A program made the translations under genes and the position numbers. This document shows, one piece after another, positions 1 through 32,000 of a stretch of DNA of 32,000 nucleotides. How positions within the stretch are numbered: the first letter of the stretch is position 1; each line of letters opens with the position of its first letter. The notes beneath the pieces are model-generated. The model saw nothing but the letters and a program-made list of their open reading frames with translations. It did no database searches and was not told the origin of the DNA. Origin of the DNA: Stellaceae bacterium (GTDB taxonomy: Bacteria > Pseudomonadota > Alphaproteobacteria > ATCC43930 > CGMCC-115725); contig DASYXG010000465.1 of the NCBI GenBank assembly GCA_035935235.1, positions 1 through 32,000 on the forward strand, in the 5' to 3' direction.

Positions 1-133
1 TGGCGATCTGATGGCTTACCGCCGCCGGGGTAACGCTGAGCTCATCGGCGGCCTTGGAAAAACTCGCTAGCCGCGCCGCGGCCTCGAAGGCGCGCAGCGC
101 GCTCAACGGCGGTAGATGACTGCCCCCAGGCAT
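1..133 (-). CDS. LysR-family (GcvA-like) transcriptional regulator, N-terminal HTH only; the gene runs off the left edge
   Basis: My own minus-strand translation from the ATG at 133 gives MPGGSHLPPLSALRAFEAAARLASFSKAADELSVTPAAVSHQIA, a classic LysR winged-HTH signature. It is absent from the ORF track because it has no stop in the window. Confidence 0.6.
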   Translation of the reverse strand, partial: MPGGSHLPPLSALRAFEAAARLASFSKAADELSVTPAAVSHQIA

Positions 134-204
134 GAGAAATCCTAATCCGAAGGCTGAGAAACTCTCGTTTGTAGATTGGGTTACGCGCAGCCATTTCAAT
201 AGCT

Positions 205-423
205 ATGGAAAGCGCCGATCGCTTCGCGACGGTGCGATCGAAGATTAGAGGTTCTCATACGTCAGCCAAACACTTCCATCCGTTCTCGACGATCCGCGAG
301 TGGCGTCGCCGCATGCGAAGCCGCCGCGAACTCGCCGGTCTCGGCGACGTGATGCTGCACGACATCGGCATTACCCGCGCCGACGCCGAATTCCTGTCAC
401 GCAAGCCTTTCTGGAGGGAATGA
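205..423 (+). CDS. DUF1127 (YjiS-like) small protein
   Basis: 72-aa ORF. The C-terminal RRELAGLGDVMLHDIGITRADAE matches the DUF1127 signature as I recall it. It is divergent from the LysR fragment. Confidence 0.7.
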   Translation: MESADRFATVRSKIRGSHTSAKHFHPFSTIREWRRRMRSRRELAGLGDVMLHDIGITRADAEFLSRKPFWRE

Positions 424-569
424 TGACCAAGCATCGCGCGACCAAGACGCCCGGCCTGTGGGGCCGGACGACCAAGGCTCTCGGCAGATTGCTCGCCGGG
501 ATGGTAACGTTGCCTGAGCGTCCGCAGACCCGCGGCGATCGGGAATACCCCATCTTTCCGCCGTTCTAA
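423..569 (+). CDS. Candidate 48-aa micro-ORF, translationally coupled to the DUF1127 gene
   Basis: ATGATGA overlaps the DUF1127 stop (alternative ATG at 420). GGAGG at 413-417 sits 5 nt upstream of ATG 423. About 39 of 47 codons end in G/C. Product MTKHRATKTPGLWGRTTKALGRLLAGMVTLPERPQTRGDREYPIFPPF. No family recognised. Confidence 0.3.
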   Translation: MTKHRATKTPGLWGRTTKALGRLLAGMVTLPERPQTRGDREYPIFPPF

Positions 570-594
570 CGTCAAGCGACCGGAGGAACCGACC

Positions 595-1428
595 ATGACC
601 GACCGTTCCACCTTGCATCACGTCGACGCCGAGCTGAACTACATGGCGCCGATGGCTGAGCGCCCGCGCTACCTCGCCTACGACCCGGAACCGGGCGAGC
701 AGCGCTCCAACATGACCTACGATCCGCACCAGGTATCGATCTATGACATGCGGCCGATCCAGCACGAATTGGACCTCGACCGTGAGGGTTTCGGCCTGGT
801 CGAGCACCGCACAGCGGTCAAGGATTTCTGGGACGATGACGAGGTCCGCCGGGTCTACTACCCGGAGGCCGAGGCGTTTCTCAAGGAGCACACCGGCGCC
901 AGCCGCGTGTTCATCTTCGATCACCTTCAGCGTCGCCGCGTCGTCGGGCTGCGCGACTATTCGCGCAACGGGCCGCGCCAGCCCGCGACCCGCGTCCACG
1001 TGGACCACACCGCCCGCTCGGGCCCGCAGCGGGTCCGTGACCTGCTGCCCGACGAGGCGGAAGAGTTGCTCAAGGGCCGGGTCCAGGTGATCAATCTCTG
1101 GCGGCCGATCAAGGGGCCGCTAGAAGACGCGCCGCTGGCGCTGTGCGACGCGCGCACGGTCAATGAGGACGACCTTGTGCCGTCCGATCTCGTCTACAAA
1201 AACCGGGTCGGCGAGACGTATTCGGTCACGTGGAACCCGGCGCATCGTTGGTACTATGCGCCGGAGCTGCGGCGCGACGAGGCGCTCTTGCTGAAGATCA
1301 TGGACAGCAAGACCGACGGCCGGGCGCGGTTCATGCCGCACACCTCGTTCACCGATCCAACCACACCCGCGGACGCGTTTCCGCGCGAGAGCATCGAGCT
1401 GCGGACGCTGGTGTTCCATCCGGCCTAA
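595..1428 (+). CDS. CmcJ/NvfI (AsaB-like) family oxygenase/oxidoreductase
   Basis: 277-aa ORF with GGAGG 8 nt upstream. Motifs VHVDHT, INLWRPIKGPLEDAPLALCDARTV and NPAHRWYYAPELRRDEALLLKIMDS resemble this family as I remember it. Confidence 0.6.
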   Translation: MTDRSTLHHVDAELNYMAPMAERPRYLAYDPEPGEQRSNMTYDPHQVSIYDMRPIQHELDLDREGFGLVEHRTAVKDFWDDDEVRRVYYPEAEAFLKEHTGASRVFIFDHLQRRRVVGLRDYSRNGPRQPATRVHVDHTARSGPQRVRDLLPDEAEELLKGRVQVINLWRPIKGPLEDAPLALCDARTVNEDDLVPSDLVYKNRVGETYSVTWNPAHRWYYAPELRRDEALLLKIMDSKTDGRARFMPHTSFTDPTTPADAFPRESIELRTLVFHPA

Positions 1429-1451
1429 GCCCGTAATACATTCGATACGCC

Positions 1452-1484
1452 AAAGCTCCCCGCGGTCCCCGCGGGGAGCTTTTC
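1452..1484 (+). terminator. Rho-independent terminator after the CmcJ-like gene
   Basis: Perfect 14-bp stem AAAGCTCCCCGCGG / CCGCGGGGAGCTTT with a TCC loop. The stem runs into a short T tract (TTTTC). Confidence 0.65.
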
Positions 1485-1521
1485 ATGCAGGCTCTCAGTA
1501 AGAAATCTGACGGAGGACGCG

Positions 1522-2451
1522 ATGAAGGCGATGCTGCTGGTCAAGCACGGTGGGCTCGACGCGCTGCAATACGGCGACGCGCCCGATCCGGTCGCCGGGC
1601 CGGGTGATGTCGTCGTCGATATCCATGCGGCCAGCGTCAACGCTGCCGACTACAAGATGCGGCTCGGCGGCGCCCACTATCAGACTGGCGGCCTCAAATT
1701 CCCGCACATCCTCGGCCGCGACTTTTCCGGCGTGGTCAGTGCGGTCGGGCCGAGCGCCGACCTCAAGACCGGCGACGAGGTGTTTGGAGTCACAATTCCC
1801 GGCACCGAGGGCGCCTATGCGGAGAAGATCGCCATCAAGGCTGCGATCGTCGCCAAGAAGCCGCCGAAGCTTAGCCATGAAGAGGCCGCGGCGATGGCGT
1901 TGACCAGCCTCACCGCGATCTGGGCGCTGGAAGATACCGCGAAGCTCAAGCGCGGCGAGACCGTCTTGATCCAGGGTGGTGGAGGCGGGGTCGCCGGGTT
2001 CGCGATCCAGCTCGCCAAGCATCTCGGCACCACGGTGATCACCACCGCCAGCGCGAGAAACCACGATTACGTCAAGAAGCTGGGCGCTGACCGGATCATC
2101 GACTACCAGAAAGAGGATTTCACAGCCCTCGGCCGCGTCTGCGACGTGGTCTTCGACACGGTCGGTGGCGCGGTCCAGTCGCGATCCTACGATGTGTTGA
2201 AGCCGAACGGCCGGCTGGTGTGGATCGCCGCCGGAGAAGCTGGGTTTAAGACCGACCGATCCGATGTCCAGGTTCTGCGCCCCAAAGTCGACCGTGACCG
2301 CGCCCATCTCGAACGCATGGTCGAGCTATACGAGGCGGGCGCGGTCTGGCCGCCGACGATCACCCGCTATAAGCTCGCTGATGCGGCCGAAGCGCATCGG
2401 GTCAGCGAGGGGCGTCATTTGCAGGGCAAACTCGTGCTTGTGGTGCGCTAG
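1522..2451 (+). CDS. Medium-chain dehydrogenase/reductase family NAD(P)H:quinone oxidoreductase
   Basis: 309-aa ORF with GGAGG upstream. It has a GroES-like N-terminus (VVVDIHAASVNAADYKMR) and a Rossmann motif (VLIQGGGGGVAGFAIQLAK). Confidence 0.85.
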   Translation: MKAMLLVKHGGLDALQYGDAPDPVAGPGDVVVDIHAASVNAADYKMRLGGAHYQTGGLKFPHILGRDFSGVVSAVGPSADLKTGDEVFGVTIPGTEGAYAEKIAIKAAIVAKKPPKLSHEEAAAMALTSLTAIWALEDTAKLKRGETVLIQGGGGGVAGFAIQLAKHLGTTVITTASARNHDYVKKLGADRIIDYQKEDFTALGRVCDVVFDTVGGAVQSRSYDVLKPNGRLVWIAAGEAGFKTDRSDVQVLRPKVDRDRAHLERMVELYEAGAVWPPTITRYKLADAAEAHRVSEGRHLQGKLVLVVR

Positions 2452-2478
2452 GTAATCAGTTTCGACAGGAGGAAATGC

Positions 2479-2853
2479 ATGGCGGGCAACGGACAGATGA
2501 TCATCGACCTCGACCGCAAGCGGATGATCGCGATGGCCGAGAAGGACATCAGGACGCTGAACGAGATCATTTCTGATGATCTCATCTATACCCATTCTTC
2601 GGCCCGGCTCGACACCAAGCAGAGCCTCATCGGCAACATGGAATCGGGTTCGACCGTTTACACCTCGGTGGTGCCGTCGAACGTCAAGGCACAGGATCTG
2701 GGCGACACGGTCGTGCTGACCGGCGAGTGCAAGATCAGCGTCAATTCGGGCGGTCGGGCGAACAGCTTTGGTGTGCGCTTTACCGACGTCTATGCCAACA
2801 AGGGCGGCAAATGGCAGATGGTTACCTGGCAATCGACGCGGCTTCCTGATTGA
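2479..2853 (+). CDS. NTF2-like (SnoaL/DUF4440-type) small protein
   Basis: 124-aa ORF with AGGAGG upstream. The size and the C-terminal FTDVYANKGGKWQMVTWQST are typical of DUF4440/NTF2-fold proteins. Confidence 0.6.
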   Translation: MAGNGQMIIDLDRKRMIAMAEKDIRTLNEIISDDLIYTHSSARLDTKQSLIGNMESGSTVYTSVVPSNVKAQDLGDTVVLTGECKISVNSGGRANSFGVRFTDVYANKGGKWQMVTWQSTRLPD

Positions 2854-2865
2854 GCCTCGCGGCGA

Positions 2866-3105
2866 GTGGACGGCGGCTGGGTCGCGAAGCTCTTCGCAGG
2901 AGCACTGCTGCTGTGCGGCGGCGCCGCTGCGGAAACCTTGCCGGGGCGCTGCGCGCTTGTCTGTCCGCCCGATCAGTCGATTAATGTCGAGAAGTGCGCC
3001 TGCGAGGCGCACCCGCCGATCCAACACCCCATCTGCACGCTCGTTTGTCCGGCGCCGGGCCAGACGCTCGATGCCGAACTGTGCCGATGCGTCCCGATGC
3101 ACTGA
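2866..3105 (+). CDS. Secreted cysteine-rich mini-protein with an internal tandem repeat
   Basis: GTG-initiated 79-aa ORF with high GC3. The N-terminus is signal-like (AKLFAGALLLCGGAAA followed by E). Two C-x3-C-P-x(9-10)-C-x-C units follow. The competing minus ORF 2326-3102 overlaps two well-supported plus-strand genes. Confidence 0.5.
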   Translation: MDGGWVAKLFAGALLLCGGAAAETLPGRCALVCPPDQSINVEKCACEAHPPIQHPICTLVCPAPGQTLDAELCRCVPMH

Positions 3106-3374
3106 ACAAAATCAATAACCACCGGGTGCCGTTTTAAAATCGTACGTAAGAGATCGCCATTATTCTGTCATGCAAACGACACGGCAGAACCGGTTTACCT
3201 AAAGATTCAAAACGCCACATCCGCGCCACAAAATTTTTGGCATAGTCTACCTTCTCTCCAAGTCGGACGTTTTGGGTGGGAATTCCTTCAGAAATGGCAT
3301 CACCGGCTTGAAACGGGTCGAGCAGTACCTACTCACCTATCGTAAGATGCGATCAATTAATTGGGGAAGCGTGA

Positions 3375-3598
3375 TGACGTATCGGATTATCTACGGCGAG
3401 ACAGCGGACATACTGGTGGCGCCGGAACCGCGCGTCGCGTCGACTGAAGAATTTTCGACTGAGCATCAGGCGCTCGGACGAGCACGCGAATTGCTCGATA
3501 CCGGCGAGCATCATCGCATTGCCGTCGACGACGGTACGGGCAACGTGCTGCACGGGGTGCGCCTGCAGCTGAAATTGGGCGGTTTCTCGGGCGATTGA
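3375..3598 (+). CDS. Hypothetical 74-aa protein
   Basis: ATG at 3375 is preceded by GGGGAAG. Coding-like GC3 begins only here; the upstream part of track ORF 3272-3598 lies in AT-rich sequence. No family recognised. Confidence 0.4.
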
Positions 3599-3834
3599 GC
3601 CGCCGCTGACGGCCGAAGCTTTGACTTGAATACAGCGATTCGAGCGGAGTATCGCGCTCGGTTCGGAGCGCTATTGCGAAAGCGCCGCAGCAGGGCAGGA
3701 TTGCTGCCCTTGCCGTTGTTCGGGCTCGGGCAAAGGGCTAAATTAAGGGGCATGTGGGATCGCGGCGGCGCCGATGTGGGGCGGCCGCGATTTTAGTTGA
3801 GGCCCCTTGAGTTAGCCTAGCCTCGGAGCCGCCT

Positions 3835-6621
3835 TTGGCCGTCACCGCCGTACCGCCGGGCCAACCGCCGATCGGGCCCGATATCACTCAGATCACGATC
3901 GAAGAGGAGATGCGCCGCTCCTACCTCGATTACGCGATGAGCGTGATCGTGGCGCGGGCGCTGCCCGACGTGCGCGACGGGTTGAAGCCGGTGCACCGCC
4001 GCATCCTCTATTCGATGCAGGTCAACGGCAATCTGTGGAACCGCGGGTATCGAAAGTCCGCACGCATTGTGGGCGATGTCATCGGCAAGTATCACCCGCA
4101 CGGCGAACTCGCGATCTATGACGCGATGGTGCGTATGGCGCAGGATTTCTCGATGCGCCTGCCGCTGATCGATGGACAGGGCAATTTCGGCTCGATGGAC
4201 GGCGACCCGCCGGCTGCCTATCGCTATACCGAGGCGCGGCTGGCCCGTGTCGCCAATACGCTGCTCGACGATCTCGACAACAACACCGTCGATTTTCAGC
4301 CCAACTATGACGACACCGAGCAAGAGCCAAAGGTTCTGCCTGCCGGATTACCGAACCTCCTGGTTAACGGCGCCCAGGGGATCGCGGTCGGCATGGCGAC
4401 CAACATCCCGACCCATAACCTCGGTGAGGTAATCGACGCCTGCTGCGCCTATCTCGACAACCGGGCGATCACCGTCGAAGAGCTGATGGAGCACGTGCCG
4501 GCGCCGGATTTCCCAACCGGCGGCATCATCGTCGGCCGCGCCGGGACGCATGCCGCCTACAAGACCGGGCGCGGTGCGGTGGTGCTGCGCGCCAAGAGCC
4601 ATGTCGAGGAAATCCGCAAGGATCGCGACGGCATCGTCGTCACCGAGATTCCCTACCAGGTCAACAAGGCGAAGCTGATCGAGCGCATCGCCGAGTGCGT
4701 ACGCGAGAAGCTGGTTGAGGGCATCGCCGATTTGCGCGACGAGAGCGACCGCGAAGGGTTGCGCGTCGTCATCGAGTTGCGGCGCGACGCCGACCCAGAC
4801 GTGGTGCTGAACCAGCTCTACCGGCACACCGCACTGCAGACGAGTTTTGGCGTCAACATGCTGGCGCTTAATGGGGGCCGGCCGGAATTGCTGACGCTGC
4901 GCGACGTCATCGTCGCGTTCATCGCGTTCCGCGAAGAGGTCATCACCCGCCGCACGACTTATCTGCTCGAAAAGGCCCGGGACCGGGCGCACATCCTGGT
5001 TGGCCTCCTGATCGCAGTTGCCAGCATCGACGAGATTATCGCGCTCATCCGCGGCGCTGCCGACCCGACGGAAGCGCGCGAGGGATTGATCGAGCGACGC
5101 TGGCCGACCGGCGACATCGCCCCGCTCCTGGCGCTGGTCGGTGAGGAGGCGGCCGGCGAAAGCGGCACCTATCAACTCTCCGACGCGCAGGCGCGGGCAA
5201 TCCTCGACTTGCGCTTGCAGCGGCTGACCGGGCTGGAACGCGACAAAATTGCGGAGGAATTGCAGGAGCTTGTGACGGAGATTGCCGGGCATCTTGAGAT
5301 CCTGCGCTCGCCGGAAAAGCTGATCGAGGTGCTGCGCGCTGAGCTTGTCGCGATCAAGGAGCAGTTCGCCAACCCGCGCCGCACGACGATCGAGGATGTC
5401 GAGTTCGAAGCCGACATCGAGGCGCTGATCCAACGCGAGGACATGGTCGTCACCGTCAGTCACGCCGGGTACATTAAGCGTGTGCCGCTCTCGACCTTCC
5501 GCGCCCAGAACCGCGGCGGTAAAGGACGCGCTGGCATGGCGCTGCGGGAGGAAGATTTCCTCAGCCAGGTCTTTGTTGCTTCGACCCTCGACCCGGTGCT
5601 GTTCTTTACGTCGTCGGGTCGGGTCTACAAGCTCAAGGTCTACCGGCTGCCACTCGGCACGCCGCAGGCACGCGGCCGGCCGATGATCAACCTGCTACCC
5701 AACCTGGCTGAGGGCGAAACGATCTCGACGATCATGCCGCTGCCCGAGGACGAGGAAAGCTGGAGCGGGCTCACAGTGATGTTCGCCACTGCGGCGGGTT
5801 ATGTCCGCCGCAACGCGCTCTCCGATTTCGTCGATGTCCGCGCCAACGGCAAGATCGCGATGAAATTCGAGGGTGAGGATGCCGGGGACCGGCTGATCGC
5901 GGTGGCGCCATGCAGCGAAGCCGACGACGTGCTGCTCGCGACGCGCAACGGCAAGGCGATCCGCTTTTCGGTCGACGACGTGCGCGTGTTCACCGGCCGC
6001 TCGTCGGTAGGCGTGCGCGGCATCAGGCTCCTCGGAGACGACACGGTCATCTCGATGTCGATCCTGCGGCATGAGGTGGTCGAGCCGGAAATTCGCAATG
6101 CCTATCTGAAGCTCGCCACCGAACGGCGCCGTCTGGCGGGTGAGGAAAGCGAAAACGGTAACGGTAACGGCAACGGCGACCACTCCTCCGAACCGGAGGA
6201 CGTCGATAACGAGAGCCAAGGTGATGTGGCAATCACTGAGGATGTGTTCGCCGATCTCGCGGCGCGCGAGGAATTCGTGCTGAGCGTTACCGAGAAGGGC
6301 TTCGGCGTGCGCGGCTCAGCCTATGGTTACCGGATCACCGGCCGCGGCGGCCAAGGGATCAACAATATGGATCTGAGCCGCCGCGGTGACGCCGTAGTCG
6401 CAGTGTTTCCGGTTGGTCACAACGACCAGATCATGCTTGTCACCGATGGCGGCATGGTGATCCGCTGCCCGGTGGGCGACATTCGCATCGCCCGGCGAGG
6501 AAGCGTCGGCGTGGTGATCTTCCGCGTAGGCGACGGTGAACGTGTGGTATCGGTAGCGCGGCTGCCGGAAGTCGCCGGCGAAAACGGCGACGCCGAGACC
6601 GAGGAGGGGGACGAGAATTGA
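3835..6621 (+). CDS. gyrA: DNA gyrase subunit A
   Basis: 928-aa ORF with [37 protein letters not shown], the catalytic-Tyr motif [10 protein letters not shown], and GyrA-box/beta-pinwheel repeats. The only in-frame start upstream of the conserved N-terminus is TTG at 3835, with GGAG 8 nt upstream. Confidence 0.97.
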
Positions 6622-7139
6622 GCAAGCTGCGGGTCGGGATCTATCCCGGCACCTTCGACCCGATCACCAACGGGCACACCGATATTATCCGCCGCGCGGC
6701 GCGCGTCGTCGACCGGCTGGTCGTCGGAGTTGCTCGCAACGACGGCAAGGGCCCGCTGTTCTCGACCGCGGAGCGGGTCGAGATCGTCCGCGAGGAGATC
6801 GCCCAGGCACTCGCCAAGGACGTGGCGCAACGCATCGAGGTGCAGGCGTTCGAGTCGCTGCTGATGAGTTTTGCCGAGTCGGTCAATGCCAGCATCATCA
6901 TCCGCGGACTGCGCGCGGTTTCGGATTTCGAATACGAGTTCCAGATGGCTGGGATGAATGCCCGCCTCAACACCCAGATCGAGACCGTCTTTCTGATGGC
7001 TTCGGACCGGTTCCAGTTCATCTCCTCGCGCTTCGTCAAGGAGATTGGTGCGCTCGGCGGCGACGTCTCGCACTTTGTGAGCGAGCGCGTCGCCGCCCGA
7101 CTCACCGAGCGGTTTTCCGAGCGCGCGAAGGGCCGTTGA
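6618..7139 (+). CDS. coaD: Phosphopantetheine adenylyltransferase
   Basis: 173-aa ORF with [16 protein letters not shown] (the T/HxGH nucleotidyltransferase motif). The TTG start overlaps the gyrA stop (TTGA). GAGGAGG lies inside the gyrA 3' end. Confidence 0.93.
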
Positions 7140-7170
7140 CGAAGCCTGGCGACCTCCGGTAGCGGCCGCC

Positions 7171-7890
7171 ATGGCCATATCGTTGAGCGCAGCGACATTT
7201 TTGATGACGCTGCTTGGGGGGCTGCTGGCGCTCTATCTGAGGGATCGCTTGCACTTGATCCTGGGCTTTAGTGCTGGCGCGGTCATTGGCGTGGCATTTT
7301 TCGACCTCATCCCGGAAGCTTCGGAACTGATGCAGGCCCATGGCTCGGTGGCGGCCGCCCTGGCGCTCGTCGCCATAGGCTTCATTGTCTATATGATCCT
7401 CGATCGCACGATCGCGCCGCATGGCCACAAGGGTGAGCGCACCGAGCGCCTGTGGAAGCGCGGCGCGCTTGGTGCGGCAAGCTTGTCGCTGCACAGTTAT
7501 CTTGACGGTTTCGCCATCGGCTTGGCGTTTCAGGTTTCGGCCGCCGTTGGGGCCGTCGTCGCCACAGCGGTTCTCGCTCACGATTTCTCCGATGGGATCA
7601 ACACGGTCGGGGTCGTGCTCAATCGACGGGGCGGCAGCCGCTCGGCGTTGGGCTGGCTGGTCATCGACGCCGTCGCGCCGGTCGTCGGCGCGGCCTCGAC
7701 GCTGATGCTGAAATTCCAACCCGAGGTGCTTGGCGGCTGCCTGGCGCTGTTCGCGGGGTTCTTCATCTACATCTCGGCCAGCGATTTGCTGCCCGAGAGC
7801 TATCACGATCACCCGACCGCGGGGACGACTGCCATGACCATTCTCGGCATGGCGGTGGTCTACGCGGCGGTTACGCTGGCCCAGGTTTGA
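7171..7890 (+). CDS. ZIP-family divalent metal transporter
   Basis: 239-aa polytopic membrane ORF. HSYLDG and HDFSDG motifs are typical of ZupT/GufA-like ZIP proteins. Confidence 0.8.
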   Translation: MAISLSAATFLMTLLGGLLALYLRDRLHLILGFSAGAVIGVAFFDLIPEASELMQAHGSVAAALALVAIGFIVYMILDRTIAPHGHKGERTERLWKRGALGAASLSLHSYLDGFAIGLAFQVSAAVGAVVATAVLAHDFSDGINTVGVVLNRRGGSRSALGWLVIDAVAPVVGAASTLMLKFQPEVLGGCLALFAGFFIYISASDLLPESYHDHPTAGTTAMTILGMAVVYAAVTLAQV

Positions 7891-9346
7891 CGTCGCGCAG
7901 CATGCTTTGCACCAAGGCGTCGGCGCTGGCCCAGTCGTAGGTGCGGAAACTGTGGCCGCAAGTCACGAATGGCGCGCCGGCGTAGAACATCTCATATTGG
8001 GTGTGGCGCGAGCCGAATTCCGAACCGATCGCGTCCCAGGCCAGCTTGAGGAAATCGACCCGCTCCTCGGCCGTCGAGATTGTCGAACGTTGGGTTAGGC
8101 CAATGATCCGGGCGAGTTCAGGGTTGTCGGCATCACGCGACGATGACGGCAGCATGATGAGCGCGCCGCCGGCCAGACCTCGGATCGTATCGATGAGGCG
8201 CGGGTAAAGCTCTTGGGTTAGCACCTGAGCGGCGTACATCATGTGTTTGTTGGGCACATAGTAGCCGCCCTGCATGTGTCCGCTCGCCTCCATTCCGACG
8301 ACCATTCCCTCGACCATCGCTGCCTGCGCCGCCAAACGGCCCAACACTTCAGCCACGGGCGGCATCGCGCTGGTGCCGATGGTATCGGCGAGCCGGCGGG
8401 CGACACCGACCAGGAAGCGCAGCTTCACCATCAGCCGGATTTGCGACTGGTAGTTCTGAAAGGTGTGGCCGAGCGTGTCGTGGAACTGCGCACGGGCCAT
8501 ATCGGTGTCGCGATGGACGAAGACGCGCTCCCAGGGCACCTTGACGTCCTCGAACCATACCAGCGCGTCGTTTTCGTCGAAGCGCGATGAGAGCGGGTTG
8601 TCGCGCAGCGACACCGCGTGCGCCTCGTAGGATTTGCGCGAGAGGATTTTGAGCCCCTTACTCGCAACCGGCAGGGCGAACGACACCGCCAAATCCTCTT
8701 CGCCGGGTCGCAGTGGCTGGAGGTTGGCGACCAACAGTTCGTTGGCGAGGATCGTCGCGGTACCGAGCATCTTGGCGCCGCGCACGGTGATGCCTTGCGC
8801 GTCCTCGTCGACGATCCGCGCGACGAGGTCCTCGTCCTGCTCGCCCCAAGCTTTGTTGCGGTTGGCCTGCGGATTGATGATGACATAGCTGACGTAATGG
8901 TCGTTGCGGCTGACCTCATCGAAAAAACCAAGCAGCGCGCTTGCACGAGCTTCGCCATGGCGCCGGAAGATTTCGATGCCGATTACTTGGCCCAATAGGC
9001 TCGAAGCGACGTGGTCGGGCGCCCGGCCGAGAAATCCGCAAGACAGTTTGGCCCATTCGCTCATCGCGCGGCGCCGCTCGACAAGCTCGGCATGACTACG
9101 CGGCAGCTGCCAGCAACGGTGGATACGGGCGTAACCGCCGGAAGCAGGCGCAGGAAACGTCATCCGCCCAAGGTTTTCCGGCTGCGCCTGATAATCGTAA
9201 AGCGCGGCCGCCGCCCGCGTTGCATTGCGGAATGCGGGGTGCGCGGTGACGTCGGTGACTCGTTCGCCGTCGATGTAGACCTCACGTCCATCGCGCAGGC
9301 TGGCGAGGTGGTCGGGTCCGGTCTTGACACTACCATGATCGCTCAT
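7871..9346 (-). CDS. 4-hydroxyphenylacetate 3-hydroxylase (HpaB) family flavin-dependent oxygenase component
   Basis: 491 aa from the ATG at 9346, with GGAG 10 nt upstream; the track start at 9364 is TTG. N-terminus GPDHLASLRDGREVYIDGERVTDVTAHPAFRN and the overall length fit the HpaB/4-hydroxybutyryl-CoA dehydratase fold family. Confidence 0.8.
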   Translation of the reverse strand: MSDHGSVKTGPDHLASLRDGREVYIDGERVTDVTAHPAFRNATRAAAALYDYQAQPENLGRMTFPAPASGGYARIHRCWQLPRSHAELVERRRAMSEWAKLSCGFLGRAPDHVASSLLGQVIGIEIFRRHGEARASALLGFFDEVSRNDHYVSYVIINPQANRNKAWGEQDEDLVARIVDEDAQGITVRGAKMLGTATILANELLVANLQPLRPGEEDLAVSFALPVASKGLKILSRKSYEAHAVSLRDNPLSSRFDENDALVWFEDVKVPWERVFVHRDTDMARAQFHDTLGHTFQNYQSQIRLMVKLRFLVGVARRLADTIGTSAMPPVAEVLGRLAAQAAMVEGMVVGMEASGHMQGGYYVPNKHMMYAAQVLTQELYPRLIDTIRGLAGGALIMLPSSSRDADNPELARIIGLTQRSTISTAEERVDFLKLAWDAIGSEFGSRHTQYEMFYAGAPFVTCGHSFRTYDWASADALVQSMLRDVKPGPA

Positions 9347-9455
9347 CGTCGCCGCTCCGGGCAAAGAGCCATGGTGCGACTTATACCAGGATAAGCGCGG
9401 ACCTTACCCGGGCAGAGGCGAGTGCTAGGTTCGCTCCTTAACCTCGGGGTAGGCA

Positions 9456-10379
9456 ATGCACGCAATTTCCTGGGCATGGATCCCGATTACGCTGGGCGCC
9501 GCCCTGGCGCAGACGCTGCGCAACGCCGCGCAACGCAGCCTGACTGGCGGTCTCGGCGCGCTCGGCGCTACACTCGTGCGGTTCCTATATGGACTTCCGT
9601 TCGCGGCATTGTGGCTCGTGGTCGCGTGGCTCACGTTTGCCGATGCCGGAGTATGGCCGACAATCAACACGCCTTTCCTGTTATGGACTGTCGTTGCCGC
9701 CGCGAGCCAAATCGCAGCGACGGCGCTCCTTCTGCGCAACATGGAAGAACGAAACTTCGCGATCGGTGTCGCCTATTCCAAGAGCGAGATCATTCAAGTC
9801 GCCTTGTTTGGACTGCTGCTGCTCGGCGACCGGGTGTCGCTCATGGCGATCGTCTCCATCGTGATTTCGAGCCTTGCGGTGGTGCTATTGTCGCTGCCCA
9901 GCGACAATCGCTCGCTGGCCGCGGTCGCGCGGGCATGGACGTCACGTTCGGCGCTGCTGGGTCTCGGCTCGGGCGCGGCATTTGGGATGGCGGCGGTCGG
10001 TTATCGCGGCGCCGCGTTGGCGCTCGATACGCCCTCCATCGTCTTCGCCGCTGCCGATAGCCTCGTGTGGGCGCAAACCTTCCAATCGATTCTGCTGGGC
10101 AGCTTTTTAGCCATCCGAAATCTCTCGGTTGTCGTTGAGGTGATGCGAGCCTGGCGCGTGTCGCTGCTCGCTGGTGCGATGGGGGCGATCGGCTCGGCGT
10201 GCTGGTTTACTGCAATGGCGATGCAGCCGGTGGCGCGGGTGCGAACGCTGGGGCTGATCGAGCTCTACTTCAGCTACGTTGTTTCCCGAAGGGTGTTTCG
10301 CGAGCGGCTCGGTGGCGCCGAGCTGGTGGGACTCGTGCTCCTCGCTGTCGGTCTCGTCGGGATAGTCGGGCTGAGATAG
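9456..10379 (+). CDS. DMT-superfamily (EamA-like) inner-membrane permease
   Basis: 307-aa ORF that is hydrophobic throughout and reads as roughly 10 TM segments in two halves. Divergent from the HpaB-family gene. Confidence 0.55.
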   Translation: MHAISWAWIPITLGAALAQTLRNAAQRSLTGGLGALGATLVRFLYGLPFAALWLVVAWLTFADAGVWPTINTPFLLWTVVAAASQIAATALLLRNMEERNFAIGVAYSKSEIIQVALFGLLLLGDRVSLMAIVSIVISSLAVVLLSLPSDNRSLAAVARAWTSRSALLGLGSGAAFGMAAVGYRGAALALDTPSIVFAAADSLVWAQTFQSILLGSFLAIRNLSVVVEVMRAWRVSLLAGAMGAIGSACWFTAMAMQPVARVRTLGLIELYFSYVVSRRVFRERLGGAELVGLVLLAVGLVGIVGLR

Positions 10380-10491
10380 TGCCGGCATTGCTCCGCGCGG
10401 TTTGCGTTGCAGATTGCAAAAAGTTCGACGCCTAAACGCTCGAGTGGTTGCCGCTATATAGCAAAAACAACCCTTTAACCATGATCCGGTG

Positions 10492-10508
10492 CTGGCACGA
10501 GGCTTGAT
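10492..10508 (+). promoter_or_regulatory. Sigma-54-like -24/-12 element
   Basis: CTGGCACGAGGCTTGAT compared with the consensus YTGGCACGR-N3-TTGCW. The only mismatch is the C of the -12 GC, which is A here. It lies 49 nt upstream of ATG 10557. Confidence 0.25.
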
Positions 10509-10556
10509 ATCTGTCATGCAGAGGCGGGGCATCAGGTCCGGCCGGAGGCTAGGTCA

Positions 10557-10790
10557 ATGCTTAACACCGAGATTGAGATCGAACGTCTCGCCATGGCGAT
10601 GATGGAACGGCATGGGGTTGGCGCGGCGAAGGCCGCGGTAGCCCGGCTCAACCAGATGATCGATCGAGGCGACCGCGACGGGATGGAGCGTTGGGCCTGC
10701 GTCGTGAGCCTTATCCACCGCAGCCAGGGCGCCGGACCGGCGTTTGCCGGCAATGCGCAAAATTCCGCCGGACCCGCGCGCTCCGTCTGA
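10557..10790 (+). CDS. Hypothetical 77-aa helical protein
   Basis: GGAGG at 10544-10548 lies 8 nt upstream of the ATG. Product MLNTEIEIERLAMAMMERHGVGAAKAAVARLNQMIDRGDRDGMERWACVV.... It resembles small conserved alphaproteobacterial hypotheticals, but I cannot name a family. Confidence 0.5.
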   Translation: MLNTEIEIERLAMAMMERHGVGAAKAAVARLNQMIDRGDRDGMERWACVVSLIHRSQGAGPAFAGNAQNSAGPARSV

Positions 10791-10920
10791 GCTCGGCTCG
10801 CTACACAATCTGATATAGGTTCGGCGGGGCCGCGCACCGCGGTTTCGCAAGCGCGCGCTATCGTCGCTGCGGGTCGGTTGTGATTTACTGCGGCGACCGC
10901 GATCGGCCGGGCATACGCGC

Positions 10921-12288
10921 ATGAACCATCTCTGTTTTGTCTTGATGCCGTTCGGGCAAAAGCGCCACGAATTGGGTCACATCATCGATTTCGACGCGGT
11001 CTACAAGGACATGATTGCGCCGGCGATTGCGGCGGCGAACCTCGAGCCGATCCGCGCCGATGAGGAGCGGGTTGGCGGGGCCATCCACAAGCCGATGTTC
11101 GAGCGCCTGCTGCTTTGCGAATATGCTGTCGCCGACCTGACCGGGGCCAACCCAAACGTCTATTACGAGCTCGGCGTTCGGCATGCCCGTCGCCCGCACA
11201 GCACGGTTCTGCTGTTTTGCGAGGGGACCAAGCTGCCGTTCGACATCGCGCTCCTGCGCGGCATGTACTACGGCATCGATGAGAAGGGTGCGCCGAGCAC
11301 GGTAGCCAAATCCGCCACGACCGCCGCGATCACCGAGCAACTCAAGGAAATGCGGACCAATCCGCATGACGACAGTCCCGTTTATCAGCTGATTGGTGGC
11401 CTATCGCGCGATCAAGTTGGCCACGAGAGTACCGACATTTTCCGCAAGCAGGCCGAGTATGCGCGCGAGGTCAAAGACAAACTCGCTGCTGCTCGCGACA
11501 AAGGCGCTGGCGCGCTCGCGGCGATCGAGGAAATCGCTACGAAGCCGGGGATGCGGCTCCTCAACGAGGTTGAGACCGGCGTCATCATCGACTTGATGCT
11601 GTCCTATCGGGCGGTCAGCGCGTGGGACAAGATCATTGAACTCTATCAACGCATGCCAAAACCGCTGCAGCTGACGACGATGGTGCAGGAGCAATACGCC
11701 CTCGCTCTCAACCGCGACAAGCGGGGCGACGAGGCCGAACGCGTCCTCGTCAATCTGATTAAGGAACGCGGGCCCAGCAGCGAGACCAATGGCATTCTCG
11801 GCCGGATCTACAAGGATCGCTGGGACGCGGCACAGAAAGCGAATGAAAAATTCCGCGCGGCGGGCGAGCTAAAGAAGGCGATCGACGCCTATATGGCCGG
11901 GTTTGAAGCCGATTGGCGCGATCCTTATCCCGGGATCAATGCCTGCACGCTGATGGAAATGCAGGACAAGCCCGACCCGCGGCAAAAGGACATTCTGCCA
12001 GTTGTGCGCTATGCGGCGTTGCGGCGGGCGCAACGGCCCACGGCTGATTACTGGGATCAGGCGACAATGCTGGAACTAGCGGTTCTGGCCGAGGATCAAG
12101 ACGAGGCGTTCACCTGGGCGGGCAATGCGGTCGCGGCAGTCCGAGAGGGATGGGAAGCGAAGACCACCAAGCGCAACCTAGCGTTGATCCGTCAGCGCCG
12201 CGAGGCGCGTGGCGAGGACGCTGCCTGGATCGCCGAAGTAGAAGAGGAATTGCAGAAGGCCGCCGATCGCAAGAATACAAGCGGCTAA
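10921..12288 (+). CDS. Fusion protein: N-terminal NDT/DNPH1-like (deoxyribosyltransferase/N-glycosidase-type Rossmannoid) domain plus C-terminal DUF4071/ASK-type helical-repeat domain
   Basis: 455-aa ORF. N-terminal motifs are HLCFVLMPFG and ADLTGANPNVYYELGVRHA (Glu83, codon 11167-11169). C-terminal motifs are GILGRIYKDRW and DPYPGINACTLM in a long helical region. The domain calls come from motif memory, not a search. Confidence 0.7.
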   Translation: MNHLCFVLMPFGQKRHELGHIIDFDAVYKDMIAPAIAAANLEPIRADEERVGGAIHKPMFERLLLCEYAVADLTGANPNVYYELGVRHARRPHSTVLLFCEGTKLPFDIALLRGMYYGIDEKGAPSTVAKSATTAAITEQLKEMRTNPHDDSPVYQLIGGLSRDQVGHESTDIFRKQAEYAREVKDKLAAARDKGAGALAAIEEIATKPGMRLLNEVETGVIIDLMLSYRAVSAWDKIIELYQRMPKPLQLTTMVQEQYALALNRDKRGDEAERVLVNLIKERGPSSETNGILGRIYKDRWDAAQKANEKFRAAGELKKAIDAYMAGFEADWRDPYPGINACTLMEMQDKPDPRQKDILPVVRYAALRRAQRPTADYWDQATMLELAVLAEDQDEAFTWAGNAVAAVREGWEAKTTKRNLALIRQRREARGEDAAWIAEVEEELQKAADRKNTSG

Positions 12289-12391
12289 CCCGCCGATCTT
12301 CGGCGACTTGACCCAGATCAACGCCCCGGTTTCGTCGCAATGTTACTTGGCCCATGTGCCCCACAGGGTACGCGGGCAGATTGGACAAGCG

Positions 12392-13504
12392 ATGGAAGAT
12401 GGCTTTCGTTTTGCTGACGAGCTTGGACCGCTAAAGCTCGTTTACATCTGGCGTCCCGCGGTCGGGCTGAAGGCTGTTGTGGCGGTCGACAACATCGCCT
12501 GCGGACCCGCGGTTGGCGGTGTCCGCATGGCGCCGGATGTGAGCGCCGAGGAAGCGTTTCGTCTGGCGCGCGCTATGACCCTCAAGAATGCCGCCGCAGG
12601 TCTCCCGCATGGCGGTGGTAAATCCGTCATCTTCGCCGACCCGAAGGTGCCGCGCAGCGATAAGGAGCGATTGATCCGAGCTTTTGCGGCGGCAATTGCC
12701 GATCTCGTCGAATACATACCGGGACCCGATATGGGCACCGACGAATTGGCGATGGGTTGGATCAAGGATGAAACCGGCCGGGCGGTGGGGTTGCCTCGCG
12801 TGCTCGGTGGCATTCCGCTCGACGAGATCGGTGCGACGGGATTTGGTCTCGTCTCAGCGATTGAGGTGGCGGCCGAGCGCCTAGGAATGGCATTGAAGGG
12901 GGCCCGCATCGCAGTTCAGGGCTTCGGGTCGGTTGGCAAGCACGCCGCCCGGCTGCTCGCCGAAAAGGGCGCGGTGCTGGTCGGTGCCAGCGATACGCAG
13001 GGGACGGTAGCGGACGACCACGGGCTCGATGTGGCGGCGCTGATCGCGCTTAAGGAGGCGGGGCATTCCCTTGGCGACTATCCTGCCGGCCGTAAGCTCG
13101 ATCGTGACGCCGTCATCGAGATCCCGTGCGATATTTGGATCCCAGCAGCGCGGCCTGACGTGATTCACGCGGGCAATGTCGATCGCCTAAACACACGCCT
13201 TGTTGCCCAAGGCGCCAATATCCCGTGCACTCCGGAAGCTGAAGAAGCGCTGGCGCGCCGTGATGTGCTCGTCTTGCCGGATTTTATCGCCAACGCCGGC
13301 GGGGTCATATGCGCTGCGGTCGAGTATCGGGGCGGGACGGAGGCCGTGGCTTTCGCCACGATCGATGAAAAAATTCGCACCAACATGGCCGCCGTTCTCG
13401 ATCAGGCGAAAAAGCAGAGTATTCTGCCGCGCACGGCCGCTATCGCGCTTGCGAAATCCCGCGTCGAGCGCGCTATGCAAACGCGGCGCTGGGAACGCAT
13501 TTGA
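12392..13504 (+). CDS. Glu/Leu/Phe/Val dehydrogenase family protein (small glutamate dehydrogenase type)
   Basis: 370 aa from the ATG at 12392. It has GPAVGGVRM, the catalytic-Lys motif LPHGGGKSVIFADP, and the Rossmann motif VQGFGSVGKHAA. The TTG at 12308 in the track would add a non-conserved 28-aa leader. Confidence 0.88.
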   Translation: MEDGFRFADELGPLKLVYIWRPAVGLKAVVAVDNIACGPAVGGVRMAPDVSAEEAFRLARAMTLKNAAAGLPHGGGKSVIFADPKVPRSDKERLIRAFAAAIADLVEYIPGPDMGTDELAMGWIKDETGRAVGLPRVLGGIPLDEIGATGFGLVSAIEVAAERLGMALKGARIAVQGFGSVGKHAARLLAEKGAVLVGASDTQGTVADDHGLDVAALIALKEAGHSLGDYPAGRKLDRDAVIEIPCDIWIPAARPDVIHAGNVDRLNTRLVAQGANIPCTPEAEEALARRDVLVLPDFIANAGGVICAAVEYRGGTEAVAFATIDEKIRTNMAAVLDQAKKQSILPRTAAIALAKSRVERAMQTRRWERI

Positions 13505-13515
13505 TAAGGGTGGAG

Positions 13516-13593
13516 TGGGGCGAGTGATGGGATTCGAACCCACGACATCCAGATCCACAATCTGGCGCTCTAACCGACTGAGCTACACCCGCC
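13516..13593 (-). tRNA. tRNA-His (GTG), with encoded G-1 and 3' CCA
   Basis: Hand-folded cloverleaf. Acceptor GCGGGTG/CACTCGC, D arm GCTC/GAGC, anticodon stem CCAGA/TCTGG with loop TTGTGGA, T arm GTGGG-TTCGAAT-CCCAT. An extra 5' G sits opposite C73. Confidence 0.9.
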
Positions 13594-13602
13594 GTCCCGG
13601 CT

Positions 13603-13631
13603 GAGGTAGCGAATCAATTAGGGAAGGTCAA
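13603..13631 (-). promoter_or_regulatory. Putative sigma-70 promoter of tRNA-His
   Basis: The minus strand reads TTGACC-N17-TACCTC and ends 9 nt upstream of the tRNA 5' end. Confidence 0.3.
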
Positions 13632-13727
13632 GCACAGGCCCGGCCTAACGCCCCCGGTCGCCGAGTGAACGCGCCGTATGCGGAAGTTCGCCTTTTCGCC
13701 GCCTCGATTCAACCCCACCTTTGAGAC

Positions 13728-15221
13728 ATGACGATTTCATCTTCAGGTTGGACGCGCCATGCGCTGCTGACACCGCAGCAAATGGGCGAGGCCGATCGGC
13801 TTACCGTTGCTAGTGGGGTCTCCGGTATCTTCCTGATGGAAAATGCCGGACGTGCGGTAGCCGACGCGGCCTCGCGCCGTTTCGCGCTACGTCCGGTCGC
13901 GGTGCTGTGCGGGCCGGGTAACAATGGCGGCGATGGGTTTGTTGCCGCGCGCATCCTCGCGGAACGCGGCTGGCCGGTGCGATTGGCGTTACTCGGCGAC
14001 CGCGCTGCGCTGAAGGGCGATGCCGGCGCCGCCGCTGCGCGCTGGCCGGGAAGGGTCGAGACGCTGAGCAGGGCTATGCTCGAGGGGGCCGGACTTGTTA
14101 TCGACGCGTTGTTTGGTGCTGGGCTGGCGCGGCCGATCGAGGGCGTGGCTGCTGATCTCATCTTGGCGCTCAATAAGCAGGGTATTCCGGTCGTTGCCGT
14201 TGACGTCCCGAGTGGCGTCGACGGGGCAAGCGGTCAAATCCGGGGTGTTGCACCAAAGGCCGCGCTGACCGTGACCTTCTTCCGGCGCAAGCCGGGGCAT
14301 CTGCTGCTGCCCGGCCGGGTTTGTTGCGGCGAGACGATCGTCGCACCGATCGGTATCGAACCGCCGGTGTTGGGCCACATCGCACCCGACACGGCGGTTA
14401 ATCACCCTGCGTGGTGGTCAGATCGATTTCCGTGGCCCGATCCTGCCAGCCATAAATACTCGCGCGGCCATGCGCTGATTGCGGGCGGCGCGGTAATGAC
14501 CGGAGCGGCGCGGCTCGCGGCTCGCGGCGCGGCTCGAGTGGGCACTGGATTGGTTACGGTGGCGGCGCCTGAGGCAGCATTCCCTATTTATGCGTCGGCT
14601 CTAACCGGAGTCATCGTGCAACCAACTGCCGGTCTGAACGATTTCGAAGCATTACTCTCCGATCGGCGGCGCAATGCGGCACTGGTCGGGCCTGGCGCCG
14701 GGCTCGGCGCGGAGACGCGCGATAGGGTCTTGGCGATATTCGCCGCGAGCAAGGCGACGGTGATCGATGCCGATGCGCTGAGCGTTTTCGCCGACGATCC
14801 GGCGACCTTGCTGGACGCGGTACGCGCGCCTTGCGTGATGACACCGCACGAGGGCGAGTTCGCGCGGCTCTTCGATACTGCGGGGAGCAAGCTCGATCGT
14901 GCCCGGAGAGCGGCGCAGCAGAGCGGCGCGGTGGTTCTCCTTAAGGGGCCCGACACCGTGATAGGCGCGCCCGACGGGCGCGCCGCCATCAATGAGAACG
15001 CGCCGCCGACGCTGGCGACTGCCGGCTCTGGTGATGTGCTGGCGGGGATCGTGCTCGGACTGCTCGCGCAAGGCATGCCGCCCTTCGAAGCAGCCGCGGC
15101 GGCCGTTTGGCTGCACGGTGAGGCGGCGCACCGTTTCGGCGTCGGGCTTGTTGCCGAAGACTTGATCGAAGCGCTTCCAGCGGCGCTGTCCAATCTGAAA
15201 CAATCGGCATTTTACGGATGA
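13728..15221 (+). CDS. nnr: Bifunctional NAD(P)H-hydrate repair enzyme (epimerase / ADP-dependent dehydratase)
   Basis: 497-aa ORF. YjeF_N motif CGPGNNGGDGFVAAR. C-terminal carbohydrate-kinase-like domain with AGSGDVLAG. Confidence 0.9.
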   Translation: MTISSSGWTRHALLTPQQMGEADRLTVASGVSGIFLMENAGRAVADAASRRFALRPVAVLCGPGNNGGDGFVAARILAERGWPVRLALLGDRAALKGDAGAAAARWPGRVETLSRAMLEGAGLVIDALFGAGLARPIEGVAADLILALNKQGIPVVAVDVPSGVDGASGQIRGVAPKAALTVTFFRRKPGHLLLPGRVCCGETIVAPIGIEPPVLGHIAPDTAVNHPAWWSDRFPWPDPASHKYSRGHALIAGGAVMTGAARLAARGAARVGTGLVTVAAPEAAFPIYASALTGVIVQPTAGLNDFEALLSDRRRNAALVGPGAGLGAETRDRVLAIFAASKATVIDADALSVFADDPATLLDAVRAPCVMTPHEGEFARLFDTAGSKLDRARRAAQQSGAVVLLKGPDTVIGAPDGRAAINENAPPTLATAGSGDVLAGIVLGLLAQGMPPFEAAAAAVWLHGEAAHRFGVGLVAEDLIEALPAALSNLKQSAFYG

Positions 15222-15228
15222 TCTCGGC

Positions 15229-16656
15229 ATGACCGATCGCGCCCCGACAGGCTTTTTCGACAATGTGGTCGACCGCACCTTGGCGAATTTACGCAACGTC
15301 TGGCGCGAAATCGCAACCTCGACGCGCGGGGTGCTGAGTGGTGCTCAACGATCCGATCTGCCGGAGGGCGACGCGGTCCAGCTGCGTCTGCAGATGCAGA
15401 GCTGTCTCGACGGCAGCGGCGGTGAGGTCGGCGCACGGGCCCGCGCCGCCGAGCTGGGCCGGACCTTTCTTGGGCTGAACTCGCTGGGGCGCACCAGGTT
15501 CCTGCGCATCCTGGCGACGGATTTCGATGTTGATCGGGCTGAGATCGATCGCCGCTGCGCGGCGCTGGCGAAGGCGCCGCCCGCTGATCGTCCGGCTGCC
15601 GAAATCGCTTTGAGGGTCGCCTTGGCGCCGCCCCGGGTGCGGCTGCTGCGTCGCTTCAATGCCCTCCCGGAGGGAGTCAAATTCCTGGTCGACCGCCGCG
15701 CCGAGTTGATCGAGCTGGCCGATGGCGACCCGTCGATGCGGGGGCTTGCCTCCGACCTACGCGAGCTGCTGGCGGACTGGTTCGATATCGGCTTTCTCGA
15801 GCTCAAGCGGATTAGCTGGGACTCGCCCGCGGCGCTGCTCGAGAAGCTGATCGCCTACGAGGCGGTGCATGAAATCCGCGGCTGGAACGACCTCAAGAAT
15901 CGGCTGGAGGCGGACCGTCGCTGTTTCGCTTTTTTCCACCCGCGCATGCCCGATGAACCGCTGATCTTCGTTGAGGTCGCGCTGGTACGCGGTATGGCCG
16001 AAAATATCCACACCCTGCTCGACGAGACCGCGCCGCATGGCGATCCGCACGCAGCGGACACGGCGATCTTTTATTCGATCTCGAACTGCCAGCGCGGCCT
16101 TGATGGGATCAGTTTCGGCGATTTCTTGATCAAGCGTGTCGTCGATGCACTCGCCGCGGAATTGCCGAAACTTAAGGTGTTTGCGACCCTGTCGCCGGTA
16201 CCGGGGTTCCGCGCTTGGTTGACCCAAGCGGGGAGCCGGCCTGATCTGCTGCTTCCAGTAGAAGTGCGAGCATTGTCGGCGCTGGCGGGCAACGGCGCAG
16301 AGCCCCCGGCCCTCGATGCTCTGCTCAACCGCCCGGATTGGCCGCGTGATCCCGTAATGGCGGCATCCTTGCGCGATCCGATGCTTCGGCTTTGCGCGCA
16401 TTATCTGGTTCAAGAAAAGGGAAGGGGTGGTCGCGCTGCCGATCCGGTCGCCCATTTTCACCTGACCAATGGCGCACGTGTCGAGCGCCTCAACTGGCTC
16501 GGTGACGTGTCGGCAAAGGGCCTGCAGCAATCGGCCGGCATCATGGTCAACTATCTCTACCGCCTGCCCGATATTGAGGCCAATCACGAGGCTTATCGCG
16601 GTGCGGGCGAAGTCGCCGTCGGGTCCTCCGTGCGTCATCTCGCCGGCAAACGCTGA
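15229..16656 (+). CDS. Malonyl-CoA decarboxylase
   Basis: 475-aa ORF. FFHPRMPDEPLIFVEVAL and FYSISNCQRGLDGISFGDFLIKRVV match the MCD/MatA family signature. Confidence 0.88.
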   Translation: MTDRAPTGFFDNVVDRTLANLRNVWREIATSTRGVLSGAQRSDLPEGDAVQLRLQMQSCLDGSGGEVGARARAAELGRTFLGLNSLGRTRFLRILATDFDVDRAEIDRRCAALAKAPPADRPAAEIALRVALAPPRVRLLRRFNALPEGVKFLVDRRAELIELADGDPSMRGLASDLRELLADWFDIGFLELKRISWDSPAALLEKLIAYEAVHEIRGWNDLKNRLEADRRCFAFFHPRMPDEPLIFVEVALVRGMAENIHTLLDETAPHGDPHAADTAIFYSISNCQRGLDGISFGDFLIKRVVDALAAELPKLKVFATLSPVPGFRAWLTQAGSRPDLLLPVEVRALSALAGNGAEPPALDALLNRPDWPRDPVMAASLRDPMLRLCAHYLVQEKGRGGRAADPVAHFHLTNGARVERLNWLGDVSAKGLQQSAGIMVNYLYRLPDIEANHEAYRGAGEVAVGSSVRHLAGKR

Positions 16657-16729
16657 ACCGCGTTCCGCGTCTATGTTTCCGGCGGGCGAGTATGTTAGAA
16701 CGCGGCGCGGCCGGCGCGGGGCACAAGCG

Positions 16730-16814
16730 GCGGGCGTGGCGGAATTGGTAGACGCACTGGATTTAGGTTCCAGCGATGAAAATCGTGGGGGTTCAAATCC
16801 CTCCGCCCGCACCA
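16730..16814 (+). tRNA. tRNA-Leu (TAG), long variable arm, CCA encoded
   Basis: Acceptor GCGGGCG/CGCCCGC, anticodon stem CTGGA/TCCAG with loop TTTAGGT, T loop TTCAAAT, 85 nt. Confidence 0.9.
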
Positions 16815-16863
16815 GCGTGACACCGAAGCCAGGCTGTTCCCCTAAGAAACATGAGTGTTTGAG

Positions 16864-18315
16864 ATGCAAGTGACCGAGACCAACGCCGACGGGCTGAAAC
16901 ACGAATTCAAGATCGTCATTCCCGCCGGCGAGCTCGAAACCCAGATTACCCAGCGCCTCGACCAGCTTGGCCGGCAGATTCGCCTACCGGGCTTCCGGCC
17001 GGGCAAGGTGCCGCAGACCTTGCTGCGCCAGCGTTACGGTAACGCCGTTCGCGGCGAGGTGCTGGAGAGCACGCTTCAGGGCAGCTCGGCCGAAGCGATT
17101 CGCGAGCGTAACCTGCGCCCGGCGTTGCAGCCCAAGGTCGAAATCGTTTCCGCCACGGAGGGCTCCGACCTCGAATACACGATGTCGGTTGAGGTTCTTC
17201 CGGATTTGCCTCAGCCCGATTTCGTCAAGCTCGGGCTTGAACGCCTCGTTGTCGAGATCCCCGACGTGGATGTCGATCAGGCCGTCGCGCGGATGGCCGA
17301 GCAATTCCGCAAATCGGAGCCGGTGACCCGTGCCGCCAAGAGCGGCGACATTCTTGTCGCCGACGTCATCGGCAAGGTCGGCGATCAGGAGATTCCCGGG
17401 ACTAAGGCCGAGGGACGGAACATAGAGCTGGGAGCGGAGGGCTTGCTTCCCGGCTTCACTGAGCAGCTCGAAAAGGTCAAGGCGGGGCAGAATCGCAGCG
17501 TCAAAGTCACGCTGCCTGAGAACTATGGAAACCCCGATTTCGCCGGCAAGGAAGCGGTGTTTGACATCACCGTCAAGGAGGTGCGCGAGCGTCAGCCGGC
17601 CATCATCGACGACAAGCTTGCCGAGGAGGTCGGGCTCGAAAACCTCGGCGAGCTCAAACAAGAGGTGCGCGACCGCATCGCCCGCGACTATTCGGTCGTG
17701 ACCCGCCAACGGCTGAAGCGGCTGCTGCTAGACAAGCTAGCGGCACAATACGATTTCCCCGTGCCGCCCGGCATGGTCGAGATCGAGTTCAACAATATCT
17801 GGCAGCAACACCAAGCCGAAAAAAACTACACTGCGGAAAATGCGGCCGCCAGTGGTGAGCCTGCTGCCGAGGCTGGTGCGCCCGCCGAGGACGACGAGAA
17901 GCTCAAGGCGGAATACCGGGGGCTCGCGGAGCGGCGCGTGCGGCTCGGCTTGCTCCTTGCAGAGGTGGGGCGCAACGCCAATATCAACGTCACTCAGGAC
18001 GAGCTGAACCAGGCCCTGATTCGGGAAGCGCAGCGTTTTCCGGGCTCTGAGCGGCGCGTCCTCGACTACTACCGCCAGAACCCCGAAGCGGCCGGCAATC
18101 TGCGGGCGCCGATCTTCGAGGAGAAGGTGGTCGACTATATCGTCGAGTTGGCGAAGCCCGAAGAGCGTAAGGTGAGCCCGCAGGAATTGCTGGCCTTGTC
18201 GGAAGCCGACGAGGCTGACGAAGCGGCCGAGAAACAGCCGGCCGAGAAGAAACCGCGGAGACAAACCAAGGCGCCCCGCACGACATCGCGGCCGCGCAAA
18301 GGAGCCAAGGAATGA
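16864..18315 (+). CDS. tig: Trigger factor
   Basis: N-terminus [20 protein letters not shown] from the ATG at 16864, with an FKBP-type middle domain. It has a basic C-terminal tail. Confidence 0.95.
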
Positions 18316-18950
18316 ACGACCCTTACGAATACTACATGAACAATTTGGTACCGATGGTGGTCGAGCAGACCAACCGCGGTGAACGTGCCTACGACATCTA
18401 CTCTCGGCTGCTGAAGGAGCGGATCATTTTTCTCGTGGGGCCGATCCACGATGCGGTCGCGAGCCTCATCTGCGCTCAGCTTCTCTTCCTTGAAGCCGAG
18501 AACCCGAGCAAGGATATCGCCCTGTACATCAACTCGCCCGGAGGGGTGGTGACCTCCAGCCTGGCGATGTACGACACGATGCAATACATCCGTTCCCCGG
18601 TCTCGACCGTGTGCATTGGCCAGGCGGCTTCGGCCGGCTCGCTGCTGCTGTGTGCCGGCGCACCGGGCAAGCGCTTCTCGCTGCCGAATTCGCGGATCAT
18701 GATCCACCAGCCCTCGGGTGGCGCCCAGGGGCAGGCGACCGACATCGAGATCCAAGCCCGCGAGATTCTCGCGCTCAGGGCACGCCTCAACGATATCTAC
18801 GTTAAACACACGGGACAGCCGCTCGACGCGATCGTCAATGCGCTCGAGCGCGACAAGTTCCTGTCGCCGCTCGAAGCCAAGGAGTTCGGCCTCATTGACG
18901 AAGTGGTTGAGGCACGCCCCACGACCGCCGACGAGAAGGCACGCGCCTGA
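18312..18950 (+). CDS. clpP: ATP-dependent Clp protease proteolytic subunit
   Basis: 212 aa with [29 protein letters not shown], active-site GQAASAGS and IMIHQP. AAGGAG lies 8 nt upstream. The start overlaps the tig stop (ATGA). Confidence 0.97.
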
Positions 18951-19110
18951 GTCGCTTCGTCGCGGCCCATTGAGGATTTAACTAGTTGTTGATCGAACCG
19001 GAGCACATATACTTGGACAGCCGGGAAAGGGCGGCTTGTGACCCGTCGCCCTCGCGCGGGCGCGGCAGTTTCAGCTGCGTTGCACGTGTGCGGCAAGGGA
19101 CGGAGCGGCG

Positions 19111-20379
19111 ATGACCAAGTCCAGCGGCGGCAGCGACTCCAAAAATACGCTGTACTGCTCCTTCTGCGGCAAGAGCCAGCACGAAGTCCGGAAGCTGATC
19201 GCCGGACCGACGGTCTTCATTTGTGACGAGTGCGTTGAGCTCTGCATGGACATCATCCGTGAGGAGCACAAGACGACGCTGGTTAAGTCGCGCGATGGGG
19301 TGCCGGGCCCACGAGACATCTGCCGGGTGCTTGACGATTATGTGATCGGCCAGAGCCATGCGAAGCGCGTGCTCTCGGTCGCGGTGCACAACCACTACAA
19401 GCGGCTCGCGCACGGCGCCAAGAACAACGATGTTGAGCTGGCAAAGTCGAACATCCTTCTGGTTGGGCCGACCGGCTCGGGGAAGACGCTGCTGGCGCAA
19501 ACACTGGCGCGGATCATCGACGTGCCGTTCACCATGGCCGATGCGACGACGCTGACCGAGGCCGGCTATGTCGGTGAGGACGTCGAGAACATCATCCTCA
19601 AACTGCTGCAGGCTGCAGACTACAACGTCGAGCGGGCACAGCGCGGCATCGTCTATATCGACGAGGTCGACAAGATCTCGCGTAAATCCGACAATCCGTC
19701 GATCACCCGCGACGTTTCGGGCGAGGGCGTGCAGCAGGCGCTCCTCAAAATCATGGAAGGCACGATCGCGTCGGTGCCGCCGCAGGGCGGGCGCAAACAC
19801 CCGCAGCAGGAATTCCTGCAAGTCGACACGACCAACATCCTGTTTGTGTGCGGCGGCGCGTTCTCGGGCCTTGAAAAAATCATCGCGCAACGCCGCCAGG
19901 GCACGTCGATTGGCTTCGGCGCCGAGGTGCGCGGTCCCGACGAGCGCAAGACCGGCGAGATCCTGCGCGATCTTGAACCGGAGGACTTGCTCAAATTCGG
20001 CCTGATCCCGGAGTTCGTCGGCCGCCTGCCCGTCGTCGCGACGCTGGACGACCTCGACGAGGACGCGCTGGTCGACATTCTCACCAAACCGAAGAATGCG
20101 CTGGTGAAACAGTACCAGCGTTTGTTCGAGATGGAGGATGTCCGCCTCGAATTAACCGAGGAGGCTCTTCGCGGCATCTCGCAAAAGGCGATCGCGCGCA
20201 AGACTGGCGCACGCGGCCTACGCTCGATCATGGAGTCGATCCTGCTCGATTCGATGTTCGAGCTGCCGAGCCTCGCCGGAGTGACCGAAATCGTCATCAA
20301 TCGGGAGGTTGTGGAGGGCCGAACCAAGCCTCTTCACATCTATTCCGACCGGCGCGGTGAAAGCGGCACCGCCGATTAG
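19111..20379 (+). CDS. clpX: ATP-dependent Clp protease ATP-binding subunit ClpX
   Basis: 422 aa with zinc finger [30 protein letters not shown] and Walker A GPTGSGKT. Confidence 0.97.
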
Positions 20380-20495
20380 CGGGTCAGTACTGCGGTGGCA
20401 GGCGCTTGACGCCGCGTCACCGAACGCCAAACTAAGCTTGGTCTGGTAGGTTCGACCGTCGTTTCGGCGGGCGGAAAGCAGCGGAAAGAGGCCTT

Positions 20496-22910
20496 ATGTC
20501 AGATTCTGCACGCGTCGCGCTTTATCCCGTCCTGCCCCTGCGGGACATCGTCGTGTTTCCGCACATGATCGTGCCGCTCTTTGTCGGCCGCGAGAAGTCG
20601 GTGCGGGCGCTTGAAGACGTGATGAAGGACGACAAGCAGATCCTGCTGGTCACCCAGAAGAACGCCGCTCAGGACGATCCGACAACCGCCGATATTTTCA
20701 TGGTCGGCACGGTTGGTACAGTGCTGCAACTGCTGAAGTTGCCGGACGGCACGGTCAAAGTGCTGGTCGAAGGCGGTCAGCGCGCGCGCATCCAGCGCTT
20801 CGCGGAGAATGAGGCTTTCTTTCAGGCCTATGCCGAAGGGTTAGGCGATGGCGGCGCGTCAGTGCAAGAGACCGAAGCACTGGCTCGCACTGTGGTCTCC
20901 CAATTCGAGCAGTACATTAAGCTCAACAAAAAGATCCCGCCCGAGGTGCTGGTTTCGATCAATCAGATTGAGGAGCCCGGCAAGCTGGCCGACACGGTCG
21001 CCTCACACCTGAATCTCAAAATCCCCGAGAAGCAGGAGCTGCTCGAAACGGTCGCGGTGTCCGAGCGCCTGGAGAAGGTGTTCGGCTACATGGAAGGCGA
21101 GATCGGCGTCCTACAGGTCGAAAAACGCATCCGCAATCGCGTCAAGCGCCAGATGGAGAAGACGCAGCGGGAGTACTACCTTAACGAGCAGCTGAAGGCG
21201 ATTCAGAAGGAGCTCGGCGAGGGCGAGGACGGCAAGGACGAGATGGCCGAGCTCGAAGCCAAGATCGCCAAGACCAAATTTTCTAAGGAAGCGCGGGACA
21301 AGGCCTTGGCGGAGCTGAAAAAGCTGCGCAGCATGAGCCCCATGTCGGCCGAAGCGACGGTGGTCCGCAACTACCTCGACTGGATGCTGACTATCCCCTG
21401 GCACAATCGCACCAAGATCAAGCGCGACATTGCTGCGGCCGAGCGGGTACTCAACGCCGACCATTTTGGTCTGGAAAAGATCAAAGAGCGCATCCTTGAG
21501 TACCTCGCGGTGCAGCAGCGCATCAAGAAGATGAAGGGGCCGATCCTCTGTCTGGTTGGACCGCCGGGTGTCGGCAAGACCTCGCTTGGCAAATCCGTGG
21601 CGAAGGCGACCGGCCGCAACTTCGTGCGCATGTCGCTAGGCGGAGTGCGCGACGAAGCCGAGATCCGCGGCCATCGCCGGACCTATATCGGGTCGATGCC
21701 TGGCAAGATATTACAGGGCATGAAGAAGGCGAAATCGTCGAACCCGCTATTCCTGCTGGATGAGGTCGACAAGCTGGGCGCTGATTGGCGTGGCGACCCG
21801 TCCTCGGCACTGCTCGAGGTGCTCGATCCCGAGCAGAACTCGACCGTCAACGACCATTATCTGGAGGTCGATTACGACCTGTCGGATGTGCTCTTCGTGA
21901 CCACGGCCAACACGCTGCGCATGCCGCAGCCGCTGATGGATCGCATGGAGATCATCCGTATCCCGGGTTACACCGAGGATGAGAAGGTCGAGATCGCCAA
22001 GCGTCATCTGATCCCGAAGCAGGTCGAGGCGCATGGGTTGAAGAAATCGGAGTGGGCAATTAGCGAGGACGCGCTGCGCGACCTCATCCGCTTCTACACG
22101 CGCGAAGCTGGCGTGCGTAATCTTGAGCGGGAGATCGCCAATCTGACGCGGAAGGCGATCAAAGACATCCTGATGAAGAAGGCCGGTAAGGACGGGAAGG
22201 TCACCGTCACCCGGCGCAACTTGGACAAATACGCCGGCGTGCGTCGTTTCCGCTTCGGTGAAGCGGAAAGCGAAGATCTAGTTGGCGTGACAACCGGGCT
22301 GGCGTGGACTGAAGTCGGTGGGGAGCTGCTGACGATCGAGTCTGTGACGTTGCCAGGTAAGGGACGCGTCACCGCCACTGGCAAGCTCGGTGACGTGATG
22401 AAGGAGTCAGTCCAGGCGGCCGAGAGCTACGTCAAGTCGCGCAGCACGGCGTTCGGCATCCTGCCGTCAATCTTTGACAAGAAGGACATCCATGTCCACG
22501 TGCCGGAGGGCGCCACCCCAAAAGACGGACCATCGGCCGGTGTGGCGATGGTTACCTCGATCGTCTCGGTGCTGACCGGCATCCCAGTCAAGCGCGACAT
22601 CGCGATGACCGGCGAGATCACCCTGCGCGGTCGCGTCCTGCCGATCGGCGGATTGAAGGAAAAGCTCTTAGCGGCTCTGCGCGGCGGGTTAAAGACCGTG
22701 CTGATCCCGCTGGAGAACGAGAAGGATCTCGCCGAGATTCCTGACAACGTCAAGAAAGGCCTCAAGATCATCCCGGTCAATACGGCTGACGAGGTGCTGC
22801 TGCACGCCTTGGCGGGACCGCTCACTCCGATCGATTGGGCTGAAGAGAGCGAGACGGCTGCCGTTATTCCCGCCCAGGGCGAAGAGCGGTCGGGGCTTCT
22901 AACGCATTGA
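20496..22910 (+). CDS. lon: Lon protease
   Basis: 804 aa with Walker A GPPGVGKTS and protease serine motif PKDGPSAGVAM. Confidence 0.97.
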   Translation: MSDSARVALYPVLPLRDIVVFPHMIVPLFVGREKSVRALEDVMKDDKQILLVTQKNAAQDDPTTADIFMVGTVGTVLQLLKLPDGTVKVLVEGGQRARIQRFAENEAFFQAYAEGLGDGGASVQETEALARTVVSQFEQYIKLNKKIPPEVLVSINQIEEPGKLADTVASHLNLKIPEKQELLETVAVSERLEKVFGYMEGEIGVLQVEKRIRNRVKRQMEKTQREYYLNEQLKAIQKELGEGEDGKDEMAELEAKIAKTKFSKEARDKALAELKKLRSMSPMSAEATVVRNYLDWMLTIPWHNRTKIKRDIAAAERVLNADHFGLEKIKERILEYLAVQQRIKKMKGPILCLVGPPGVGKTSLGKSVAKATGRNFVRMSLGGVRDEAEIRGHRRTYIGSMPGKILQGMKKAKSSNPLFLLDEVDKLGADWRGDPSSALLEVLDPEQNSTVNDHYLEVDYDLSDVLFVTTANTLRMPQPLMDRMEIIRIPGYTEDEKVEIAKRHLIPKQVEAHGLKKSEWAISEDALRDLIRFYTREAGVRNLEREIANLTRKAIKDILMKKAGKDGKVTVTRRNLDKYAGVRRFRFGEAESEDLVGVTTGLAWTEVGGELLTIESVTLPGKGRVTATGKLGDVMKESVQAAESYVKSRSTAFGILPSIFDKKDIHVHVPEGATPKDGPSAGVAMVTSIVSVLTGIPVKRDIAMTGEITLRGRVLPIGGLKEKLLAALRGGLKTVLIPLENEKDLAEIPDNVKKGLKIIPVNTADEVLLHALAGPLTPIDWAEESETAAVIPAQGEERSGLLTH

Positions 22911-22920
22911 TTTGCATTGA

Positions 22921-22971
22921 CGGCCGTTGTCGCTAGCCCGCCAACTTCATGTGGGCCGGCGACAACGGCCG
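22921..22971 (+). other. Long stem-loop immediately 3' of lon (possible terminator, processing site or RNA element)
   Basis: Perfect 13-bp arms CGGCCGTTGTCGC (22921-22933) and GCGACAACGGCCG (22959-22971). The 25-nt loop can extend the stem by pairing GCCC with GGGC. An A-run follows, not a T-run. Confidence 0.35.
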
Positions 22972-23013
22972 GTAAGGTCCAAAAAAACCTTGCTTTCCCT
23001 ATGCGCGCCAGCG

Positions 23014-23042
23014 TTGACCCGTGGTCGGGTGCGCTCTACACT
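23014..23042 (+). promoter_or_regulatory. Putative sigma-70 promoter of hupB
   Basis: TTGACC (23014-23019), a 17-nt spacer, then TACACT (23037-23042). It lies about 54 nt upstream of the GTG start. Confidence 0.4.
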
Positions 23043-23095
23043 CCGGTTCGTATTCCGGCAAATTTCCTTCCGAACTTAAGGGTAGGGGGCGACAC

Positions 23096-23368
23096 GTGAA
23101 CAGAAACGAACTCGTCGATGCCGTTGCGGGTAAGGCCGATCTGTCAAAAACGGCCGCAAGCAAGGCAGTCGAGGCGGTGTTCGACTCGATCACCGGCGCG
23201 TTGAAGCGTGGCGGCGAGGTTCGCCTCGTTGGCTTTGGTACTTTCTCGGTCGCCCGGCGGGCGGCTTCGGAAGGCCGCAATCCGCGCACCGGCGAGAAGA
23301 TCAAGATCGCCGCGTCGAAGCAGGCTAAATTCAAGCCAGGCCGGCGCCTGCGCGACTCGCTCAATTAG
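23096..23368 (+). CDS. hupB: DNA-binding protein HU
   Basis: 90 aa from the GTG at 23096, with AGGGTAGGGGG upstream. NRNELVDAVAGKADLSKTAASKAVEAVFDSI...GFGTFSVARRAASEGRNPRTGEKIKI is a canonical HU sequence. The track start at 23021 adds a non-homologous leader. Confidence 0.9.
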   Translation: MNRNELVDAVAGKADLSKTAASKAVEAVFDSITGALKRGGEVRLVGFGTFSVARRAASEGRNPRTGEKIKIAASKQAKFKPGRRLRDSLN

Positions 23369-23393
23369 GTCGAGGGCCGGTTCGACGATGCCG

Positions 23394-23415
23394 TAACGCG
23401 GCCTCAGCCGCGTTA
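23394..23415 (+). terminator. Hairpin after hupB (weak terminator candidate)
   Basis: TAACGCGG-CCTCAG-CCGCGTTA, an 8-bp perfect stem with no U tract. Confidence 0.25.
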
Positions 23416-23420
23416 ACCGA

Positions 23421-23496
23421 GGGCGATTAGCTCAGCTGGTAGAGCATCTCGTTTACACCGAGGGGGTCGGGGGTTCGAATCCCTCATCGCCCACCA
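23421..23496 (+). tRNA. tRNA-Val (TAC), CCA encoded
   Basis: Acceptor GGGCGAT/ATCGCCC, anticodon stem TCTCG/CGAGG with loop TTTACAC, T loop TTCGAAT. Confidence 0.9.
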
Positions 23497-23602
23497 CGGC
23501 GCCGGTGCGCGTCTACGGAGCTAAAGCCACATCGATCTTCGCGAAAGGGGTCGACGTTGTGGGTTCCGCGTAAATGGCGGACCAGACCTGCCGCCCGTTA
23601 AC

Positions 23603-23632
23603 TTGACACTTGCTTGCGGGCAAGAGTACGAG
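23603..23632 (+). promoter_or_regulatory. Putative sigma-70 promoter of tRNA-Asp
   Basis: TTGACA (23603-23608), an 18-nt spacer, then TACGAG. It lies about 35 nt upstream of the tRNA-Asp 5' end, within the 172-nt Val-Asp spacer. Confidence 0.3.
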
Positions 23633-23668
23633 TGGCCGCCCCGCCAAAGGACCATTGGCGACCGCCAC

Positions 23669-23745
<77 letters not shown>

Positions 23746-23825
23746 CCGGTCCCGGTCGCCATTTCGGTGCCGACGGGGCGCCGCGACTGTACCGACCGCG
23801 GTTATCCTGCTTTGTCTGGGTCGAA

Positions 23826-24191
23826 ATGGACAGCCTGCTCGCCGAATATTTCCCGATCCTCGTCTTTCTCGCTATCGCTGGCGTGGTGGCGATGGCAATG
23901 ATCGCGGCATCCTTCATTCTGGCGCGGCAGCGCCCCGACTCCGAGAAATTGTCGCCATACGAATGCGGTTTCGAGCCGTTCGAAGACGCGCGGGTGCGTT
24001 TCGATGTGCGCTATTACCTAGTTGCCATTCTCTTCATCATCTTTGATCTCGAGGTCGCCTTCTTGTTTCCCTGGGCCGTGTCGCTTGGCGATATCGGAGT
24101 TTTCGGTTTCTGGTCGATGGTGGCGTTCCTTGGGGTGCTCACTGTTGGCTTTGCGTACGAGTGGATGAAAGGGGCGCTCGAATGGGAGTGA
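23826..24191 (+). CDS. nuoA: NADH-quinone oxidoreductase subunit A
   Basis: 121 aa with [42 protein letters not shown]. Confidence 0.95.
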
Positions 24192-24721
24192 TCACTCCTG
24201 GAAGCCCGGTTCCACCTGGCCATGAGCAGGATGTGCTGCTGCGCGCCGCGACCGAAGAGTTGCAAGATCGTGGGTTCATCGTCTCGTCGCTCGATGCGCT
24301 GGTAAACTGGGCCCGTAGCGGATCGCTATGGCCAATGACTTTTGGACTGGCGTGTTGCGCGGTCGAGATGATGCATACCGGCGCCAGTCGCTATGATCTC
24401 GACCGTTTCGGCGTCGTGTTCCGGCCGAGCCCGCGTCAGTCGGATGTGATGATCGTTGCCGGCACGCTCTGCAACAAGATGGCGCCGGCGTTACGCAAGG
24501 TTTACGACCAGATGGCCGAGCCGCGCTGGGTCATCTCGATGGGCTCCTGCGCCAATGGCGGCGGTTACTACCACTATTCCTATTCGGTCGTGCGCGGTTG
24601 CGATCGCATTGTTCCGGTTGACGTCTACGTCCCGGGCTGTCCACCGACCGCCGAAGCGCTACTCTACGGCGTGCTGCTCTTACAGAAAAAGATCAAGCGC
24701 ACCCGTAACTTCGTCCGTTGA
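24182..24721 (+). CDS. nuoB: NADH-quinone oxidoreductase subunit B
   Basis: From the ATG at 24182, a 10-nt overlap with nuoA. It has [16 protein letters not shown] and [11 protein letters not shown] (N2 cluster ligands). Confidence 0.95.
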
Positions 24722-24730
24722 GCTACAGCG

Positions 24731-25375
24731 ATGGACGAGAAACTTGTTGCCCTTGCCGAACATCTCGCCGCGTCGCTACCCGGGGTCGTGCAGGACTATG
24801 CCATCCATTACGGAGAACTCAGTGTCACCATCCCGCGGGAGTCTATTATCGAGGTGCTGGCCTTCTTGCGAGACGACCCGCAGTGCCGGTTTAGTGCGCT
24901 CTGCGACATTTGCGGCGTCGACTATCCCGACCGGCCGCTGCGCTTTGAGGTCGTTTATAATCTCTTGAGCATGAGCCAGAATCTGCGCATCCGGGTGAAG
25001 CTAGAGACGGACGAAGAGCAGGCCGTGCCATCCGCGGTCGGCGTGTTCAGCGCCGCTGGCTGGTGGGAGCGCGAGGCATGGGATTTGTTCGGGGTCTATT
25101 TCAGCGACCACCCCGATTTGCGCCGCATTCTTACCGACTATGGATTTGACGGGCATCCGCTGCGCAAGGATTTTCCGCTCACTGGCTATGTCGAGCTGCG
25201 ATATGACGAAGACCAGAAGCGCGTCGTCTACGAGCCAGTGAAACTGAAACAGGAGTTCCGTAGTTTCGACTTCCTGTCACCCTGGGAAGGGATGGACAGC
25301 ATTCTGCCTGGCGACGAGAAGGCGAGCGGCCCAGATGGGACTGACGCGGCCGAAAAGGACTTGAAGGCGCCATGA
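24731..25375 (+). CDS. nuoC: NADH-quinone oxidoreductase subunit C
   Basis: 214 aa with [43 protein letters not shown]. Confidence 0.95.
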
Positions 25376-26598
25376 GCGACCCGTCGATCTCGGAAATCGG
25401 CGCCGCCGGCGAGGATTTGGCGGGCGCTCCGCATATCCGCAATTTCACGATGAATTTTGGGCCGCAGCATCCCGCCGCGCATGGTGTCATGCGGATGGTG
25501 CTGGAGCTCGATGGCGAGGTTATCGAGCGCGCCGACCCGCATATTGGCTTGCTGCATCGCGGCACCGAGAAGTTGATCGAATACAAGACCTATCTCCAGG
25601 CAATCCCCTATTTCGACCGGCTCGATTACGTCTCGCCAATGTGCCAGGAGCACGCCTTTGCCCTGGCGGTCGAAAAGCTGATGGGAATCGAGCCGCCGCC
25701 GCGCGCCAAATTTATTCGCGTCCTGTTCGCCGAAATCACCCGCATCCTCAATCATTTGCTGAATGTCTGCGCATTCGGGCTCGACCTCGGTGCGATCACC
25801 CCGTTCCTCTGGGGGTTTGAGGAGCGCGAGCGGCTGATGGAGTTCTATGAGCGCGCCTCCGGCGCGCGGCTTCATGCCAATTACTTCCGGCCGGGCGGTG
25901 TCCATATGGATCTGCCGCCGCGCCTCGTCGACGACATCCTCGCCTTCTGCGAGGCCTTCCCGAAAACGGTCGACGACATCGAAGCCTTGCTGACTGATAA
26001 CCGCATCTTCCGTCGGCGCACGGTCGATATCGGCATCATCAGTGCCGCCGACGCGGCAGATTGGGGGCTCAGCGGCCCGATGCTACGCGCTTCCGGCGTG
26101 CCCTGGGATCTGCGGCGGGCCCAGCCTTACGATGCCTATGGCCAGATCGAGTTTGACGTGCCGATCGGAAAAAACGGCGACTGCTTTGACCGCTACTTGG
26201 TGCGTATCGAAGAGATGCGGCAATCGCTCTGCATTATCAAGCAGGTGCTGGAAAAGCTGCCGGTCGGCCCGATCAAGACCGAGGATCGAAAGGTCGCACC
26301 ACCGCCACGCGCGGTTATGAAGCAGTCGATGGAAGCCCTCATCCACCACTTCAAACTCTATACCGAGGGCTATCACGTTCCGGCGGGCGAGACCTACACG
26401 GCGGTGGAGGCGCCGAAAGGCGAGTTCGGCGTTTTCCTCGTCGCCGACGGCACCAACCGGCCCTATCGCTGCAAGATCCGCGCGCCGGGGTTTGCCTTTC
26501 TGCAGGCGACCGAATTTATGAGCAAAGGCCATATGCTGGCCGATCTGGTCGCGATTGTTGGCTCGATGGACATTGTCTTCGGCGAGATCGACCGATGA
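25372..26598 (+). CDS. nuoD: NADH-quinone oxidoreductase subunit D
   Basis: 408 aa with [26 protein letters not shown] overlap with nuoC. Confidence 0.96.
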
Positions 26599-27254
26599 GC
26601 CTCCACATCGAAGGGCCGCCGTTCGAGCAACCGATGAGTTTCGAATTCACCGCGGAGAATCTCGAAAAAGCCAGATATCACATCGCCAAATACCCGCCGG
26701 GTAGGCAGGCCAGTGCAGTGCTGCCCCTGCTCGACCTCGCTCAGCGGCAGAGCGGCAATTGGCTACCGAAAGCGGCGATGGACTATGTCGGCGAAGTGCT
26801 CGACATGGCGCCGATCCGTGTCTACGAGGTCGCGACCTTCTACACGATGTTCAACCTCCGACCTGTGGGACGCTGGTTTCTCCAGGCCTGTACGACGACG
26901 CCGTGCTGGCTGCGTGGCTCCGAGGAGGTCCTCGCGGCCTGCAAGAAAAAGCTCGGTATCACGCCGGGCCACACCAGCGTGGACGAACAGTTTACGCTGG
27001 TTGAAGTGGAATGCCTCGGCGCTTGCGTTAACGCGCCGATCCTCCAGGTCAATGACGATTTCTATGAAGACCTCAACGGAGCCTCGACCGAAGCGCTGCT
27101 CGACGCGCTCGCCGCCGGGAAGCCGCCGACAATCGGCTCGGTGAAGGGCCGCCAGGGCTCGATGTCGGAGGCGGGACAGACGACGTTGACTGAACTCGTG
27201 GCGGCACAGAAGCCCGCCAGGACAAGTACCAGGAAGGCCAAGGATGCTGGCTGA
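26595..27254 (+). CDS. nuoE: NADH-quinone oxidoreductase subunit E
   Basis: 219 aa with [20 protein letters not shown] and 2Fe-2S cysteines (CTTTPC, ECLGAC). ATGA overlap with nuoD. An alternative start is at 26634. Confidence 0.93.
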
Positions 27255-28533
27255 TAAAGATCGCATCTTCACCAACCTTTACGGCCAGGGTGACTGGCAC
27301 ATCGAGGGTGCAAAAAGCCGTGGCGCCTGGGACGGCACCAAGGAGATCATCCTCAAGGGCCGGGACTGGATCGTCCAGGAGATCAAGGATTCTGGCTTGC
27401 GTGGCCGTGGCGGTGCCGGGTTTCCAACCGGGCTCAAATGGTCGTTCATGCCAAAGGAGAGCGACCGGCCCTGCTACCTCGTCGTCAATGCCGATGAGAG
27501 CGAACCGGGCACCTGCAAGGACCGCGATATCCTCCGATGGGATCCGCACAAGCTGGTCGAGGGTTGCCTTCTAGCCGGGGTTGGGATGGGGTGTCAGGCC
27601 GGCTACATCTATATCCGCGGTGAATTTTATAACGAGGCGCGACACCTCCAGACGGCGATCGAGGAAGCCTACGACGCCGGGTATCTCGGCAAGAACGCCT
27701 GCGGCTCGGGATACGATTTCGAGCTCTACCTGCATCGCGGCGCCGGCGCTTATATCTGCGGCGAAGAAACGGGCCTCCTGGAAAGCCTTGAGGGGCGCAA
27801 GGGTCAACCGCGTCTCAAACCGCCATTCCCGGCCGCGGTCGGACTCTATGGCTGCCCGTCGACGGTCAACAATGTCGAGACCATCGCGGTTGCCCCCGAT
27901 ATCCTGAAGCGGGGCGCGAAGTGGTTCGCCGGCATCGGTCGCGAACGCAACACCGGAACGAAAATCTTCTGCATTTCCGGGCATGTGAACGCGCCATGCA
28001 ATGTCGAAGAAGCGATGTCGATCCCGATGCGGGAATTGATCGAGCGTCATGCCGGCGGGGTGCGCGGTGGCTGGGATAATCTCCTCGCGGTGATCCCCGG
28101 AGGCTCCTCCACTCCCTGCCTGCCGGCCTCGACGTGTGGCGAAGTGCTGATGGATTTCGACAGCCTTGCCGCGCAGAGGTCGGGGCTTGGAACGGCGGCG
28201 CTCATCGTCATGGACAAGTCGACCGATATCGTCCGCGCGATCGCCCGCCTCTCGGCCTTCTACAAGCATGAGAGCTGTGGCCAGTGCACCCCCTGCCGCG
28301 AAGGCCTCGGCTGGGTCTGGCGCGTTATGGAGCGCATGGTCAAGGGCGACGCGACGGTCGAGGAGCTCGACATGCTCCAGGAGATCACGACCGAGATCGA
28401 AGGTCACACGATCTGCGCACTGGCCGACGGGGCAGTGTGGCCGGTTCAAGGACTTATCCGCCACTTCAAGCCCGAAATGCAGCGCCGCATCGCCGAATAC
28501 CGCGCGGTCGCCTCGCGCCAGGCCGCGGAGTAG
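27244..28533 (+). CDS. nuoF: NADH-quinone oxidoreductase subunit F
   Basis: 429 aa with [22 protein letters not shown] and [12 protein letters not shown]. Confidence 0.97.
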
Positions 28534-28536
28534 CAG

Positions 28537-30597
28537 ATGCCCAAGCTCACGATCGACGGCCAGGAAGTCGAGGTGCCTGGCGGCACAACGGTGCTCCAGG
28601 CGTGTCAGAGCATCGGTGTCGAGATTTCCCATTTTTGCTTCCACGAGCGGCTCGCCATAGCCGGCAATTGCCGCATGTGCCTGGTCGAGCAGGAGCGCGC
28701 GCCAAAGCCGATCGCCTCCTGTGCAATGCCCGTCGCCGACGGCATGGTCATCCATACCCAGTCGGAAAGGGCCAAGAAGGCCCGTCACGGCGTCATGGAA
28801 ATGCTGCTGATCAACCACCCGCTCGATTGCCCGATCTGCGATCAGGGCGGGGAATGCGACCTGCAGGACCAGGCGATGGCCTACGGTTTCGACCGCGGCC
28901 GCTACCAGGAGAGCAAGCGCGCAGTCGAGGACAAGGATTTTGGGCCGCTGGTCGCTACCAGCATGACCCGCTGCATCCATTGCACGCGGTGCATCCGCTT
29001 TCTTACCGACGTCGCTGGGGTTGAGGAGTTGGGTGCAACCGGGCGCGGCGAGGATATGGAGATCGGCACCTATATCGAGCGTGCCCTGGGCTCTGAACTC
29101 AGCGGCAACATCATCGATTTGTGCCCCGTCGGCGCACTGACCTCGAAGCCCTATGCGTTCAACGCGCGACCTTGGGAATTACACAAGACCGAGAGCATCG
29201 ACGTGCTTGACGCGGTCGGCAGCAATATCCGCGTCGATGCCCGCGATGCGCGCATCTTGCGGGTGCTGCCGCGGCTGAATGAGACGGTCAATGAGGAATG
29301 GATTTCCGACAAGACGCGATTCGCGGTCGATGGGTTGGTGAGGCGGCGGCTCGACCGGCCCTATATCCGGCGCGGCGGCAAGCTGGTCGAGGCCGAGTGG
29401 GGCGAGGCCTTGGATTTGGTTGCCGAGCGCCTCAAGTCGACCCCGGGCGAGCGGATTGCGGCGATCGCCGGTGATCTTTGCGACGTCGAGGCGATGTACT
29501 CGCTGAAAACCTTGCTAAGCGGACTCGGTTCGACGAGCCTCGATTGCCGACAGGACGGCGCCAAGCTCGATGCGAGTTGCCGCGCCGGCTATTTGTTCAA
29601 CACGACGATCTCCGGGATCGAGCAAGCAGATGCCGTTCTGCTGGTCGGTAGCAATCCCCGCTGGGAAGCCCCCATCGTCAACGCGCGGCTGCGCAAACGC
29701 TATCTCCAGGGCGGGTTCAAGCTCGCTGCCATCGGGCCGACGCTCGATTTGACCTTCCCTGTTGAGGTACTGGGTGAGGGTGGCGAGACCCTGACCTCGC
29801 TCGGCAATCACGCGTTTGCCGAAAAGCTTCGCGGCGCGAAGGCACCGATGCTGATTTTGGGGCAGGGCGCGCTCGCCCGCTCGGACGGCGCGCAGGTGCT
29901 CGGCGCGGCGCGGGCGCTGGCCGAGAGCCTCGGCATGATCCGCGACGATTGGAATGGCTTCAATGTGCTGCACCGCGCGGCGGCGCGGGTCGGCGGCCTC
30001 GATCTCGGCTTCCTGCCGGGGCCTGGCGGACGCGACGTCGCCGGGATAATCACCGGCTGTGCCTCGGGCGATATCAGCGTCCTCTATCTGCTCGGCGCTG
30101 ACGAGCTCGATCTTACGAATTCCGGCTCCGCCTTCGTGGTCTACCAGGGCCACCATGGTGACCGCGGCGCGGCGTGCGCGGACGTGGTGCTGCCCGGCGC
30201 CGCCTACACCGAAAAGGATGCCACCTATGTGAATACCGAAGGCCGGGCACAGCTCGGTCGCCGCGCGGTTTTTCCGCCGGGAGCGGCACGTGAAGACTGG
30301 ACCATTTTGCGGGCATTGTCGGGTGCGCTCGGCAAGCCGCTGCCATTCGACTCATTGCGCGATCTGCGTCAACAAATGCGTGCCGCACACCCGACGTTGG
30401 GCGAGATCGACATGACCGCGAAGGCGACATGGGGCGCTTTCGGCACGGTCGGCCCGATCGCGGCGACAGCGTTTGCCTATCCGATCGCCGACTTCTACAA
30501 GACCGACCCGATCAGCCGCGCCAGCCCGACAATGGTCGAATGCAGCGGACTCTTCGGGGCTGGCGCTGGCGCGAGGCGGACCGGCACGCATGGGTGA
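28537..30597 (+). CDS. nuoG: NADH-quinone oxidoreductase subunit G
   Basis: 686 aa. N-terminal 2Fe-2S/4Fe-4S motifs: [47 protein letters not shown]. Confidence 0.97.
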
Positions 30598-31624
30598 TTT
30601 TCTCCGGCTCTACGCGCTACCGACGGCGGTTCTCGTCGCGGAGATCCTGGCGATCATCCTGCCGCTGCTGCTGGCGATCGCCTACTACACCTACGCCGAG
30701 CGCAAGGTGCTGGCGGCGTCTCAGCTGCGCAAGGGTCCCAACGTCGTCGGCCCCTTCGGGCTCTTTCAGCCGCTCGCCGATGGGCTGAAATTGCTGATGA
30801 AAGAGACCGTGGTGCCGAGCGGCGCCAATCGTATCGTTTTCGTCGCTGCGCCGATGATCACATTCACCCTGGCGCTCGTCGCCTGGGCAGTGATTCCGTT
30901 CGATGTCGGGGTGGTCATCTCCAACATCAATGTCGGCATCCTCTACCTCTTTGCGATCAGCTCGCTATCGGTCTACGGCATCATCATGGCGGGTTGGGCA
31001 TCGAATTCGCGATACGCGTTCCTAGGTGCGCTGCGCTCCGCGGCCCAGATGGTGTCTTACGAGGTCTCGATCGGCTTTGTCCTGGTGACGGTGCTGCTTT
31101 GCGCTGGGTCGCTGAACTTGACTGCGATTGTGGAGGCGCAGAGCCATCTATGGCTGGGATTTATCCCTGGCTGGTTTGTCATTCCGCTGTTGCCGATGTT
31201 TATCGTGTTCTTTGTCTCGGGCCTGGCCGAGACAAACCGGCCGCCATTCGACATGCCCGAAGATGAAGCGACACTGGTGGCCGGCTATTTCGTCGAATAT
31301 TCGGCGATGAGCTTTGGGCTCTTCTTCCTTGGCGAATACGGCAACATGATCCTGATGAGCGCAATGACCAGCATCCTATTCTTGGGAGGTTGGCTGTCGC
31401 CCATACCCCTTGAGCCGTTCACCTGGTTGCCGGGTTGGTTTTGGCTACTTACCAAAATTGCTTTCGTCATGTTCTGCTTTTTGTGGGTGCGCGCGACGTT
31501 CCCGCGCTTTCGCTACGACCAGCTGATGCGGCTCGGGTGGAAGGTATTCCTGCCGTTGTCGCTGTTCTGGCTGGTGCTGACTGCGGGCCTTCTGACCGCG
31601 TTCGGCTGGGTCCCGAGTCATTGA
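30590..31624 (+). CDS. nuoH: NADH-quinone oxidoreductase subunit H
   Basis: 344 aa from the ATG at 30590, an 8-nt overlap with nuoG. It has [30 protein letters not shown]. The track start at 30473 lies inside nuoG. Confidence 0.95.
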
Positions 31625-31694
31625 ACGACTCACTCGCCTTAGGGCGCGTTGACAGGGGGAGGCGCGGCTCTATGGTGACGCTGAGGTATTGCCG

Positions 31695-32000
31695 ATGAAT
31701 TTCCTGGCGCGCAGCGCGCGCGGCCTGTTGTTGACCGAGCTGATTTCGGGCATGGCGCTGACCTTGCGCTACATGTTCAAGCAGCCGGTCACGGTCAACT
31801 ACCCCTATGAAAAGGGCCCGCTCAGCTCGCGCTTTCGCGGCGAGCACGCATTGCGCCGCTATCCGAATGGCGAGGAGCGCTGCATCGCCTGCAAATTGTG
31901 CGAGGCGATCTGCCCGGCGCTGGCGATCACCATCGAGGCCGAGCCGCGTGAGGACGGCAGCCGCCGTACGACCCGCTACGATATCGACATGACCAAGTGC
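31695..32000 (+). CDS. nuoI: NADH-quinone oxidoreductase subunit I, 5' part (truncated by the window edge)
   Basis: My own translation from the ATG at 31695 gives [102 protein letters not shown]. It is absent from the ORF track because it has no stop. Confidence 0.93.

Follow-up and report, generated by a model that had tools for sequence, protein, structure and literature searches.

A core-genome ThsI-like protein of a Stellaceae bacterium combines a TIR/MilB-like domain with a TPR-S sensor and is a candidate orphan effector

We analyzed a stretch of 32,000 nucleotides from a Stellaceae bacterium (contig DASYXG010000465.1, positions 1 to 32,000, forward strand; the 32-kb window). Between positions 10921 and 12288 it encodes a 455-aa protein with a Rossmann-like N-terminal domain and a helical C-terminal sensor domain. 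The best explanation, to which we assign a probability of about one half, is that this protein is an orphan 'long-form' homologue of ThsI, the effector of type VIII Thoeris, and most likely a ligand-gated N-glycosidase answering a cADPR-type signal that is produced in trans. A preliminary description made from the sequence alone had suggested a two-domain, nucleotide-centred sensor-effector, and both the architecture and this idea were supported by Pfam, AF2, Foldseek and PDB comparisons. The profile and structure tests proposed there were positive in every case (Pfam, PDB sequence, Foldseek), as was a PADLOC search.

Coding evidence

10921..12288, + strand: complete CDS of a ThsI-like / 'TRAFs-binding domain-containing' protein, 455 aa (ORF, 100% identical database protein, dN/dS)

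The ORF begins with ATG. A protein identical to it (100%) has been deposited as 'TRAFs-binding domain-containing protein [Stellaceae bacterium]', the database search returned more than 6,500 homologues, and dN/dS against two relatives was 0.048-0.062, as compared with 0.056-0.078 for gyrA; 10921-12288 is therefore a genuine gene. Mean column identity across phyla in the family alignment was 61%, with many invariant residues along the whole length. All motifs quoted earlier were located in the protein: HLCFVLMPFG at residues 3-12, ADLTGANPNVYYELGVRHA at 71-89 with its Glu as residue 83, STVLLF at 94-99, GILGRIYKDRW at 291-301 and DPYPGINACTLM at 334-345.

N-terminal domain and predicted active site

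10921..11370, + strand: N-terminal Rossmann-like beta-alpha domain (residues 1-150) of the TIR / MilB / DNPH1 / NDT fold class, predicted N-glycosidase (AF2, Foldseek, PADLOC PDLC00733)
11149..11169, + strand: predicted active-site motif N77-P78-N79-V-Y-Y-E83 (conservation, BcTpr spacing)
11371..11439, + strand: inter-domain linker, residues 151-173, opening with D151-S152-P153 (AF2 pLDDT, conservation)

Residues 1-150 were modelled by AF2 with a pLDDT of 85. In Foldseek searches this model matched the TIR domain of TIR-STING best (E 3e-5, TM 0.63-0.67), besides MilB (4jem, E=3.6e-4), DNPH1 (8rpt, E=1.1e-3), NDT (E 1.2e-3) and the ASK1 N-terminal domain (E 1.3e-3), TM ranging from 0.5 to 0.67 across these matches. 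The PADLOC 'TIR effector' model PDLC00733 matched 64 residues (53-117, 7e-10). At E<=1 the protein had no Pfam or NCBIfam match to the NDT/DNPH1/MilB class (PF05014), and the Pfam TIR models PF13676 and PF01582 gave nothing above threshold, the nearest TIR-type match in Pfam being PF10137 CAP12-PCTIR_TIR (E=0.099, 13.1 bits, cut-off 24.7 bits). The NDT/DNPH1-like character claimed earlier for the N-terminus thus holds at the level of the fold but not at that of Pfam profiles. When the first 140 aa alone served as database query, nearly all matches were fragments of family members and no further architecture came to light, and the domain did not cluster with the TIR genes that adjoin family members.

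Among 80 members of the clade, N77, N79 and E83, the latter being the Glu of the 'YELG' motif, were invariant (80/80) and P78 was present in 75; the three invariant residues are also invariant among TIR-linked ThsI proteins. Residues 152-173 of the linker had pLDDT values below 50. The DSP motif at its start was kept in the clade (D 79/80, S 80/80, P 80/80) and is invariant in the TIR-linked ThsI proteins.

C-terminal helical sensor domain

11158..12216, + strand: PF13281 MAP3K_TRAF_bd / DUF4071 span, residues 80-432, beginning within the N-terminal domain (Pfam)
11620..11955, + strand: TPR-S sensor repeats (residues 234-345), inside an all-helical C-terminal solenoid (residues ~172-453) (PF20308, AF2)

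PF13281 matched with E=3.1e-40 and 138.8 bits (gathering threshold 24.1), positions 1-355 of the 371 in the profile being covered, and PF20308 TPR-S (TPR-Sensor) with E=1.7e-27 and 96.4 bits (gathering threshold 27.6). The C-terminal helices of the AF2 model had pLDDT values of mostly 83-97. ASK1 was the best PDB match of the protein by sequence and by fold (8qgy E=1e-8, 5ulm E=2e-6), and the helical part aligned to its central regulatory region (5ulm) with an rmsd of 3.4 A over 259 columns. The earlier assignment of the C-terminus to DUF4071/MAP3K TRAF-binding proteins is in good agreement with these matches. No kinase Pfam match was found in the 455-aa protein, which stops after the helical domain.

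As the closest solved structure is ASK1, in which the N-terminal domain serves as a binding platform, the protein might act as a catalytically dead scaffold through protein-protein interactions alone, as animal ASK kinases do. However, the alignment places His of ASK1 at the position of E83 and Gln-Pro-Ser at that of Asn-Pro-Asn, the conservation of N77, N79 and E83 throughout the clade is the pattern expected of an active site and not of a degenerate one, and there is neither a kinase nor any other output domain; a dead scaffold is thus highly improbable.

Homology to ThsI and BcTpr

In type VIII Thoeris, the effector ThsI is triggered upon infection by canonical cADPR from a partner TIR (bioRxiv 10.64898/2025.12.03.692087). 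The same preprint describes ThsI as "CMP hydrolase + TPR", the TPR being the one for which Aravind's group had predicted a role in sensing TIR signals, and reports cADPR-triggered toxicity, with no substrate assigned to the effector. The DRHyd, TPR-S and ASK predictions go back, according to later papers, to Burroughs et al. 2015 (NAR).

A PF13281/TPR-S protein of the Pseudomonas plasmid pA7J1 adjoins a TIR gene whose product shares 75.6% identity with the TIR, from a Pseudomonas scaffold, of a validated type VIII Thoeris system. An E. coli IncP plasmid copy adjoins a TIR 56% identical to that of Yersinia type VIII. Homologues of this sort, on plasmids and linked to a TIR, are the ThsI effectors of type VIII Thoeris. 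The window protein aligned to the pA7J1 protein over 445 aa with 27.6% identity (E=5e-35). Invariant residues common to the window protein and TIR-linked ThsI were found in the N-terminal part (M9, G12, K14, R45, D47, E48, D72, N77, N79, Y82-E83-L84-G85, R87-H88, F107-D108, D151-S-P) and in the TPR-S part (E288-T289, G294, K298, Y324, G327, Y336, G338, N340, W378, A381-T382).

A second relative, BcTpr (415 aa, Bacillus cereus BcTir/Tpr), is an NADase whose activity and defence are lost in the mutants N82A and E86A, E86 being equivalent to E103 of MilB (bioRxiv 10.1101/2023.05.26.542521). By published residue numbers and Firmicutes relatives (locus L083), I10/M11, N80-P81-N82 and E86 of BcTpr correspond to L8/M9, N77-P78-N79 and E83 here, with the same motif and spacing. 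BcTpr binds cADPR with a Kd of 1.9 uM, and this binding precedes that of NAD+; by itself it produces a cADPR isomer and causes NAD+ depletion (bioRxiv 10.1101/2023.05.26.542521). The stand-alone arrangement was the commonest (29/78) in the survey of the same study (Liu et al.). These results, and the fact that the N-terminal domain is closest in fold to a TIR NADase domain, would suit a protein that is sensor, producer and effector at once and needs no partner, in which the N-terminal domain turns NAD+ into a cADPR isomer that feeds back via TPR-S and leads to NAD+ depletion. Against this, BcTpr, which is encoded beside BcTir, gave no phage protection alone and needed BcTir (bioRxiv 10.1101/2023.05.26.542521), in the later systematic study it is the TIR partner that makes the signal and ThsI that responds, and a constitutive NADase is hard to square with a gene stably kept in a core locus. 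We regard self-sufficient signal production as unlikely. The preprints conflict at this point, cADPR being made by the TIR in one (10.64898/2025.12.03.692087) whereas in the other the effector is NADase and producer of a cADPR isomer (10.1101/2023.05.26.542521); neither has passed peer review. The self-contained one-gene module of the preliminary description does not agree with the family, which usually acts as effector of a TIR signal.

Genomic context and upstream region

The locus carries genes of the core genome (gyrA, coaD ... tig, clpP, clpX, lon, nuo), and the immediate neighbours of the 455-aa gene are a 77-aa ORF and a gene for an ELFV dehydrogenase. The position adjacent to gyrA-coaD was kept across Stellaceae with GyrA only 84.5% identical. 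No neighbour in the 32-kb window matched a PADLOC model for defence genes; the locus is core genome, not a defence island, and the accessory patch assumed earlier was not borne out. Base composition did not support a low-GC accessory patch, the spacer having a GC content of 0.61-0.62 versus 0.62-0.65 in the flanks, which is not distinct. Searches by phmmer, tblastn and an iterated TIR profile gave no TIR or SLATT match in the window or in four Stellaceae loci, so that the gene is indeed a stand-alone copy and the pair of effector and TIR ThsB-type gene that makes up a type VIII Thoeris operon is not present at the window locus.

The 77-aa ORF (10557-10790) is conserved in Stellaceae relatives with a dN/dS of 0.03-0.06, which marks it as a real gene. 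It had no Pfam or PADLOC match and was present only in the four Stellaceae loci, and was rejected as a partner. A sigma-54-like element, TGGCACGAGGCTTGA at 10493-10507, lies upstream of this ORF and not of the 455-aa gene; the window held one match to the sigma-54 pattern versus 1.2 expected by chance, and it is the conservation of the site in relatives that argues for a function. Both the element and the small ORF noted earlier thus exist and are conserved in Stellaceae, but they are lineage-specific neighbours, outside the module.

10856..10900, no strand assigned: conserved non-coding block, 45 bp, 21-65 bp upstream of the start codon (alignment of four Stellaceae loci)

This block was nearly invariant among the four Stellaceae loci, in contrast to the variable, indel-bearing region further upstream; judged from the alignment, the block is a possible promoter or operator of the 455-aa gene. 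A riboswitch or other structured RNA upstream of the gene was not supported, as the region had no Rfam match and its predicted fold was no more stable than that of shuffles (z=+1.16). No sigma-70 promoter or terminator above shuffle expectation was found around the gene.

TIR linkage in the long-form clade

The 455-aa protein falls in a distinct "long", ASK-like clade, mostly of soil bacteria, whose members are 55-60% identical to it. A much closer copy, 92% identical, is carried by the chromosome OY970069.1 (locus L002), and culturable carriers of homologues include Rhizobium etli CIAT 652, on a plasmid, and Paraburkholderia caribensis MBA4. We sampled 80 chromosomal loci of this clade, the window included, and scanned the neighbours to 8 kb. 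At convergence the iterated TIR profile matched 16 ORFs, spread over 11 loci; thus a TIR gene was found within 8 kb in 11/80 loci, in five of them adjacent, and was absent from the other 69 (86%), the window among them. The locus L053 has the order SLATT - ThsI-like - TIR - TIR - pYEATS-TIR. An exhaustive search of family representatives yielded a few multi-domain variants; one member, P0340, is fused to SLATT. A universal operon partner was rejected, as no gene cluster accompanied the target in more than 26 of the 80 loci; recurrent neighbours (M43 peptidase, Ivy-like protein, ADH, ALDH, EAL protein) were lineage-specific and functionally unrelated.

The rarity of TIR genes in these loci, the conserved core-genome position in a window free of defence genes, the gyrA-like dN/dS of 0.05-0.06 and the high column identity with invariant residues over the full length all favour a different reading, in which the long-form clade is a domesticated, TIR-independent enzyme or stress sensor and the bacterial counterpart of the ASK regulatory module, with no part in phage defence. 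Such a protein would sense an endogenous nucleotide (e.g. an NAD+-derived metabolite, redox or nutrient stress) and adjust NAD+/nucleotide pools. The PF13281 scores point in the same direction, with near-full-length matches of 139-150 bits in the long clade versus local matches of 25-38 bits in validated-type ThsI. However, TIR-linked members were up to 98.7% identical to unlinked ones (pairs of 91-99%), and no signature residue separated the two groups among the 80 sequences. Plasmid copies of Rhizobium and Agrobacterium, 49-50% identical, sit in islands between TIR genes and a SLATT gene. The patchy distribution over phyla, at about 57-60% identity, looks like that of a gene spreading horizontally rather than that of an old housekeeping gene, and no metabolic partner conserved across lineages was found in the 80 loci. 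Altogether, domestication appears possible if rather doubtful. That the TIR-less long-form clade may have left phage defence and be a stress or metabolic sensor gated by an endogenous ADP-ribose-type nucleotide, as a catalytically active counterpart of the ASK1-3 module, is put forward more tentatively still.

Proposed mechanism

According to the favoured reading, an orphan ThsI homologue answering a signal in trans, a nucleotide of the cyclic-ADP-ribose type would be bound by the C-terminal TPR-S solenoid, and the N-terminal TIR/MilB-like domain would thereby be released or assembled. Glu83, with Asn77 and Asn79, may then cut the N-glycosidic bond of NAD+ or a nucleotide, resulting in growth arrest. 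Since no TIR is encoded in cis at the locus, this requires another part of the genome to encode the TIR, or a similar enzyme, that would supply the trigger. This scheme is modelled on cADPR-triggered toxicity and Asn/Glu-dependent NADase activity, which the preprints report for relatives only. The TIR genes in 11 of the 80 clade loci, the plasmid copies in TIR/SLATT islands and the SLATT fusion speak for it. The ligand could differ from that of ThsI, because identity to ThsI is 24-28% and the window protein has about 28 extra residues.

Several observations stand against this explanation. In neither the window nor the four Stellaceae loci was a TIR or SLATT match found, and TIR genes are missing to 8 kb in 69 of the 80 clade loci. 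Core-genome synteny combined with gyrA-like constraint is unusual for defence genes, and the neighbours include no PADLOC match. The low identity to ThsI and the disagreement between the preprints weigh on the same side.

Significance

Computational predictions of the family date from 2015-2020, and two preprints now tie it to TIR/cADPR immune signalling; the kind of gene is therefore already known, and the view of it as uncharacterised has been overtaken, its relatives being ThsI of type VIII Thoeris and the BcTpr NADase. What the locus adds is an example of the commonest but unstudied arrangement, an intact orphan effector in a core position under housekeeping-level constraint. If orphans answer cADPR from TIRs encoded elsewhere, Thoeris-type signalling would span the whole genome as a network instead of being confined to closed operons, and defence finders based on co-location would therefore undercount. 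If they instead answer an endogenous nucleotide, they would be the closest living model for the origin of the regulatory module of animal ASK stress kinases; the ASK central regulatory region would then be predicted to be, or to have been, a nucleotide receptor, and the orphans would offer a tractable route to asking whether the ASK TPR region binds nucleotides.

Comparison with known systems

The likeness to ASK1/MAP3K5 (8qgy, 5ulm; thioredoxin-binding domain and central regulatory region) extends over both domains and includes the helix motifs DLMLSYR / NLLLSYR and GRIYKD. Unlike ASK1, the window protein lacks kinase, PH and SAM domains, so that no Ser/Thr kinase domain follows the regulatory region as in an ASK-type MAP3K, and it retains the catalytic-type Glu and Asn-Pro-Asn that ASK1 has lost.

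MilB, DNPH1 (Rcl) and NDT resemble residues 1-150 in fold (TM 0.5-0.6), and the invariant Glu of 'YELG' is a candidate equivalent of their catalytic Glu; identity is 12-18%, a Pfam NDT match is missing, and the domain is here fused to a sensor. The TIR NADases (e.g. TIR-STING, ThsB, SARM1 TIR) likewise resemble the N-terminal domain in fold, with Pfam TIR scores below threshold. BcTpr shares the order of a MilB-like N-terminal glycosidase and a C-terminal TPR.

In comparison with ThsI, identity to the validated type amounts to only 24-28%, the additional residues of the window protein lie in the helical part, in the region aligning to ASK1, and PF13281 is matched near-fully instead of locally; the gene resides in the core genome without a cis TIR, whereas ThsI is found in a plasmid or defence context. 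Nevertheless, a CMP-hydrolase/MilB-like N-terminal domain is followed by a TIR-associated TPR in both, and with this two-domain design and its homology to a protein encoded beside a type VIII TIR, the 455-aa protein belongs to the ThsI family.

The gene and its homologues

10921-12288, + strand: ORF with ATG start, encoding 455 aa (the target)

The target is a real gene. The preliminary description had pointed out the gene and several motifs, and this observation was confirmed: all quoted motifs were found in place in the ORF translation, with the Glu as residue 83. A database protein of 100% identity is titled 'TRAFs-binding domain-containing protein [Stellaceae bacterium]'. Database search at E<=1e-3 returned over 6,500 homologues, the majority of which have 445-470 aa and 57-60% identity. 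In the genome scan at least 575 stretches matched; the 80 best loci came almost exclusively from soil MAGs of Alphaproteobacteria, Acidobacteriota, Actinomycetota, Nitrospirota, Planctomycetota and others.

Domain architecture

For the C-terminal part, the proposed DUF4071/ASK-type assignment held. PF13281 (MAP3K_TRAF_bd/DUF4071) matched residues 80-432 with 138.8 bits (profile positions 1-355 of 371) and PF20308 (TPR-S, the C-terminal sensor repeats) residues 234-345 with 96.4 bits, both passing the curated Pfam thresholds. ASK1 (8qgy, 5ulm) was the sole significant PDB match by sequence and was ranked first by Foldseek for the full-length AF2 model (pLDDT 82.9), 8qgy being aligned over ~450 columns comprising both domains and 5ulm, the ASK1 central regulatory region, over 259 columns with an rmsd of 3.4 A.

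No Pfam family was assigned to the N-terminal 150 residues; the PADLOC 'TIR effector' model matched residues 53-117 at 7e-10. A separate AF2 model of these 150 residues (pLDDT 85) matched several folds about equally well (TM 0.5-0.67).

Foldseek matches of the N-terminal model
TIR of TIR-STING: E 3e-5
MilB: E 4e-4
DNPH1: E 1e-3
NDT: E 1.2e-3
ASK1 N-terminal domain: E 1.3e-3

The suggested NDT/DNPH1/TIR-like N-terminus is thus upheld at the level of the fold by AF2 and Foldseek, and the choice between the TIR and NDT branches is not made by the fold search. At the equivalent place ASK1 has Q-P-S...Y-H-L-G, whereas the target has N-P-N...Y-E-L-G; therefore the catalytic-type Glu is kept in the bacterial protein and absent from ASK1.

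Relationship with BcTpr and ThsI

The BcTir/BcTpr pair of B. cereus was studied in a preprint by Liu et al., in which BcTpr, a protein of 415 aa with a MilB-like glycosidase N-terminal and a TPR C-terminal part, consumed NAD+, produced a cADPR isomer and bound cADPR with a Kd of 1.9 uM (10.1101/2023.05.26.542521). N82A and E86A abolished both activity and defence, BcTir was also required for defence, and the most frequent layout was a solitary effector (29 of the 78 operons surveyed; 10.1101/2023.05.26.542521). According to the published residue numbers, I10/M11, N80-P81-N82 and E86 of BcTpr correspond to L8/M9, N77-P78-N79 and E83 of the target in both motif and spacing. For BcTpr, Liu et al. 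proposed a self-contained producer-sensor-effector (10.1101/2023.05.26.542521); as a reading of the target this is unlikely.

Type VIII Thoeris was defined in a systematic TIR study, also a preprint, in which canonical cADPR came from the TIR only upon infection and toxicity of the effector ThsI ('CMP hydrolase and TPR') was specific to cADPR; the type VII effector is a SLATT protein (ThsH), and some operons hold both effectors (10.64898/2025.12.03.692087). The two preprints, both unreviewed, are at odds over which protein makes the signal.

In tblastn the target matched 73 plasmid records. TIR genes come after a 'TRAFs-binding domain-containing protein' gene on two plasmids, pA7J1 of Pseudomonas and an IncP plasmid of E. 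coli; the latter has, in addition, a gene of the DUF4231 family, which Pfam resolves as SLATT in the related rhizobial copy. The order on a Pediococcus plasmid is TIR - TPR protein - TIR. When compared with the reference TIRs (Table S1 of 10.64898/2025.12.03.692087), the pA7J1 TIR shared 75.6% identity with the validated type VIII TIR of the Pseudomonas scaffold, and the IncP TIR 56% with the validated TIR of Yersinia; therefore these plasmid proteins are ThsI. The window protein and pA7J1 ThsI share 27.6% identity over 445 aligned aa (E=5e-35). Invariant residues common to the window protein and ThsI lie in the N-terminal domain (M9, G12, K14, R45, D47, E48, D72, N77, N79, Y82-E83-L84-G85, R87-H88-A89, F107-D108), the linker (D151-S152-P153) and TPR-S (E288-T289, G294, K298, Y324, G327, Y336, G338, N340, W378, A381-T382). 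That the target is a dead scaffold like ASK1 is very improbable, since the active-site residues are invariant.

Genomic neighbourhood

10391-10421: conserved ~30-bp block just 3' of the EamA stop
10493-10508, + strand: sigma-54-like element TGGCACG-N4-TTGA, ~50 bp upstream of orf77
10557-10790, + strand: orf77, 77 aa
12308-13592: ELFV-type amino-acid dehydrogenase and adjacent tRNA-His
13728-15221, + strand: bifunctional NAD(P)H-hydrate repair enzyme (YjeF_N + Carb_kinase), 1.4 kb downstream of the target

The window is core chromosome. ADH, gyrA, coaD, a ZIP transporter, hpaB-like (-), the EamA transporter and orf77 precede the target; the ELFV dehydrogenase, tRNA-His (-), nnrE/D, malonyl-CoA decarboxylase, tRNA-Leu, tig, clpP, clpX, lon, tRNA-Val, tRNA-Asp and nuoC-G follow it. 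Composition is unremarkable, and no neighbour of the target matched a PADLOC model. Three loci with 92%-identical copies have most of this arrangement in common; since one of them has no ELFV dehydrogenase, coupling of the target to this gene is not fixed. The dehydrogenase and tRNA-His stretch is present in the window and in two Stellaceae relatives (L001, L002) and apparently missing in a third (L003), where the nnr gene lies directly 3' of the target, a pattern indicative of a small indel polymorphism within a core region whose synteny is otherwise kept. The closeness of this NAD-related repair gene to a putative NAD+/nucleotide glycosidase is probably coincidental, because it is not conserved beyond the closest relatives.

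Even at a distant Stellaceae locus (target 62%, GyrA 84.5%, CoaD 76.6% identical) the target is still ~2.7 kb downstream of gyrA-coaD. Against two relatives, dN/dS was 0.048-0.062 for the target and 0.056-0.078 for gyrA of the same loci. Core synteny and this gyrA-level constraint both favour the reading of the target as a domesticated sensor of stress or metabolism that acts independently of a TIR; we regard it as possible, if rather doubtful.

When all ORFs of the best 80 loci were clustered, no partner gene conserved across lineages was found; recurring neighbours were lineage-specific and functionally unrelated (M43 peptidase, Ivy-like protein, ADH, ALDH, EAL protein).

Upstream of the target, orf77 is a real small protein gene (dN/dS 0.03-0.06 against relatives). 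It had no Pfam or PADLOC match and precedes the target in the four Stellaceae loci only; its first ~55 residues are conserved, with 50% identity even in distant L004, and its C-terminal tail is variable. The sigma-54-like element, whose -12 element TTGA departs from the usual TTGC, is invariant in these four loci with varying flanks; in the window alone its one match against 1.2 expected is no more than chance. The 10391-10421 block, kept in all four, contains TTGCGTTGCA(A/G)ATTGCAA, tandem copies of self-complementary TTGCAA, and could serve to bind a regulator or be associated with a terminator.

Linkage to TIR and SLATT genes

A TIR profile was iterated on the best 80 loci from a seed of Pfam-confirmed TIRs and, once converged, detected 16 TIR ORFs in 11 of them; a TIR adjoins the target homologue in five (L013, L037, L050, L053, L080). 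In the Planctomycetota MAG locus L053 (2194-7828) the order is SLATT - ThsI-like (56% identical to the window protein) - TIR - TIR(-like) - pYEATS-TIR, a compact chromosomal system with both cADPR-responsive effector types, several TIRs and a prokaryotic YEATS domain. Rhizobium/Agrobacterium plasmid copies (49-50% identical) are flanked by TIR, PfkB-type kinase, QueC-like and HhH-GPD genes on one side and SLATT on the other. The island order is conserved on these Agrobacterium/Rhizobium plasmids (L081, 1457-8329; L085, 1453-9115): TIR - QueC-like (7-cyano-7-deazaguanine synthase) - HhH-GPD N-glycosylase/DNA lyase - large TIR protein - PfkB kinase and, divergently, ThsI-like - SLATT (- TIR). 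The deazaguanine and DNA-glycosylase genes within it are puzzling.

No TIR or SLATT match was found in the 32-kb window or the four Stellaceae loci. TIR-linked members are interspersed with unlinked ones: L050 shares 98.7% identity with L047, and L013 91% with L024. Most signature residues checked were invariant in 80 of 80 sequences and none separated linked from unlinked members; therefore the protein looks biochemically alike with or without a neighbouring TIR.

Most probably (about 0.5), the target would be an N-glycosidase like ThsI, intact and ligand-gated: TPR-S would respond to a cADPR-type nucleotide, E83, N77 and N79 would cleave NAD+ or a nucleotide, and the signal would be supplied from elsewhere in the genome. 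We infer ligand, substrate, gating and defence role of the window protein alike, and the supporting experiments, from two unreviewed preprints, concern relatives only 24-28% identical to it.

Comparison with known systems

An exhaustive search of representatives with the N-terminal domain, clustered at 50% identity, yielded 182 clusters with E<=1e-30 and 15,040 with E<=1e-3. One long form, P0340 (755 aa), carries a fused C-terminal DUF4231/SLATT membrane domain, and P0268 (1161 aa), P0311 (827 aa) and P0331 (1409 aa) have two or three N-terminal domains before a single TPR-S. The glycosidase-like domain alone, without TPR-S, occurs in temperate phages of Streptococcus, Staphylococcus and Dorea (30-37% identity over residues ~5-147; prophage 315.2 and 38 other phage records). 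In Streptococcus prophage 315.2 (L088, 2459-3238) it is a 259-aa hypothetical protein, SpyM3_0974, of the lysogeny module between repressor and cro-like genes, a typical spot for prophage-carried defence or counter-defence genes.

The interpretation in the preliminary description was supported in part: the target is a new, orphan-arrangement member of a known, already annotated family, not a new kind of system. This arrangement is understudied and raises the question of in-trans signalling. Validated-type ThsI lacks ~28 residues of the helical part that the window protein and relatives of 50-60% identity possess, around a DLMLSYR helix aligning to ASK1 NLLLSYR, and PF13281 matches the long clade almost end to end (139-150 bits) but ThsI-type proteins only locally (25-38 bits). 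The window protein is thus a ThsI homologue and belongs to a separate clade that is more like ASK. Among bacterial relatives of the ASK regulatory module that still look catalytically competent, this clade is the closest.
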